The notes beneath the pieces were generated by a model that had not been told where the DNA came from, made no database searches, and saw only the letters and a list, made by a program, of their open reading frames with translations. Below, one piece after another: positions 1 through 64,000 of a stretch of DNA of 64,000 nt; the stretch's first letter is position 1, and each line of letters starts with the position of its first letter. The stretch covers positions 2,648,597 through 2,712,596 of the forward strand of contig OZ244931.1 in NCBI GenBank assembly GCA_965222215.1, given 5' to 3'. Source of the DNA: Alphaproteobacteria bacterium (GTDB lineage Bacteria; Pseudomonadota; Alphaproteobacteria; UBA6615). Both the position numbers and the translations under genes were made by a program.

Positions 1-2108
1 TTGCCGCAGCCAATGCAGGCGTCTGTGATATAGACCTCGCCGCCCATCGCACGCTTGATCGCGTCGGGCGGGCAATCGCTCATGCAGTGAGGATGCTCGC
101 AATGCCGACAGGACGTCGGCACGTGCATGTCGGCGTAGGTCGGCCCGGCCTCGCGGTCGAGCCGCGTGATCCCGCCATGGGTGCCGGCACACGCCTTTTC
201 GCAATTGTCGCAGCCGACGCACAGGGACTCGTCGATCAGCAGGATATCGGTCGCTTCCTTGCCGCCCTGGTCCACCAGGAATTCAATCAGGCTGCCCTGG
301 TCCGGCGTTTCGGCCATTCGGGCCGACATCTCGGCTCGTTCCTGACGAACGGTTTCGATTCGGGCGCGCAGGTCGGGGTGGCGCTCCAGCAACATATTGA
401 AGTCATCACGCTCGATGCGGATGGTTTCGCAATCAGCGGCCGCGGCAACCGTCGCGTTGCGCGGCTCGCCGCTGACGAGGGCCATTTCGCCGACATAGTT
501 GCCGGCCGCGACATAGTTCAGCACCACGTCGTGATCGCCGATCTGCTTGCGGACGAGGACCGAGCCGCGGCGAATAAGGTGCAGGCTGTCGCCCTCCTCG
601 CCCTCGGCGAACAACACCTTGCCCTTCGGCCAGGTGTGGATTGTTGCTGCGGCCGCGATGTCGTCGATGCTGCTGCGATCGAGTCCGGGCGCGAGATGCG
701 CCTGGATCGAGCGCGCAACGGCCTCGCGGTCCATTGCCTCACGCACGGACGGCACGCTCGCGCGCAACGTAATCATACGCCGGCGCGGCACCTCCAGAAG
801 AAGCGCATTCCCCTTGGCGGACACCGTGGCCGTGCGGCGACGGCCGGAGATCAAACCCATTTCACCGAAGAATGCGCCCTGCCCCAACTCGACAGTGGCC
901 TTGGGCGGATCCTCATCGTCCAGGTGAATGAGAACGGAACCCTCGATCACCACATACAGGCTGTTGGTGTAGTCGTTGCGGCGGAACACGATCTCCCCGT
1001 CGGAGAAATTGTGGACGTCCGACTCCAGCATCGTGTCGCGCAGCACAAGCGCGTTCAGTTCCGCAAAGATCGGCACGCGCTCGCGCACCGCGTCGAGGAA
1101 CCCGTCCACGTCCCATCCGGGTGCCACCGATATCTTCTCGCGCAACAGCGGCGCATCGGCCGGCTCCACGTCCTCGCCGACAATATGTTCGACAACTTCA
1201 TAGCCCTGGTTGAGCGCCTGCTTGATGAGCGGGAACCCGCCCAGCGCACCGACTACATACAGTCCCGGCACGTTGGATTCGTACTGCGGTGTCACTTCCG
1301 GCAGCGCATTGCGCTCTTCGTTCGGGAACGTCACGCCGCACGCCTCGACCAGCTTGCGCGGCGGTGCCGCCCCGAGGCGCGCGATGATCCGCTCGCAGGG
1401 AATGCGCGCTTCACCGTCGGGCGTCTCCAGGACGAGCGTATCGGCTTCGACTTCCTTGGTGTTCGCGTTATAGGCCACGTCCATACGGCCGGATTCGATG
1501 GCCGCGAGGATTGCGCTTTCGTTGGCGGACTTGGCGCGCGCGAATTCGCCCGACCGGTTGATGATCGTGACTTCGTTATGCTCGGCCAGCGCCAGCGCAT
1601 TCTCGATGGCCGCGTCGCCCGCGCCGATCACCGAAATTCGCTCATGCTCGAACTCGTCCGGATCGTCGAGCTGATAACCGACATGCGGGTGGTCCGCACC
1701 GGGCACCCGCAGCGTATTCAAGTTTCCCTGGAGGCCGACAGCCAGAATGATCGTCTCGGCCTCGACTTCCGATCCATCCTTGAGCGCGATCTTGAAGTCG
1801 CCTTTGGTGCCGGTGATACCGGTCATTTCCGAATCGAAACGGAAATTTACTCCCGCTTCGTCGGCGCGCGCGCGCCATGCGGCCAGCACGTCTTCGCGGC
1901 GCCCGTCCTCGAACGGGATTTCGCTGCGCAGCGGCGTATGTGCCGGCTGCGCCATGACATGCTTGCCCTTCTGGAATTTGAATATCGTGTTGCTCGGCTG
2001 CGGCGCGCGCTCCAGCACGACGTGCGAAAGGCCGCGAACTGCTGCCCGCGCCCCGGCGCTCAACCCCGCCGGACCGGACCCCACGATGGCGATCTGAAAC
2101 TTGGACAC
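1..2108 (-). CDS. FAD/NAD(P)H-dependent oxidoreductase (TrxR fold) fused to two cyclic-nucleotide-binding domains and a 4Fe-4S polyferredoxin domain; 3' end runs off the window
   Basis: Hand translation from GTG at 2108 (not in the ORF track): MSKFQIAIVGSGPAGLSAG (FAD), VIGAGDAAIENA (NAD(P)H), cNMP cassettes FFGEMGLISGRRRTATV and YVGEMALVSGEPRNATV, Cys motifs CVGCDNCEKAC, CRHCEHPHCMSDCP and CIGCG at the window edge. Confidence 0.93.
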   Translation of the reverse strand, partial: MSKFQIAIVGSGPAGLSAGARAAVRGLSHVVLERAPQPSNTIFKFQKGKHVMAQPAHTPLRSEIPFEDGRREDVLAAWRARADEAGVNFRFDSEMTGITGTKGDFKIALKDGSEVEAETIILAVGLQGNLNTLRVPGADHPHVGYQLDDPDEFEHERISVIGAGDAAIENALALAEHNEVTIINRSGEFARAKSANESAILAAIESGRMDVAYNANTKEVEADTLVLETPDGEARIPCERIIARLGAAPPRKLVEACGVTFPNEERNALPEVTPQYESNVPGLYVVGALGGFPLIKQALNQGYEVVEHIVGEDVEPADAPLLREKISVAPGWDVDGFLDAVRERVPIFAELNALVLRDTMLESDVHNFSDGEIVFRRNDYTNSLYVVIEGSVLIHLDDEDPPKATVELGQGAFFGEMGLISGRRRTATVSAKGNALLLEVPRRRMITLRASVPSVREAMDREAVARSIQAHLAPGLDRSSIDDIAAAATIHTWPKGKVLFAEGEEGDSLHLIRRGSVLVRKQIGDHDVVLNYVAAGNYVGEMALVSGEPRNATVAAAADCETIRIERDDFNMLLERHPDLRARIETVRQERAEMSARMAETPDQGSLIEFLVDQGGKEATDILLIDESLCVGCDNCEKACAGTHGGITRLDREAGPTYADMHVPTSCRHCEHPHCMSDCPPDAIKRAMGGEVYITDACIGCG

Positions 2109-2201
2109 GCCCCCGAAACTCTCCCCAGATACCCGCGAACCTCTACGATGGTCCGCTTCACGAAAACAAAGTTCTTGTTACCGGCTGCCCCTGCCGGCGG
2201 C

Positions 2202-2244
2202 TGTGATACGAATCACTACACCATCGAACGGATTTGAGTATACT
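2202..2244 (+). promoter_or_regulatory. CRP/FNR-family box TGTGA-N6-TCACT with TATACT -10 element (class II activator-dependent promoter geometry)
   Basis: TGTGA 2202-2206, TCACT 2213-2217 (9/10 to TGTGA-N6-TCACA); TATACT 2239-2244 implies +1 near 2251, putting the box centre at -41.5. Confidence 0.7.
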
Positions 2245-2302
2245 AGCTTACCGTTCCGAAATCGAACGTGAAGGGGCCGCTGGGGCAGCGGTCGGGGCAA
2301 AA

Positions 2303-3604
2303 ATGATTATTTCCGGTGTTCGTGCCGCACGCATCTTGTCTTTGGCGGCATCCATTCTGGCTCTATCTTTGGGGGCACAACACGCCTCGGCTCAAGATAA
2401 CGGAGCTATCCACCTGGGGGTACAGACCTGCGCGGCATCGACATGCCACGGCGCGGTCCAGCCCTGGCAGAATTCCGTGGTCCTGCAGAACGAGTTCGTT
2501 GTCTGGAGCACGCACGATGCGCATTCGGGTGCGTACGATGCTCTTCTCTCCGACCGGGCGAAGCGCATGGCTGCCCGGCTTGGCATCGGTGCCGCACATG
2601 AATCCGGCACCTGCCTGGCCTGTCACGCGGACAATGTGTCTGAGGATCGTCGCGGCAGGAACTTCGACATCACCGACGGCGTCGGTTGCGAAAGCTGCCA
2701 CGGAGGTGCCGAAAACTGGCTCGGCACCCATGTCAGCGGTCTCAGCGATCGGCCGACCCTGGTCTCGGAAGGCATGTACCCGACCGACGATCCGGTCAAA
2801 CGGGCCGAACTCTGCCTCGGTTGTCACCAGGCAAATCCGGACCGCATGGTTTCCCACCGCCTGATGTCCGCCGGCCACCCGCGCCTGTCTTTCGAGCTCG
2901 ACACCTTCTCGGTCAATCAGCCGGCTCATGTGCGCATCGACGACGACTACCGGCAACGCAAACCGGTCACCGACGGCGCAAACCTCTGGGCGATCGGGCA
3001 GGCCGTCGCGGCCGAGAAGCAACTCCGCGCCCTGGCGAAGTCGATGCGCGGGCGCAATCACCTCTTCCCGGAACTGACGTTCTTCGAATGCGGCAGCTGC
3101 CATCATTCCTATACGAATGCGAAGTGGAGCCCGCAGCCCGGCGTCGGCCTCGGACCGGGTGAACCGCAACTCTATGACGCCAACCTGGTCATGCTGCGTG
3201 CCATCGCCGACGGCAGGGACGACAAACTCGCTGCGACCCTTCGCAACCAGACCCGCGCGCTGCACCGCGCGACCCGCCAGGGTTCCGGTGCTGTTGCACG
3301 GGCGGCGGAAACGCTCGCTGACACCGTCAGCGGTGTGAAACGCGGCCTCGTCGACAAGCCGCTTCGCGAGGCGGACCTGCGGGCCACGCTGGCCACGCTT
3401 GTGTCACGCGACCACGCCGCCGACTACGTGGATTTCAGCGCCGCCGAGCAGGCCACGATGGCCGCGGCCGCGATCATCGCAACACTCGGGCAGTCGGCAC
3501 CGCCGGCGCTCGATTCGCTTTACGACGCGACGTCTTCTCCGACCCGCTACAATTCTAGCGGCTTCCGGAGCGCACTCGCGAAACTTCGAGACTATCTGAA
3601 CTAG
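2303..3604 (+). CDS. exported multiheme c-type cytochrome (c554/c552-4-like); 4 CxxCH plus 1 CX4CH
   Basis: Signal peptide after ATG 2303 (ending ASA-QD); motifs CAASTCH, CLACH, CESCH, CLGCH, CGSCH; helical C-terminal part. Confidence 0.9.
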   Translation: MIISGVRAARILSLAASILALSLGAQHASAQDNGAIHLGVQTCAASTCHGAVQPWQNSVVLQNEFVVWSTHDAHSGAYDALLSDRAKRMAARLGIGAAHESGTCLACHADNVSEDRRGRNFDITDGVGCESCHGGAENWLGTHVSGLSDRPTLVSEGMYPTDDPVKRAELCLGCHQANPDRMVSHRLMSAGHPRLSFELDTFSVNQPAHVRIDDDYRQRKPVTDGANLWAIGQAVAAEKQLRALAKSMRGRNHLFPELTFFECGSCHHSYTNAKWSPQPGVGLGPGEPQLYDANLVMLRAIADGRDDKLAATLRNQTRALHRATRQGSGAVARAAETLADTVSGVKRGLVDKPLREADLRATLATLVSRDHAADYVDFSAAEQATMAAAAIIATLGQSAPPALDSLYDATSSPTRYNSSGFRSALAKLRDYLN

Positions 3605-3607
3605 GAC

Positions 3608-5464
3608 GTGGTTGTGTTTACCCAACTCAGACTTTCCTGGCTGCCGATTGCGGCGGCTCTCGTGTTTGCGGCAACCAATACCGTGAACGCCGATACGCAA
3701 ACCGCGGCGAGCTCACTGCCGCCGTCGAATATCTGGTTCGCGCCGGCTGCTGACGGCAGCGACGTGCCGGAGGCATATCAGACGGCCGCCGTGAACACGG
3801 AAGGCAAGGATCCGCATCGCGCCCTGTTCGACGAGACCGAGTTTCCGTCGGCCGTTACCTGCGGGCGCTGCCATCAGAAGATCTTTACCGAGTGGGCGTC
3901 GTCGAACCACGCCTACGCGTCGATCTCGCCGATGTTTCACAAGTTCGAGCAGGCCATCAACGACCTGTCCTCGGGCACCATCGGCTCGTTCTGTGTGCGT
4001 TGCCACCAGCAGGTCGGCACCCAGCGCGGCGAACCGCGCGAGCAGCCGCTGTGGGAACGTTCGCTCGTCGCGCGCGAGGGCATCACCTGCGTGACATGCC
4101 ACCGCGTGAACGCGGAGTTCGGCAAGGTGAACGGCGAGCGGCACATTCAGCCCGGACCGATCGAGCAGCCAGTCTATGGCATCGGCCGCGCCGACAACCT
4201 TGAGAACGTCCTCAGCAACCCCGACGAATACAAAGTGGCGACCGAGGAAGACCCGGATGGCGCACAGATTCATCTGGCGGCCCTCGAGTTCGAGCAGATC
4301 GGCGACTCCCAGTTCTGCGTGTCCTGCCATCAGGTGGCCGTGAACCTGGGCATCAAGCTCGAAGTCGTGTGGGAACAGTATCGTGACAGCCCGGCTCAGG
4401 AGGCCGGAATAACCTGCCAGGACTGCCACATGGGCAAGGTGCCCGGCGAAGCCAAGGGTTACGCCGAGTGGCCGGTTGCCATCGTCAACGGGCGTGTCAT
4501 CGGGGATCCCAACGCACGCCACTCGAACCATGCCTTCTATGGCCCCGGCTACCCGATCTCTCACCCGGGCCTGTTCCCGTTCAACCCGCGCGGCCTGCGC
4601 TGGTCGATCAAGGAATGGCTGACGTTCGACTATCGCGCCGGCTGGGGCCTCGCGGATTGGGAGAACAAGCTTAGGGACGGCGAAGTTGCGGCGCCCGAAT
4701 TCCCCGAAATCTGGCAAAAGCGCGAAGACCGGATGTTCGCTCGCTTCGTGATCCAGCAGAACGAAAAACTGCTCGAAGACAAGCGCCGCGACCGCCTCGC
4801 CGTCATGGAAAACGGGAGCCGGATCGACGGCCCGTTCTTCGACGGCGACACGCCCGAGCGCGGCAAGAGCCTGTCGGTCCGCTATCGCGTGACCAACACG
4901 GACAAGGGCCACAACCTTCCGTCCGGTTCGCTGGGTGCGCAGCCGGAAATCTGGCTCAACGTGGCGCTGATCGACCCGGATGGCGAAAACGTCTGGGAAT
5001 CGGGATACGTGGACAGCCTCGGCGACATGGCCGACCTGCATTCGCTGGACGTGGCCGCTGGCACGATCGAACACGACGACCAGTTGTTCAACCTGCAGAC
5101 CAAGTTCCTGACCACCAACGTGAAGGGCACCGACCGGGAAATGTATCTTCCGGTACAGTTCGATATCGATCAGCTACCGTTCCTGCGCCCGGCCAACCTG
5201 CCCACCACGGTGTTGAACCATCCGCCGTTCGTGCGGATGGAAGGCCGGTCGATCCCGCCGCTCGGCTGGCGCGATGCGGAGTATAAGATCCCCGGCGAAG
5301 CTCTCCAGAAACCGGGCACCTACAAACTGCAGGTGCGGATGCGCTCGCGGGCCGAGCCGATCTATTTCATGCGGTTCGTCGGTGCGACCCGCGAGATGGA
5401 AGAGCGCATCAATGACTGGATGATCGACATCCATCCCTACGCGGTCGAGTTCGAGATCAAGTGA
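3608..5464 (+). CDS. exported pentaheme c-type cytochrome with beta-rich C-terminal domain
   Basis: Signal peptide (ending VNA-DT); CGRCH, CVRCH, CVTCH, CVSCH, CQDCH. True start may be GTG 3614, which is better spaced from AGGA. Confidence 0.9.
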   Translation: MVVFTQLRLSWLPIAAALVFAATNTVNADTQTAASSLPPSNIWFAPAADGSDVPEAYQTAAVNTEGKDPHRALFDETEFPSAVTCGRCHQKIFTEWASSNHAYASISPMFHKFEQAINDLSSGTIGSFCVRCHQQVGTQRGEPREQPLWERSLVAREGITCVTCHRVNAEFGKVNGERHIQPGPIEQPVYGIGRADNLENVLSNPDEYKVATEEDPDGAQIHLAALEFEQIGDSQFCVSCHQVAVNLGIKLEVVWEQYRDSPAQEAGITCQDCHMGKVPGEAKGYAEWPVAIVNGRVIGDPNARHSNHAFYGPGYPISHPGLFPFNPRGLRWSIKEWLTFDYRAGWGLADWENKLRDGEVAAPEFPEIWQKREDRMFARFVIQQNEKLLEDKRRDRLAVMENGSRIDGPFFDGDTPERGKSLSVRYRVTNTDKGHNLPSGSLGAQPEIWLNVALIDPDGENVWESGYVDSLGDMADLHSLDVAAGTIEHDDQLFNLQTKFLTTNVKGTDREMYLPVQFDIDQLPFLRPANLPTTVLNHPPFVRMEGRSIPPLGWRDAEYKIPGEALQKPGTYKLQVRMRSRAEPIYFMRFVGATREMEERINDWMIDIHPYAVEFEIK

Positions 5465-7062
5465 TGTTCAAAACAATGAAACGATCCGCGCCGGCCATCG
5501 CGCTGGCGGCCACAATTCTTGTCAGCGGTGGTGCCGTCGCCGAGGTGGTCACACAGACCGCCCAGACCCAGCGCCGTGAAGCTCCGCCGCCGGAGTTGCG
5601 CGAGGAACGAACCGGCAGCCCCGAGCATGAGGGCCACCAGGCACCGCCGGAAATGGACCCGGCTGTCCGTCGCTCGAGCCACGACAGCGAAGACTACCGC
5701 CCGGACCCGACCTATCCGGACGAGCCCTACGACGTGGAAGCGCAGCTGGAAATCTACGGCGGGAAGCGGGCGGTCAAGACGCCGCGCCCGGTCCTCGAAT
5801 TCGGCTTTCCCCAGTATCGCGAAGGCCCCATTGGCGCCGGTCACAACCTCGTCGGCGCCAAGAACCTGGTCCGGCCTCAGCTGCTCGTCTATGGCGACTG
5901 GCGCACGGCGGTCGCGTTCAACGACAACGGCAACAAGGAGACGGCGCTCGTCGCAACGCGCCTCAACCTCGATGTCGACCTGAAGATCACGGCGACCGAA
6001 CGCCTCCACGCCTTCTTCCGGCCCGTCGACCAAGGCGGAAAGTTCACGCGCTACGAGTTCGCGGGCGGCGATCACGATGAGGGCGACCTGATCCTCGACG
6101 CCAATATCGAGAACTTCTTCTTCGAGGGCGATCTCGGCGCCATCCACAGCGGCCTCGCGGACGAATACACCTCCTGGGACCTGCCTTTCACCTTCGGTCT
6201 CGTGCCGATGTTCTTCCAGAACGGCATCTGGGTCGATGACGCCTTCGTCGGCGGCGCGTTCGCGCTGACGGCGCGCAACTCGCGCCGGCTGGACATCTCG
6301 AACTACGACATCACCTTCTTCGGCGGCCTGGACAAGGTGTCCAGTGCGGCCCTCAAGGACGCCGACGGCGCGCTGGCCGACCATGCCGGCGACATCCTGG
6401 GCATCGCGACGTTCGCCGACATGCAGGAAGGCCATCTGGAAGCGGGCTGGGGCTATACGGACGATACCCGCGACGAGCCCCAGGGCGATTTCAGCTACCA
6501 CAACTTCATGGCCGGCTGGACCAAGCGCTACGGCGGCTGGCTGTCCAACTCGATCCGCGCAGTCTGGGCCGTGGGGCAGGATCCGGAAGCCGGGCAGACA
6601 CAGACCGCCGACGGCGTTGCGCTGTTGCTGGAAAACTCGCTGGTCACGTCCCTGCCGACCACGCTCGTGCCCTACTTCAACTTCTTCGTCGGCCTCGACC
6701 GTCCGCAGCCGCTGGCGCGGGGCGGGGACGGCCTGCTGAAGAACACGGGCATCAACTTCGAGACGGACGCGCTGACGGGCTTCCCCAAACTGGACGACAC
6801 GGCACGTGACGCCTGGGGCGGGGCGGTCGGTGTCAGCTACCTGTTCGACCTGTCGCGTCAGATCGTCGCCGAGGTCGCGACCGTGCAGCCCATGTCGAAT
6901 GCCTCGGCCGCCAAGGGCGATCAGTACGCACTCGGTCTTCGCTACCAGATGAACCTGTTCGGCCGTGACCGCTGGCTCATGCGCACGGACGCCATGTACG
7001 GCATCCTCGAAAACGACGAGGATATCGCGGGCGTGCGTCTGGAGTTCCGACGGAAATTCTAG
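5464..7062 (+). CDS. hypothetical exported protein, probable outer-membrane beta-barrel
   Basis: TGATG overlap with the upstream cytochrome gene; signal peptide; many alternating aromatic/hydrophobic strands; C-terminus AGVRLEFRRKF ends in Phe (BAM-type signal). Confidence 0.7.
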   Translation: MFKTMKRSAPAIALAATILVSGGAVAEVVTQTAQTQRREAPPPELREERTGSPEHEGHQAPPEMDPAVRRSSHDSEDYRPDPTYPDEPYDVEAQLEIYGGKRAVKTPRPVLEFGFPQYREGPIGAGHNLVGAKNLVRPQLLVYGDWRTAVAFNDNGNKETALVATRLNLDVDLKITATERLHAFFRPVDQGGKFTRYEFAGGDHDEGDLILDANIENFFFEGDLGAIHSGLADEYTSWDLPFTFGLVPMFFQNGIWVDDAFVGGAFALTARNSRRLDISNYDITFFGGLDKVSSAALKDADGALADHAGDILGIATFADMQEGHLEAGWGYTDDTRDEPQGDFSYHNFMAGWTKRYGGWLSNSIRAVWAVGQDPEAGQTQTADGVALLLENSLVTSLPTTLVPYFNFFVGLDRPQPLARGGDGLLKNTGINFETDALTGFPKLDDTARDAWGGAVGVSYLFDLSRQIVAEVATVQPMSNASAAKGDQYALGLRYQMNLFGRDRWLMRTDAMYGILENDEDIAGVRLEFRRKF

Positions 7063-7202
7063 GCCGATGGCCGGCATTTGAACGATTTTCACCAGCGAAA
7101 ATCTTTCGGCCGGTTCCCGCGATAGGATAGCTCCCATCCCGCCTTCGGGGCGGGCGAGTGAAATCACTCTCGGGTGAACCGTGAGTCTCGGGGAGGACCG
7201 TC

Positions 7203-8783
7203 GTGACGAAACAACCGAACTTCATCCTGTTCATCACCGACCAGCATCGCGCCGACTTCCTCGGCTGTTACGGTCACCCGGTCCTGAAGACCCCGAACAT
7301 CGACGCCATCGCGGCCGACGGGGTGCGTTTCGACAAGTTCTACGTCACCAGCCCCGTCTGCATGCCCAACCGCGCAAGCCTGATGACGTGCCGCATGCCC
7401 TCGAGCCATGGCGTGCGGTCGAACGGCATGCCCCTGGGCCGCGAGAACGTCACTTTCGTCGAGGTGCTGCGCGACGCCGGCTACGACACGGCACTGATCG
7501 GCAAGAGCCACCTGCAGAACTTCTCGGGCATGCCGCCCTTCGGAAAACCGGATGAGCCGCGCGACGGATACCACGCACCCGGCGACGGCCTGTCCGAAGC
7601 CCGGCGGCACGACAACGACAACCCGGCCTACGAGGTCGAACGGCCGCATTTCTGGGACGATCCCGGCGCCGCCGTCCCCACGCCCTTCTACGGCTTCGAC
7701 TATGTGGACCTCGTGACGGGCCACGGCGATTCGGTCGGGGGCAGCTACCGCGCATGGCTCGCCGAGCGGGACCCGGACGCCGCACGCCTGCAGGGTCGGG
7801 AGAATCAGCTCGACCACGACTATGTGTGCCCCCAGGCCGTTCGCACGGCGCTGCCCGAAGAGCTCTATTCGACCACCTACATCCAGGAGCGCGCCGCGGC
7901 ATGGCTGGAAGCCCGCGCGGATTCCGACCGCCCGTTCTTCCTGATGGTGTCCTGGCCGGACCCCCACCACCCGTTCAACCCCCCGGGCAGGTACTGGGAC
8001 ATGTACACGCCCGACCAGATGGAACTTCCCGCCGCGTTCGCGAACAACGACTGGACGCCGCCGGCCCATGTGGCCAACGCGATCCGCGAGCGCGAGGCCG
8101 GCGAAGCGGCGATGCAGGGCATGAACTCCATCGCCTGCAGCGCGCAGGAAGCGCTGGAGGCGCGCGCGCTGACCTGCGGCATGATCGCGATGATCGACGA
8201 CGCCGTCGGCGAGGTTATGGGGTCGCTGAACGGCACGAACCTGCGCGACGATACCGTCGTGTGCTTCACCGCCGACCATGGCGACCACCTTGGCGATCAC
8301 CGGCTCCTGTTCAAGGGTTCGGAGCAATACGATCAGATCACCCGCGTGCCGTTCATCTGGTCGGACCCGGAAGGCCCTTCCGGCGGACATGAGACCGGCA
8401 TCGGCCAGACTCACGACATCGGCACTACGGTCCTGGAGCGGGCGAAGATCGAGGCGCCCGCCGGGATGCAGGGTTTGCCCCTGCCGGTCGCGGGCGGAGA
8501 ACCCCGTGACGCGGCACTGATCCAGTACGAACACCAGAAACCCAGCGCGATCTTCAAGCCCGTGCCTCGGGTACATTCGGCGCACGACGGGCGCTGGCGG
8601 CTGTCGATCTACGACGGGTCGGATTTCGGCGAGCTCTACGACCTCGAAACCGACCCTCACGAACTCACCAACCTTTGGGACGACCCGAAAGCCACCGCGG
8701 ACAAGTCACGAATGCTGCTGGCATTGGCGAAGCTGGAGGTTGCCACGATGGACCGGATTCCCGTGCCCACGGGGCGCGCCTGA
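7203..8783 (+). CDS. Cys-type sulfatase family hydrolase (cytoplasmic)
   Basis: PNFILFITDQHR, CMPNRASLMT (CxPxR), GKSH, PDPHHP, ADHGD; RBS GGAGG. Confidence 0.92.
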   Translation: MTKQPNFILFITDQHRADFLGCYGHPVLKTPNIDAIAADGVRFDKFYVTSPVCMPNRASLMTCRMPSSHGVRSNGMPLGRENVTFVEVLRDAGYDTALIGKSHLQNFSGMPPFGKPDEPRDGYHAPGDGLSEARRHDNDNPAYEVERPHFWDDPGAAVPTPFYGFDYVDLVTGHGDSVGGSYRAWLAERDPDAARLQGRENQLDHDYVCPQAVRTALPEELYSTTYIQERAAAWLEARADSDRPFFLMVSWPDPHHPFNPPGRYWDMYTPDQMELPAAFANNDWTPPAHVANAIREREAGEAAMQGMNSIACSAQEALEARALTCGMIAMIDDAVGEVMGSLNGTNLRDDTVVCFTADHGDHLGDHRLLFKGSEQYDQITRVPFIWSDPEGPSGGHETGIGQTHDIGTTVLERAKIEAPAGMQGLPLPVAGGEPRDAALIQYEHQKPSAIFKPVPRVHSAHDGRWRLSIYDGSDFGELYDLETDPHELTNLWDDPKATADKSRMLLALAKLEVATMDRIPVPTGRA

Positions 8784-8965
8784 CCGGAGCGCCAATTTCG
8801 CCTGTGGAAATCCCCGGACTATAGGTTGGTGTTCGCAAGTGCGCGGCGCGACCCTCAGAATCTGCGGATTGCGTAAAAAATTGCACCCGGTCGCGACAAA
8901 CAAAAGCAACAAGCGCGACCGTAAGAACCGCCCGCAATGCCGGGCGTGGAACAGGGAGACCAGAA

Positions 8966-10012
8966 ATGCTGAAATCGGTTATCAGGGGCCTGGCAATCGC
9001 CAGCTTCGCCACCGTCATGGCGGCGGGCACTGCCAACGCCCAGGACAAGACGTTCTACAAGATGGGCACATTCCCGCCCGGCACGTCGGTGAACATCATC
9101 CACACCTCGTGGGCAAACGCCGTCAACAAGCACGTCCCGAACGCGGAAGTGCAGTTGTCGGCTTCCGGCCCGGCCACGCGGCACATGCTGGCCGTCGCGG
9201 CGGGCGAGATGGACTTCTCGCTGACGTCGATGGTGTCCATTGCGCTGATGGGTGCCCAAAAGGGCCCGTTCAAGAACCTGAAGAACGGCAAGGAAACGGC
9301 CAAGAAACTCCAGATCGTCTTCGCGCACCCGATCGGGGCGCGGCACTACATCGTCTATGACGATTCGCCGATCCAGAGCTTCGACGACTTCAAGGGCAAG
9401 AAGGTCTTCCTCGGCCCGCCGGGAGGCACCGCCACCCAGCAGAATCTGATCACCGTGAAGGGCATGACCGGCTATGAGCCGGGCAAGGACTTCGAGCTGG
9501 TCAAGCTGGGCTGGGGCCCGGCCATCCAGGCCTTCCAGGACCGCAAGTACGACGTGATGATGCTGCCGGGCATCGCGCCCGACCCGCGCATCCAGCAGAT
9601 CGCGCTCACCTCCAAGATCCGAGTCATCGGCGTCGACGAGGGCAAGCTCATGGCCGATGCCGGCACCAAGCGGCTAATGGCGAACCCGATGAACTCGCTC
9701 TACGCGCTCGCACCCGACGCCTATGGCGCCAACCAGACCAACACCGAAGCCGTCGATCTGGTGAACCCGAAGGTGGCCATCGCGGTACGCGCGGACATGG
9801 ACCCGGACGTGGTCTACGCCATGACCAAGGCCTACTGGGAGAACATTGAGGAAGCCCATGCGCTGGCCCCGTGGATGAAGTCCGCGGTCTCGCTGGAGCA
9901 GGCGCTGTTCCCGATCCCCAACGGCATCCACCCCGGCGCGCTGCGCTACTACAAGGAACTCGGGCTGGAGATCCCCGACGCTTTCGTCGACGGCAAGCGC
10001 ATGAAACAGTAG
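8966..10012 (+). CDS. TAXI-family TRAP transporter substrate-binding protein
   Basis: Signal peptide; DFKGKKVFLGPPGG, VYAMTKAYWEN, IHPGALRYYKELG; adjacent fused permease. Confidence 0.9.
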   Translation: MLKSVIRGLAIASFATVMAAGTANAQDKTFYKMGTFPPGTSVNIIHTSWANAVNKHVPNAEVQLSASGPATRHMLAVAAGEMDFSLTSMVSIALMGAQKGPFKNLKNGKETAKKLQIVFAHPIGARHYIVYDDSPIQSFDDFKGKKVFLGPPGGTATQQNLITVKGMTGYEPGKDFELVKLGWGPAIQAFQDRKYDVMMLPGIAPDPRIQQIALTSKIRVIGVDEGKLMADAGTKRLMANPMNSLYALAPDAYGANQTNTEAVDLVNPKVAIAVRADMDPDVVYAMTKAYWENIEEAHALAPWMKSAVSLEQALFPIPNGIHPGALRYYKELGLEIPDAFVDGKRMKQ

Positions 10013-10106
10013 GCGCAGGCATCGACACACGAAACGCGCAGGCGGCCGGGGCCGCGGGTCACAAACCCGCACCACGCTCCGGCCGCCGGCATTTCGGGGA
10101 GCCGGC

Positions 10107-12056
10107 ATGGACAATCTGAGCGCGGTCGAACGATCCGTCATCCGGGGCATGGACGCCGTGGCCAAGGCCGCGGCGATCGCGCTTTGCTTCTACGCGATGT
10201 ACGTCGCCGGCATCGCGCTCCTGGAGGAAAACCTCCAGCGCAGCACCTTCTTCGCCGCCGGCGCGGCGATCGTGTTCCTGTTCGAGCCGCTGGCAAAGAA
10301 ATACGCCAACGCCCCCGCCCTCGTACGGCTCGTGATGTGGCTGTTCGACCTCGCGCTGGTCACGGCGTTTGTGCTGGCGATGGTCCGCTTTCTGGCCGTC
10401 GCGGAGGAGATGTCGGACTCGATCATCTTCTTCACCGACCGGGACCGCTGGCTGGCATTTTTTGCTGGTCTCACCGCCCTCGAACTCACCCGGCGGCGTT
10501 TCGGCGTGATCCTGCCGGCGATCGTCCTGCTCTCGATCCTGTACATGCTGTTTGGCGCACAGTTACCGGGCCTGCTGCGCCATTCCGGATTCCCGCTGGC
10601 GGACGTCCTGGAACTGATCTGGTGGCGCTCGGGTGAAGGCATCTTCAATCTGCCCCTCGATGTGGTCAGCCGCATCGTCTTGGTCTTCCTGATCTTCGGC
10701 GCGGTGCTGGAGGGGACCGGCGGCGGCGCGATCCTGCTGAAAATGGCGACCGCAGCCACGGCGCGCCTGCGCGGCGGGCCGGCCCACGCGGCCATCCTCG
10801 GCAGCGCCATGTTCGGGACCATCAATGGCAGCCCGGTGGCGAACGTGGCCTCCACAGGCGTCTTCACCATCCCGCTCATCAAGAAGCAGGGATTCAAACC
10901 ATCCTTCGCGGGCGGCGTCGAGGCCTCGGCATCCTCCGGCGGCCAATTCACGCCCCCGGTGATGGGGGCGGTCGCGTTCATCCTCGCCGATCTCGCCGGG
11001 GTGCCCTACCTGACCGTCGCCATCGCCGCGATCTTCCCGGCGCTGTTCTACTACTTCAGCCTGTTTGCGGCGGTCTACACCGAGGCCGCCCGCCTCGGCA
11101 TCGGCGCCTTGCCCGAAGAAGATCGACCCGTCATCACCCGCGAGGACTGGCTGCAATCGCTGCGCTTCTTCGGCCCGCTGCTGGTGATCGTGGTCATCCT
11201 CGTCACGGGCCGCTCGGCCGCCATGGCCGGGTTTATCGGCATCCTCGTGGCAATTGCTATCGGCCTGGTTCTCGAACGCGGCCTGTACTCGAAACCACGC
11301 GAGACACTTTCCGAATTCGGCCGGGCGATCTTCACCTCTTTCATCTCCGGCGGGCGCGCATCGGCCTCGATCCTCGTGATCGTCGGCGCCATCGGCATCT
11401 TCATGAGCGTGGTCAACACCACGGGCGTCGGGTTCCGCTTCGCGGGCGTCATCGCGGGCCTCGGCGAGGGCTCGCTGTTCCTCGCGCTGGGCCTGGCGAT
11501 GATTTCGTCGCTGATCCTCGGCATGGGCCTGCCCACCCTGCCCGCCTATTTCCTGGTCGCGATTTTCCTTGCGCCCGCCGTCGCCGAGCTCGGCGTCGCG
11601 GTGCTGCTGGCGCACATGTTCGTACTTCTCTTCGCGATCCTGTCCAACGTTACGCCACCCGTTGCCATCGCCGCCTATACGGCGGCGCCCATCGCCGGGG
11701 CCAACCCGCTGACGACCGGCTTCCAGGCCGTGCGGGTCGCCATCGTTGGCTTCGTGATCCCGTTCGTGTGGATCTACTACCCGTCGTTCGTGCTGGTCGA
11801 GAGCTTCCAGTGGGGCGAATTCGTCTGGATCTTGGTCCGGCTCCCGTTGGTGATCTGGCTCATCGCGACGGCCTTCGCGGGCCACGAGTTCCAATCTCTC
11901 GGCATACCCGAACGCGCCCTGCGCGGCGTGCTCGCCATCGCGATCCTGCTCGTCGACCCGGTATTCCACCTGCCGGCGTTTGCAATCGCTCTGGCTATCT
12001 TGGGATGGCGCATGCTCGGGCGACGCCGCGAGGCGGAGGAGTCGGTGGTTCGCTAA
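10107..12056 (+). CDS. TRAP transporter fused 4TM/12TM permease
   Basis: Very hydrophobic; GGPAHAAILGSAMFGTINGSPVANV, ASSGGQFTPPVMGAVAF, LGMGLPTLPAY, SNVTPPVAIAA. Confidence 0.93.
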   Translation: MDNLSAVERSVIRGMDAVAKAAAIALCFYAMYVAGIALLEENLQRSTFFAAGAAIVFLFEPLAKKYANAPALVRLVMWLFDLALVTAFVLAMVRFLAVAEEMSDSIIFFTDRDRWLAFFAGLTALELTRRRFGVILPAIVLLSILYMLFGAQLPGLLRHSGFPLADVLELIWWRSGEGIFNLPLDVVSRIVLVFLIFGAVLEGTGGGAILLKMATAATARLRGGPAHAAILGSAMFGTINGSPVANVASTGVFTIPLIKKQGFKPSFAGGVEASASSGGQFTPPVMGAVAFILADLAGVPYLTVAIAAIFPALFYYFSLFAAVYTEAARLGIGALPEEDRPVITREDWLQSLRFFGPLLVIVVILVTGRSAAMAGFIGILVAIAIGLVLERGLYSKPRETLSEFGRAIFTSFISGGRASASILVIVGAIGIFMSVVNTTGVGFRFAGVIAGLGEGSLFLALGLAMISSLILGMGLPTLPAYFLVAIFLAPAVAELGVAVLLAHMFVLLFAILSNVTPPVAIAAYTAAPIAGANPLTTGFQAVRVAIVGFVIPFVWIYYPSFVLVESFQWGEFVWILVRLPLVIWLIATAFAGHEFQSLGIPERALRGVLAIAILLVDPVFHLPAFAIALAILGWRMLGRRREAEESVVR

Positions 12057-12064
12057 AAGGGAAT

Positions 12065-12141
12065 TGGTAGGCCCGGCAGGATTCGAACCTGCGACATAAC
12101 CGTTATGAGCGGTCCGTTCTAACCAGCTGAACTACGGGCCC
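12065..12141 (-). tRNA. tRNA with CAU anticodon, most likely tRNA-Ile2 (lysidine-modified)
   Basis: GGGCCCG-TA-GTTC-AGCTGGTTA-GAAC-G-GACCG-CTCATAA-CGGTT-ATGTC-GCAGG-TTCGAAT-CCTGC-CGGGCCT-ACCA; lacks initiator hallmarks (no C1:A72, no GGG/CCC anticodon stem). Confidence 0.93.
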
Positions 12142-12204
12142 ACGGGGTTGTTTCCCGCAGCACCTATAACACAGGGCTCGCACGGGGGTGGAGACCTGTC
12201 CCGC

Positions 12205-12855
12205 TCACCCGGTGCGTCGTGCCGCCAGGGTGGCCATGCCGGTACTGGCGAACGTGATCATCGCCTGCAGCAGGTCGAAAGACGGGTCCTCGCCGGCGGC
12301 GTCCGGTGCCAGGGTCGCCACACGTTCCGCGCCGGTTACGCTGCTCATCATGACCGCAATGCAGAACTGGTAGCCCCAGGCGATGTCCTGCGCGTGCGCC
12401 TCGGGAAAGGCCCCTGCTAGGCGGTCCATGCACTGTCGTGCGGAGGGATCGAGGAAACTTGAAAAGACGTTGCGCGCACGGTCGCGTGGGCTGTTGGCTT
12501 CCCGCGCGAGCAGCCGCGCAAAATTGGCGTCATCGGGCGAATTCAGCCGTCTGAAGAACGGCGCGAACCAGGCATCGAGAATAGCAGCGGCGGCTTCGTG
12601 GCCGCGCGCGTCCGCCGGCACGGCTTCGAGCCGTGCCAGGCGCTCCGCGGTGATGTCGCGGTAGCGTCCTTCGATAATCCTCTCGTAGAGCTCGCCCTTG
12701 TTTCCGAAGTAGTAGCCGATGAGCGCCGGGTTCACACCGGCGGCCGACGCGATCGCGCGGATCGAGGCGCCTTCGTAGGAATTGTCGGCGAACACCTCTT
12801 CCGCCGCGCGCAGGATGGACGCCCTGCGACCGTCTTCGAATGCCTCTTCGCTCAT
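12205..12855 (-). CDS. TetR/AcrR family transcriptional regulator
   Basis: From ATG 12855: RRASILRAAEEVFADNSYEGASIRAIASAAGVNPALIGYYFGNK helix-turn-helix; the longer start in the ORF track is spurious. Confidence 0.9.
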   Translation of the reverse strand: MSEEAFEDGRRASILRAAEEVFADNSYEGASIRAIASAAGVNPALIGYYFGNKGELYERIIEGRYRDITAERLARLEAVPADARGHEAAAAILDAWFAPFFRRLNSPDDANFARLLAREANSPRDRARNVFSSFLDPSARQCMDRLAGAFPEAHAQDIAWGYQFCIAVMMSSVTGAERVATLAPDAAGEDPSFDLLQAMITFASTGMATLAARRTG

Positions 12856-12886
12856 GGTCCCGCTTCTAGCATCGGTGCCGTCCCGT

Positions 12887-12934
12887 TTGACATTATTATA
12901 CGACCGTATAATATATTTATACGACTGTATAAAT
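12887..12934. promoter_or_regulatory. sigma70 promoter (TTGACA-16-TAATAT) overlapped by two tandem palindromic TetR-type operators
   Basis: TATTATACG-AC-CGTATAATA (12894-12913) and ATTTATAC-GACT-GTATAAAT (12915-12934) in the divergent intergenic region. Confidence 0.8.
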
Positions 12935-12947
12935 CTGGATGCTTTTG

Positions 12948-13676
12948 ATGGCCACTTTCGTTCTCGTTCACGGCTCATGGCACGGCGGCTGGTGCTGGCG
13001 CGAGGTGGCCAGCCGCCTCCGCGCCGACGGGCACGATGTCCACGCGCCAACCCTGACCGGCTGCGGCGAGAACGTGCATCGCCTCGACGGCGGAATAGAC
13101 CTGAGCGCCCACGCCACAGACATCGTGAACCTGCTGTTTTACGAGGACCTCCACGATGTGGTGCTGGTCGGGCACAGCTACGCCGGCCTCGTGGTCGCGT
13201 CGGCCGCGCCGAAGGTCGCGGAACGCCTCTCCAGCCTCGTCTACCTCGACGCCTACATTGTGCCGCCCGGCGGCAAGGGGTTCGACCTGTGGGACGACGA
13301 GCGCGTCGCGGCCGCCCGGGAGGCATTGAAAGGCGACGCGCCCTACCGCGAACCGCTGCCCGCCGATGCCCTCGGCATCGAGGATCCGGAACTGGCGGCC
13401 TGGGTGGAGGCCCGCATGACCCCGCACCCGCTGGCGACCTACGACGAACCGCTACCCGACGATACGTCCGGAAGTGCCGCCCTGCCGCGCCTCTTCATTC
13501 GCTGTACCGAAGGCCCCATCGCCCACCTGTTCCAGCCTGTCGAGGACATGGTCCGCGAGTGGGGCTGGCCGGTCGAAAACCTCGCGTCGGGTCATGACGC
13601 GATGCTGACCGCACCCGGGGAACTTACCGACATGCTCGTCAACCACGCGAACGCCGTTCGCGGACAACAGGGATAA
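12948..13676 (+). CDS. alpha/beta hydrolase (salicylate/methylesterase-like)
   Basis: MATFVLVHGSWHGGWCW, GHSYAG nucleophile motif, SGHDAML. Confidence 0.9.
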   Translation: MATFVLVHGSWHGGWCWREVASRLRADGHDVHAPTLTGCGENVHRLDGGIDLSAHATDIVNLLFYEDLHDVVLVGHSYAGLVVASAAPKVAERLSSLVYLDAYIVPPGGKGFDLWDDERVAAAREALKGDAPYREPLPADALGIEDPELAAWVEARMTPHPLATYDEPLPDDTSGSAALPRLFIRCTEGPIAHLFQPVEDMVREWGWPVENLASGHDAMLTAPGELTDMLVNHANAVRGQQG

Positions 13677-13690
13677 CCAAGGAGGAAAAC

Positions 13691-14269
13691 ATGTCCGTCA
13701 CCGAAACCGAGAAACCCGACAACGCCACCACGTTCCGCGTCAAGCAATCGCGCGAGATGAACCCGGCCGAGGTCGAGGCCAAGCATCTTGCGCGTTACAA
13801 CGACCTCATCGAGGACGACTCGATTTTCAAGGAAGACCGGGACGACGAGATCGGCGCGCGGCGGCATTTCCACGTGATCTCGCCCGACGGCTACCTCAAG
13901 GATGCGAAGATCACCTCGCCGCACCATTTCCACATCAGCTATGTCGAGCTGCCGCCGGGCCACGAGGTCCAGCTCCATGCCCATGACGTCGCCGAGGTCT
14001 TCATCCAGATGACCGGCACGTTCGAGTTCGGCTACGGCGACGAGGGCCAGCACAAGGTCGTGCTGAACCCCATGGACACCTTCTCAGTCCCCATCGACGT
14101 GATGCGCAGTTTCAAGAATGTCGGCCTGACCAACGGCGTAGTCATGGTGATCTACGACAAGCCCGGCGACATCCTCGAGAACATCTTCTACGACGAGGAG
14201 CACATCGACGAGATTCGCGAGACCTGGAAGAAGTCCGGCAAGGACATCACCGTCAAGCGGGTCAACTAG
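13691..14269 (+). CDS. cupin domain protein
   Basis: LHAHDVAEVF...DTFSVPIDVMRSF; strong RBS AAGGAGG. Confidence 0.85.
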   Translation: MSVTETEKPDNATTFRVKQSREMNPAEVEAKHLARYNDLIEDDSIFKEDRDDEIGARRHFHVISPDGYLKDAKITSPHHFHISYVELPPGHEVQLHAHDVAEVFIQMTGTFEFGYGDEGQHKVVLNPMDTFSVPIDVMRSFKNVGLTNGVVMVIYDKPGDILENIFYDEEHIDEIRETWKKSGKDITVKRVN

Positions 14270-14290
14270 GGCCCATGGCGTAACGGGAAC

Positions 14291-14319
14291 GGCAGGGCCG
14301 GCGGAAAACCGGCCCTGCC
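14291..14319. terminator. GC-rich hairpin between convergent genes
   Basis: GGCAGGGCCGG-CGGAAAA-CCGGCCCTGCC, 11-bp stem; no clear U-tract. Confidence 0.55.
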
Positions 14320-14346
14320 TGTATCCGTCTATCTGTCCGGCCGGGT

Positions 14347-15453
14347 TCAGGGGCGGCAGACGTAGTAGAGATTCTGGATGTCGTGCTCCAGCTCGTTCAC
14401 CTCGACCGAGCCGAAACCCGCCTCGGTAAACATCTCCACCGCGGTCTGCCGGCCCCACATCGCGCCGAGACCCTCGCCGCCCTCCTGCGCCAGCGACACC
14501 GTCATGCAGTGCATGCAGGAGATCGTGTAGAGCAGCGGGCCGATCGGGTGATCGACATTCTCGTGGGTATGGCTCGACCCGTTGATGTCCTGCGCCATGT
14601 AGACCCCGTTCGGCGCCAGCGTCCTGCGAATGCCCCGCACCAGCGCGCGCGGATTTGCCTGGTCGTGCACCGCGTCGAACGTGGTCACGAAGTCGAACGC
14701 ACCCGGCTCGGCATCCGTGTCGAACGTGCCGAGATCGCGAACCTCGAAACGCAGGTTGTCGATCTCCCGCTCCTCGGCCTCGGACGCCGCCCACGCCAGC
14801 GCCTCGTCCGACAGGTCGCAACCCACGAAATCGCTGTTGGGGAACCGCGCGGCAAGCTGCATCAGCGCCCTTCCCCGGCCGCAGCCCAGATCGAGGACGC
14901 GGATGCCGGTCTCCAGCCGTTCGGCCAGACCGGGCATGAGCGGCAGGATGTACGCCTCCAGGGCCGGCAGCACCGACTGCCCGCTATCCTCGGCCATGAT
15001 CTCGTGGAACCGCTTGTACCGCGAATACGGCACGCCGCCGCCCTCGCGGAAACAGGTGACGATGTCGTTCTCCACGCTGCCCAGCTCACCGACATACTGC
15101 GCGAACACCGCCAGGTTGTTCGGCGTCGCAGCGCGCGTCAGGCACGCGGCGTGTTCGGCCGGCAGGCGGAAGACGCCGGTCGCGCCGTCGCACTCCACGA
15201 TCCGGCCCGCGGTCATCGCACCCAGCCATTCACGCACGTAGCGCTCATCGAGACCGGCGCGCGCCGCAAGGTCGTCGCTGGTCGTCCACATTCCCTCGCC
15301 GAGCGCATCGAACAATCCCGTCCGGTGCCCGACCGACACCATCAGCGCCAGCGCGCCGCCATTGAGCATGTCGACGAACCGGGCCTCGAAGGCCTCCGCC
15401 CGTTCCGGCGAGAACTCGTCTTCTCCAAAATCTTGAACTTCCAGCGCAGACAT
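14347..15453 (-). CDS. class I SAM-dependent methyltransferase with N-terminal winged HTH (Rv2258c-like)
   Basis: LDERYVREWL winged helix, VLDLGCGRG SAM motif, FDAVHDQ, SCMHCMTVSLAQEGGEGLGAMWG. Confidence 0.9.
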   Translation of the reverse strand: MSALEVQDFGEDEFSPERAEAFEARFVDMLNGGALALMVSVGHRTGLFDALGEGMWTTSDDLAARAGLDERYVREWLGAMTAGRIVECDGATGVFRLPAEHAACLTRAATPNNLAVFAQYVGELGSVENDIVTCFREGGGVPYSRYKRFHEIMAEDSGQSVLPALEAYILPLMPGLAERLETGIRVLDLGCGRGRALMQLAARFPNSDFVGCDLSDEALAWAASEAEEREIDNLRFEVRDLGTFDTDAEPGAFDFVTTFDAVHDQANPRALVRGIRRTLAPNGVYMAQDINGSSHTHENVDHPIGPLLYTISCMHCMTVSLAQEGGEGLGAMWGRQTAVEMFTEAGFGSVEVNELEHDIQNLYYVCRP

Positions 15454-15484
15454 TTTTCCAACTCCGTGTTTGGGCCAGTATTTT

Positions 15485-15639
15485 ATACTGACCAGTTGGT
15501 ATGTTTAAACCCAGGTCGCTTACGGGAGTCAATCGGAGCGACGTTCCCACTTTGGTATGAGGGAATTCAATCTTCTCCGGAGGCTTGACCGGCACGGACT
15601 CAGGACAATGTCCTTGCTCGAAACAGACCGAACAGTCTA
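15485..15639. promoter_or_regulatory. two imperfect NemR-like TetR operator palindromes
   Basis: ATACTGACCAGTTGGTAT (15485-15502) and CAGACC-GAAC-AGTCTA (15624-15639), resembling TAGACC-N4-GGTCTA. Confidence 0.5.
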
Positions 15640-15671
15640 GTTTGCGCACTCGGCCAACGGAATGGATACCG

Positions 15672-16292
15672 ATGCCCCGCGACGGCTCCCTGACGCGTAC
15701 GAAGATTCTCGACACCGCCGAGGCGATGATCCTCGACCAGGGTTATTCGGCCACCTCCATCGACAAGCTGATCGATGCGGTCGGGGTGACCAAGGGCAGC
15801 TTCTTCTATCACTTCAGGAACAAGGCGGCGCTGGCCCGGACGCTTCTCGACCGCTACGCCGAGGCCGACCTGTCGATGCAGCGCGAGTTCCGCGCGCGCG
15901 CCGAAAAGCTCAGCCGCGATCCGCTGCAACAGGTGCTGATCTTTATCGGGCTCTACGAAGAGATGATGGAGGGACTGACTGAACCCTACCCCGGCTGCCT
16001 GTTCGCGTCCTATCTCTATGAGGCAAACCTGTTCGACGGCGACACGATGGGCGTGATCGAGGACACCTACAAGTACTGGCGGCGGGAGCTCGGCGAGATG
16101 CTCGACGCCGCCGCCGCTGCGCATCCGCCCCGTCTGCCGGTCGACACGGCAGACCTTGCTGACATGTTCACGTCGACGATCGAGGGCGCGTTCATCATGT
16201 CGAAGACACTCAAGGAGCCGAAGCTCGTTGCGGCCCAGCTCGGCCTTTACAAGAACTTCGTGGAACTGGTGTTCGGCGCCGAGGGCCCCTGA
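15672..16292 (+). CDS. TetR/AcrR family regulator (NemR/LmrA-like)
   Basis: TRTKILDTAEAMILDQGYSATSIDKLIDAVGVTKGSFFYHF; GCLF motif. Confidence 0.9.
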   Translation: MPRDGSLTRTKILDTAEAMILDQGYSATSIDKLIDAVGVTKGSFFYHFRNKAALARTLLDRYAEADLSMQREFRARAEKLSRDPLQQVLIFIGLYEEMMEGLTEPYPGCLFASYLYEANLFDGDTMGVIEDTYKYWRRELGEMLDAAAAAHPPRLPVDTADLADMFTSTIEGAFIMSKTLKEPKLVAAQLGLYKNFVELVFGAEGP

Positions 16293-16294
16293 AC

Positions 16295-16324
16295 GAAAAA
16301 GGCCGGCAAAACGCCGGCCCTTTC
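16295..16324. terminator. bidirectional intrinsic terminator (rpoD / TetR)
   Basis: AAAAA-GGCCGGC-AAAAC-GCCGGCC-CTTTC between convergent genes. Confidence 0.75.
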
Positions 16325-16344
16325 ATCGTGATTCGGTCGCCGAC

Positions 16345-18387
<2,043 letters not shown>

Positions 18388-18447
18388 ATTCGTCCCTCGC
18401 TGCGACGCCCCCGAGCGACCGCGCATGTGTACGACTAAATCTGCTTC

Positions 18448-20265
18448 TTAAAGGCCGCCTGCACGCGAGCCTTCACGGACGAGATTGAGCAGTTTCTTGA
18501 CATTCTCTTCGCTCATATCGCCCTTCGCGTCCCTCTCGGCATCCGCCCGGTCCAACTTCAGCCGCGACCGCGCGTAACCTGCCAGCATTTCGTCCAATGC
18601 GGCACGCGCATCCAGGACCGTAGCCTCGGGCGCCGCGAAGGACGCCTGTCGGTACACCTGCGGATGCAACACCAACCCCAGCAGCCTTTCAAAACCGCTC
18701 TCGTTCAAATGGCGTCGCAGGTCACGGGTGTCAAGCACCGGCGCAGCGAACGCGTGGTTTAAAATCTCCCGGAGCAGGGTGTCAAGTTCCTTGCTTTGCA
18801 GGGAAATCCCCGTCAGGGCGTCGACGGCGTCGCCAATCAGGTCAGGATGGTTGACCAATGTCGCGACCAATATGCGCTCCTGCAGCGTTTTGATCGCCCC
18901 GATATCGCCGCGCGCGCGCAATCCGGGGCTTGAAGCCCCCTGTTTCCGTCCGAAATCGGACCGGTTCGATCCGCGTCCGCCGAATTGGGACCGTCTCGCC
19001 TGGTAAAACAGGTCTCGCAGCCGGTCACGCAGCGCCTGCTGGTAATGATACTTCACGCTTTCGTCGGCGATCCTCGCCAGCCTGACGTTGATCCGCCGCT
19101 CGAGGTCGGCCCGCCGTTCGGGCGTGTCGAACCGTCCCGCGGACAATTCCGACTGCCAGATCACGTCGACCAGCTGGCGCGCACCGTTCAGCAAGGTTCG
19201 AAAGCCGTCCGCCCCGCGGTTGGCCACAAGAGAGTCCGGATCCTCGCCGGCCGGCAGGCCCATGAAGCGCAGCGTCTTGCCCGGCTTCAGGATCGGCAGC
19301 GCGCGTTCCGCCGCACGCAGCGCCGCACGTTCGCCCGCGTTGTCCCCGTCGAAACAAAGCACCGGCTCGTCGACGATGCGCCAGAGCAGGCCGATCTGGT
19401 CCTCCGTGACGGCGGTGCCGAGCGGCGCGACGGCGTTGGGCAGGCCCGCCTGCGCCAGCGCGATCACGTCGGTGTAGCCCTCGGCGACGATCACGGTACC
19501 CGACGCCTTCGAGGCCTCGCGCGCCATGGCGTAGTTGTAGAGGTTGCGGCCCTTGTGGAAGAGCGGCGTTTCCGGCGAGTTCAAGTATTTCGGCTGGCCG
19601 TCTCCAAGGATGCGCCCGCCGAACGCGATCACGCGGCCACGCCCGTCGGAAATCGGGAACATCACGCGGTTGAAGAAATAGTCGCGCGGGTCGCCGCCCC
19701 CTTCTGGCATCTTGATCAGCCCCGCCTCGACCAGCTGCTCGCGGCGGATGCCCTTGCTCTCCATGGCCTGCAGCAATCGCCCCCGTCCGTCCGGCGCGAA
19801 ACCGAGGCGGAACTGGCGGATCGTCTCGTCGGTAAACCCGCGCCCGCGCAGGTACTCGTAGGCGGCGCTACCTTCGGAGGCGCGCAGGTTTGCTTCGTAC
19901 CAGGCGCACACGGCCTCGACGACGTCGTAGAGCGTCGCGCGCACCTTCGCGCGCGCCTTGTCCTCCGGCGTCGATTGCGGCACCTGCAGCCCTGCCTGCC
20001 CCGCCAGCTTCTCGACAGCCTCGGGAAAGCTCAGCCCCTCGGTCTCGATTGCGAAGGAGATGACGTCACCATGCGCGCCGCAGCCGAAGCAATGGTAGAA
20101 AGCCTTCTCGTCATTGACCGTGAAGGACGGCGTCTTTTCGTTGTGGAAAGGGCAGAGGCCGGAGAACTCGCGGCCCTTCTTGATCAGACGCACCTTCCGC
20201 CCCACGACCTCCGACACCGGAAGCCGCGCGCGCAACTCATCGAGAAATTGCGGCGGGAAGGCCAT
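18448..20265 (-). CDS. dnaG: DNA primase
   Basis: CPFHNEKTPSF...CFGC zinc ribbon, PKYLNSPET, EGYTD, FDGD TOPRIM; upstream of rpoD. Confidence 0.98.
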   Translation of the reverse strand: MAFPPQFLDELRARLPVSEVVGRKVRLIKKGREFSGLCPFHNEKTPSFTVNDEKAFYHCFGCGAHGDVISFAIETEGLSFPEAVEKLAGQAGLQVPQSTPEDKARAKVRATLYDVVEAVCAWYEANLRASEGSAAYEYLRGRGFTDETIRQFRLGFAPDGRGRLLQAMESKGIRREQLVEAGLIKMPEGGGDPRDYFFNRVMFPISDGRGRVIAFGGRILGDGQPKYLNSPETPLFHKGRNLYNYAMAREASKASGTVIVAEGYTDVIALAQAGLPNAVAPLGTAVTEDQIGLLWRIVDEPVLCFDGDNAGERAALRAAERALPILKPGKTLRFMGLPAGEDPDSLVANRGADGFRTLLNGARQLVDVIWQSELSAGRFDTPERRADLERRINVRLARIADESVKYHYQQALRDRLRDLFYQARRSQFGGRGSNRSDFGRKQGASSPGLRARGDIGAIKTLQERILVATLVNHPDLIGDAVDALTGISLQSKELDTLLREILNHAFAAPVLDTRDLRRHLNESGFERLLGLVLHPQVYRQASFAAPEATVLDARAALDEMLAGYARSRLKLDRADAERDAKGDMSEENVKKLLNLVREGSRAGGL

Positions 20266-20351
20266 GAGCAGTCTGTGTCCGAATTGGTTACAACCCGAAC
20301 ACTACCGCGTCACCGGCGTGGCGGCGATGACTGAATAGTGTGGATAAAGCG

Positions 20352-20810
20352 TCAGCCGCTCAGGCGGGCCTTCACGATGGCGCTGGCCTTGCCGAAGTCC
20401 ATCTGGCCTGCGTAGTTCTCGCGCAGCGCGCCCATCACGGCGCCCATATCCTTCAGGCCACCGGCGCCCACGTCGGCGATGGTCTTGTCGACCGCCGCTT
20501 CCGTCGCGGCATCGTCGAGCTGTTCCGGCAGGAAGCGCTGGATGATCTCGATTTCCTCGGCTTCCTGTTCCGCGAGCTCCAGCCGGCCGCCCTTCTCGTA
20601 CATGGAGATGGATTCGCGCCGCTGCTTCACCATGGTCTGCAGCATCTGCAGCACCTCATCATCGGGAATGCCGTCGGCGTTGCCCTTGCCCCGCGCCGCG
20701 ATGTCGCGGTCCTTCAGAGCGGCCATGATCAGCCTCAAGGTCGAGACCGCGCGCTCGTCCTTCGCTTTCTGCGCATCCTTCAGGGCTTCGGGAAGCTGTT
20801 CTCGGAGCAT
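20352..20810 (-). CDS. GatB/YqeY domain protein
   Basis: KQRRESISMYEKGGRLELAEQEAEEIEIIQRFLPEQL, DMGAVM; typical position upstream of dnaG. Confidence 0.93.
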   Translation of the reverse strand: MLREQLPEALKDAQKAKDERAVSTLRLIMAALKDRDIAARGKGNADGIPDDEVLQMLQTMVKQRRESISMYEKGGRLELAEQEAEEIEIIQRFLPEQLDDAATEAAVDKTIADVGAGGLKDMGAVMGALRENYAGQMDFGKASAIVKARLSG

Positions 20811-20927
20811 GGTTTCTGGCCTTTTGTCGGAAGCCGGGGACGGTAACGGATTTGACCGAGGAGCGCAATCATATGCGCTGCGTTCTAACTATCTGTTTTT
20901 ATTATATATTTCCATCCCCAGCCTCGC

Positions 20928-20956
20928 TTGACGACTCCCGCCGGGTGCCGTAAACA
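20928..20956 (+). promoter_or_regulatory. putative sigma70 promoter of carAB
   Basis: TTGACG-17-TAAACA preceded by an AT-rich tract. Confidence 0.5.
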
Positions 20957-21077
20957 ACCCGGCAATTTGCGCGCCCCCGAAAGCGCGCACCGGCTTGCGC
21001 AGCGGCCGGATTGCGAAACATCTTTACCCGGCGGCCCGCGCCTTGCGGCGGCCCGCCACCCCGAGGACCGAAGCGAT

Positions 21078-22250
21078 ATGGCCGCTTCCGCGCCACAGGA
21101 CCGGAGCCAGCCCGATTGGGCCACCGGGGCATTGGTCCTGCCCGATGGCGACGTTTTCTGGGGCCGTGGCATCGGCGCGACGGGGGCGTCGGTCGGCGAG
21201 GTCTGCTTCAACACCTCGCTCACCGGCTATCAGGAAATCATGACCGACCCGTCCTACGCGGGTCAGATCATCACCTTCACATTCCCCCATATCGGCAATG
21301 TCGGCGCGAACGCCGAGGACGTGGAGACCACCACGCCGGCCGCGCGCGGCTGTATCCTGCGCGCGGACATCACCGACCCGTCGAACTGGCGCGCCGCCCA
21401 GCATCTCGACACCTGGCTGAAGTCCATGGACATGGTCGGGATCGCGGGCGTCGACACGCGCCGCCTGACCCGCCGCATCCGCGATGCCGGCGCGCCCAAC
21501 GGCGCCATCGTCCACAAGCCCAAGGGGGCCATCAACACGGCCACGATGCGCGCGGCGGCGAGCGACTGGCTCGGGCTCGAAGGCACCGACCTCGCCAAGG
21601 AGGTCTCCTGCACCCAGACCTACGACTGGACGGAGACCCGCTGGAAACTCGGTGAAGGCTACGGCGAACTGAAGAAACCAAAGCGCCATGTGGTCGCGGT
21701 GGATTTCGGCGCCAAGCGCAACATCCTGCGCTGCCTGGCGGACCTCGACTGCAAGGTCACCGTCGTGCCCGCCTCGGCCACGGCCAAGGAAGTGCTCGGC
21801 CACAAGCCCGACGGGGTATTCCTGTCCAACGGCCCGGGCGACCCGGCCGCGACGGGCGAATACGCCGTGCCGATGATCGGTGACGTGCTGGCGTCGGGCA
21901 CGCCGACGTTCGGCATCTGCCTCGGCCACCAGATGCTTGCGCTCGCCGTCGGCGCGAAGACCGAAAAGATGCACCACGGCCACCGCGGCGGGAACCACCC
22001 GGTGAAGGACCTCGCCACCGGCAAGGTGGAGATCACCAGCCAGAACCACGGCTTCGTGGTGATCGAGAAATCCCTGCCCGCCAATGTCGAGATGAGCCAC
22101 GTCTCGCTGTTCGACGGCTCGCTGGAGGGCATCCGCGTCAAGGACGCCCCGGCGTTCTCCGTTCAGTACCACCCGGAAGCCTCGCCCGGCCCCCACGACA
22201 GCCACTACCTGTTCGAGCGGTTTGTCGAGATGATCGACGGCGGGAAATAG
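21078..22250 (+). CDS. carA: carbamoyl-phosphate synthase small subunit
   Basis: GEVCFNTSLTGYQE, LSNGPGDP, FGICLGHQ, SQNHGF, QYHPEASPGPHD; start at ATG 21078. Confidence 0.98.
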   Translation: MAASAPQDRSQPDWATGALVLPDGDVFWGRGIGATGASVGEVCFNTSLTGYQEIMTDPSYAGQIITFTFPHIGNVGANAEDVETTTPAARGCILRADITDPSNWRAAQHLDTWLKSMDMVGIAGVDTRRLTRRIRDAGAPNGAIVHKPKGAINTATMRAAASDWLGLEGTDLAKEVSCTQTYDWTETRWKLGEGYGELKKPKRHVVAVDFGAKRNILRCLADLDCKVTVVPASATAKEVLGHKPDGVFLSNGPGDPAATGEYAVPMIGDVLASGTPTFGICLGHQMLALAVGAKTEKMHHGHRGGNHPVKDLATGKVEITSQNHGFVVIEKSLPANVEMSHVSLFDGSLEGIRVKDAPAFSVQYHPEASPGPHDSHYLFERFVEMIDGGK

Positions 22251-25526
<3,276 letters not shown>

Positions 25527-25663
25527 ACGGCTTAACCCGCCGGACGTTCGTCGAAGGCCGAAATCGGCCGGACACGACCAGCGGCGGGTCTTTTCGTCTG
25601 TCAAAGCCCTTCTATGGCGACCGGCCGCACGGTGCGGACGGCGTGTGAGCGAGTGATCGGATC

Positions 25664-26137
25664 ATGGACAAGCTCCCGATGACGCAGGAGGGCCACAAGG
25701 CCCTGCAGGAAGAACTCCGGAACCTCAAGCAGGTCGAACGCCCGGCGATCGTGAAAGCGATCGCGGCGGCGCGCGAACACGGCGATCTCTCGGAAAACGC
25801 CGAGTATCATGCCGCGCGCGAGCGCCAGAGCTTTATCGAGGGCCGAATCGGTGAACTTGAGGACGCGACCAAGCGCGCCGAGGTCATCGACACATCCAAG
25901 CTGAAGGGCAAGACCGTGCGCTTCGGCGCGACGGTGAAGCTGGCGGACGAGGAAACCGACGAGGAAATCACCTATCAGCTCGTCGGCGAATTCGAGGCCG
26001 ACATCGAGAAGCGCAAGATCTCGATCCAGTCACCGCTCGGCAAGGCCCTGATCGGCCGCGAGGTCGGCGACAGCGTCGAGGTGACCACGCCGAACGGCGT
26101 GCGCTACTTCGAGGTCGTGACCGTCCGCTTCAAGTAG
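25664..26137 (+). CDS. greA: transcription elongation factor GreA
   Basis: [29 protein letters not shown]. Confidence 0.98.
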
Positions 26138-26192
26138 GGTGGCAACTGCGTCTCATTCAGGGGCCTACGCCGAGCGATATCGCCTGATTGCG

Positions 26193-26259
26193 CCCTCACC
26201 CTGAGCCTGTCGAAGGGCGAGGGCGAAACCCTCATTCTTCGACAAGCTCAGCATGAGGG
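26193..26259. repeat. REP-like palindromic element (CTGAGC-TGTCGAAG / CTTCGACA-GCTCAG type)
   Basis: CCCTCACCCTGAGCCTGTCGAAG...CTTCGACAAGCTCAGCATGAGGG inverted repeat between convergent greA and lrp. Confidence 0.75.
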
Positions 26260-26311
26260 TATTTCCGAAACAGCGCACAGCGCTGGTATGAAGCACTGCG
26301 TGCTCCGAGTC

Positions 26312-26839
26312 CTACCCCTCCGGCTCGTCGACCGGAACGCTGGACTCGTATTTCGAACTCCGGATCACCTGGAACGTCTGGACCGTCGACACATGCGGCG
26401 CGGCCGTCAGGCGCGCAGTAAGTTCGTTCTCATGGGCGGTGTTGCGCGCCACGATGCGCAGCATGAAATCGCCGCCGCCACGAACCATGTCGCACCGGCG
26501 CACCTCCGGCCAGTTCCGCATCTGGCGCTCGAACTCCGTCAGCACCGCCTCGGACTGGCTGTCGAGGCCGACGAGTGCGTGAAACGCGACCTCGTAGCCC
26601 AGAAGCTCGGCGTCGAGCTCGGCGTTGTAGCCCTTGATATAGCCGGCCGCTTCCAGCGCGCGCACGCGGCGCAGGCACGGCGGCGCGGATATGCCGGCGC
26701 GGCGGGCCAGTTCCACATTGGTGATGCGGCCTTCGTCGCGCAGGTTGCTCAGGATGCGGCGGTCGATCGCATCCAGCTTCACTTTTCGCTTCTCGGTGGG
26801 CTTGTCGTCGACGCCGTGCCCGGAATCTGTGTCCGCCAT
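26312..26839 (-). CDS. Lrp/AsnC family transcriptional regulator
   Basis: LDAIDRRILSNLRDEGRITNVELARRAGISAPPCLRRVRALE. Confidence 0.95.
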   Translation of the reverse strand: MADTDSGHGVDDKPTEKRKVKLDAIDRRILSNLRDEGRITNVELARRAGISAPPCLRRVRALEAAGYIKGYNAELDAELLGYEVAFHALVGLDSQSEAVLTEFERQMRNWPEVRRCDMVRGGGDFMLRIVARNTAHENELTARLTAAPHVSTVQTFQVIRSSKYESSVPVDEPEG

Positions 26840-26954
26840 CTCTCGGGTATTCTCCAGGTCGGCCGGCGTCGCGGCGCGGAGCCGAACCCCGTGGGAATCG
26901 CAGGGGTCCGTGCCTATAGTTGCGTTCCTTGCTGTGGGTCGGATGCTAGCAGGT

Positions 26955-26969
26955 TGTAATTATATTTCA
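26955..26969. promoter_or_regulatory. AT-rich palindrome, candidate Lrp-family operator
   Basis: TGTAAT-TAT-ATTTCA in the divergent lrp/ELM1 intergenic region. Confidence 0.4.
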
Positions 26970-27023
26970 ATTGCATCGGAGCCCGTTCGGCTCATCCCTT
27001 GGTCTTAGATTGGCCGTGACGAC

Positions 27024-27998
27024 GTGACCGATTTCCCATTACAGAGCGAACTGACGTGCTGGATTCTGACGGACGGCAAGGTCGGCATGGTCAACCAGTG
27101 CCGCGGCCTTGCGGAGATCGTGGGCGTTGAGCCGGTTTCCAAGGTGATCGGCCAGCGCGCGCCGTGGCGATGGCTGCCGGCGGCGCTGACACCGGCGTCC
27201 CTGAGTGTCCTGAAACGAAAATCGGACCCGATCGCGCCGCCCTGGCCTGACCTCCTCATCGCCAGCGGCCGCAAGTCCGTCGCCCCGGCACGCGCCATCC
27301 GGCGAGCGAGCGGCGGAAAGACATTCTGCGTCCAGATCCAGGACCCGGGCGTTTCGCTTCTGGCGTTCGATCTCGTCGTCGCGCCGGAGCATGACGGCCT
27401 GGAGGGCGACAACGTGATTTCAACTGCCGGGTCGATGCACGGCGTCAACGCGGCCGTGCTGGCGGACGCGCGGGCGCGGTTCGCCAGCTATTTGGCGGAC
27501 CTGCCCCGCCCGCTGCTTTCCGTGCTGCTGGGGGGCGACAATGCCGTCTACCGGATGACCGAGGCATTCAGCCGGAAACTCGCCGATGACCTGGGCCGGA
27601 TTGCGCGAGAGGGCAACTGGGGCGTCGCCGTCACGCCGTCGCGCCGCACGCCCGAACACGCGCGGCGCGCAATCGCCGACGCACTCGACGGCACGCCCGC
27701 GCGCATCTGGGACGAAACCGGAGAAAACCCCTATCCAGGCCTGCTCGCCCATGCCGACGCGATTGTCGTCACCTGCGATTCCGTGAACATGGTCACCGAG
27801 GCCGCGGCTACCGGAAAACCCGTGCATGTCGCACACCTCGAGGGCGGTTCGGACAAGTTCCGGCGGTTCCATGCCGGGATGGAGGCGCGCGGAATCACGC
27901 GATCGTTCACGGGGCAGCTCGAGAGCTGGGACTACGCCCCGCTCGACGAAACGAAAGCCGTCGCCGAAGAGGTTCGCCGGCGCATTGCAATTGGCTGA
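27024..27998 (+). CDS. ELM1 (mitochondrial fission ELM1 / COG3660) family protein
   Basis: WILTDGKVGMVNQCRGLA, PWPDLLIASGR, QIQDP, APEHD, SRRTP, NPYPGLL, VTCDSVNMVTEAAATGKPV. Confidence 0.9.
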   Translation: MTDFPLQSELTCWILTDGKVGMVNQCRGLAEIVGVEPVSKVIGQRAPWRWLPAALTPASLSVLKRKSDPIAPPWPDLLIASGRKSVAPARAIRRASGGKTFCVQIQDPGVSLLAFDLVVAPEHDGLEGDNVISTAGSMHGVNAAVLADARARFASYLADLPRPLLSVLLGGDNAVYRMTEAFSRKLADDLGRIAREGNWGVAVTPSRRTPEHARRAIADALDGTPARIWDETGENPYPGLLAHADAIVVTCDSVNMVTEAAATGKPVHVAHLEGGSDKFRRFHAGMEARGITRSFTGQLESWDYAPLDETKAVAEEVRRRIAIG

Positions 27999-28019
27999 GT
28001 CGCGGCCTATTCAATCGGC

Positions 28020-28637
28020 ATGGCAGTCATCGACATTCAGGCCATCGATGCCGCGCCGGTAGGGCGCGATCCGTTCGATCACGTGCTCGTTTCCGGGGTC
28101 GTGACGAAGGCGGCGCTCGATGCCGCGAACGAGGACTTCCCGGTCATCGACAAGCCCGGCAGTTTCCCGACCGGGCAACTGGACTATGGACCGGGGTTCG
28201 CCGCACTTCTGGAAGCGCTCGAGGGACCGGAGTTCGCCCGCGCGCTCGGCAACAAGCTGGATATCGAACTGGTCGGCAAACCGACGATGGTGACCGTGCG
28301 CGGGCGCGCCCGGCCGACCGACGGGAAAATCCACATCGATTCGTCGGGCAAGCTCGTCACGGTGCTGCTCTATATGAACCCGTCATGGGAAGAGCCGGGC
28401 GGCCAGTTGCGCCTGCTGCGCACCCCCGACAACCTGGACGACTACGCCGTCGAGGTGCCGCCCGACGAAGGCACGCTGCTGGCATTCCCCTGTATCGAAA
28501 ACGCCTGGCACGGCCACCAGCCGTTTGAGGGCGAACGGCGCACCATCCAGCTCAACTGGGTGACAAGCCGGGCGTACAAGACGCGTGAGCAGGTGCGCCA
28601 CTCGATCTCCGCTTTCTTCAAGAAGCTCAAAAGCTAG
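28020..28637 (+). CDS. 2OG-Fe(II) oxygenase
   Basis: HxD (IHIDS), VLLYMN, GGQL, AWHGH, RRTIQLNW. Confidence 0.88.
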   Translation: MAVIDIQAIDAAPVGRDPFDHVLVSGVVTKAALDAANEDFPVIDKPGSFPTGQLDYGPGFAALLEALEGPEFARALGNKLDIELVGKPTMVTVRGRARPTDGKIHIDSSGKLVTVLLYMNPSWEEPGGQLRLLRTPDNLDDYAVEVPPDEGTLLAFPCIENAWHGHQPFEGERRTIQLNWVTSRAYKTREQVRHSISAFFKKLKS

Positions 28638-28650
28638 GCAGGCGCGACCG

Positions 28651-30627
28651 ATGGCGCTCGATATCGCGACATTCTCCAACATCAAGGGCGGTTTCCCGTT
28701 CTTCAAGGCCGCCGGTCATCCCGCGGTCGCACCGCATGCCCGCGCAATGCTGGACCGGCTGGCGATGCTGGACACGGTGGCCATTTATGATCCCTCCGGC
28801 TTCGCGACGGCATTTTCCGCGATCTATCCGCTCGATCGCCTGACGATCGGCCATGTGTTCGTCCAGGACCTCTCGGCGCTCGGGCAGACGGTGCTCGGCA
28901 AGGCGGCCCAGCCCGTCACCGACCTCGTCTCGGCCCAGGCCGACGCGCTGCTGGTCGTCGCGTTCGACGCCGAAAAGACCGTGCGCGACATCGCCCACCT
29001 CGTGCCCGACGGCACGAAGATCGTCACCCTGGACGAACTCCGGCTCCCGGAAGACCGGCTGACCAACAAGACGCGCTATCTCGACCCGCTCAATTTCGCC
29101 ACGAACTTCGCCTTCTTTCGCGATGTGCCCGACGGGCGCGGGGGGCGGCTGCATACCCGCATTGCCACCGCGAACTACTGGCACCGCTACGGCGCGTCGA
29201 ACGTCTCGCTCTGGCTGTCGCTGATCGACGAGACCGGCGAGACCGTCGGCCAGTGGGACCTGGCGCTGCCGGATTCGCCCGGCGGCATCACTATCGACAG
29301 CGCGGATGTCTGCGCGCGCTTCGGGCTGGACGAGATCACCGGCCAGCTCTTTGTCCACGCCATCGGCGTGAAGGGCCACGACATCGTCAAATATGCGCTC
29401 GACACCTATGGCGACGATGCCCGAGATCTTTCCTGCACCCATGATGCAAACGCCTGGCCGGCGGATTTCTATGGCGGCCTGCCCGCGCCGAAGGACGGTG
29501 AGCGGGTGGTGCTGTGGATCCAGAACAGCCACCCCTGCCCAATCCCGGCGGGCGCCGTCGGCCTGAACCTGATGGGGCGCGATGAGGCGGCCTGGCTCGA
29601 CCGTGAGATTCCACCCTTCGGCACCTTCCCGCTCGACGCTGCCGACCTGCTGCCCGACGCCGCCTGGCCGCAGCAGATCGAGGTCAACGCCGGCAAGCAT
29701 TTCGTCCGCCCGCGCTACGAGATCGAATCCCGGACGAACGGCCAAGTCGAGCGCCGCCGGACCGCGCATGTGAACGTGGAACGCGTCGACCTGGAGCCGA
29801 ACCCCAAGATCGCGGAGATCGGCAACCTGATGGGCAAGGGCTTCCTGCTGCCCGCGCCGGTGCTGCCGCGCGCGGGGTTCCGGTCCATCGCGCTGCCGAC
29901 CCCCATGGCCACGACCCAGGAAACGCTGCCGGTCGAGGCACGGATCTATGACAAGGCCGGCCGGGAAATCGCCCGCCATGGCTTCGGCGAGCTGCGGCGC
30001 AGCGACAGCGTGGCGCTGGATATCGACGATGTCCTCGATGGCGCCGGCTTCCTGGACGACGAACCTGGGCACATGGAACTGCTCTACGACTTCGGCGTGG
30101 CGACGCGCGGCGTCGACGGCTGGCTGCACGCGCTGTTCCGCTATGAGGCGCGCGGCTCCGGCCACGCGGCGGAAACCAGCTTCGGCGCGCATATCTTCAA
30201 CACCGCGCTGACCTGGGAGGGTGAACCCCAGTCCTACTCGGGCGCGCCGCCCGGCCTGTCGACCCGCCTGTTCCTGCGCACCGACCCCGCCATGGCCGTC
30301 AGCGAGAGCGACCATGACACCTTCTGCCACCTGATCTATGCGGCATCGACGACCTGGCACGACACCTCGGATACCCAGCTCATGCTGCACGACGGCTCGG
30401 GCAATATCGTCGCGGAGACGACCGTCAACATCGCGTGTGGCGGATCGTTCCATTTCCGGCTGAGCGAACTGTTCGACGCCGACGCGCGCGCCGACGCCGC
30501 GCGGGCCGGTGCGGCCGGGTCGGGCTACGTGCTGATCCGCGACACGACCTGCCGCCTGTTCGGCTACCACGGCGTAATCGCGCGCGACGGCAGCGCCTTT
30601 TCCCTCGATCACATGTTCGGCTTCTAG
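28651..30627 (+). CDS. hypothetical protein (658 aa), His-rich motifs, no recognisable family
   Basis: Long ORF with genome-like codon usage, 13 nt after the oxygenase stop; starts MALDIATFSN, ends FSLDHMFGF. Confidence 0.8.
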   Translation: MALDIATFSNIKGGFPFFKAAGHPAVAPHARAMLDRLAMLDTVAIYDPSGFATAFSAIYPLDRLTIGHVFVQDLSALGQTVLGKAAQPVTDLVSAQADALLVVAFDAEKTVRDIAHLVPDGTKIVTLDELRLPEDRLTNKTRYLDPLNFATNFAFFRDVPDGRGGRLHTRIATANYWHRYGASNVSLWLSLIDETGETVGQWDLALPDSPGGITIDSADVCARFGLDEITGQLFVHAIGVKGHDIVKYALDTYGDDARDLSCTHDANAWPADFYGGLPAPKDGERVVLWIQNSHPCPIPAGAVGLNLMGRDEAAWLDREIPPFGTFPLDAADLLPDAAWPQQIEVNAGKHFVRPRYEIESRTNGQVERRRTAHVNVERVDLEPNPKIAEIGNLMGKGFLLPAPVLPRAGFRSIALPTPMATTQETLPVEARIYDKAGREIARHGFGELRRSDSVALDIDDVLDGAGFLDDEPGHMELLYDFGVATRGVDGWLHALFRYEARGSGHAAETSFGAHIFNTALTWEGEPQSYSGAPPGLSTRLFLRTDPAMAVSESDHDTFCHLIYAASTTWHDTSDTQLMLHDGSGNIVAETTVNIACGGSFHFRLSELFDADARADAARAGAAGSGYVLIRDTTCRLFGYHGVIARDGSAFSLDHMFGF

Positions 30628-30721
30628 CGAGAGCCGGATACCGCACGTCATGCTTTCAGTTTCCCGACCACAACGACGGTGCTAGCTTCTGCCCCGGGAA
30701 CAGTATTTGGGGGGAAATACA

Positions 30722-31561
30722 ATGACGCGAGCGTTGATCGCGCCGGCTCTCGCCGGTGCCGCTCTGTTTATGTTGCACGGTACGGCCACGGCAGAAACGC
30801 TGTTGGAGCGCGGTACCTATCTCATGGAATCGATCGTCGCGTGCGGCAATTGCCATACCCCCAAGGGACCGACCGGCGACATTCCTGGCATGGAGCTGGC
30901 GGGCATGGCGCCGATGGAGAAGACGCCCGGCTTCGACGCCAACGCGCCCAACATTACACCCGACAGGGAAACCGGCATCGGGAACTGGACGGACGAACAG
31001 CTTATCAGGTCGATCCGCGAAGGCGTGCGGCCGGATGGTTCGATCATTGGTCCGCCAATGCCGATCGGGCTTTACCGCGGCATGTCCGATCGTGACGTGC
31101 GGGCGATCGTCGCCTACATGCGCCAGGTGCCGCCGGTGAAAAACGAGATTCCGCCGTCGGTCTATCGCATGCCACTCCCGCCATCCTATGGCCCGCCGGT
31201 CAAAAACGTTGAAGCCCCCTCGCCCGACGACAAGGTCGCCTACGGTGCCTATCTCGCGGGCCCGCTCGGCCATTGCACCGAGTGCCACTCGCTCACCGAG
31301 AAGGGCCCCGATTTCGAGAATAATCTCGGCGGCGGCGGCTACGAGTTCCACGGCCCGTGGGGCGTCAGCGTCGCGCCGAATATCACCCCGACGGGGATCG
31401 GCGACCGCACCGACGCGGAACTCAAGAAGATGATCGCTCAGGGCATCCGCCCCGACGGCGGCAAGATGCTGCCGCCGATGGCGTATCCGTACTACGCCAA
31501 AATCACAGAGCAGGATCTGGACGCGATCGTGACCTACCTACGCACGTTGCCGCCGCTCTAG
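30722..31561 (+). CDS. periplasmic diheme cytochrome c
   Basis: Signal peptide; two repeated domains with CGNCH and CTECH, each followed by APNITP and a Met-Pro/Met-Ala ligand region. Confidence 0.9.
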   Translation: MTRALIAPALAGAALFMLHGTATAETLLERGTYLMESIVACGNCHTPKGPTGDIPGMELAGMAPMEKTPGFDANAPNITPDRETGIGNWTDEQLIRSIREGVRPDGSIIGPPMPIGLYRGMSDRDVRAIVAYMRQVPPVKNEIPPSVYRMPLPPSYGPPVKNVEAPSPDDKVAYGAYLAGPLGHCTECHSLTEKGPDFENNLGGGGYEFHGPWGVSVAPNITPTGIGDRTDAELKKMIAQGIRPDGGKMLPPMAYPYYAKITEQDLDAIVTYLRTLPPL

Positions 31562-31575
31562 TCGAGAACGAGGCC

Positions 31576-32319
31576 ATGGCGGAACGCGAATTCGACGTCA
31601 CAACGCCTGACGGCGCCATGCCGTGCTTCGCCGCGTGGCCAGAGCCCGACGAAGACGGGCCGGGCCCGCACCCGGTGATCGTCATGTACATGGACGCCCC
31701 GGGCATCCGCGAGGAACTGCGCGACTTCGCGCGGCGGATTGCCGGGCAGGGTTACTACGCCGTGCTGCCGGACCTCTACTACCGGCTGGGTTTCCTGCGC
31801 TTCAACCTGCCGAAGCGCACCGAGAAGATGACGGAGATGATCTTCGCGGCCTGGCACAGCCTGACCAATGCGGGCGTCGCATCGGACACCGCCGCGCTGA
31901 TGGACGCGCTCGCTGATGAGGACGCGGCGTCCGACGGGCCCATGGGCTGCGTCGGCTACTGCATGTCCGGCGCGTTCGTGACCACGGTCGCCGGCACCTT
32001 CCCGGACCGTTTTGCCGCCAACGTCTCGCTCTACGGGGTCTATATCGTCACTGACGAGGACGACTCCCCGCATCTCCTCGCGCCGAAGATCGAGGGCGAG
32101 ATGTACTACGCCTTCGCAGAGCACGACCGCTGGGTGCCCATGGAACTGATCGACACGTTGCGCAAGACGCTGGACGATCACGGCGTCACCCACGAGACCG
32201 AGGTCTTCCCGACGACGGAGCACGGCTTCGCCTTCCCCCAGCGCGACGTCTACCACGAGCCCTCGGCGGAGATCGTCTGGGGGAAGATGTTCAAGCTCTA
32301 CGCGCGGGTGTTGGGGTAG
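31576..32319 (+). CDS. dienelactone hydrolase family protein
   Basis: YMDAPGIR, GYCMSG nucleophile Cys, EHD, HGFAFP. Confidence 0.92.
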   Translation: MAEREFDVTTPDGAMPCFAAWPEPDEDGPGPHPVIVMYMDAPGIREELRDFARRIAGQGYYAVLPDLYYRLGFLRFNLPKRTEKMTEMIFAAWHSLTNAGVASDTAALMDALADEDAASDGPMGCVGYCMSGAFVTTVAGTFPDRFAANVSLYGVYIVTDEDDSPHLLAPKIEGEMYYAFAEHDRWVPMELIDTLRKTLDDHGVTHETEVFPTTEHGFAFPQRDVYHEPSAEIVWGKMFKLYARVLG

Positions 32320-32326
32320 TTGCCCT

Positions 32327-32764
32327 TCAATTCAACGGCGGTTTAGGCAGTAATATCAGAGCGATAATCCCCGCGACCGTGCCAAGGACGATAAACGCGA
32401 CAAGCGCATAGAAAAACCAACCGCGATTGCCATAGAAAACTGCCAGGCTCTCTCTGAACGACTGCCGGTAAGGGCTCAGCGGCAAACCCTTGGCGAGCGG
32501 CTTGTGCATGAGAAATATGAAAAAGAGGCCGAACGGAAAAACCGCAAGCAACGCCCAGAAACCTGCAACTGCGTAGGCCGCGAAACTAACAACCACAGCG
32601 GCCAAATTCGACCAGGTGTTGATCTTCCGCCATCGACGGCGAAGGGTGTCTTCCACTATCGCATCCTCGATGACATAGCCCGATCCGACCCATCCGAACG
32701 GATAGAAGTGAACGCGCCCGTCAGGCCGGGACACGAAGGCCGCCTTTTCCATTGTCGAAGGCAT
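32327..32764 (-). CDS. small hypothetical membrane protein (about 3 TM), AT-richer than flanks
   Basis: ORF fills the gap between convergent and divergent genes; hydrophobic segments; start uncertain (32764 or 32752). Confidence 0.6.
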
Positions 32765-32893
32765 CGAGCAGTCCTGATCACGAATGCAGAGCACGACTCT
32801 ACCTCAAACATCCTCCTTGCGCTTGCACTCCCCGGCCCGGCTTGGGACACTCCCGGCAACAGGAATCACGTCTATTTCCGGGGAGAAATCATC

Positions 32894-34003
<1,110 letters not shown>

Positions 34004-34018
34004 ACTGGCCGGCCTCAC

Positions 34019-35086
34019 ATGACCGATGACCAGACGCGCGAGCACCTGATCGGGCGATTGCCGAGGCTTCTGGGCTCCGGCGTCGACTACAACGACGCCA
34101 TGCAGGTCATCGCCAGCATGCATGAGGTTGCCGACTGGTCGCGCGGATGGGAAGCGGCCGGCGCGCGCCACGAGGCACGCGGCGACGCGGCGCTGGCGGC
34201 CGGCAACAATGTCACGGCGGGCGAAGCCTTCTTTCGGGCGGCCATTTCGTTCCACACCGGCCAGTCGGGCAATGTCGAGAACCCGGACGAGAAATTCCGC
34301 GTCCAGACCCTGCAGCGCGAAGCCTACCTGAAGGCCATGCCGCACCTGCGCCCGCCCACCGAGCGGATCGAGATTCCGTTCGACGGCATCGCATTCCCGG
34401 GCAACCTGCGACTGCCCGACGGCAACGGCCCTCACCCTTGTGTCCTGCTCAACGCAGGCGCCGATTCCACCAAGGAGGAGTTCTTTACGCTGGAGAACGA
34501 ATTCCTGAAGCGCGGCATGGCGACCTGCGCCTATGACGGCCCCGGCCAAGGCATGACATGGCGGGATAGGAAGCTGCGCGGCGATTTCGAAGCACCCGTC
34601 GGGGCCGTTCTCGATGTGCTCGCGGATCGACCGGAGATCGATGCCGACCGGTTTGGCATCTGGGGACGAAGCATGGGCGGCTACGCCGCGCCCCGGGTTG
34701 CGGCCCACGACCGGCGCATCAAGGCGGCGATCGCGCTGGGCGGCTATTTCGACCTGCAGGGCTTCTGGGATACCTCGTCGGATGTGCTTCTCGATATTCT
34801 TCAGTTCGCGTTCGGGGCGGAGAACCGTTCGGACGCACGCGAGAAAGCCGGAAACTTCTCGCTCGCGAGCATTGCGCAGAACATCGAATGCCCGCTCCTG
34901 GTCGTACACAGCGACGGCGACGAGATCTGTCCGCTCGCGGAGGCAGAACGCATGGCGCGTGAGACCCCCAACGCCGAACTCGTCGTGTTCGAGGGCGGCA
35001 ATCACTGTTGCGATAACATGCCGGCGGTCGTGCGCCCGCTGATGGCGGACTGGATGGCCGGCAGGCTCCGCGCCGCGCCCGGCTGA
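34019..35086 (+). CDS. alpha/beta hydrolase (FrsA / 2,6-dihydroxypseudooxynicotine hydrolase-like)
   Basis: GADSTKEE, DGPGQG, GRSMGG, D(EICP), GGNHCC. Confidence 0.85.
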   Translation: MTDDQTREHLIGRLPRLLGSGVDYNDAMQVIASMHEVADWSRGWEAAGARHEARGDAALAAGNNVTAGEAFFRAAISFHTGQSGNVENPDEKFRVQTLQREAYLKAMPHLRPPTERIEIPFDGIAFPGNLRLPDGNGPHPCVLLNAGADSTKEEFFTLENEFLKRGMATCAYDGPGQGMTWRDRKLRGDFEAPVGAVLDVLADRPEIDADRFGIWGRSMGGYAAPRVAAHDRRIKAAIALGGYFDLQGFWDTSSDVLLDILQFAFGAENRSDAREKAGNFSLASIAQNIECPLLVVHSDGDEICPLAEAERMARETPNAELVVFEGGNHCCDNMPAVVRPLMADWMAGRLRAAPG

Positions 35087-35184
35087 CCCGGACGGACACC
35101 CGCCCGCTTGCCTCACCGTCCCGTCCCGACTATCTAGTTTCCACCACAGAATACTTCCAGACGACCGCCGAAGGACCCGCTGAC

Positions 35185-36156
35185 ATGCCCGAGACTCATC
35201 ACACCAAAGTCCTGATCCTCGGCTCGGGCGCGGCCGGCTGCACTGCGGCGGTCTACGCCGCGCGTGCCAACCTGAAGCCGATCATGGTCCACGGCATGCA
35301 GCCGGGCGGGCAGCTCACCATCACCACCGACGTCGAGAACTATCCCGGCTTCGCCGAGCCGATCCAGGGCCCCTGGCTGATGGAGCAGATGATCGAGCAG
35401 GCGAAGAATGTCGGCACCGAGATCGTCGACGACCTGATCGTCGACGTGGATTTCTCCAAACAGCCATTCATGGCGACCGGAGACTCCGGCGACATCTACA
35501 CCGGCGATACAGTGATCGTGGCGACGGGCGCGTCGGCGAAGTGGCTCGGGCTCGAGAGCGAGCAGAAATTCTCCGGCTTCGGCGTCTCAGCGTGCGCAAC
35601 CTGCGACGGCTTCTTCTATCGCGAGAAGCCCGTGGCCGTGATCGGCGGCGGCAACACGGCGGTCGAGGAAGCGCTCTACCTCACGAACTTTGCGTCCAAG
35701 GTCACGCTGATCCACCGCCGCGACGAATTGCGCGCCGAAAAGATCATGCAGGACCGTTTGTTCCGGAACGAAAAAATCGAGGTGAAGTGGGACACCGTCC
35801 TCGACGAGGTCGTGGGCACCGAAAACCCGCCGGGCGTGACCGGCGCGAAGCTCAAGAATATCAAGACAGACGAGGCGGACGATCTCGAGGTCGACGGCGT
35901 ATTCATCGCCATAGGCCACGACCCGAATACAAAGGTGTTCCGAGACGTTCTGGACATGGACGACGAGGGTTATCTGATCACCGCGCCCGACAGCACGGCG
36001 ACCAACATTCCGGGCGTGTTCGCGGCGGGTGATGTGAAAGACAAGATCTATCGGCAGGCCGTGACCGCGGCCGGCATGGGTTGCATGGCGGCGCTGGAAG
36101 CGGAAAAGTTCATCGCCGAACGCGAAGACGAAGAAACCCGCGCCGCAGCGGAATAA
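35185..36156 (+). CDS. trxB: thioredoxin-disulfide reductase
   Basis: GGQLTITTDVENYPGF, SACATCDG, GGGNTA, HRRDELR, YRQAVTAAG. Confidence 0.98.
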   Translation: MPETHHTKVLILGSGAAGCTAAVYAARANLKPIMVHGMQPGGQLTITTDVENYPGFAEPIQGPWLMEQMIEQAKNVGTEIVDDLIVDVDFSKQPFMATGDSGDIYTGDTVIVATGASAKWLGLESEQKFSGFGVSACATCDGFFYREKPVAVIGGGNTAVEEALYLTNFASKVTLIHRRDELRAEKIMQDRLFRNEKIEVKWDTVLDEVVGTENPPGVTGAKLKNIKTDEADDLEVDGVFIAIGHDPNTKVFRDVLDMDDEGYLITAPDSTATNIPGVFAAGDVKDKIYRQAVTAAGMGCMAALEAEKFIAEREDEETRAAAE

Positions 36157-36201
36157 CGTGACGCGCGGACAACCGCGCCCAGCATCGGGGGACACGGCCT
36201 G

Positions 36202-37101
36202 ATGGCCATGGACTGGGACAAGCTCAGGATTTTTCACGCTGTCGCGGAAGCGGGCAGTTTCACCCACGCGGGTGAAACGCTGCACCTCAGCCAATCGGCC
36301 GTCAGCCGCCAGATCAGCTCGCTGGAAGACAGCCTGGGAGTCCGGCTGTTCCACCGGCATGCGCGCGGTCTGATTCTCACCGAACAGGGTGAACTCCTCT
36401 ACCGCACGGTCCACGATGTGTTCGCGAAGCTGACCATGGTCGAGGCCCGCCTCGGCGACTCCCATGAACAGCCGCAGGGTCCGTTGAAAATCGCGACCAC
36501 TGTCGGGCTTGGCTCGCTATGGCTGACCCCGCGAATCCGCGAATTCATCGAGCTCTATCCGGATATCGAGGTCACGCTGATCACGACCGACGAGGAACTC
36601 GATGTGTCGATGCGCGAAGCCGATTGCGCGATCCGTCTAACCCCGCCGACCCAGGGCGACCTGATCCAGCGGCGGCTCACGCGTGTGCACACCCACGTCT
36701 TCGCCTCGCCCGAGTACCTCAAAAGCCACGGCATGCCTGACAAGGTGCGTGACCTCGTCAATCACCACATCATCGCTTACGACGAAGACCACGCCATGGC
36801 GGCGCCCAACCTTAACTGGCTACTGAACGCCATCCGCGATGCGACGAACGAGGAACCGCACAAGGTGCTGACCCTCAACAACCTGTACGGGGTCTTCCGC
36901 GCTGTCGAAGCCGGTGTCGGTATGGCGGGCCTGCCGGACTTCCTTGCGCGCGAGGCGCGTAATCTCGTGCGCGTGCTGCCGGAACTCGAAGGGCCGGGCA
37001 ACGACGCCTTCTTCGTTTATCCCGAGGAGTTGCGGAACTCCCAGCGGATCGAGGTTTTCCGGGATTTTCTGCTGCGCAAGGTCGCCGAGACCCGGTTCTG
37101 A
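36202..37101 (+). CDS. vtlR: LysR-family regulator VtlR/LsrB
   Basis: MDWDKLRIFHAVAEAGSFTHAG...LFHRHARGLILTEQGE; directly downstream of trxB as in other alphaproteobacteria. Confidence 0.85.
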   Translation: MAMDWDKLRIFHAVAEAGSFTHAGETLHLSQSAVSRQISSLEDSLGVRLFHRHARGLILTEQGELLYRTVHDVFAKLTMVEARLGDSHEQPQGPLKIATTVGLGSLWLTPRIREFIELYPDIEVTLITTDEELDVSMREADCAIRLTPPTQGDLIQRRLTRVHTHVFASPEYLKSHGMPDKVRDLVNHHIIAYDEDHAMAAPNLNWLLNAIRDATNEEPHKVLTLNNLYGVFRAVEAGVGMAGLPDFLAREARNLVRVLPELEGPGNDAFFVYPEELRNSQRIEVFRDFLLRKVAETRF

Positions 37102-37146
37102 CCGTCTGGTTGAAATGCGGCGATTGCGTCGGTTCGATGACATGCC

Positions 37147-37161
37147 ATGCAATTATCACAT
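37147..37161. promoter_or_regulatory. LysR-type T-N11-A box upstream of the sRNA candidate
   Basis: ATGCAATTATCACAT (ATG-N9-CAT), about 60-70 nt upstream of the inferred start. Confidence 0.5.
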
Positions 37162-37217
37162 AGCTGATTAACGCTTTAGCGGACTGCACGTCGGACTTCG
37201 CAAACACTATCTATCAG

Positions 37218-37367
37218 TCATACACGGTGTTTACGTGCACCGCGCCGTCCCGGGCACCCTCCCATGCCCTGGACGGGTAGAGGCCGCCGAACACGGCCTC
37301 GGCGTCTCCCAAGACGCAAGCCTCCCTGTTCACCTGCCGGACCCCTCTCGGGTCCGGCTTTTATTTT
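37218..37367 (+). ncRNA. candidate trans-acting sRNA (AbcR-like position, anti-SD CU-rich loops)
   Basis: Five hairpins at 37225-42, 37245-76 (loop CCCTCCCA), 37280-300, 37302-17 (TCTCCCA) and terminator 37336-58 followed by TTTTATTTT; single-stranded CCTCCCTG; no credible CDS; 5' end approximate. Confidence 0.75.
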
Positions 37368-37397
37368 GGGGAATGAGTCGGAACGCCCGCAGGGTAC

Positions 37398-37424
37398 AAA
37401 AAAGGGCGGGTCGAAACCCGCCCT
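37398..37424 (-). terminator. intrinsic terminator of msrP
   Basis: Minus strand AGGGCGGGT-TTCG-ACCCGCCCT-TTTTT. Confidence 0.8.
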
Positions 37425-37449
37425 GCTTGATGTTCTCTTACACAAACGC

Positions 37450-38433
37450 CTACCGGAAGTAGACCTCCCCTGCATCTGCCGGGTACATGCCGGCCACGAA
37501 TTCCGCATAGCCGTTATACAGCTTTGTCGGCACCCGTTCGCTCTGTGAGCCGCCCAGCAGCCACTCGCTGGCCTGGCTCCAGCGGGGATGGGGAACCTCC
37601 GGGTTCACATTCGCCCAGAAACCGTACTCGGCCGGCTGAAGGCCTTCCCAGAACGTCTTGGGCTTCTCGTCCGTGAACGTGAACTGGATGATCGACTTGA
37701 TCGACTTGAAACCGTATTTCCACGGCGCGGCGAGGCGCAGCGGCGCGCCGTTCTGCTTCGGCATCGGTTTGCCGTAGAGGCCCGTCGCGATGAAGGCGAG
37801 TTCGTTGTTCGCCTCTTCCATGGTCAGGCCCTCGGTGTAAGGCCACGGGTACCAGAACTGGCGCAGGCCCGGCATCTCGGACTTGCTCTCCGCAATGGTC
37901 GCCATCTTGACGTACTTAGCGCCTGACATGGGCTTCGCCAACTTCACAAGTTCGCTCATCTGGAACCCGGACCACGGCACGGTCATCGCCCAGGCCTCGA
38001 CGCAGCGATGGCGGTAGACGCGTTCCTCAAGCTGCACATGCTTGAGCAGGTCGTCGAAGCCGATTTCGAACTCCTTCTCGACCATGCCGTCGATCTTGAT
38101 GTTCCAGGGCCGTATCTCGAGCTTCTGCGCGGCCTTGGATATCTGCTTGTGAGAACCGAACTCGTAGAAGTTGTTATAGGTGGTCGCCTCAACCTCTTCG
38201 GTCAGCGCGCGATCGACCGTGTAACGCTCGTTGCGCGGCACCGGATAGAGCCTCGCCGAGGGGTCGTCGTCGGTGGCCGCCATCGCCATCCCGGCCGGCA
38301 GGACACTTGCCGTGGCCGCGATCGCGGGCGCGATGCCGAGGGCCTTGACGATCTCCCGCCGGCGCAGAAAAACATCCTCCGGCGTGACGGCACTCTCAGG
38401 CAATTCCCAGCCACGTTTGACCTTCACCAGCAT
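37450..38433 (-). CDS. msrP: protein-methionine-sulfoxide reductase catalytic subunit (Mo, Tat-exported)
   Basis: TPEDVFLRRREIVK Tat leader, TYNNFYEFG, RHRCVEAW, QNGAPLRL, PWKYGFKSIK, YGFWANVNPEVPHPRWSQ. Confidence 0.95.
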   Translation of the reverse strand: MLVKVKRGWELPESAVTPEDVFLRRREIVKALGIAPAIAATASVLPAGMAMAATDDDPSARLYPVPRNERYTVDRALTEEVEATTYNNFYEFGSHKQISKAAQKLEIRPWNIKIDGMVEKEFEIGFDDLLKHVQLEERVYRHRCVEAWAMTVPWSGFQMSELVKLAKPMSGAKYVKMATIAESKSEMPGLRQFWYPWPYTEGLTMEEANNELAFIATGLYGKPMPKQNGAPLRLAAPWKYGFKSIKSIIQFTFTDEKPKTFWEGLQPAEYGFWANVNPEVPHPRWSQASEWLLGGSQSERVPTKLYNGYAEFVAGMYPADAGEVYFR

Positions 38434-38557
38434 GCTGACCTCCGTTCGTCGATGCGTGCCCCATAGGGTGGGCACGCGCGCGCGCGAACACAAGTCACAG
38501 CTCGTTGAAACTATTGCGACGGAATAGTTTTTTGCCTGCGGTGTTGTACGAACGCGG

Positions 38558-39769
38558 TCAGGTGGTCTGCGGCGTCAGCAGACGTTCCACCGGCTCGTCG
38601 CGGATGGGCCAGTGCAGCGCCGCCGCCAAAAGCCCCAACAGGATCGACGTGTACCAGACCGCGTTGTAGTCACCGGTCACGTCGAAATTCAGCCCGCCGA
38701 GCCACGACCCGAGGAACGCGCCGATCTGGTGACTGAAGAACACCACACCGAACAACATGCCCAGATGCCGCGCGCCGAAGATCTGCGCGACGACGCCGCT
38801 GGTCAGCGGCACCGTCGACAGCCACAACAGGCCGAAGACCCCGGAGAAGATGTAGATCGTCAGCTCGGTCTTCGGCATCAACATCAGCCACGCGATCAAC
38901 GCCGCGCGGGCGAGATAAATGAGGCTTAGCAGGTTTTTCTGGCGAAACCGGTTGCTGAGAACGCCCGCCATGTAGGTGCCGAGGATATTTCCGCCGCCGA
39001 TAGCGAATAGCGCCCAGCCGCCAACCGTGGCGGCCAGCCCGCACCAGGCGACAAACCCGGGCAAGTGAGTCCCGATAAAAGTGACGTGGAAGCCGCACAC
39101 GAAGAACCCGGCAACAAGAAGCAGATAGCCCCGGTTATGCCGGGCTTCCCGCAGTGCCTGGATCCAGTTCTGCGGGGCGACTCCGGCCTCGTCCTCGGAT
39201 TTTCCGCGGATCAGCGTGCCCAGCGGGATCATCAAGGCGACGACGACAGCCGTCGCAAGCAGCGAGAAATGCCATCCATAGTCGCCAATGACGACCTGGG
39301 TCACCTTGGGCAGCAGGAACGGGCCGAGCGCGCCGATCGTGCTGACGATGGCCATGGCATAGGTGCGCCGCTCCGGCACGACCATGCGCGCCACCGCGCC
39401 GTAGACGACAGACATACCCACGCCGCTCATGCCGATCCCGATCAGGACGCCCCCGCTGACAAGCAGTTCCGTCGGCGTCACCGCACTCGCCATCCCGAGA
39501 ACGCCGAGCGTGTAACATATCGCCCCGCCCATGATGACCTTGCCGGACCCGTAACGGTCCGCCAGCCCGCCGATGAAAGGCTGGGTCGCACCCCAGACCA
39601 GATTCTGGATCGCCATGGCGAGTCCGAACAGCTCGCGGCTCCAGCCCAGGTCGACAGTCATGGGCACGAGGAAGAACCCGAAGCCCTGTCGCACGCCGAG
39701 CACGACAGCGAGCAATGCGGCGCCCGCGCCCATCACAACGATCTGTTTGCGGCTAAGAACCTGTCCCAT
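38558..39769 (-). CDS. MFS transporter
   Basis: About 12 TM; GGLADRYG motif A; GFFVCGFH. Confidence 0.92.
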   Translation of the reverse strand: MGQVLSRKQIVVMGAGAALLAVVLGVRQGFGFFLVPMTVDLGWSRELFGLAMAIQNLVWGATQPFIGGLADRYGSGKVIMGGAICYTLGVLGMASAVTPTELLVSGGVLIGIGMSGVGMSVVYGAVARMVVPERRTYAMAIVSTIGALGPFLLPKVTQVVIGDYGWHFSLLATAVVVALMIPLGTLIRGKSEDEAGVAPQNWIQALREARHNRGYLLLVAGFFVCGFHVTFIGTHLPGFVAWCGLAATVGGWALFAIGGGNILGTYMAGVLSNRFRQKNLLSLIYLARAALIAWLMLMPKTELTIYIFSGVFGLLWLSTVPLTSGVVAQIFGARHLGMLFGVVFFSHQIGAFLGSWLGGLNFDVTGDYNAVWYTSILLGLLAAALHWPIRDEPVERLLTPQTT

Positions 39770-39884
39770 GGAAACCCCTTCGGCTGCGGTTCGCGGAGTA
39801 TGCGCGCCCCATACCGGTTTGGGTAGCACAGGCGACATCAATCGCGGCAGAATTGACCGCCGCCACTACCAGAATGGAAGTATC

Positions 39885-40859
39885 ATGGCCAAAACCGTTC
39901 GCATCCACGAATTCGGCGGGCTCGACAAGCTTCGCATCGAAGATATCGATCCCGGCACGCCGGGCCCAGGTGAGGTCCTGCTGCGGCAGGAGGCGGCCGG
40001 CGTCCATTTCGCCGACACGCTGGTGCGCGAGGGCAAATACTTCCTGAAGCCCGACCTGCCCTCGGGCCTCGGGCTGGAAGGCGCCGGGATGGTGGAAGCC
40101 GTCGGGCCGGACGTCACGGCCTTTGCGCCCGGCGACCGTGCCGCCTACCGCTTCAACCTCGGCGCCTACACGGAAGCCCGCCTGATCCCGGCGGACCAGC
40201 TCCACAAGCTGCCCGACAACGTCGACGCAAAAACTGCCGTCGCGGGCACGGTGCGCGGGATGACGGCGCAATATCTCGTGCGGCAGATCTATCAGGTGGG
40301 GGCCGACGACACCGTCCTCATCCATGCGGCGGCAGGCGGCATGGGCACGCTGTTGACGCAATGGTGCAAGTACCTCGGGGCGACAGTGATCGGCACCGTC
40401 GGCAGTGCCCCGAAAGTCGAGATCGCGACGGCAAACGGCTGCGACCATGTCATCGACTACACGCAGGAGGATTTCGCCGCGCGTGTCCTGGAAATCTCCG
40501 GGGACGCGGGTATCCCGGTCGCCTACGACGGCGTCGGCGCGGCAGTCTACGCGGGCACCGTCGAATGCCTCGCGCCGTGCGGCTGGTACGTCAACTACGG
40601 CCACTCGTCGGGCTTCCTGCCGCCCCTCGACGCGATGGAACTGAACAAGAAGTCGCTGATCTTCACCAAGGCGTCGCTCAAGGATTACATGCGCACCCCC
40701 GAACGCGCCCGGGTCATGCTCGACGAGGTCTTCGAACTGCTGGGTAACGGTGTGCTCGACCCGGGCATCAGCCGGGAATACACGCTCGACGAAGTCGCCG
40801 ACGCCCAGCGCGCCATCGCCTCCCGGGAGACGACCGGCTCCATCGTCCTCGTGCCCTAG
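39885..40859 (+). CDS. NADPH:quinone oxidoreductase (zeta-crystallin/Qor family)
   Basis: LGLEGAG, IHAAAGGMG, YDGVG, TTGSIVL. Confidence 0.9.
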   Translation: MAKTVRIHEFGGLDKLRIEDIDPGTPGPGEVLLRQEAAGVHFADTLVREGKYFLKPDLPSGLGLEGAGMVEAVGPDVTAFAPGDRAAYRFNLGAYTEARLIPADQLHKLPDNVDAKTAVAGTVRGMTAQYLVRQIYQVGADDTVLIHAAAGGMGTLLTQWCKYLGATVIGTVGSAPKVEIATANGCDHVIDYTQEDFAARVLEISGDAGIPVAYDGVGAAVYAGTVECLAPCGWYVNYGHSSGFLPPLDAMELNKKSLIFTKASLKDYMRTPERARVMLDEVFELLGNGVLDPGISREYTLDEVADAQRAIASRETTGSIVLVP

Positions 40860-40868
40860 AACGCCCTT

Positions 40869-41417
40869 CTAGAGTTCGCGGCCGCGCACGGTCTCTTCGA
40901 GGGATTCGATCAGCGCCGGTAGGCCCGGCAGGAACGGGTGGATGTCCAGCGCGTCCCGAAACGCCGCGATCGCGGCTTCCCCGTTGCCGCGCAGCAGCTC
41001 GATCTGGCCAAGGCCGCTCAGCGCGCCGAAGTGGCGCGGTTCCAGTTCCAGCGTGCGGTCGACATCCTCGACGGATTTCTCAAGGTCGCCCTTCAGGAAA
41101 TACACCGTCGCCCGTTTGTTCCAGGCCTCGGAATAGTCCGGCGCCTCCTCCACCAACTCGGTGAACAGATCCACGGCCAGGTCCAGCCGACCCTCGTTCA
41201 TCGCCCGGGTACCATCGCGCATCATGGTGTCGAACGCGGGGTTATCGTGTTGCATCCAGGCGAGCCAGATCAGGTTTTCCGCCGCGTGGACCTCGGCGGG
41301 TGCGCCGCTGGTCTTCAGGATGTCGAACAGACTGTCCAGGTTCGGGTCGTTCTGGTCGGCGGATGCGGGGGTCGCAACGCCGAACACAAGGATCATGGCT
41401 GCCAGGAAACTGCGCAT
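40869..41417 (-). CDS. exported tetratricopeptide repeat protein
   Basis: Signal peptide; PDYSEAWNKRATVYF, LELEPRHFGALSGLG. Confidence 0.88.
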   Translation of the reverse strand: MRSFLAAMILVFGVATPASADQNDPNLDSLFDILKTSGAPAEVHAAENLIWLAWMQHDNPAFDTMMRDGTRAMNEGRLDLAVDLFTELVEEAPDYSEAWNKRATVYFLKGDLEKSVEDVDRTLELEPRHFGALSGLGQIELLRGNGEAAIAAFRDALDIHPFLPGLPALIESLEETVRGREL

Positions 41418-41559
41418 GGGTGAATTATGTGCCGCCACGCCGGCGCATCCAAGACCTCGAATTATGGGGCACGAAGATGTGACGCATCCATGTTGAAGAC
41501 CTTGTCTGCGTGATGCGGCCCGTTAAGGTGCGCCAACCCTATTTCGCAACGGACGTCTC

Positions 41560-41976
41560 ATGAGCATTCAACCCGAAGACCTGATCGGTGCCTGGCACCT
41601 CGTCGACACCTGGACCGAGGACGCCGAGGGCAACCGCACCCAGCACCAGGGCCCCGCGCCGAAGGGCATCATCATGTACACCGCCGACGGCCATATGAGC
41701 GCGATTACACGGTGGTCCGAACGCCCGTTCCCCGGATCCGGCGCGACGGACGCCGACAAGGCCCGGATGTTCGACACGTATCTGAGCTACGCCGGGCGCT
41801 GGTCTCTGGAGGGGAACAAGGTGATCCACCACACCGAACACGCGCTGAACGAGACCTGGGTCGGCATGGACCGGCCGCGCAACATCGAACGGCGCGGCGA
41901 GCAGCTCGTCTTCACCGGCCCCGCCGGCGACGGCAGCCACGCCACCATCATCTGGCAACGCGAGCGGGCCGACTAA
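41560..41976 (+). CDS. lipocalin-like domain protein
   Basis: LIGAWHLV, GIIMYTADGHMSA, YLSYAGRW. Confidence 0.85.
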   Translation: MSIQPEDLIGAWHLVDTWTEDAEGNRTQHQGPAPKGIIMYTADGHMSAITRWSERPFPGSGATDADKARMFDTYLSYAGRWSLEGNKVIHHTEHALNETWVGMDRPRNIERRGEQLVFTGPAGDGSHATIIWQRERAD

Positions 41977-41979
41977 TCC

Positions 41980-43272
41980 CTAGTTGAGCTTCGCGGGCTT
42001 CGGCCCGCCGGTCGCCCAGTCAAGCAACTCGACAGTGTGCACCACCGGCACGCCCACGGCATCGGCGAGCTGGGTCATGCAACCGACATTGCCCGTCGCC
42101 ACCACGTCGGGCGTGGTGCGGGCGATATTCGCCGCCTTGCGGTCGCGCAGTTGCGAGGCGAGTTCCGGCTGCATGATGTTGTAGGTGCCCGCCGAACCGC
42201 AGCACAAATGCCCCTCGCCCGGCTCGCTGACCGCGAAACCGGCCGCCGAAAGAAGCGCCTTCGGCTCGGTCCTGATCTGCTGGCCGTGCTGCAACGAACA
42301 TGCCGAGTGATAGGTCAAACGCAGCGATGCGGCATCCTCGAACGGCGCAATATCCGGCGCCAGTTCGCTCAGGTATTCCGAGACATCCCTGGCCAGCGCC
42401 GACACCCGCGCCGCCTTCTCGACATAGAGCGGGTGGTCGCGGAACATGAAGCCGTAATCCTTGATCTGCGTGCCGCAGCCGCTGGTGTTGATGACAATCG
42501 CATCAAGCCCTTCGCCGTCCGCTTCGCCCAGCCACGCGTCGATGTTCGCCATGGCCTGCGCATGGCTCTGGTCGACCTTGCCCATGTGATGCACGAGCGA
42601 GCCGCAACAGCCCGCGCCGTCCGCCACTACCACCTCGACCCCGAGACGGGTCAGCAGGCGCACCGTCGCTTCGTTGATCTGCGGCGCAACCACCGTCTGC
42701 GCGCAACCGTTGAGCAGCGCGACGCGCCCCACCCGCACGCCCTCGGCAGTAAACACCTGCGGCTTGTCGACGTGCGACGGCGGGCCGAGATCGGTGGGCG
42801 CCAGGTCGAGCATGGCGCGGAGCCGCCCCCGGAACAGGCCCCGAAAAGGCCGGGCCATTAGCGCGGCCGCCAGCACGGTGCGGAAGCGCATCGGATAGGG
42901 GATGGTGGCCGCCAGCACGCCGCGCAACACCCGATCGAACAGCGGCCGGGTGTAGGTCTCCTCGATATGCTTGCGGCCATGGTCCACCAGGTGTTGGTAG
43001 TGAACGCCCGACGGACAGGTCGTCATGCAGGACAGGCAGGACAGGCAGCGGTCGATGTGGGTCACGACCTCTTCCGTGGCCGGAACATCGGCCTCGAACA
43101 TCTGCTTCATCAGGTAGATGCGCCCGCGCGGGCTGTCGAGCTCGTCGCCGAGCGTGACGTAGGTCGGGCAGGTCGCTGTGCAGAACCCGCAATGGACGCA
43201 GGCGCGCAGGATATCGTTGGTCGCCGCGATATCCGGGTCGGCCAGCTGCGCGAGGGTGAAATGGGTTTGCAT
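41980..43272 (-). CDS. glcF: glycolate oxidase iron-sulfur subunit
   Basis: CVHCGFCTATCPT, CLSCLSCMTTCP, CCG domains. Confidence 0.96.
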   Translation of the reverse strand: MQTHFTLAQLADPDIAATNDILRACVHCGFCTATCPTYVTLGDELDSPRGRIYLMKQMFEADVPATEEVVTHIDRCLSCLSCMTTCPSGVHYQHLVDHGRKHIEETYTRPLFDRVLRGVLAATIPYPMRFRTVLAAALMARPFRGLFRGRLRAMLDLAPTDLGPPSHVDKPQVFTAEGVRVGRVALLNGCAQTVVAPQINEATVRLLTRLGVEVVVADGAGCCGSLVHHMGKVDQSHAQAMANIDAWLGEADGEGLDAIVINTSGCGTQIKDYGFMFRDHPLYVEKAARVSALARDVSEYLSELAPDIAPFEDAASLRLTYHSACSLQHGQQIRTEPKALLSAAGFAVSEPGEGHLCCGSAGTYNIMQPELASQLRDRKAANIARTTPDVVATGNVGCMTQLADAVGVPVVHTVELLDWATGGPKPAKLN

Positions 43273-43275
43273 CGC

Positions 43276-44469
43276 CTAGACCCCCTCGTACATGCGGCCG
43301 GGATTGAGGATGTGGCGCGGATCGAAGCTTTCCTTCACCCGGGCCGACAAAGCAGCCAGCGCCGCCGGCTGCGGCTCGAAGACCGGCACGGACCTGCGCA
43401 TGTCGTCGCGCCCGCGCACGAGCGTCGCGTGCCCGCCGCCGTTGTCGCGCACCGCCAGGCGCACCGCTTCCGCATCCTCGCTCTCGAACCAGAGCATACC
43501 CCCGCCCCAGTCAAACATGGCGGCCTCCCCCCCGGCGGCAGCGGCGATCTTCGCCGCCTCGGTCGGCGTGGCGGAAACTCGCCACAGGGCCGTATCCCCG
43601 CCCGCAAACGGCGCGACGTCGCGCACGGCCTGCCAGAACGCGACCGAGCCATTGGATTCCAGCGTTGTCGTGGCGCCGAACGAACCGAGCAATTCCTGCA
43701 GTGCCAGCGAGCGCGCCGAAACCGACGGGGCAAACCCCTCGATCCGGATCGCCGTCACGCCGCCTTCAGCGCTCGGCACGGATTCGGACAACCACGTCGG
43801 AATATGCGCCGCGCCAGATACCTCATGGCTCGAATTCTGGGCCGCCGTCATCGCGCGCACCGCCTCGGCGGGGTCCAATCCCGGAATCAGGACGGTCGCG
43901 GTGGTTTCAGGCGCCGGCAGTACCTTGATGGTGATGTGCGTGAGCGCGGCGAGCGTGCCGAACGATCCCGTCAGCAATTTGGATAGGTCATACCCGGTCA
44001 CGTTTTTTACGACCCGGCCGCCACTCTTCACGATCTCGCCGCGCCCGGTGATCGCCTCGATACCGAGGATATGGTCGCGCGCCGCACCCGCCTTGATCCG
44101 GCGCGGCCCCGCCAGGTTGCATGCGATCATGCCGCCGAGGGTGCCGCCGTCGTTTCCGTAGATTCCGGCAAAGGCCGGCGGCTCGAACGCCATCATCTGG
44201 CCCTTCTCCGCCACGGCCGCCTCGATCTCGGATAACGGCGTACCCGCCCAGGCAGAGAGGACCAGTTCCTCCGGCTCGTAAAGCGTGATCCCACTCAACC
44301 CCGAGAGGTCGATCGCGTGCCCGATAGTGCGGTTGCCGTCACCCATGGGGCGGCCGAAGCCTCGCTTGGTGCCGGTGCCGACGATCTCGACCGGCGTCTC
44401 TTCGCCGCTCGCCCACGCAACGGCCTCGAGCACCTGCTCTGTCGTGTCAGGTTTAAGGGTTTCAACCAT
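43276..44469 (-). CDS. glcE: glycolate oxidase FAD-binding subunit
   Basis: YEPEELV, GGRVVKNVTGYDLSKL, FDPRHILNPGR. Confidence 0.95.
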   Translation of the reverse strand: MVETLKPDTTEQVLEAVAWASGEETPVEIVGTGTKRGFGRPMGDGNRTIGHAIDLSGLSGITLYEPEELVLSAWAGTPLSEIEAAVAEKGQMMAFEPPAFAGIYGNDGGTLGGMIACNLAGPRRIKAGAARDHILGIEAITGRGEIVKSGGRVVKNVTGYDLSKLLTGSFGTLAALTHITIKVLPAPETTATVLIPGLDPAEAVRAMTAAQNSSHEVSGAAHIPTWLSESVPSAEGGVTAIRIEGFAPSVSARSLALQELLGSFGATTTLESNGSVAFWQAVRDVAPFAGGDTALWRVSATPTEAAKIAAAAGGEAAMFDWGGGMLWFESEDAEAVRLAVRDNGGGHATLVRGRDDMRRSVPVFEPQPAALAALSARVKESFDPRHILNPGRMYEGV

Positions 44470-44478
44470 CGAACGTAT

Positions 44479-45966
44479 TCAGAATCTCGGGATGTCCGGG
44501 AACGGCATCTGGCCGCGATGGATGTGCATGCGGCCCAGCTCGGCACAGCGGTGCAGGGTCGGAAAGACCTTGCCGGGGTTGAGCAACTGGTTCGGGTCGA
44601 ACGCGCATTTCAGGCGCTGCTGCTGCTTCAAGTCCTCCTCGGAGAACACCTCTTCCATAAGATCGCGCTTCTCGACGCCGACGCCATGCTCCCCGGTCAG
44701 CACGCCCCCGACCTCGACGCACAGACGCAGGATATCGGACCCGAAATCCTCCGCCGCCTCCAGCTCGCCCGGCTTGTTGGCGTCATACATGATCAGCGGA
44801 TGCAGGTTACCGTCGCCGGCGTGGAACACGTTGGCGACGCCGAGACCGTATTTGTCGGACAGCTCGGACATCCGCGCCAAAACTTCCGGCAGCCGGTGGC
44901 GCGGGATCGTCCCGTCCATGCAGTAGTAGTCCGGCGACAGACGGCCGATCGCTGGGAAGGCCGCCTTGCGGCCCGCCCAGAACTGGTTGCGTTCTTCCTC
45001 GCTCTCGCTGATCCGGATCGAGACGGCGCCCAGCCCCTCGGCGATCTCGCGCACGCGCTCGATCAGGTAATCCACCTCCACCGGCGGGCCGTCGAGCTCC
45101 ACCAGCAGCAATGCCTCCACATCCAGCGGATAGCCGACCTGCACGAAGGCCTCGGCGGCCTTGATCGCCGGGCGGTCCATCATTTCCATGCCGCCGGGGA
45201 TGATTCCCGCGCCGATGATGTCCGCGACACACTGGCCGCCCGCCTCGCTGCTTTCAAAGCCGATCATCAGCGCGCGCGCCGTCGTCGGCTTCGGCAGGAT
45301 ACGCACGATCACCTCGGTGATCACGCCCAGAAGCCCCTCGGAGCCCGTCATCACGCCCAGCAGGTCGAAGCCCTCGGAATCCATATGCTTGCCGCCAAGG
45401 CGAAGGATTTCGCCGTCGGGCAGGACCATCTCGATCCCGAGGATGTTGTTCGTCGTCAGGCCGTATTTCAGGCAGTGCACGCCGCCGGAATTCTCGGCCA
45501 CGTTGCCGCCGATGGTGCAGGCGATCTGGCTCGACGGGTCGGGGGCGTAATAGAAGCCGTCCCCCTCGACCGCCTGGGTGATACCCAGGTTGGTCACGCC
45601 CGGCTGCACCCGCGCGCAGCGGTTGTCATAGTCGACTTCCAGCACGCGGTTGAACTTGCCGAGGCCCAGCGTGATAGCGTCAGCCGCCGGCAGCGCGCCG
45701 CCGGAGAGCGACGTGCCCGCGCCGCGCGGCACGATCTTCACGGCATTCTCGTTGCAGTAGCGCATGACCGCGCTGACCTGCTCCACATTCTCCGGCAGCA
45801 CCACGATCAGCGGCATCTGGCGGTACGCCGTCAGGCCGTCGGATTCGTAGACAGCCATCTCACGCGCGTCGGCGATCACACCCTCGCCCGGTACGATGTC
45901 GCGCATCGCGGCGATGATCTCTTCGCGGCGCGCAATCACCCCGGCGTCGGGATCGGGCATCTTCAT
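44479..45966 (-). CDS. glcD: glycolate oxidase subunit GlcD
   Basis: PRGAGTSLSGG, APDPSSQIACTIGGN, HAGDGNLHP, GEHGVG. Confidence 0.95.
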   Translation of the reverse strand: MKMPDPDAGVIARREEIIAAMRDIVPGEGVIADAREMAVYESDGLTAYRQMPLIVVLPENVEQVSAVMRYCNENAVKIVPRGAGTSLSGGALPAADAITLGLGKFNRVLEVDYDNRCARVQPGVTNLGITQAVEGDGFYYAPDPSSQIACTIGGNVAENSGGVHCLKYGLTTNNILGIEMVLPDGEILRLGGKHMDSEGFDLLGVMTGSEGLLGVITEVIVRILPKPTTARALMIGFESSEAGGQCVADIIGAGIIPGGMEMMDRPAIKAAEAFVQVGYPLDVEALLLVELDGPPVEVDYLIERVREIAEGLGAVSIRISESEEERNQFWAGRKAAFPAIGRLSPDYYCMDGTIPRHRLPEVLARMSELSDKYGLGVANVFHAGDGNLHPLIMYDANKPGELEAAEDFGSDILRLCVEVGGVLTGEHGVGVEKRDLMEEVFSEEDLKQQQRLKCAFDPNQLLNPGKVFPTLHRCAELGRMHIHRGQMPFPDIPRF

Positions 45967-46014
45967 GGAATAACTCCGTTCGTGACGGGCGGAGTATAAC
46001 GGGATGCGGGCAAC

Positions 46015-46041
46015 AAAAAACCGCGCAAAAACGCGCGGTTT
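46015..46041 (-). terminator. intrinsic terminator downstream of rpmJ
   Basis: Plus strand AAAAAA-CCGCGC-AAAAAC-GCGCGG-TTT, giving a U6 tail on the minus strand. Confidence 0.7.
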
Positions 46042-46068
46042 CGTACCCCTACGGGTGCGAGAGGCGGT

Positions 46069-46194
46069 TCAGCCCTGGCGCGCCTTGAAACGGGGGTTGC
46101 GCTTGTTGATGACGTACACGCGCCCGCGCCGGCGCACGACCTGGCAGCCGCGACCGCGCTTCTTGAGTGTCTTCAGCGAACTTGCAACCTTCAT
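46069..46194 (-). CDS. rpmJ: 50S ribosomal protein L36 (type B, zinc-independent)
   Basis: Hand translation (absent from the track): [41 protein letters not shown]. Confidence 0.97.
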
Positions 46195-46308
46195 GGGACC
46201 GCTCCCGTCATAAAAAACGCCGCCCGGTGGGGCGGAGACGCGCGGAAACTAGTCGCGCGATCCGGGTTTGTCAACGGCGGTTGCGGCCTGTGCGCCGCGA
46301 TCAACATC

Positions 46309-46392
46309 GTCATCGCGAGCCAAAGGCGACGCGATCCAGAGCGGACCTGCTTCGGCCCTGGATTGCTTCGTCGCATTGCTCCTCGCAATGAC
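46309..46392. repeat. RPE/REP-like palindromic element (GTCATYGCGAG...CTCGCAATGAC type)
   Basis: GTCATCGCGAG...GCGATCCAG...CTGGATTGC...CTCGCAATGAC nested inverted repeats. Confidence 0.75.
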
Positions 46393-46412
46393 CATCGGCA
46401 GATCAACCGCCT

Positions 46413-46994
46413 TCACCGCGCCTTTGCGTGATACTCCGGGTTGGGCATGCGGTCGAGCGCCGTGGAGGCCCGGTTGGTCATGTTGAAAAAGGCCGCAACG
46501 CAGGCGATATCCAGGATGTCGTGCTCGCTGAAACCCGCGTCCCGCAGGGCCTGACGGTCGGCCTCCTCCACCTCGGCGGGCGTTTTGGTCATCTTCACCG
46601 CAAAATCGAGCATGGCGCGCTGGCGGTCCGATAGATCGGCCGCGCGGTAGTTGATCGCCATCAGCTCGCCCAGCGCCGGGTCGTCGGAGAGTTCCCGCAC
46701 ACCCGCGCCGTGGGCCACCACGCAGTAGTAGCACTTGTTCTCGCTGGAGACGGCTGTCGCGATCATCTCGCGCTCCAGCTTCGAGAGGCCAGACTCTGAG
46801 AGCATCAGGTCGTTGTACATGGCGATGAAGGCGCGCAGCCGTTCGGGCGCAACGGCATAGCTGCGCAGGACATTCGGCACCATGCCCAGCTTTTCCTGGC
46901 AGACGGCGAAGTACTTCTGCAGGTCCGGGTCGAGATCGTCGGCCTCCGGGATCGGGAGGTCGAGGGCATGGATGTGGTCGGGTTGTGCAGTCAT
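46413..46994 (-). CDS. peroxidase-related enzyme (AhpD/CMD family)
   Basis: LGMVPNVL, LEREMIATAVSSENKCYYCVVAHG, FFNMTNR. Confidence 0.92.
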   Translation of the reverse strand: MTAQPDHIHALDLPIPEADDLDPDLQKYFAVCQEKLGMVPNVLRSYAVAPERLRAFIAMYNDLMLSESGLSKLEREMIATAVSSENKCYYCVVAHGAGVRELSDDPALGELMAINYRAADLSDRQRAMLDFAVKMTKTPAEVEEADRQALRDAGFSEHDILDIACVAAFFNMTNRASTALDRMPNPEYHAKAR

Positions 46995-47049
46995 AGCGCG
47001 CTCGCGGGTCGGTGCTTCGAAAGCGCGATTATAGCGCGCAGCGGCAAAG

Positions 47050-47083
47050 AAAAACGCGTTGGCACCGGAGGAGTGCCAAGGCG
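47050..47083 (-). terminator. intrinsic terminator of the RTX gene
   Basis: Minus strand TTGGCAC-TCCTCCG-GTGCCAA then CGCG-TTTTT. Confidence 0.65.
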
Positions 47084-47114
47084 AGGGGATCGAAGGAGGA
47101 GAAAAGAAAAGGAA

Positions 47115-49160
47115 TTAGACGATGTCGTAGGTGTCGGTTCCGTCGTTATAGGAATAGACAACCACGCTGCCGCCATCGCGCAGGTTGATGTCGCTGATCT
47201 CGCCGGCCGCGAACGTGATCGAACCGTCGCCGTTCGGGTTCTGGGTCGCCGGATTCACAAAGTCGATTGTCCAGGTGCCGTCGCCGTTGTTGGTGAACTT
47301 CACGTCGTCGGTGTCGACGCCGTCGGTGCGCCGATCACCTTCATTGTCGAAGCCCTCGAAGATCACCAGGCCATTCGAATAACCAAACGCGTCTTCGCGA
47401 TTGCCGTCGACGATCAGGTCCTTCCCGTCGCCGCGGCCGAAATAGTAGACGTCGTAGTCGGCACCGCCGACCAGGATGTCGTTGCCCCGCGAGGCATAGA
47501 TGTGGTCGTCATAGCCATAGGCATCGACGATGCCGTCGTCCTCGCCGCCGAAGATCACGTCGGTGCCGTTCGAGCCCTCGACGCGGGCGTTCGCGCCCGC
47601 GCCGCCGTCGAAGAAGCTGCCCTTGGTGAAGTTCGCGTCGTCGAACAGGGTCTTTGCGTTCTGTTGCGGATCCCAGGTGGCCGCATCGCGGACCTGCGCC
47701 TCAGAAAGGTTCACGGTCTGGCTGCCGCTCCCACCGTTGAACTGCAGGGTCCAGACACCGGTGGCGTCGTTGTAGGACGGATCGATGTGAGTCAGGTTCT
47801 TGTTCGAAGTGTTCACGCCGAAGGCAGAAATCTCGTCCGAGCCATCGCCGCCGTCGACGAAGAACGCGTGCACGGAAACGCCGCGCTCGCCGACGAAGAT
47901 GTCATCGCCGCCACCCAGCTCGAAATTCTCGAAGTTGCCCTGCTTCCCGGCAAAACGGTTGTCGGCCATGTTGAAGTAATCGCCGCCGGCGGTGCCCTGC
48001 AAGGTGTCGAAGTTGTTGCCGCCGTCGACCAGTGTGTCGCCGATCTCGAAAACATTGATGCCGTTGATCAGCACCGATGCGCCCGCGTCGAACAGGATCG
48101 TGTCGTTGCCGCTCTCGCCCTTGAGGGTATCCGCACCCTCGCCGCCGTCGAGCGTGTCGTCGTTATTGTCGCCTTCCAGCAGGTCAGCCCCGGCCCCGCC
48201 ATTCAGCGTGTCGTTGCCGTTGCCGCCGTAGAGACGGTCGTCGTCCGCGCCGCCAAACAGGATATCGTTGCCGCCATCGCCATAGAGGCGGTCCTCGCCG
48301 TCATCGCCTTCGAGACGGTCGTCATCGTTCTTGCCGCGCAGGAGGTCGTTGCCGGCGCCGCCGCGCAGGATGTCATTGCCGTTGCCGCCGTCGAGAGTAT
48401 CGTCCCCGCCGTCGCCGTCGAGGATGTCGTTGCCGTTCTGGCCCGAAAGGATGTCGGCACCCAGCCCGGCCTGCAGCGTGTCGTTGCCGTTTCCGCCGTA
48501 GAGCTTGTCGTTGCCGTCGCCGCCATCGAGGAGGTCGTTGTCGTCCTGGCCGTACAGCTCGTCGTTGCCGTCGCCGCCGAATAGCTGGTCGTCCCCGACA
48601 TCACCGTAGAGCTTGTCCTTGCCCGCATCGCCGCGAAGGATATCGTCCCCGTCCTGGCCATACAGCTTGTCGTCCGCGTCACCGCCGTTCAGCGTGTCGT
48701 TACCGATGCCGCCGTACAGCTTGTCCTTGCCCGCATCGCCGTTCAGCGTGTCGTTCCCGGCATCGCCCCAGAGCTGGTCGTCCCTGTCGCCGCCCGAGAG
48801 GATGTCGTCGCCGTTGCCGCCGTACAGCCGGTCCTTGCCGTCCCCGCCGTTGAGGATGTCATCGCCATCCTCGCCCCAGAGCTTGTCGTCGCCCGTACCG
48901 CCGTTCAGAGTGTCATTCCCGGTGCCGCCGTACAGCTTGTCCTTGCCCGCGTCGCCGTTGAGGATGTCGTTCCCGGCGTCGCCCCAGAGTTGGTCGTCGT
49001 GATTGCCGCCGAACAGCGTATCGTTGTCGTTCCCGCCGTACAGTTTGTCTTTGCCGTTGAATCCGTACAGGAAATCGTCGCCGTCGTACCCGCGAATGGT
49101 ATCGGCGCTTGAAGTGCCTTCAAGGATGTTGTCGTCGTTATCGCCGTCGATCGTCGCCAT
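47115..49160 (-). CDS. RTX / hemolysin-type calcium-binding repeat protein (probable type I secretion substrate)
   Basis: About 39 consecutive GGxGxDxLx nonapeptides from the N-terminus, more near the C-terminus; no Sec signal; no Cys. Confidence 0.92.
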
Positions 49161-49488
49161 CGTTTGTTCCTTTGGGTCTTCCGGCCCCACAATCTCTCAA
49201 AATGCGGTGTCAGTATGCGTCAGAATCTCATTCTGCATAACAAATTACCGCTTTTTGGCCTGCTCCCGGGAGCTTTTCTGTTTCACGAAAGAACCCACAA
49301 CTTACTGTTTTCGATGAATAATCCAAGAAGATCGCATCAACCAAAGCCTTCTTTGCCCTAGCAGATCATCACACCGTCAACCATTAAAGAAGCAATAATC
49401 ATGCCTGTATTGGGGTATGCCCGTTGACTCGCCCGCGCGTCGGCACGCATCCTTTCCGCCGAAAATCCAGCACCGAAGCGAACCGAAC

Positions 49489-50520
49489 ATGACTGCGCAA
49501 AACGCAATCGACACCCGACCTGACATTCCGGTCCTCGACCTCGGCCCCTATCTCTCCGGACAAGACGGCGCGCTCGATCGCGTCGCCGCGCAACTGCGGC
49601 ACGCACAGGAAAACGTCGGGTTCTATTTCGTGGTGAACCACGGGGTTCCGAAGGAGCTCATCCGCAACGCCTACGGCGCCATTCGCTCCTTCTTCGCTCT
49701 GCCCGCGACCGAAAAGCGGAAGCTCGCGATGAATGCGCAGCGCAGCGGTTACGTCCCGCCCAAATCGTCGGTCTATGTGACGTCGACCGTCAACCGGAAC
49801 ACCAAGCCCGATCTAAACGAAGTGGTGATTTATACCCGAGAGCACGCGGATGTCGCCGAACATGTCGCCGCGGGGCGCAGTTTCCACGGCCCAAATCCGT
49901 GGCCGGACGAAGATCTGGTTCCCGGTTTTCGTGCGGCCATGATCGCGTACTACGACGCCATCGAGGCGCTGGGTTTCCGGATGCTGGCTGTCTACGCCCG
50001 CGCGCTCGACCTGCCGGCCGGTTATTTCGACCCCTATTTTACCGAGCCGATGTGGACGACACGTAACGCGTTCTACCCCGGCTCGCCCGACGCCGAAGAC
50101 AACCAGTTCGGCATCTCGCCCCACCGCGATCACGGCTTTATGACCCTGCTGCCGCTTTCCGACGAACCCGGCCTGCAAATTCAGGGGCCCGACGGGAGCT
50201 GGATCGCTGCCGAACAGGTCGAGAACGCGATCATCATCAACACGGGCGAATTCATGAACCGTTGGACCAATGGCCGATTTATCGCCACGCCGCATCGGGT
50301 AACGCCGCCACGCAACGACCGCTACTCGATTGCCTTTTTCTTCAACCCGACCTGGAACACAGAGGCGGTCCCGCTGGAGACCTGCACGGATCCCGACAAT
50401 CCGCCGCAATTCGAACCGATCAACATCCACGACTATCTGGACTGGTACATCAACAGCAACTTCAACAAGGACGGCGGCGGACAGCAGACGGGAGACGAGA
50501 CCGACGGGGCAACCCCTTGA
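49489..50520 (+). CDS. isopenicillin N synthase family 2OG-Fe(II) dioxygenase
   Basis: IPVLDL, GFYFVVNHGV, PHRDHG, TPHRV, RYSIAFF. Confidence 0.92.
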   Translation: MTAQNAIDTRPDIPVLDLGPYLSGQDGALDRVAAQLRHAQENVGFYFVVNHGVPKELIRNAYGAIRSFFALPATEKRKLAMNAQRSGYVPPKSSVYVTSTVNRNTKPDLNEVVIYTREHADVAEHVAAGRSFHGPNPWPDEDLVPGFRAAMIAYYDAIEALGFRMLAVYARALDLPAGYFDPYFTEPMWTTRNAFYPGSPDAEDNQFGISPHRDHGFMTLLPLSDEPGLQIQGPDGSWIAAEQVENAIIINTGEFMNRWTNGRFIATPHRVTPPRNDRYSIAFFFNPTWNTEAVPLETCTDPDNPPQFEPINIHDYLDWYINSNFNKDGGGQQTGDETDGATP

Positions 50521-50601
50521 CCGTTGCCGCCATGGCGCACTACCTCCTGCTGGACGAATCGGCGCATCCTCGCGCCACGAGCTGAACCGGAGCCGAACGC
50601 A

Positions 50602-51579
50602 GTGAGCGAACCGCATCCTTGGAACCTGAGCCTTGGGCGGCACCCGAGCGCGGATGAAGTCACGTTCGACCTCGAGCGCACGCTCTCATCCGTCGTCGCG
50701 CTGCGCTCGAACGTTCCCGACGACGCCTTCACCGCGCCCATTCTCGGCACCGAACGCGAAGGCCAGGGCGTCGTCATCAGCGAGGATGGCCTGGTCCTGA
50801 CCATCGGCTATCTCGTGACCGAGGCCGAGGAGGTCTGGCTGATCGGCAACAACGGCGCTGCCCGGCCCGCACATGTGGTGGGCTACGACCAGGAAACCGG
50901 TTTCGGCCTCGTGCAGTCGCTCGGCCCGCTGGATCTGCCCCATCTCGAATTGGGGGATTCCGGCCCGGTCACGGCGGGCGATTCCATGATCGTCGCCGGG
51001 CAGGGTGGCCCCGAAGCCTGCGTGAACGCGCAAGTGATCTCGGTCCGCGAATTCGCCGGGTCGTGGGAGTACCTGATCGACCGTGCCATCTTCACTGTGC
51101 CCGCGCACCCGCGCTGGAGCGGCGCGGCGGTGATCGACTGGTCTGGCCGGCTGGCGGGCATCGGCTCGCTGTACATCCAGCAGGCCGCGGGGGACGACGA
51201 CGAGATCGACGGCAACATGGTCGTGCCCATCGACCTGCTGAAACCCATCCTCGCCGACCTGGTCGAACGCGGGGCGCAACGAAAACCCGCCCGGCCCTGG
51301 CTCGGCATGACGACCGCGGAAGCGGAGGAACATCTTGTCGTCGCCGGCGTCGCTGAAGGCGGCCCGGCCATGCAAGCCGGCGTGGAACCGGGCGACCTGG
51401 TGCTGGGGGTGGACGGCGAAAACATCTCCGGCCTGTCGCGGCTATTCCGGAAAATCTGGTCGCTGGGCGACGCAGGCGTCAGCGTCCCGCTAACCCTGCA
51501 TCGCGACGGTCAGGTCGTGACGGTAACCGTGCAGTCGAGCGCACGGGGTGATTTCCTCAGAAAGCCGCGCGTCAACTAG
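50602..51579 (+). CDS. S1C/HtrA-like trypsin-fold protein with PDZ domain (degenerate triad)
   Basis: GQGVVISEDGLVLTIGYL, WSGAA, RPWLG, GGPAMQAGVEPGD; GTG start inferred. Confidence 0.85.
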   Translation: MSEPHPWNLSLGRHPSADEVTFDLERTLSSVVALRSNVPDDAFTAPILGTEREGQGVVISEDGLVLTIGYLVTEAEEVWLIGNNGAARPAHVVGYDQETGFGLVQSLGPLDLPHLELGDSGPVTAGDSMIVAGQGGPEACVNAQVISVREFAGSWEYLIDRAIFTVPAHPRWSGAAVIDWSGRLAGIGSLYIQQAAGDDDEIDGNMVVPIDLLKPILADLVERGAQRKPARPWLGMTTAEAEEHLVVAGVAEGGPAMQAGVEPGDLVLGVDGENISGLSRLFRKIWSLGDAGVSVPLTLHRDGQVVTVTVQSSARGDFLRKPRVN

Positions 51580-51611
51580 AAACTCCGGCGGGCGAGTCCG
51601 ACCAGGCCGCT

Positions 51612-52595
51612 TTACTTCTCCGCTTTTCCCGGCCCGAACGGTTCGAATGCGAACATCTTCGGCGCAGCCGGGTCGATCGTCACCCGCACCGCGCGGATAT
51701 CGGACGCACCCGGCACTTCGAGCCGGGTGACGTTTTCCAGAATGCGGCCATGGATATCCTGAAACGGCGTGTCGAGCGTGTAGATGTGGCCGTCCCCGTG
51801 GATCACGAGCACCGGGCCGCCATACGCAACCGCGCCATCCGTGATAGCCGCGAGCGTGCGCCGGAACCCGCCGCCGATCCCGTAGGTCAGGAACGGGTCG
51901 GCCTGGAACGCCAGTACGACGGCCACCGCGCCCTCCCCACGCGCCAGCTGGAACGTATCGCGAATCCATGCATCGTTCGCCGCATCGCGGGCCTCGTATT
52001 CGGCCATCGCCGCCGGCGCATCCGGGTTTCGGTTGTTGTTCGACCCGACGATATGGGCCGTGGCAAACCGAACTTTCCCCTGGCGCCAGCGCGCGTTCTC
52101 AACCATCTGCCGGTGGCGCGGATCGATATCCGACTGGCGCTCTACACGACGCGGCTGATCGCCCCGGCTCGTGTCCGTCGAAAAGAAGTTCGTTCGCAGA
52201 AAAGCCAGGCGCTCGAGCGGATCGTATCCGCCCGCGGATTCGCGATGGCAATCCGTCCACTCGTTGTCGCCCGGCGTGAAGACGAGCGCGCCCGCAACGC
52301 TGTCCATATAGTCGCGCTGGCGCAGGATCACTTCGTCGGTGCACGGGCTGCCGCCGCCCTTGATATCGCCCACGTGGATCGTGACCGCGGGCGCAACGGC
52401 ATTCACGTCGGACAGGAGCGCCTCGAAACGCGGCACATCACGCATGCCGTAAGGCATGTCGCCGATCGCGACGATCGTGAGGCCATCCGCGGCGGGTGCG
52501 GAACGGTCAGCCGTCGTCGGCGGCGGCGGCGCGCAGGCGGCGAGCAGAGAAGCAGCACCCAAAAGGGTGCCCCGGCAGGTTCGCATACTCAACAT
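51612..52595 (-). CDS. metallophosphoesterase-family lipoprotein
   Basis: Lipobox LLAA-C; GDMPY, HVGDIK, PGDNEW, HGDGH; start 52595 or 52586. Confidence 0.82.
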   Translation of the reverse strand: MLSMRTCRGTLLGAASLLAACAPPPPTTADRSAPAADGLTIVAIGDMPYGMRDVPRFEALLSDVNAVAPAVTIHVGDIKGGGSPCTDEVILRQRDYMDSVAGALVFTPGDNEWTDCHRESAGGYDPLERLAFLRTNFFSTDTSRGDQPRRVERQSDIDPRHRQMVENARWRQGKVRFATAHIVGSNNNRNPDAPAAMAEYEARDAANDAWIRDTFQLARGEGAVAVVLAFQADPFLTYGIGGGFRRTLAAITDGAVAYGGPVLVIHGDGHIYTLDTPFQDIHGRILENVTRLEVPGASDIRAVRVTIDPAAPKMFAFEPFGPGKAEK

Positions 52596-52654
52596 GCGCG
52601 GATCATACTTGCTTCGTGTGACCGTTGTCCTTCGGCGCATGAATGTTTTGCATG

Positions 52655-52673
52655 ACTGATCGGTTCGATCAGT
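52655..52673. promoter_or_regulatory. perfect palindrome in the divergent aapJ / phosphoesterase intergenic region
   Basis: ACTGATCG-GTT-CGATCAGT followed by a T-run. Confidence 0.4.
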
Positions 52674-52792
52674 TTTTTTGATAACCCTGTTGTCCACGCC
52701 TGCCCCGAAAGGGCAGTATTGCTGCAAGAAAAAGGAAAAAACCGCGCAAACGGGGGAAATTCCTTGCGGATTCACATAAGGGAGAGGTCTCA

Positions 52793-53824
52793 ATGAATAT
52801 CAAAACACTCACCGGAGCCGCGGCATTCGCCGGCGCTCTCGCCATTGGCGGCATGGCCGTGCCCGCGCACGCGGCGACCCTGGACGACGTGAAGTCGGCC
52901 GGTGTCCTGAAGTGCGGCATCAACACGGGCCTGCCGGGCTTTGCCTTCACCGACGACGCCGGAAAATGGACCGGCTTCGACGTGGCTTATTGCCGCGCAT
53001 TGGCCGCGGCCGTTCTCGGTGACCCGACCAAGATCGAGTTCGTCAACCTGACCGGCGCCAACCGCTTCCCGGCGCTGCAGTCGGGCGAGATCGACGTGCT
53101 GTCGCGCAACACGACATGGACGTTCTCGCGCGATGTCGATCTGGGCTTCACCTTCGTCGGCGTGAACTACTACGACGGCCAGGGTTTTATCGGCCGCAAG
53201 TCGCTGGGCATTTCGAGCGCAACCGAACTGGACGGCGCTTCGGTGTGCATCCAGACCGGCACCACGACCGAAAAGAACCTCGCGGACTTCTTCCGGGTAA
53301 ACGACATCAGCTATGAGGCGGTGCCGATCGAGACCAACTCGGAAGCCCGCACGGCGTATGAAGCCGAACGCTGCGATGTGTACACCACGGACGCTTCGGG
53401 CCTCGCGGCGACGAAGTCGACCTTCGACGACGCCGACAAGCACATGGTGTTTCCGGAAATCGTGTCGAAGGAACCCTTGGGTCCGCTCGTCCGTCAGGGC
53501 GACGACCAGTGGGCCGATATCGCGCGCTGGACTCTTAACGCGCTCGTCTCGGCTGAGGAACTCGGCGTGACCCAGGCGAACGTCAGGGAACTTGCCAAAG
53601 GCACCGACAACCCGGAGATCAACCGGATGCTCGGCTCGGAAGGCTCGCTCGCGGAAATGCTCGGTCTCGAATCCGACTGGGCGGTGAACGCGATTGCCGC
53701 CGAAGGCAACTACGCCGAGATCTTCGATAAGTATGTCGGGCCGGACACGCCCCTGGGTCTCTCGCGCGGCCTGAACGCGCTCTACAAGGATGGTGGCATC
53801 CTCTACTCACCGCCGTTCCGTTAG
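52793..53824 (+). CDS. aapJ: general L-amino acid ABC transporter substrate-binding protein
   Basis: Signal peptide; ALQSGEIDVLSRNTTWT, YYDGQGF, VSKEPLGPLVRQGDDQW, YSPPFR. Confidence 0.93.
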   Translation: MNIKTLTGAAAFAGALAIGGMAVPAHAATLDDVKSAGVLKCGINTGLPGFAFTDDAGKWTGFDVAYCRALAAAVLGDPTKIEFVNLTGANRFPALQSGEIDVLSRNTTWTFSRDVDLGFTFVGVNYYDGQGFIGRKSLGISSATELDGASVCIQTGTTTEKNLADFFRVNDISYEAVPIETNSEARTAYEAERCDVYTTDASGLAATKSTFDDADKHMVFPEIVSKEPLGPLVRQGDDQWADIARWTLNALVSAEELGVTQANVRELAKGTDNPEINRMLGSEGSLAEMLGLESDWAVNAIAAEGNYAEIFDKYVGPDTPLGLSRGLNALYKDGGILYSPPFR

Positions 53825-53838
53825 GCCATAACCCATTG

Positions 53839-53874
53839 CTGTCGGCCCGCCGGTTGAACACGGCGGGCCGATAG
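53839..53874 (+). other. intercistronic stem-loop after the substrate-binding protein gene
   Basis: TCGGCCCGCCG-GTTGAACA-CGGCGGGCCGA, 11-bp perfect stem. Confidence 0.6.
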
Positions 53875-53913
53875 TCCTTTCGCATCCCGGGATTTCTCGA
53901 AGGCGATACGGAC

Positions 53914-55098
53914 TTGGCCAAAACGAACGCCGGCATCGGCTTCAGCCTTTCACGGCTTTGGACCGACGAACGCTATCGCGGCATAACCTCGCAGATCGTC
54001 GTGATCGTGCTGGTTGCGCTGGCGCTTCTCTGGGTGGCGGGCAACACGCGCGAAAATCTGGCGAACCGCGGTCTCGAGCTCGGGTTCGGCTTCCTTTCCG
54101 ATCCGGCCGGCATCGGCATCGGCGTTTCGCTTCTCGAATACGATTCCCGCGACACCTGGCTGCGGGCCATGACCATCGGCCTGCTCAATACGGTGCTGGT
54201 GTCATTTCTGGGCATCGTCACGGCCACGGTGATCGGGTTTACCGCCGGCATCCTGCGTTTACTTCCGAACTGGCTGATCAGCCGCATGGTGGCGACCTGG
54301 GTGGAGTTCACGCGCAACGTGCCGCTGTTGCTGCAGATCATCTTCTGGTGGTCGATTCTCCTCAGTCTGCCGACGGTGCGCGAAACGCTGCACATCGGCG
54401 ATTCGGTCTTCCTGAACAATTCCGGTGTGACCGCGCCGTCTCCGATCTTAGAGTCGGGCTCATCGGCTGTGCTGATCGCGCTCGCCGTGGGCGTCGTGGG
54501 AGCCTGGACGGTGCTGCGCTGGGCGCGCAAGCGTCAGGCCGCGACGGGCGAGACCATGCCGGCGGGCTGGATCGCGCTGGGGCTTATTGTCGGGCTGCCG
54601 CTGATCGCCTACTTCGCGAGCGGACAACCCATCGGCTGGGACGCGCCGCAGGCCAACCGGTTCGGCCGGCTGCGTGGCGGTTTCACGATCACGCCCGAGC
54701 TGGTCGCACTCTGGTTCGCGCTGGCGACATACACCGGCGCCTTCATCTCCGAAATCGTGCGCGCGGGCATCCTTTCGGTCTCGAAGGGCCAGACGGAAGC
54801 GTCCAGTTCCCTCGGCCTGACGGGCTGGCAAACGACACGGCTTGTCATCGTGCCCCAGGCGCTTCGCGTGATCATCCCGCCGCTGACGAGCCAGTATCTC
54901 AACCTGACGAAGAACTCCTCACTGGCCATCGCCGTGGGCTTCCAGGACTTCGTCGGTATCGGTTCGCAGGCACAGAACCAGACCGGGCAGGCAATCGAGA
55001 TCGTGTTCACCTGGATGCTGGTCTACGTCTCCCTCAGCCTGCTCACATCGGCGTTCATGAACTGGTACAACGCGCGCATCGCGCTGGTGGAACGGTGA
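53914..55098 (+). CDS. aapQ: amino acid ABC transporter permease
   Basis: GLLNTVLVS, RNVPLLLQ, EIVRAGILSVSKGQTEA, YLNLTKNSSLA. Confidence 0.92.
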   Translation: MAKTNAGIGFSLSRLWTDERYRGITSQIVVIVLVALALLWVAGNTRENLANRGLELGFGFLSDPAGIGIGVSLLEYDSRDTWLRAMTIGLLNTVLVSFLGIVTATVIGFTAGILRLLPNWLISRMVATWVEFTRNVPLLLQIIFWWSILLSLPTVRETLHIGDSVFLNNSGVTAPSPILESGSSAVLIALAVGVVGAWTVLRWARKRQAATGETMPAGWIALGLIVGLPLIAYFASGQPIGWDAPQANRFGRLRGGFTITPELVALWFALATYTGAFISEIVRAGILSVSKGQTEASSSLGLTGWQTTRLVIVPQALRVIIPPLTSQYLNLTKNSSLAIAVGFQDFVGIGSQAQNQTGQAIEIVFTWMLVYVSLSLLTSAFMNWYNARIALVER

Positions 55099-55108
55099 GG
55101 GCGGCACG

Positions 55109-56221
55109 ATGAGTACTGGTCCGTTTTTCCGCGCCCAGAAGGACATGCTCGGCGAACGCCAGCCGCCGGTGACCGAAACCGGCACGATCGGCTGGCTGCG
55201 CAAGAACCTGTTCTCGAGCTGGCTTAACACACTCCTCACACTGGTGGCGGTCTACCTGCTCTGGCTGATCGTCCCGTCGTTCATTGAATGGGCGTTTCTC
55301 GATGCGGACGTCACGGGCGACACCGGCCAGGATTGCACGACCGACGGCGCGTGCTGGGCATGGATCGACCAGCGTATCGACCAGTTCCTGTACGGCTTCT
55401 ACACGGCGAGCGAGTACTGGCGCGTCAACCTGGCCGTCATCCTGCTGATCCCCGCGCTGCTGCCGCTGCTGTTCGACGGCATTCCCTACGCGAAAAAACT
55501 CCGCCTCTTCTCCATCGCGTACCCGGTGATCGCCGGTTTCCTGCTCGTCGGCGGCATCGGCCTGGAAAGCGTGCCGACACGCTCCTTCGGCGGTTTCATG
55601 CTGAACCTGACCATCGGTCTGTCCGGCATCGTCCTGTCGCTGCCGTTCGGGGTTCTCCTCGCGCTCGGGCGGCGTTCGCGCCTGCCCGCGCTGCGCATGC
55701 TGTCGGTGATTTTCATCGAGCTTGTCCGCGGCGTCCCGCTGATCACCCTGCTGTTCACCGCCGCCATCCTGCTGCCGATGTTCATGCCGGCGAGCTGGAG
55801 TCTGGACCTGATCATCCGCGTCATCGTGGTTGTGACGATGTTTTCCTCGGCCTACATGGCCGAAGTCATTCGCGGTGGCCTGCAGGCGATCCCGAAAGGC
55901 CAGTACGAGGCGGCGTCCGCGATGGGGCTGGGCTACTGGCAGTCGATGCGGCTGATCGTGCTGCCCCAGGCGCTGAAGATATCGATCCCGGGCATCGTCA
56001 ACACCTTCATCGGCCTGTTCAAGGACACCACGCTCGTCTTCCTGATCGGCATGTTCGACATCCTCGGCATCGCGCGGTCCCTGCAACAGAACCAGGACTG
56101 GATCGGCAATGTGGACGCCGAGGGTTTCCTGTTCACGGCCGTGTTCTTCTTCGTCGTGTGTTTTTCCATGTCGCGTTACTCGATGAACCTCGAGCGCCGC
56201 CTCGACACCACCAAACGCTGA
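55109..56221 (+). CDS. aapM: amino acid ABC transporter permease
   Basis: WLRKNLFSSW, GACW, RGVPLITLLF, EVIRGGLQAIPKGQYEA. Confidence 0.92.
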   Translation: MSTGPFFRAQKDMLGERQPPVTETGTIGWLRKNLFSSWLNTLLTLVAVYLLWLIVPSFIEWAFLDADVTGDTGQDCTTDGACWAWIDQRIDQFLYGFYTASEYWRVNLAVILLIPALLPLLFDGIPYAKKLRLFSIAYPVIAGFLLVGGIGLESVPTRSFGGFMLNLTIGLSGIVLSLPFGVLLALGRRSRLPALRMLSVIFIELVRGVPLITLLFTAAILLPMFMPASWSLDLIIRVIVVVTMFSSAYMAEVIRGGLQAIPKGQYEAASAMGLGYWQSMRLIVLPQALKISIPGIVNTFIGLFKDTTLVFLIGMFDILGIARSLQQNQDWIGNVDAEGFLFTAVFFFVVCFSMSRYSMNLERRLDTTKR

Positions 56222-56233
56222 GCGAGGACCGAT

Positions 56234-57007
56234 ATGTATGTTTCCCAACACGAAAGCGCATCGAGCGGCGACACGCCGACGATCCAGATCAGCGGCCTGA
56301 ACAAGTGGTTCGGCTCGTTCCACGTGCTCCGCGATATCGACCTGGAGGTGGCCCAGCGCGAGCGAATCGTCATCTGCGGGCCCTCGGGCAGCGGCAAATC
56401 CACCCTGATCCGTTGCATCAACCGGCTGGAGGAACATCAGGAAGGCTCGATCGTTGTCGACGGCGTGCCGCTGACGAACGATCTGAAACAGATCGACGCC
56501 GTGCGCCGCGAAGTCGGGATGGTGTTCCAGTCCTTCAACCTTTTCCCGCACCTGACGGTGCTGGAGAACTGCACCCTCGCACCGATCTGGGTGCGCAAGA
56601 CGCCCAAGGCCGAGGCGGAAGCGGCCGCGATGGAATATCTCGAGCGGGTGAAAATTCCGGAACAGGCGCTGAAGTTCCCGGGCCAGTTGTCCGGCGGCCA
56701 GCAGCAGCGCGTCGCGATTGCCCGTTCGCTGTGCATGAAGCCGAAGATCATGCTGTTCGACGAACCGACCTCGGCGCTCGACCCGGAGATGATCAAGGAA
56801 GTGCTCGACGTGATGGTCGACCTCGCCGAGAGCGGCATGACCATGCTGGTGGTGACCCACGAGATGGGATTCGCCCAGCAGGTCGCCGACCGGGTGATCT
56901 TCATGGACGAGGGCCAGATCGTCGAGCAGAACACGCCCGACGAGTTCTTCAACAACCCGCAGTCGGACCGGACCAAGCTGTTCCTCAGCCAGATCCTGAG
57001 TCACTGA
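56234..57007 (+). CDS. aapP: amino acid ABC transporter ATP-binding protein
   Basis: [34 protein letters not shown]. Confidence 0.95.
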
Positions 57008-57026
57008 GGGCGAATACAAGAGACAC

Positions 57027-57111
57027 CGTCATGCCCGGACTTGATCCGGGCATCTTTCTGGCTCAGACATCGGTGCCAGACGAGATGCACGGGTCAGGCC
57101 CGTGCATGACG
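57027..57111. repeat. REP-like palindromic element (GTCATGCCCGG-CTTGA-CCGGGCATC type)
   Basis: CGTCATGCCCGGACTTGATCCGGGCATC...GATGCACGGGTCAGGCCCGTGCATGACG, two hairpins inside terminal inverted repeats. Confidence 0.75.
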
Positions 57112-57146
57112 TGAGTGGGGCTCTCCCACAGGAACCACCGTCCGCC

Positions 57147-58070
57147 ATGCTCCAGACCTTCCTCGCACTTGCCCCCATCTTCCTGCTGATCGCCGTCGGC
57201 TGGGCGGCCAAGGCCATCTGGCTCAAGGAAGACGGAATGTGGCGGCCGATCGAGCAGCTCGCCTACTACCTGCTGATCCCGGCATTCGTAGTCCACGACC
57301 TGTACAACGCCGACCTCCAGTCCCTGCCCTTCACGGGCATGGTCGTCGCGCTGCTGGGCGCGGTCCTCGTCATCGCCCTGTTGCTGGTCGCGGTCCGGCC
57401 CGTGCTGTCGCGCTTTCTCGTACTGGGCGATGCCGGGTTCACGTCGGTGTTTCAGGGATCGATGCGGGCCAACTTCTTCATCACGCTGGCCGCCGCGCCC
57501 GCGATCCTGCCGGCCGACGGCGCCGCGCTGGTGATTGTCGCGGTCGCCTTCTTCACGGTGCTGGTGAACATTCTCAGCGTTCTCGCGCTCGCCCGCTGGG
57601 GCGCGCAGGGCGAGGCCGACATCGGCAAACTGCTTAAACGGCTCGCCACCAACCCTTTCATTCTTGCCGCCGTGCTCGGCGTGCTCATCAACCTCAGCGG
57701 CATTGGCGTCCCGCAGGTCGTCGACCGCACCATCGGCATGATCGGCGGCGCAGGCGTGCCCGTTGCGCTGTTGACGGCGGGCGCGGGCCTTCGGCTTGCC
57801 TCCATCGGCGTCCACCTCCCCGGTATTCTCAGCGCCGGGCTTGCCAAGCTGGTGCTCATGCCGTCCATCGCGGTGGGGATCGGCTTGCTCGTCGGGCTGG
57901 AGGCCTCGGTCCTGGCGATGCTCGCCCTGTTCCACAGCCAGCCGACGGCGACGACGTCCTACGTGCTGGCCCGCCAGATGGGCGGCGACCACGAACTCAT
58001 GGCCGCCATCCTGACGACCCAGACTTTGCTGGCGATCGTCACGGTTCCCGTGATGCTTGCCCTGCTCTAG
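57147..58070 (+). CDS. AEC (auxin efflux carrier) family transporter
   Basis: About 10 TM; LATNPFILA, KLVLMP, PTATTSYVLARQMGGD. Confidence 0.9.
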   Translation: MLQTFLALAPIFLLIAVGWAAKAIWLKEDGMWRPIEQLAYYLLIPAFVVHDLYNADLQSLPFTGMVVALLGAVLVIALLLVAVRPVLSRFLVLGDAGFTSVFQGSMRANFFITLAAAPAILPADGAALVIVAVAFFTVLVNILSVLALARWGAQGEADIGKLLKRLATNPFILAAVLGVLINLSGIGVPQVVDRTIGMIGGAGVPVALLTAGAGLRLASIGVHLPGILSAGLAKLVLMPSIAVGIGLLVGLEASVLAMLALFHSQPTATTSYVLARQMGGDHELMAAILTTQTLLAIVTVPVMLALL

Positions 58071-59185
58071 CCCCAGACCGCCTCGGCCACTTCCACCAGC
58101 CGCGCGAGTTTCGCCTTCTCGTCGTCCTCGGTCAGTTCGTTGCCGTGGACCGTCGAGGAGAAGCCGCACTGGGGGCTGATCGCGAGCTGTTCCAGCGGCG
58201 CGTATTGTGCCGCTGCGTCAATCCGGCGCTTGAGCTCGTCTACGCTCTCCAGATCGGGCCGCTTCGTGGTCATGATCCCCAGCACCACCGTCTTGCCTTC
58301 CGGCAGGAAACGCAGCGGCGCGAAATCGCCGGACCGGTCGTCGTCGTACTCCATGAAAAAGCCGTCCACGTCGAGCTCGTTGAACAGGATATCGGCGACC
58401 GGCTCGTAGCCGCCCTGCGCCACCCACGCGCTGCGGAAGTTCCCGCGGCACATGTGAACGGTGATCGCCATGTCGTCCGGGCGCCCGGCGATGGATTCGT
58501 TCAGCAGCCGGCAGTAGGTCCGCGGCAGTTCGTCGGGGTCTTCGCCCATCTCGCGCGTGGCCTCGCGGATCTTGCCGTCGCACAGGTAGGCGAAGTTGGT
58601 GTCGTCGAACTGCATGTAGCGCAGGCCCGCCTCGGCCAGCGCCATCACCTCGGCGTTGTAGGCGGCGGCAAGATCCGCATAGAACGCGTCGAGGTCGGGA
58701 TAGATCTCCTCGCTGATCGCCTTCCGTCCGCCCCGGAAATGCAGCATCGACGGCGACGGCACGCAGACCTTCGCGGTGCGGCTCGTGACGGATTTCAGAT
58801 ATTCGAAGTCGCGAAGCTGGATATCCCGGCTGTGCACGAGCTTTGCCTCGACCGTCATGGTCGGTGGCACGAAGCCGACTTCCGATCCGTCGTCCTTGCG
58901 GAAATGCGCGGCGAAATTGCCTTCGGTGATCTTCACGCCGTCGATCTGTTCGAGAAAGTCCAGATGCCACATGTAGCGGCGGTACTCGCCGTCGGTCACC
59001 CCTTGAAGGCCGGCGTCTTCCTGCAGCTTCACCACGTCGGCGATGCATTCGTCCTCGATACCGCGCAAAGTGTCCGCATCGATCTGGCCTTTGGCCGCCC
59101 TGTCCCGCGCCTCCACAAGACGCGCCGGGCGAAGCAGACTGCCGACCTGATCCGCGCGAAACGGCGGATTTCCGTTCAAGGCCAT
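58067..59185 (-). CDS. cobalamin-independent methionine synthase II-family protein (single barrel, YxjH-like)
   Basis: RADQVGSLLRP, TDGEYRR, zinc ligands HMC, EYD and PQCGF; no N-terminal folate-binding half. Confidence 0.9.
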   Translation of the reverse strand: MALNGNPPFRADQVGSLLRPARLVEARDRAAKGQIDADTLRGIEDECIADVVKLQEDAGLQGVTDGEYRRYMWHLDFLEQIDGVKITEGNFAAHFRKDDGSEVGFVPPTMTVEAKLVHSRDIQLRDFEYLKSVTSRTAKVCVPSPSMLHFRGGRKAISEEIYPDLDAFYADLAAAYNAEVMALAEAGLRYMQFDDTNFAYLCDGKIREATREMGEDPDELPRTYCRLLNESIAGRPDDMAITVHMCRGNFRSAWVAQGGYEPVADILFNELDVDGFFMEYDDDRSGDFAPLRFLPEGKTVVLGIMTTKRPDLESVDELKRRIDAAAQYAPLEQLAISPQCGFSSTVHGNELTEDDEKAKLARLVEVAEAVWG

Positions 59186-59309
59186 TTTACTCTCCCCTGT
59201 TCGCCCCCCTGTTCGCCATCAGTATGCCCGGCCCGGCACTCGCACGCATCCCGACATTGGCCCCCGGAGGCGGGACCGCTAGACTCCCCCCAACTGAAAT
59301 GAGGCGCGC

Positions 59310-59753
59310 ATGAATATCGAGACCATCGACCATATCGGCATCCGCGTGGCGGACCTGGACCGCGCGATGGCGTTCTACGGCCTGTTCGGCTTCAAAGTCG
59401 TCCACAAGGCCGACAACGACCCCGTGGCGGTCGTGAAGAACGCCGACGATGTCGAACTCAACCTCGTGTTCAATTCCAACGACGACAATGGGGGCGACAA
59501 CATCCTGATGGATGTCCCGACCAAGTATCCGGGCTTCACACATGTGGCGTTCCGGGTGGATTCGATACTGGAGACCGTCCGGACCCTGCGCGACAACGAC
59601 ATCGAGATCACCCAGGGCCCGGTGAAGTTCGGGCGCGACGGGCATGTGTCGGTGTTCGTGCGCGACCCCGACCGCAACACCCTGGAGTTCCGGGGCCGCG
59701 AGGAAGACCTGTCCGCCATCGGCGGCGTCCAGAAGTACGAAAACGAGAACTAG
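59310..59753 (+). CDS. VOC/glyoxalase family protein
   Basis: IDHIGIRVADLDRAMAFY, HVAF, RDPDRNTLE. Confidence 0.9.
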   Translation: MNIETIDHIGIRVADLDRAMAFYGLFGFKVVHKADNDPVAVVKNADDVELNLVFNSNDDNGGDNILMDVPTKYPGFTHVAFRVDSILETVRTLRDNDIEITQGPVKFGRDGHVSVFVRDPDRNTLEFRGREEDLSAIGGVQKYENEN

Positions 59754-59764
59754 GGAGCGAACCC

Positions 59765-60457
59765 ATGCAACTGATCGACCTGAGCGGTGAAATTTTCCAC
59801 AAATGCCCGACCCTGCCGAACCATCCGCCGGCGGTGATCACGGACTGGAACACCCACGACACCTTCCGCGAGGCCGAGGGCGTGAAGTTCTCGATCGCGT
59901 CGAAATACATGTCGTTCGGCGAGCACACCGGCAGCCATGTCGATGCGCCGGTGCATTTCGACGCCGACCCGAACGCGCAATCGGTCGACCAGATGCCGCT
60001 GGAGGATTTCTACACCGAGGCCGTCTGCCTCGACCTGTCCCATGTGGAACTGAAGAGCCGCATCGGCATCGACGAACTGGAGGCGGCGGAGAAAGCCGCG
60101 GGGATCGAGATCCGGCCGCGCGACACCGTGCTGCTCTATATGGCGCACTACGACCGGACGTTCGGCACACCGGAATTCATGACGGACTTTCCCGGGCTCA
60201 CGAAGGAATCCGCCGAGTGGCTCGGCCGCAAGGGCATCGTCATGTTCGGCGTCGAGGCGGCGAGCCCCGGCCGTCCCGGCAAGGACAATTTCGAGGTCCA
60301 CCTCGTCTGCCGGGACATGGGCTTCACCCACATGGAGGGCCTTGCCAACCTCCACCAGGTGGTCGGCAAGGGCCGCTTTCGCTTTATCGCGTTTCCGCTG
60401 AAAATCCGTGGCGGCACGGGCAGTCCCATTCGCCCGGTCGCTTTGATCGACGAGTAG
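59765..60457 (+). CDS. cyclase-family metal-dependent hydrolase (kynurenine formamidase-like)
   Basis: HTGSHVDAPVHF, HMEGL, PLKIRGGTGSPIR. Confidence 0.92.
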   Translation: MQLIDLSGEIFHKCPTLPNHPPAVITDWNTHDTFREAEGVKFSIASKYMSFGEHTGSHVDAPVHFDADPNAQSVDQMPLEDFYTEAVCLDLSHVELKSRIGIDELEAAEKAAGIEIRPRDTVLLYMAHYDRTFGTPEFMTDFPGLTKESAEWLGRKGIVMFGVEAASPGRPGKDNFEVHLVCRDMGFTHMEGLANLHQVVGKGRFRFIAFPLKIRGGTGSPIRPVALIDE

Positions 60458-60460
60458 AGG

Positions 60461-61216
60461 TCAGACCGCCGTCAGGCCGCCGTCGACCGCCAGCACGTGT
60501 CCGGTGACGGATTTCTGCTCCGGCGCCGACAGGAACAGCACCGCAGACGCGATCTCCTCCGGGTCGGGAAAATTCCCCAGGGGAATGCGCGCCAGCATGC
60601 CCGCGCGACGCTCCGGGTCTTTCAGGATTTCCTGACGGCTCTCGGTCATCACCGTCGTCGGCGCGACGGCGTTCACGCGGATGCCGTGCTCGGCCCATTC
60701 GACGGCGTGCATCCGCGACATCTGGATCAGCCCGCCCTTGGTGATCCCGTAGACCGACCGGCCGGCAAGCCCCGTGATCCCGTGGGTCGACGCAATGTTG
60801 ACGATGGCGCCGCCATGGCCCGCGTCGATACAGTGCGCGGCGAAGCGGCCTGACAGGAAATAGGCACCCTTGAGGTTGACGTCGACGACGGCATCCCACT
60901 CGTCCCAGGTCACGTCGACGGCGGCGCGGTGCAGCGGCACGGCCGCGTTATTAACCAATACGTCCAGCCCGCCGAGCCCGTCGATGGCGGCCTGGCAGCC
61001 CGACCGGATGCTGTCCTCCGTCCGCAGGTCGAGGCTGACAGCAACGGCATTCACGTCGCCGAGCGCGGGATCGCCCATCACCGGATCGAGCATCGCCGCG
61101 TCGATATCTGCCAGGGCGACGTCGTAACCGGCCCGCGCGAAGGTCAGCGCCGTCTCGCGGCCGAGACCGGTCGACGCGCCGGTGACGAGGGCCCGTCGGT
61201 TCGCACCCGTGCTCAT
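60461..61216 (-). CDS. short-chain dehydrogenase/reductase
   Basis: TGASTGLG, NNAA, YGITK, VDGG; start ATG 61216 overlaps the cupin stop. Confidence 0.92.
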   Translation of the reverse strand: MSTGANRRALVTGASTGLGRETALTFARAGYDVALADIDAAMLDPVMGDPALGDVNAVAVSLDLRTEDSIRSGCQAAIDGLGGLDVLVNNAAVPLHRAAVDVTWDEWDAVVDVNLKGAYFLSGRFAAHCIDAGHGGAIVNIASTHGITGLAGRSVYGITKGGLIQMSRMHAVEWAEHGIRVNAVAPTTVMTESRQEILKDPERRAGMLARIPLGNFPDPEEIASAVLFLSAPEQKSVTGHVLAVDGGLTAV

Positions 61217-61749
61217 GCGCCCACCAGGTCGCCCGCTTCGTTCCGCGCGAGGCCGGATTTTTCCGCCGCGTCGTTGATCGTCGGGTGCCAGTCGACCCGG
61301 CCCGCGTCCGGCCCGCCAATGATGGTCAGCAACGTGCCCTTGCCTTCGCTGACATGCCGGAAGCCGCGATAGACGCCCTGCGGAACACTGATCGAATCGA
61401 AGGGCTGGAGCGTGATCGACTTCTCGCCCTCTTCCGTGTCCCAGTAGACCTCCCAGTCGCCGATCAGCGGCATGAAAACTTCCTCGGTCTCGTGCGCGTG
61501 CAGCGCCGCCCCGTTGCCCTGCTCGGCCTGGATCATGCCCAGGTTGAAGCCCTTGGCGGGCAACGGAATGTTCGGGTTCAACTCGGGCTTGTCCGTCGCC
61601 TCGACGACGCCCATGCCGACGATATTGATCTTGAAGCGGCGGTGTCCCGGCAACCGGCTGTCGACGAAGGCTTCCTCGGACCCGGTGAGTTCGGAGAAAC
61701 GGGCTACGAACTGCTCCATCTCCTGAACCGACACATTGTTGATATCCAT
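61213..61749 (-). CDS. cupin domain protein
   Basis: LHAHETEEVF...FDSISVPQGVYRGF. Confidence 0.85.
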   Translation of the reverse strand: MDINNVSVQEMEQFVARFSELTGSEEAFVDSRLPGHRRFKINIVGMGVVEATDKPELNPNIPLPAKGFNLGMIQAEQGNGAALHAHETEEVFMPLIGDWEVYWDTEEGEKSITLQPFDSISVPQGVYRGFRHVSEGKGTLLTIIGGPDAGRVDWHPTINDAAEKSGLARNEAGDLVGA

Positions 61750-61766
61750 CAGCCTGTCTCCTTCGT

Positions 61767-62708
61767 CTATTCGTCTTCGGCGACCCGCCTGTCGTGCACC
61801 GCGAGCCCGGCCCGGGCTGCCAGCAGGATCGGGGTATGGAGCCCGGCGGCCTGCGCCCGGTCGACCATGTCGCCGATAATGTGGGCGCCCTCGGTGGGGC
61901 GTCCAGCCTGAACGTCGCGCAGCATCGAGGAGGCAAATTTCGATCCCTGAGTCGAGAACATCCGCTCGTAGGTCTCAATGGTCTTCTGCGTCACCGTGTG
62001 GCCGAGTGCATCGGCCGTATCCCGGCATTCCTCAAGCGCAGCCGTCAGGAACTCGTGCCCGCTCGGGGTGTCGAGGATCTCGCCCACTGTGGCGCGTGAC
62101 AGGGTGTTCACCGACGACATCGCGCACAGCATGGCGAACTTGTCCCACATGCTCTGGCTGATGTCTTCCTGGAGGTCGATATCGAACTTCACCGCGTCGT
62201 TGAGCGCCGCAAAAGCCTGCACGCGGTCCGACATGCTGCCGTCCAACTCGCCATAGGCGATCCGGTGGAAGTCGCCGAAATGGTTGATGTCGCCGGTCTC
62301 CGCATCGACGCCCGCGCCGATATAGGTCGTCCCGCCAAGGACCTTCTCCGTGCCGAACCGGGCCTGAAGGACGTCGATCTGCTTCATGCCGTTGAGCAGC
62401 GGGATGATGGCCGTGTCGTCGCCGACAGCCGGCGCGATCGCATCCATCGCCCCGTCGAGGTGGTAGGCCTTGCAGGTCAGGATGATCAGGTCGAAGGGCG
62501 CGTCGATCTCGTCGGTGGTGACAGTCTTCATATCGGGGACATCTGCGTCATCGAAGTGATCGCTATTGATCCGGATGCCGTTGGCTGCGACCTGCTCACG
62601 GCGCTTGCCGCGCAGCAGGAAGGTGGTGTCCACCCCGCCCTCGGTCAGGCGCGCGCCGAAATAGCCGCCGACCCCGCCGGCGCCGAGCACAAGAATTCGC
62701 AATGACAT
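61767..62708 (-). CDS. ketopantoate reductase family protein (PanE/ApbA)
   Basis: LGAGGVGGYFG, CKAY, LLNG, WDKF, SSMLRD...PTE. Confidence 0.88.
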   Translation of the reverse strand: MSLRILVLGAGGVGGYFGARLTEGGVDTTFLLRGKRREQVAANGIRINSDHFDDADVPDMKTVTTDEIDAPFDLIILTCKAYHLDGAMDAIAPAVGDDTAIIPLLNGMKQIDVLQARFGTEKVLGGTTYIGAGVDAETGDINHFGDFHRIAYGELDGSMSDRVQAFAALNDAVKFDIDLQEDISQSMWDKFAMLCAMSSVNTLSRATVGEILDTPSGHEFLTAALEECRDTADALGHTVTQKTIETYERMFSTQGSKFASSMLRDVQAGRPTEGAHIIGDMVDRAQAAGLHTPILLAARAGLAVHDRRVAEDE

Positions 62709-62714
62709 TTCAGG

Positions 62715-63847
<1,133 letters not shown>

Positions 63848-63851
<4 letters not shown>

Positions 63852-64000
63852 GGCTGCACCGCCAGGGTGTGATCTGGATCAAAATGAAGAAAAACCTTCT
63901 CGCCGGCCCGCAAACGGGATCGCGGGTGGGCGATAACCTTCCACTCGAAGTCGCCCCATTGCACGCGGCAATCGACGTAGCTGCCGAGGAAAATCGCGTG
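63848..64000 (-). CDS. 3' end of a TOBE-domain protein, probably a second ABC ATPase (partial)
   Basis: Hand translation ...HAIFLGSYVDCRVQWGDFEWKVIAHPRSRLRAGEKVFLHFDPDHTLAVQP*, similar to the C-terminus of the next gene; ATGA overlap. Confidence 0.8.

Follow-up and report, generated by a model that had tools for sequence, protein, structure and literature searches.

A copy of the widespread ptd/PCC4 gene set pairs a pentaheme cytochrome, predicted to bind an 18-stranded outer-membrane barrel, with a putative cyclic-nucleotide-binding NAD(P)H flavoprotein

We analyzed a 64,000-nucleotide stretch of the genome of an Alphaproteobacteria bacterium (UBA6615; assembly GCA_965222215.1, contig OZ244931.1, positions 2,648,597 to 2,712,596 of the forward strand), hereafter called the window. 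The genes for four proteins, A to D, were all confirmed at the window positions given here, together with a palindrome:

1..2108 (ORF 3..2108), minus strand: protein A, a ptdC/E-type fused head of 788 aa, assigned by ORF, Pfam matches and Cys groups
2202-2217, no strand assigned: palindrome TGTGATACGAATCACT with the core GTGA-N6-TCAC, between the divergent operons and about 100 nt from either start codon
2303..3604, plus strand: protein B, a ptdD-type cytochrome of 433 aa, assigned by heme motifs and a Cytochrome_C554 match (1.6e-9)
3608..5464, plus strand: protein C, a ptdA-type pentaheme cytochrome of 618 aa, assigned by heme motifs, profiles and a complex model
5461..7062, plus strand: protein D, a ptdB-type outer-membrane barrel of 533 aa, assigned by fold match, contacts and a complex model

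The gene for A runs leftwards and is divergent from B-C-D, which encode three closely packed exported proteins whose signal peptides were judged by eye. As a preliminary description of this DNA had stated, 3 nt separate B from C, and the C and D genes overlap. The start of B was placed at ATG 2303, conserved in five related loci, in place of the TTG 2234 of the ORF list. The A gene crosses the left edge of the window, which contains residues 1-702 (full gene, L003:12339-14705, minus strand). Beyond that edge, after A, lie the genes for a di-heme-b-type membrane protein, M, and for protein F, in which an FHA-like domain and a transmembrane segment precede a decaheme cytochrome. The locus comprises one operon that reads leftwards (A-M-F) and a divergent one that reads rightwards (B-C-D), and a gene for a class III cyclase is found about 4 kb to the left. 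The source genome is a single closed contig, and the ptd/PCC4 cluster is complete in it, which would suit it to genetic work if a culture is available.

These genes are a copy, in a fused-head form, of the ptd/PCC4 gene set, a six-gene set that is widely conserved. The set is already in print under two names, PCC4 (He, Barco, Emerson and Roden 2017, PMC5566968) and ptdABCDEFG (Elbon, Stewart and Glass, preprint 2023, 10.1101/2023.11.21.568154), both without a published function; the preprint calls the function completely unknown. The preliminary description knew of no characterized system of this kind, which holds for function but not for the gene set itself. What is new here is the 18-strand class of the barrel, the C-D complex model, the mutually exclusive use of two flavin modules and the conserved promoter palindrome. 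In the terms of the preprint, C corresponds to PtdA (pentaheme with a heme-free C-terminal domain), D to the adjacent porin PtdB, B to the tetraheme PtdD, the C-terminal two thirds of A to PtdE (cNMP and Fe-S), M to the ferric-reductase-like membrane protein PtdF, and F to the decaheme PtdG (10.1101/2023.11.21.568154). Our locus differs from that account in its two divergent operons, in the fifth heme site (CX4CH) on B, in the fusion of a TrxR-like NAD(P)H module to PtdE, and in the FHA-like cytoplasmic domain of F, the term "FHA" being absent from the text of the preprint. With PCC4 it shares a porin, three periplasmic multiheme cytochromes of 4, 5 and 10 sites, and a conserved inner-membrane protein of five helices that carries WX3HX13H twice and SGXXG on helix 4 (PMC5566968). 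Other redox proteins are also common to both. In marine Subgroup II of PCC4 a pfam13247 Fe-S gene stands ahead of the membrane protein, and the main text on PCC4 makes no mention of a cyclic nucleotide, FAD or FHA (PMC5566968).

Across 80 loci of other genomes, the C gene lies beside D in 76; A was seen in 54, F in 51, B in 50 and M in 38. The cluster is conserved in Alpha-, Beta- and Gammaproteobacteria in several gene orders (divergent, A-M-F-B-C-D, and C-D-B-A-M-F), so the linkage reflects more than mere shared ancestry. Co-occurrence of the homologues, which had been proposed as a gene-neighborhood check, thus supports the view of the four genes as one unit with a membrane partner to the left. 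Relatives of the D gene were located at at least 497 sites when each species was represented by a single genome, and many marine genomes without an iron-oxidizer label carry the set.

Protein A matched Pfam models for pyridine nucleotide-disulfide oxidoreductases (Pyr_redox_2/3; Pyr_redox_3 at 2e-30), for cNMP_binding (1.4e-38, in two stretches) and for Fer4 families. Its flavin part resembles the FAD/NAD(P)H domain of TrxR but contains no CxxC, the first phosphate-binding cassette has invariant G415, E416 and R425, and four Cys groups follow at 630-640, 667-679, 698-708 and 750-766. All 23 homologues of A retain both cNMP and Fer4 domains, in agreement with the initial assignment of cNMP domains, and 13 of the 23 carry the fused Pyr_redox domain. 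We also considered the Fe-S part as an NrfC/DmsB subunit. Despite the four Cys groups, this assignment was rejected, as the part scores 28.3 bits on the DmsB model (cut-off 214.1) and sits at the C-terminus behind a cytoplasmic flavin domain, without a signal peptide. Where the A homologue lacks a flavin domain (split-head loci), another NAD(P)H flavoprotein follows directly after D in 21 of 23 cases. This protein, composed of FAD_binding_6, NAD_binding_1 and Fer2 domains and equivalent to the separate FNR-like PtdC, is found in 0 of 23 fused-head loci. As two unrelated NAD(P)H modules occupy one role, we argue that coupling to NAD(P)H is what is conserved.

The membrane partner expected to the left of the window is present as M. 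Rather than a quinone module like NrfD/DmsC, it is a five-helix protein (helices counted by eye) with two WX3HX13H motifs, starting at 83 and 248. Both motifs occur in 34 of 34 complete homologues, and W83, H87, H101, W248, H252 and H266 are invariant among 22 homologues, as are G125 and G128 (22 sequences) in a segment that reads TGLFG in M and corresponds to the SGXXG of PCC4. Pfam searches, including the ferric reductase domain PF01794, returned zero matches for M at E <= 0.001, so its likeness to ferric reductases is one of motifs only. Known electron exporters with a ferric-reductase domain are NOX/FRE and MsrQ with MsrP. Like these, M would stack two b-hemes, on two HX13H pairs in two helices, and pass NAD(P)H electrons outwards; it differs in lacking the PF01794 match, in that its flavin module sits on another protein, with cNMP domains and four Fe-S clusters intervening, and in delivering to a multiheme chain. 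He et al. likewise take WX3HX13H as a di-heme-b, ferric-reductase-like site (PMC5566968).

F has 10 CXXCH motifs, the same number as 44 of 46 homologues. Its FHA-like domain scores under the Pfam cut-offs (FHA 20.1 vs 20.7 bits; YscD_cpl 24.5 vs 33.2), and among 23 homologues, at E <= 0.01, 10 give a match to FHA and 12 to YscD_cpl. FHA domains bind phosphothreonine through Gly-Arg and Ser-x-x-His residues. In F, G32 is invariant, with conservation of at least 90% at R33 and G34; the Ser of SxxH was not evident by eye.

Protein B contains four CXXCH sites and one CX4CH site, followed by a heme-free C-terminal half, and would be a five-heme protein only if the CX4CH site is used. Among 47 complete homologues, 30 keep this 4+1 arrangement, 15 have four CXXCH only, and two differ. 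In C, five CXXCH motifs all fall within residues 85-274, and 63 of 65 complete homologues also have five. The earlier reading of two pentaheme cytochromes therefore stands for C and is conditional for B, and its count of 10 periplasmic hemes rises to about 20 c-hemes because the decaheme F to the left of the window adds to them.

The heme domain of C spans approximately residues 70-320 and contains six invariant histidines outside the motifs (H70, H101, H111, H222, H308 and H319); the heme-free C-terminal domain, which includes the segment 503-555, is strongly conserved, and the mean column identity of the whole protein is 62% over 22 sequences. A profile search matched C to Thermochromatium tepidum pentaheme cytochrome c552 (PDB 5ze8) at E 7.8e-8 with the five heme motifs in register, over the heme domain only (profile positions 51-253). 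The monomer model of C was poor (pLDDT 54.7), and a Foldseek search with it gave no match at E <= 0.001, the top one being 5ze8 at 1.8e-3 (TM 0.18/0.27). Family models gave scores under their cut-offs, namely 22.5 vs 24.1 bits for PF02335 (Cytochrom_C552), 31.4 vs 250 for ExtKL and 30.2 vs 192.2 for DmsE. The ExtKL score sets C apart from the Geobacter ExtKL proteins. The PHC family joins a pentaheme domain to an Ig-like domain, and Geobacter extKL clusters with the porin gene extI (PMC11976967). We rejected C as an NrfA nitrite reductase, as it has five CXXCH and zero CXXCK, falls short of the PF02335 cut-off, and has NrfA-related NCBIfam matches that are to NrfB/NrfH and far under the cut-offs.

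Protein D begins with a signal peptide (by eye), after which some 110 residues form a conserved extension; 18 strands follow, and the protein ends in RRKF, with a terminal Phe. Searches of Pfam and NCBIfam found no family match for D, and a search of PDB sequences found no relative. The top Foldseek matches were MOMP, AlgE and OccK/OprD, and MtrB was absent among the matches listed. MOMP, AlgE and OccK/OprD are 18-strand barrels, whereas MtrB has 26 strands, and the contact pattern of D fits 18. By its modeled fold, D is thus 18-stranded and AlgE/OprD-like, not MtrB-like. This assignment bears out the third operon protein as a barrel but moves it away from the MtrAB type with which it had been compared, and it makes a heme wire of the Mtr type across the outer membrane unlikely.

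Modeling of the barrel with the cytochromes, which had been suggested as a check, predicted that D binds C. The three C-D models had ipSAE values of 0.88, 0.90 and 0.88 (best of three controls, 0.00). Among solved complexes 58 of 80 attain the mark set for this measure, as do 2 of 110 mismatched pairs. Between runs, at least 81% of contacts recur, with partner pLDDT of at least 84, on shallow alignments of 22 and 14 rows. Residues in the interface are more conserved than the rest in both proteins (D, 0.74 vs 0.65; C, 0.79 vs 0.69). C is predicted to sit on and partly inside D, at a depth taken from contact lists; the N-terminal extension of D is predicted to wrap the heme domain of C, and the lumen to hold the heme-free, Pro-rich segment of C at about 503-555. 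As in MtrAB, MtoAB and PioAB, the cytochrome gene adjoins the barrel gene and the cytochrome is predicted to enter the barrel. Unlike in MtrAB, the barrel belongs to the 18-strand class, the segment that is predicted to lie in the lumen carries no heme motif, and both C and B (30.2 and 20.3 bits) score far under the DmsE/MtrA family cut-off of 192.2.

The palindrome between the operons had been described as a CRP-type box. Its count in the window is not above chance (2 vs 1.09 expected, with 32 of 100 shuffles reaching 2). The exact core recurs in the corresponding intergenic region of three related loci (L004, L005 and L008) and with one mismatch in a fourth (L007), against a background of 30 sites per 1.2 Mb. 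This conservation in the divergent promoter region suggests CRP-type transcriptional control, although no regulator gene was found near the cluster.

On balance, we favor as probable, if only just, a reading of the ptd set as a cNMP-gated chain that is fed by NAD(P)H and runs outwards to C clamped on the barrel D. Cytoplasmic NAD(P)H would reduce the FAD of the TrxR-like domain of A, which lacks a redox disulfide, and electrons would pass to four [4Fe-4S] clusters at the C-terminus of A itself, the flow being gated by the pair of cNMP domains that separates the flavin part from the Fe-S part. The inner membrane would be crossed via two b-hemes on the four invariant His of M (PtdF), from where the membrane-anchored decaheme F (PtdG) and then B (PtdD) would hand electrons to the pentaheme C (PtdA), which is predicted to be held at the periplasmic opening of the 18-strand barrel D (PtdB). 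Our grounds for the outward direction are the NAD(P)H module and thermodynamics. As acceptor we envisage an oxidant, soluble or at the surface, that would reach C either at the barrel or through it; an oxyanion at an open heme is less likely here than an outer-sphere acceptor such as a chelated metal or a redox shuttle. A more far-reaching proposal, which we hold to be possible though rather doubtful, is that PtdA-PtdB represents a second kind of porin-cytochrome complex, with a structure of its own, within a second-messenger-gated, NAD(P)H-fed trans-envelope reductase, a bacterial counterpart in logic of the NADPH oxidase. Here the N-terminal extension of the barrel would lock the pentaheme in place, the Pro-rich heme-free segment would lie in the lumen and possibly reach the outer loops, and the acceptor would be a chelated metal, a redox shuttle or O2.

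The opposite flow is the model of He et al., in which an extracellular donor feeds the quinone pool (PMC5566968): electrons from an extracellular or periplasmic donor (Fe(II), Mn(II) or reduced sulfur) would enter by PtdB/PtdA and reach the inner membrane over the remaining cytochromes. It draws on the occurrence of PCC4 in Fe(II)-oxidizing Zetaproteobacteria, Hyphomicrobium and drinking-water-filter genomes, and on the likening of PCC4, which comes without an extracellular cytochrome, to MtoAB/PioAB (PMC5566968). We judge such an inward conduit quite improbable, given that both cluster types contain a cytoplasmic NAD(P)H flavoprotein, that a quinone-site subunit was not recognized in the set, and that many of its marine carriers have no iron-oxidizer label; moreover, driving electrons from these donors to NAD(P)+ against the membrane potential would need energy, for which the set appears to offer no gene.

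With the feed chain unchanged, PtdA could instead be a periplasmic multiheme enzyme that reduces a small N, S or Se oxyanion, NO or hydroxylamine entering via PtdB. AlgE/OprD-class barrels, to which D belongs, are solute channels, the conservation of C is unusual for a carrier, and C weakly matches Cytochrom_C552 and ExtKL; PtdA and NrfA share a COG in the preprint, which also reports ptd genes in nitrite oxidizers (10.1101/2023.11.21.568154). We nevertheless consider this reading unlikely: besides the motif and PF02335 results above, the six invariant non-motif His would suffice for five bis-His hemes, and conserved C-terminal motifs of C (434-440, 472-479 and 497-555) fall in the predicted PtdB interface, which would explain their conservation without a catalytic site. 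An oxidase that forms extracellular superoxide at the cell surface by handing electrons from NAD(P)H to O2 would share the NADPH oxidase logic of an NAD(P)H flavoprotein and a two-b-heme membrane protein with HX13H pairs, and to our knowledge the enzymes by which marine heterotrophs produce extracellular superoxide are unknown. About 20 c-hemes and a barrel would be superfluous for such a task, however, and strong transcription of ptdAB is reported from a marine oxygen-deficient zone (10.1101/2023.11.21.568154), which makes this explanation very improbable.

If the favored reading, NAD(P)H export under cyclic-nucleotide control, is true, the ptd set would be a common and unrecognized route by which aquatic bacteria reduce extracytoplasmic targets, with a bearing on marine iron, manganese, nitrogen and reactive-oxygen chemistry.

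The window lies within one 3.9-Mb contig (G000:C1:2648597-2712596 of the organism's own genome) and carries its four cluster genes, A to D, at the positions given in the preliminary description. Reading the genome to the left (locus L003, the own locus with this DNA included) completed gene A and added two further genes, the first of which, M, is the membrane partner that had been predicted there.

Genes of the set, with coordinates, strand and product
L003:9761-11500, minus strand: F, PtdG-type decaheme cytochrome, 579 aa, starting five nucleotides after M
L003:11506-12342, minus strand: M, PtdF-type membrane protein, 278 aa, overlapping A by 4 nt
L003:12339-14705, minus strand (window 3..2108, cut by the left edge): A, PtdE-type fused flavin/cNMP/Fe-S protein, 788 aa, from the ORF list and the genome read
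Window, likely start ATG 2303, plus strand: B, PtdD-type cytochrome with four CXXCH and one CX4CH, its start common to five related loci
Window 3608-5464, plus strand: C, PtdA-type cytochrome with five CXXCH
Window 5461-7062, plus strand: D, PtdB-type outer-membrane barrel with C-terminal RRKF

The ORF list also bore out the tight packing described for the operon, with a 3-nt gap between B and C and an overlap of C with D; signal peptides of B, C and D were called by eye only. A block, GCAGCGGTCGGGG, at window 2276-2302, a few bases 5' of the B start codon, is kept in each of the five divergently arranged loci, unlike the remainder of the spacer, and might act in ribosome binding or as part of a leader. 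Downstream of the barrel gene, a sulfatase-family gene (window 7203-8783, plus strand; Pfam Sulfatase, 1.6e-46, under the NCBIfam arylsulfatase cut-off) is probably unrelated to the cluster, because it adjoins it in just 1 of 80 loci.

Pfam placed Pyr_redox_3 (2e-30) and Pyr_redox_2 (4e-26) at residues 4-302 of A, cNMP_binding in two stretches (1.4e-38) and 4Fe-4S families at residues 625-770; four groups of four cysteines are present (630-640, 667-679, 698-708 and 750-766). Since the only cysteines of the flavin part are at 238 and 257, this part lacks a CxxC redox disulfide. No NCBIfam model was reached by A, the best being YpdA with 133.8 bits where the cut-off is 339.9. M had no Pfam match at E <= 0.001 and contains the motif WX3HX13H twice, starting at residues 83 and 248, with W83, H87, H101, W248, H252 and H266 invariant among 22 homologues. 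The pairs H87/H252 and H101/H266 would each hold a b-heme, one near either membrane face by the positive-inside rule. F combines a weak N-terminal FHA/YscD-like domain, under the Pfam cut-offs, with one hydrophobic helix and ten CXXCH motifs, and because of these ten the set totals about 20 c-hemes and not the 10 first proposed.

The system is not new as such. He et al. 2017 (PMC5566968) describe the gene set as "PCC4" and note a five-helix membrane protein with WX3HX13H motifs, and a preprint covering the set (bioRxiv 10.1101/2023.11.21.568154) states that its function "remains completely unknown". We found no functional study of the ptd/PCC4 set in the literature searched, and the initial statement that no such system has been characterized is therefore literally true, but the system had already been recognized and named. 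New here are the predicted clamp between C and D, the mutually exclusive flavin modules and the conserved palindrome.

Relatives of D at E <= 0.001 numbered 2224 among 8000 candidates scored, with a functional name on none of the 120 matches listed, and at least 497 of 600 candidate stretches from a one-genome-per-species collection encode one. We kept 80 loci from this collection and compared the window's proteins by tblastn. C lies beside D in 76 of the 80, and matches were obtained for A in 54, F in 51, B in 50 and the divergent M in 38, counts in which contig ends cut many loci. The co-occurrence of the four genes extends across other genomes, with a gene order that varies between lineages. 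Within its own taxonomic order the set is patchy: PtdA occurs in 7 of 46 genomes (G000, the own genome, counted) and, within the genus, in 4 of 10 further genomes. A search for recurrent flanking genes without preselection (846 ORFs, 81 stretches) returned, beyond the core, only the separate FNR-like flavoprotein PtdC, divergent or extra PtdD-like cytochromes, one 294-aa family and housekeeping genes (ABC ATPase, TPP enzyme, glutamate dehydrogenase, acyl-CoA synthetase). The 294-aa family, which has no Pfam match, might represent PtdF in a divergent form. In loci L027, L029, L040, L041, L043, L051, L052, L057, L058, L068 and L080 (order C-D-x-B-A-M-F), an additional c554-like cytochrome gene of ~470 aa separates the barrel gene from the PtdD-type gene.

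All 23 aligned homologues of A contain the cNMP and Fer4 domains, and 13 of them a fused flavin domain. Loci with a short head carry, directly 3' of PtdB, a 424-aa protein with FAD_binding_6, NAD_binding_1 and Fer2 domains. We set the head classes by the length of the complete A homologue (fused, >= 700 aa) and then searched the loci with this FNR-like protein, which was found in 0 of 23 fused-head loci, 21 of 23 short-head loci and 15 of 34 loci with A incomplete or missing. Of the two short-head misses, one stops 154 nt past D, and the other owes its A match to a 250-aa ORF lying well away from the cluster. In one split-head locus, a cytochrome P450 gene (L070:12762-14018, minus strand) lies directly 3' of PtdC, and L049 has an ORF of equal length at the corresponding place.

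Cytochrome C is highly conserved, with 62% mean column identity across 22 sequences of three classes, the heme-free half included. Its profile gave one good match only in the PDB, the T. tepidum pentaheme c552 (5ze8, E 7.8e-8), with five of five heme motifs in register. The monomer model of C was poor (pLDDT 54.7) and its fold search returned nothing at E <= 0.001, the weak best again being 5ze8 (E 1.8e-3); a fold assignment from so poor a model was dropped. C has no CXXCK and falls under the NrfA family cut-off, and its heme-free C-terminal domain hit unnamed clusters only in the protein atlas. According to a 2025 paper (PMC11976967), T. tepidum c552 and Geobacter ExtKL form a pentaheme-plus-Ig-like "PHC" family, and extKL is situated with the porin gene extI.

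D matched no Pfam or NCBIfam family, and its profile found no sequence relative in the PDB. The D model is of moderate quality (pLDDT 62.8 overall, the barrel part being better), and its best PDB matches were Campylobacter MOMP, AlgE and OccK/OprD-type channels; MtrB was absent among the PDB matches listed. The former are 18-strand barrels, and MtrB has 26 strands. The first ~130 residues have low model confidence, yet are conserved from about residue 57. In some Legionellales/Gammaproteobacteria the barrel protein carries Pfam PF24125 and is ~300 residues longer, as in L013, L014 and L016 (D homologues of 821-838 aa) and proteins P0034-P0057.

Prediction of a complex between C (70-618) and D (83-533), with our own alignments, scored 0.88, 0.90 and 0.88 in three runs, and the best of three controls scored 0.00. 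Among solved complexes 58 of 80 attain the score mark, and among mismatched pairs 2 of 110, counts that are only approximate for our own alignments. The runs shared at least 81% of contacts, with partner pLDDT of at least 84. This modelling supports binding of C to D. In the modelled contacts, the N-terminal extension of D (83-127) rests on the heme domain of C (108-149, 168-180, 334-344), and C 503-555, a segment left disordered by the monomer model, meets alternate residues close to one end of almost all D strands as well as loops 250-255 and 428-431, a pattern that fits 18 strands. The touched ends are taken as the periplasmic rim because they flank short turns and the C-terminus. As read from the contact lists, C would cap the periplasmic mouth of D with its heme-free Pro-rich segment in the lumen. 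Conservation is higher at the interface than elsewhere in both D (0.74 vs 0.65; one-sided Mann-Whitney p 2e-4) and C (0.79 vs 0.69; p 1e-3), mild support for the contact given that residues are not independent.

The first cNMP domain of A keeps G415, E416 and R425 in 23 of 23 sequences. The count of the CRP-type box proposed at 2202-2217 did not reach significance in the window, but its GTGA-N6-TCAC core recurs in the corresponding divergent intergenic region of L004, L005 and L008 (L004 being nearly identical to the own locus and hence not independent) and with one mismatch in L007, amid flanks otherwise poorly conserved (48% mean identity). No CRP-family gene lies near the cluster among the matches of a genome-wide HTH search (11, of which 6 above cut-off). 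The exact 16-mer consensus was found in 0 of 83 loci. Over the 1.2 Mb of locus sequence the core turns up only 30 times, and not upstream of A, B or C where the gene order differs; another site lies at window 27783. A sigma-70 scan of the intergenic region gave no promoter, and terminator-like sites were not above shuffles. Left of F are a DctP-type gene and the following pair, beside the cluster:

L003:4387-8790, plus strand, 3.8-8.2 kb beyond the left end of the window: an 831-aa CHAT-domain gene and a 635-aa CHASE2 class III cyclase

In L023 these two genes stand immediately after the cluster; in L009 and L012, A has a CHAT gene as its neighbor. A dedicated cyclase was dropped as a general rule, since class III cyclase domains number 9 in the own genome, the CHASE2 neighbor being one, and the CHASE2 gene is not near the cluster in carriers G046, G047 and G050 and is absent from G048 and G049; it is a lead for the own lineage.

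He et al. (PMC5566968) propose that electrons travel from a donor outside the cell into the quinone pool. Our main argument is the mutual exclusion of the two NAD(P)H flavin modules, which are unrelated to each other; therefore NAD(P)H coupling would be essential and conserved, and outward flow is favored. Inward uptake seems to us quite improbable. PtdA might instead be catalytic, with D as its substrate channel. The conserved C-terminal motifs of C fall in the predicted interface with D, an alternative reason for their conservation that need not involve a catalytic site. We regard a catalytic PtdA as unlikely. A NOX-like superoxide source seems to us very hard to credit.

Somewhat better than even, in our judgment, is that the set forms a cNMP-gated chain exporting electrons from NAD(P)H. 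These would pass through the FAD of A to its four Fe-S clusters, on to the two b-hemes in M, and from there by way of decaheme F and B to C docked on D; the acceptor would be encountered at the barrel or by way of it.

Follow-up and report, generated by a model that had tools for sequence, protein, structure and literature searches.

AbcR RNAs and the LysR-type regulator LsrB/VtlR occur together in Sinorhizobium, Agrobacterium and Brucella, where trxB, lsrB and the sRNA form a same-strand cassette that the locus described here repeats. In the literature found, control of AbcR by LsrB/VtlR is described only for the Rhizobiales, in which it bears on symbiosis and virulence. Conservation of the trxB-vtlR order across the class has been described as well (PMC7486931). 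The stem-loops of AbcR are named SL1 and SL2, and its anti-Shine-Dalgarno (anti-SD) motifs are described as lying one in a hairpin loop and one in a single-stranded stretch, with UUCCCCUC as the ultraconserved single-stranded aSD2 stretch (PMC8844928). At the S. meliloti abcR1 promoter, the LsrB/VtlR box, GCAT-N3-TG-N3-T, occupies -61 to -49 (PMC8844928; box also in PMC7486931).

SorX has so far been treated as a Rhodobacter-type RNA of different origin. A review describes it as an Hfq-dependent repressor of the transporter mRNA potA in Rhodobacter sphaeroides, cut from the 3' UTR of the mRNA of RSP_0847, an OmpR-type regulator gene (PMC9438474). Repression of transporter mRNAs is thus reported for both AbcR and SorX (PMC8844928, PMC9438474). 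A third family, mmgR (alpha-r8, RF00519), appears to be placed by Rfam in the clan of the AbcR family, ar15 (alpha-r15, RF02345). A literature search, which was not exhaustive, found no report of an LsrB-linked sRNA outside the Rhizobiales, and a search with the motif sequences returned, among the matches listed, only eukaryotic primers.

The locus lies in a window of 64,000 nucleotides, the whole stretch of DNA that was analysed, from the genome of an alphaproteobacterium. A first-pass annotation of the window proposed an AbcR-like sRNA downstream of vtlR/lsrB. Judged from sequence, positions 37220-37367 of the plus strand probably hold an independent gene for an LsrB-activated, trans-acting anti-SD sRNA of about 148 nt.

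The locus and the structure of its RNA

The sRNA sits between two convergent genes, and the 348-bp gap reported for them by the first-pass annotation agrees with a LysR stop at 37101 and an msrP stop codon starting at 37450. That msrP has a separate terminator, as also proposed, was borne out by a terminator scan. On the other side, trxB lies directly upstream of the LysR gene, with 45 bp between its end and the LysR start, and the trxB-LysR order is also present in relatives. The features of the locus are as follows, where R1 is a covariance model built from the sequences of 15 relatives.

35185-36156, plus strand: trxB, thioredoxin-disulfide reductase (TIGR01292, 411.1 bits against a cut-off of 343.45)
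36202-37101, plus strand: LsrB/VtlR-type LysR regulator of 299 amino acids (the NCBIfam name is generic LysR)
37148-37162, no strand assigned: LTTR dyad ATGC-N7-ACAT, ATGCAATTATCACAT, of the form T-N11-A
37159-37171, no strand assigned: LsrB-box-like stretch ACAT-N3-TG-N3-A, overlapping the LTTR dyad
37207-37212, plus strand: -10-like hexamer CTATCT, at fixed spacing from the GCAT half-site
37220-37367, plus strand: predicted small RNA gene of about 148 nt, with a predicted 5' end and a 3' end in the U-tract (R1 164.4 bits, covariation, conservation)
37225-37242, plus strand: hairpin 1 (CGGUGU / GCACCG), from MFE folds
37245-37276, plus strand: hairpin 2 (two-sided change in 9 of 11 pairs)
37280-37300, plus strand: hairpin 3 (two-sided change in 4 of 7 pairs)
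37302-37317, plus strand: hairpin 4, GCGUCU / AGACGC (two-sided change in 2 of 6 pairs)
37318-37335, plus strand: single-stranded linker AAGCCUCCCUGUUCACCU, 18 nt, with anti-SD motif 3
37336-37367, plus strand: Rho-independent terminator, a 9-bp stem at 37336-37358 followed by the U-tract TTTTATTTT (two-sided change in 2 of 9 pairs)
37424-37403, minus strand: msrP's own terminator, from the terminator scan
37450-38493, minus strand: msrP, the convergent neighbour (NF003767, 411.5 bits against a cut-off of 207)
38558-39841: MFS transporter (NCBIfam)

The stretch is conserved together with its regulator gene. With 37130-37375 as the query, BLAST gave matches in 27 of 61 related genomes, the window's own included, covering 10/10 genomes in the genus and 24/36 in the family. 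Four rows (L027-L030) were weak chance matches and were set aside, leaving 26 real loci. In 25 of these the sRNA directly follows the LysR gene, and a contig end cuts the 26th. A convergent msrP is found in 23 of the 26; msrP looks broken in L017, and in L024 and L026 the sRNA stands beside LysR without msrP.

Three other readings of the stretch were dropped. It is single-copy in its 3.9-Mb genome, so it is not taken as a repeat element. A small protein (ORFs 37235-37462 and 37264-37548) was rejected for want of a conserved start and because indels in relatives are not multiples of three, and a leader or riboswitch because no co-directional gene follows.

The MFE fold of 37200-37370 on the plus strand (-77.3 kcal/mol, z = -5.65, 0/200 shuffles as good) consists of four hairpins in series, followed by 18 open nucleotides and a terminator. 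The four hairpins and strong U-tract terminator noted in the first-pass annotation are thus recovered by the fold and, for the stem at 37336-37358, by the terminator scan. The opposite strand of 37200-37370 also folds well (z = -4.74), so fold energy alone gives no strand. The plus strand is instead indicated by the U-tract and by G-U pairs retained in relatives: these recur at several positions in the 15 relatives and are compatible with the plus strand only.

Covariation, named in the first-pass annotation as a check, supports the same structure. Base pairs were counted on the 15 closest sequences, aligned with MAFFT, after the MFE structure of the window had been mapped onto them, a procedure that favours the structure somewhat because it is taken from one of the aligned sequences. 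Pairing was found in 89.8% of 569 cells, against 32.6-45.0% when the 3' partners were slid by 1-3 columns, and 17 of the 39 pairs show two-sided changes, a number reached in 0/500 shuffles. Even with that bias, these counts stand well apart from the controls. Hairpin 1 contributes none of these (0/6 pairs among the 15 close relatives); in a second subgroup of seven relatives, CGAUG/CAUCG replaces its CGGUG/CACCG. The 15-sequence subgroup was used for counting because the two subgroups are misaligned in hairpins 1 and 2 of the 22-row alignment, which leaves out L015, a relative with an insertion in the terminator region. From the MAFFT alignment of all 22 relatives, an RNAalifold consensus recovered hairpins 3 and 4 and the terminator only. 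Folded separately, the 15 sequences mostly give the same architecture.

Conservation in the 22 relatives is concentrated in seven blocks. From 5' to 3' these are ATGC-N7-GCAT followed by N3-CTG-(G/A)TTAACG; CTAT(C/T)T; the hairpins; CCCUCCC in the hairpin-2 loop; (A/G)CGUCUCCCAAGACG(U/C); AAGCCUCCCUGUUCA; and the terminator. Together, these observations indicate a structured, conserved non-coding gene on the plus strand. Positions 37220-37367 appear to be a real sRNA gene without prior annotation. A look for public RNA runs covering 36900-37700 returned none, and four runs with the same species label, presumed to be RNA, gave no alignment to the stretch, a result that bears on expression in neither direction.

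The first-pass annotation also listed four recurring CU-rich motifs in loops or unpaired segments. Three of them are exposed and conserved in relatives. Motif 1, CCCTCCCA / CCCUCCCA (37257-37264), forms the loop of hairpin 2, with an unpaired probability of 1.0 in the window RNA and a mean of 0.94 in the 21 of 22 relatives with a pattern match. Motif 2, TCTCCCA (37305-37311; UCUCCCA in the RNA), covers the loop of hairpin 4 and its edges, and this hairpin is nearly invariant as ACGUCUCCCAGACGU across distant taxa. Motif 3, CCTCCCTG (37321-37328), lies within the single-stranded linker, the most conserved part of the RNA, in which CCUCC and GUU are invariant columns in the 22 relatives; the motif is unpaired with a mean probability of 0.64, the value over all positions being 0.42. 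The fourth, CCCTCTC (37343-37349), does not belong with the others: it is no more than the loop of the terminator and lacks conservation.

Regulator, predicted operator and promoter

The best solved relative of the LysR protein is PDB entry 9HH1 (E 1.4e-100, 339.8 bits, residues 1-295), and the next entry scores 120 bits. Entry 9HH1 is described as the cryo-EM structure of A. tumefaciens LsrB (PMC11975290). The protein is also 52% identical to the LysR regulator upstream of a canonical tandem pair of ar15 (AbcR) genes. Together with the adjoining trxB gene, these matches identify it as an LsrB/VtlR ortholog, in line with the vtlR/lsrB identity proposed at first, and the sRNA follows directly downstream. 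The closest named relatives of the protein belong to Rhodospirillales-type taxa (59-65% identity), and LysR genes adjoining AbcR-model matches in a Hyphomicrobiales-order sample encode proteins 52-59% identical to it. Its single cysteine, C142, aligns with C144, one of the two conserved redox cysteines of LsrB, and valine occupies the position of the other, C273, which is reported as functionally critical in LsrB (A. tumefaciens numbering; PMC11975290). The signal sensed by this LysR may differ from that of LsrB, because the cysteine aligning with C273 is missing.

A LysR-type box had been proposed in the gap, and the T-N11-A dyad at 37148-37162, found upstream of the sRNA in relatives as well, confirms it. 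The right half-site reads ACAT in the window and GCAT in 14/14 other close relatives, where the full element is ATGC-N7-GCAT-N3-TG. Of the seven specified bases of the published box, five are matched in the window and six in relatives, with the last base changed from T to A in both. Written out, the canonical abcR1 promoter of the Hyphomicrobiales-order sample is ATGC-N7-GCAT-AAC-TG-GCA-T, that of the relatives ATGC-N7-GCAT-ATC-TG-GTT-A, and that of the window ATGC-N7-ACAT-AGC-TG-ATT-A. At a distance of 100-330 nt from the terminator end, a strict dyad precedes 51 of the 80 R1 model matches and the looser TGC-N7-GCA precedes 66; chance alone would give about 0.3 strict dyads in these 80 upstream segments (81 strict dyads occur in all 526,178 bases of the fetched loci).

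The spacing between the dyad and the -10-like hexamer is likewise constrained. It is 49 nt from the GCAT half-site in 14 of 15 close rows, the 15th having TTATCT at the same place, and 48 nt in 7/7 rows of the second subgroup. The abcR promoters carry the same dyad, ATGC-N7-GCAT-N3-TG, 48-49 nt before the -10, and at both canonical abcR1/abcR2 promoters of L113 the distance is 48 nt. A scan of the sRNA region for sigma-70 consensus promoters found no site with a good -35, a result in keeping with a promoter that depends on an activator and has a poor -35. We infer a transcription start near 37220, because setting GCAT at -61 puts the hexamer at -12 to -7. The predicted operator would then span -61 to -49, the published position of the box in PabcR1 (PMC8844928).

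This promoter region bears on the principal alternative, namely that the sRNA has no promoter of its own and is the 3' UTR of the lsrB mRNA released by processing, as reported for SorX. We regard this as unlikely. The terminator scan found no terminator-like site between the LysR stop at 37101 and the sRNA, the sigma-70 consensus scan returned no promoter, and SorX, the closest Rfam family, is described as 3'-UTR-derived (PMC9438474), all of which would suit such an origin. Processing would leave unexplained, however, why an LTTR dyad and a -10-like hexamer stand upstream of the sRNA at a conserved fixed spacing, in a geometry equal to that of the abcR1 promoter, which is described as experimentally LsrB-dependent (PMC8844928). 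Moreover, in five loci (L036, L046, L051, L053 and L083) other genes separate LysR from the sRNA and its box, which are hundreds of bases away from it. Tandem sRNA copies also occur, in L036, L050 and L091, with three copies in L102, and several of these carry their own box. Transcription from an independent promoter and processing of lsrB read-through could operate together.

Distribution and relationship to AbcR, SorX and mmgR

At Rfam gathering thresholds, the whole window yields tRNA only, with no family at the sRNA, and 20 LysR loci from other taxa yield nothing. A search against Rfam had been suggested at the outset as a test of novelty. With permissive settings, the best row is SorX (RF02784; 21.3 bits, E 0.0085, cut-off 46.6), on 37295-37364, followed by mmgR (18.9 bits) and ar14 (16.7 bits).

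The R1 model reveals a far wider distribution. Among 78 loci of other taxa, fetched by the LysR protein from named public genomes, 48 contain a full-length R1 match downstream of LysR on the same strand (E <= 1e-5). Positive taxa include Thalassospira, Azospirillum, Kiloniella, Phaeospirillum, Nitrospirillum, Niveispirillum, Novispirillum, Minwuia, Tagaea and Stellaceae; among the same 78 loci, R1 has no match in those of Acetobacteraceae or of Hyphomicrobiales-labelled MAGs. In a sample of 151 genomes of the class, one per family, R1 matches 60 (E <= 1e-5). The SorX model finds 42 of the 151 genomes at E <= 0.001, two of them over its cut-off, and the ar15 model matches two, neither over the cut-off and both mmgR-type. 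A comparison of the two lists places 33 of the 42 SorX-model genomes among the R1 genomes. An lsrB-plus-sRNA unit thus appears to be widespread in Alphaproteobacteria, far beyond the Rhizobiales of the literature; the first-pass annotation had placed the regulator-sRNA module in a probably non-Rhizobiales lineage and supposed it to be older than described. Rfam thus has a gap here: most members of the family fall below every Rfam threshold and lack annotation, and a few would be labelled SorX. The window itself gains annotation of an sRNA gene, a predicted promoter and operator, and the identity of a regulator.

The nearest sequence relative of the window RNA is SorX. Its cut-off is passed by two relatives, L168 (LysR-linked, 57.1 bits) and L130 (msrP-linked, 46.8 bits). 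Among 20 loci fetched with the SorX model, 15 have the core CCUCC(C/U)(C/U)GUU and 10 contain a LysR ortholog. A full-score SorX (91.1 bits, L129) follows an OmpR-type response regulator gene (Response_reg and Trans_reg_C domains), in agreement with the published account of SorX (PMC9438474). A further SorX match in that genome (57.1 bits) comes directly after an ATGC-N7-GCAT dyad and a LysR gene with 47% identity. The likeness lies in the 3' 70 nt, where a short hairpin, a single-stranded (A/G)CCUCCCUGUU...CUUG and a GGCCGG terminator have the same layout in both RNAs. SorX is 75 nt long (116 nt as a precursor), whereas the window RNA measures about 148 nt, with three additional hairpins on its 5' side and one more anti-SD loop. 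SorX lies behind an OmpR-type gene, the window RNA behind a LysR gene and an LTTR box. Because a 57.1-bit SorX match sits behind LysR and the dyad, and because loci found with the SorX model contain the LysR ortholog, LsrB-linked RNAs and SorX have a common, recognisable 3' module, which is conserved across taxa. By these comparisons the window RNA is a long, five-stem-loop, three-motif variant of a widespread LsrB-linked, SorX-like family. The resemblance to mmgR is of the same kind, with a small hairpin, a single-stranded UUUCCUCCCUAGA and a terminator; the mmgR model scores only the 18.9 bits given above, against a cut-off of 41, and the true mmgR gene lies elsewhere in the genome.

The relationship to AbcR is one of place and, by analogy, of function. 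As in AbcR (PMC8844928), one anti-SD motif lies in a hairpin loop and one in a single-stranded stretch; the 5' loop motif is in the second hairpin here, not the first. Tandem duplicates are found in some genomes with either type of RNA. The window RNA is longer, however, with about 148 nt and five stem-loops including the terminator, against the 112 model positions of ar15. This length, the number of stem-loops and the missing ar15 match bear out the earlier description of the RNA as longer than AbcR and structurally distinct.

It is decidedly unlikely that the sRNA is a diverged member of the AbcR family itself. Its position, strand, regulator and operator are as for abcR1. In one Hyphomicrobiales-order genome, trxB, lsrB, abcR1 and abcR2 (ar15 127 and 119 bits) lie on one strand, and the full order trxB, lsrB, sRNA, msrP occurs in 2 of 16 ar15-model loci, L117 (R1 23.0 bits) and L115 (without an R1 match). 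Weak R1 matches of 15.0-27.0 bits fall on the same coordinates in 10 of these 16 loci of the Hyphomicrobiales-order sample, including L114 and L127, both of which are over the ar15 cut-off. Against membership, the ar15 model, for which the family cut-off is 40 bits, gives no row at E <= 10 on 37050-37500, where clan competition with mmgR could hide a match below 18.9 bits. Its single match in the whole genome (33.3 bits) is the true mmgR gene (63 bits), about 9.5 kb past the window end, and it finds nothing in five genomes reached through the loci. In the 151-genome sample, R1 stands at 60 genomes and ar15 at two. Conversely, R1 at E <= 10 has no match to the canonical AbcR genes L113, L126 and L128. 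The AbcR signature GUUCCCCUC / GTTCCCCTC is missing from 37220-37367 even with one mismatch allowed, and the aSD2 stretch, which reads AGCUGUUCCCCUCUGG in loci found with the ar15 model (L113-L124), is missing from the family of the window RNA.

The weak R1/ar15 cross-matches may reflect common architecture rather than descent. AbcR is treated here as a positional and functional counterpart, not as the same family, because these cross-matches are weak and AGCUGUUCCCCUCUGG is missing. By analogy, the window RNA would be the counterpart of rhizobial AbcR1 in function and position, and common descent of the two is possible. The first-pass annotation's AbcR analogue is supported in position, regulator and placement of the box, which are as for abcR; in sequence, SorX is nearer.

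That the stretch is a structured non-regulatory spacer, made of stacked terminators or insulators between convergent genes with CU loops arising by chance, is highly improbable: the convergent setting, the G+C-rich sequence and the good folding of both strands would fit, but loop and linker sequences, not stems alone, are invariant across distant families, and the sRNA keeps its own upstream operator, travels with LysR and not with msrP (L024 and L026 have none), and is tandemly duplicated in some genomes.

Within the preferred reading of an LsrB-activated sRNA gene, a wider history can be put forward tentatively. The combination of lsrB, an anti-SD sRNA and an ATGC-N7-GCAT operator might be ancestral to a large part of the Alphaproteobacteria. 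On this view AbcR1/2 of the Rhizobiales would have diverged in place, SorX of the Rhodobacteraceae would be a copy moved behind an OmpR-type gene, and the window RNA would be a further elaboration. If the ancestral reading is true, a thiol- or redox-linked LysR would control the translation of nutrient-uptake genes through one RNA across the class. Apart from this history, the same operator geometry precedes SorX-like RNAs beside lsrB in many alphaproteobacterial families, which would tie two separately studied RNA families, AbcR and SorX, to one regulator. Such a tie would also give experiments a way to connect redox state with the making of transporters in many bacteria, both free-living and marine.

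R1 finds the sRNA in about 40% of the alphaproteobacterial families sampled.

Predicted mechanism and candidate targets

By analogy with described systems, the product is most likely an Hfq-type RNA whose exposed CCUCCC motifs mask ribosome-binding sites. In the proposed mechanism, the LsrB/VtlR-type LysR would bind the ATGC-N7-(G/A)CAT dyad, centred near -65, and activate a sigma-70 promoter with a weak -35 and the -10 CTATCT. The transcript would form four hairpins, with an open linker ahead of the terminator, and display three C/U-rich anti-SD motifs, one in each of the loops of hairpins 2 and 4 and one in the linker (GCCUCCCUGUU). These motifs would pair with the ribosome-binding sites of mRNAs and block translation. 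Transporter mRNAs are the likely targets, and the sRNA is expected to lower their translation by analogy with AbcR1/2 and SorX. A linker followed by a U-tailed terminator is the usual Hfq-binding layout; help from Hfq through these two elements is probable, and the genome encodes hfq (111.6 bits).

A first target scan, which used duplex energies, crude gene starts and seeds containing stem bases, was discarded as dominated by G+C-rich artefacts. The scan retained looked for at least nine contiguous bases complementary to the linker at ribosome-binding sites. It found 16 sites, against 14.4 +/- 8.5 for flank-shuffled seeds, and 65 of 200 controls reach 16. Because the site count is no higher than in these controls and gives no sign of specificity, the transporter genes among the candidates are only suggestive. 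Three candidates are short, low-complexity ORFs and were dropped; the other 13 of the 16 were scanned. Four of these encode solute-binding proteins (two TAXI-type, among them the gene at 8966-10009 of the window, one phosphonate and one DctP), one encodes a DctM permease and one PhoU; the products of the other seven are unrelated or unknown proteins.

SorX and tandem copies of the sRNA

Both SorX (RF02784) and the LysR-linked form occur in one genome, G129. SorX is present there at full score (91.1 bits; L129:1501-1573, minus strand) behind an OmpR-type regulator gene, and the second copy, at L168:2017-2097 (minus strand), is linked to LysR, carries the LTTR dyad, and scores 57.1 bits. From this co-occurrence, SorX proper looks like a paralog that was displaced from the LysR locus.

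In other taxa the sRNA is duplicated in tandem behind LysR, an arrangement that recalls the abcR1/abcR2 pair, and several of these copies have an ATGC-N7-GCAT dyad of their own.

Tandem sRNA copies in other taxa
L036:2973-3122 and 3355-3490
L050:2170-2292 and 3325-3494
L091:2509-2671 and 3079-3217
L102: three copies

Other RNA genes and model matches in the genome

Across the whole window, a tRNA is the only Rfam match at the gathering threshold. Elsewhere in the genome, a sub-threshold ar15 match (RF02345) was traced to an mmgR gene, which lies roughly 9.5 kb past the window's end (L111:1492-1566). R1, a covariance model built from 15 closely related sequences, has three weak matches elsewhere in the genome, none of which scores above the threshold of an Rfam family; they may represent further sRNAs of the anti-SD type or have arisen by chance.

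RNA genes and weak R1 matches of the window and its own contig (C1)
Window 12068-12141, minus strand: tRNA gene, Rfam, 68.6 bits
C1, about 2722091-2722165, minus strand: mmgR (alpha-r8, RF00519), 63 bits (cut-off 41)
C1:1775328-1775457, minus strand: weak R1 match, 24.0 bits
C1:2246301-2246444, minus strand: weak R1 match, 21.5 bits
C1:99783-99916, plus strand: weak R1 match, 20.3 bits

Regulator, operator, and a candidate target

The LsrB ortholog (window 36202-37101) has a single cysteine in the whole protein, C142, which aligns to C144 of LsrB, and a valine where LsrB has C273. PMC11975290 describes C273 as functionally critical in LsrB; because the C273 position is valine, the proposed C144-C273 disulfide switch cannot work in the ortholog as described. 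The right half-site of the window operator (37148-37162) reads ACAT, a position held by GCAT in the other close relatives (14 of 14), and this sequence difference may weaken regulator binding in the window strain.

Complementarity nominates one candidate sRNA target within the window:
Window 8966-10009, plus strand: TAXI-type (NMT1_3) solute-binding protein gene
Its ribosome-binding site contains GAACAGGGAG (window 8949-8958), a 10-nt complement of the single-stranded seed of the sRNA.

The msrP side and locus variants

No msrQ follows msrP, which with its own terminator spans window 37403-38493; the next gene on its strand, upstream of msrP, encodes an MFS transporter (38558-39841). In the relative locus L017, the msrP that lies downstream of the sRNA is split into five or more separate tblastn matches (1600-2315), and the gene is therefore probably broken there. 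Another relative, L015, has an insertion with additional G+C-rich hairpins at about 1700-1800, which separates the final U-tract from the conserved single-stranded seed.
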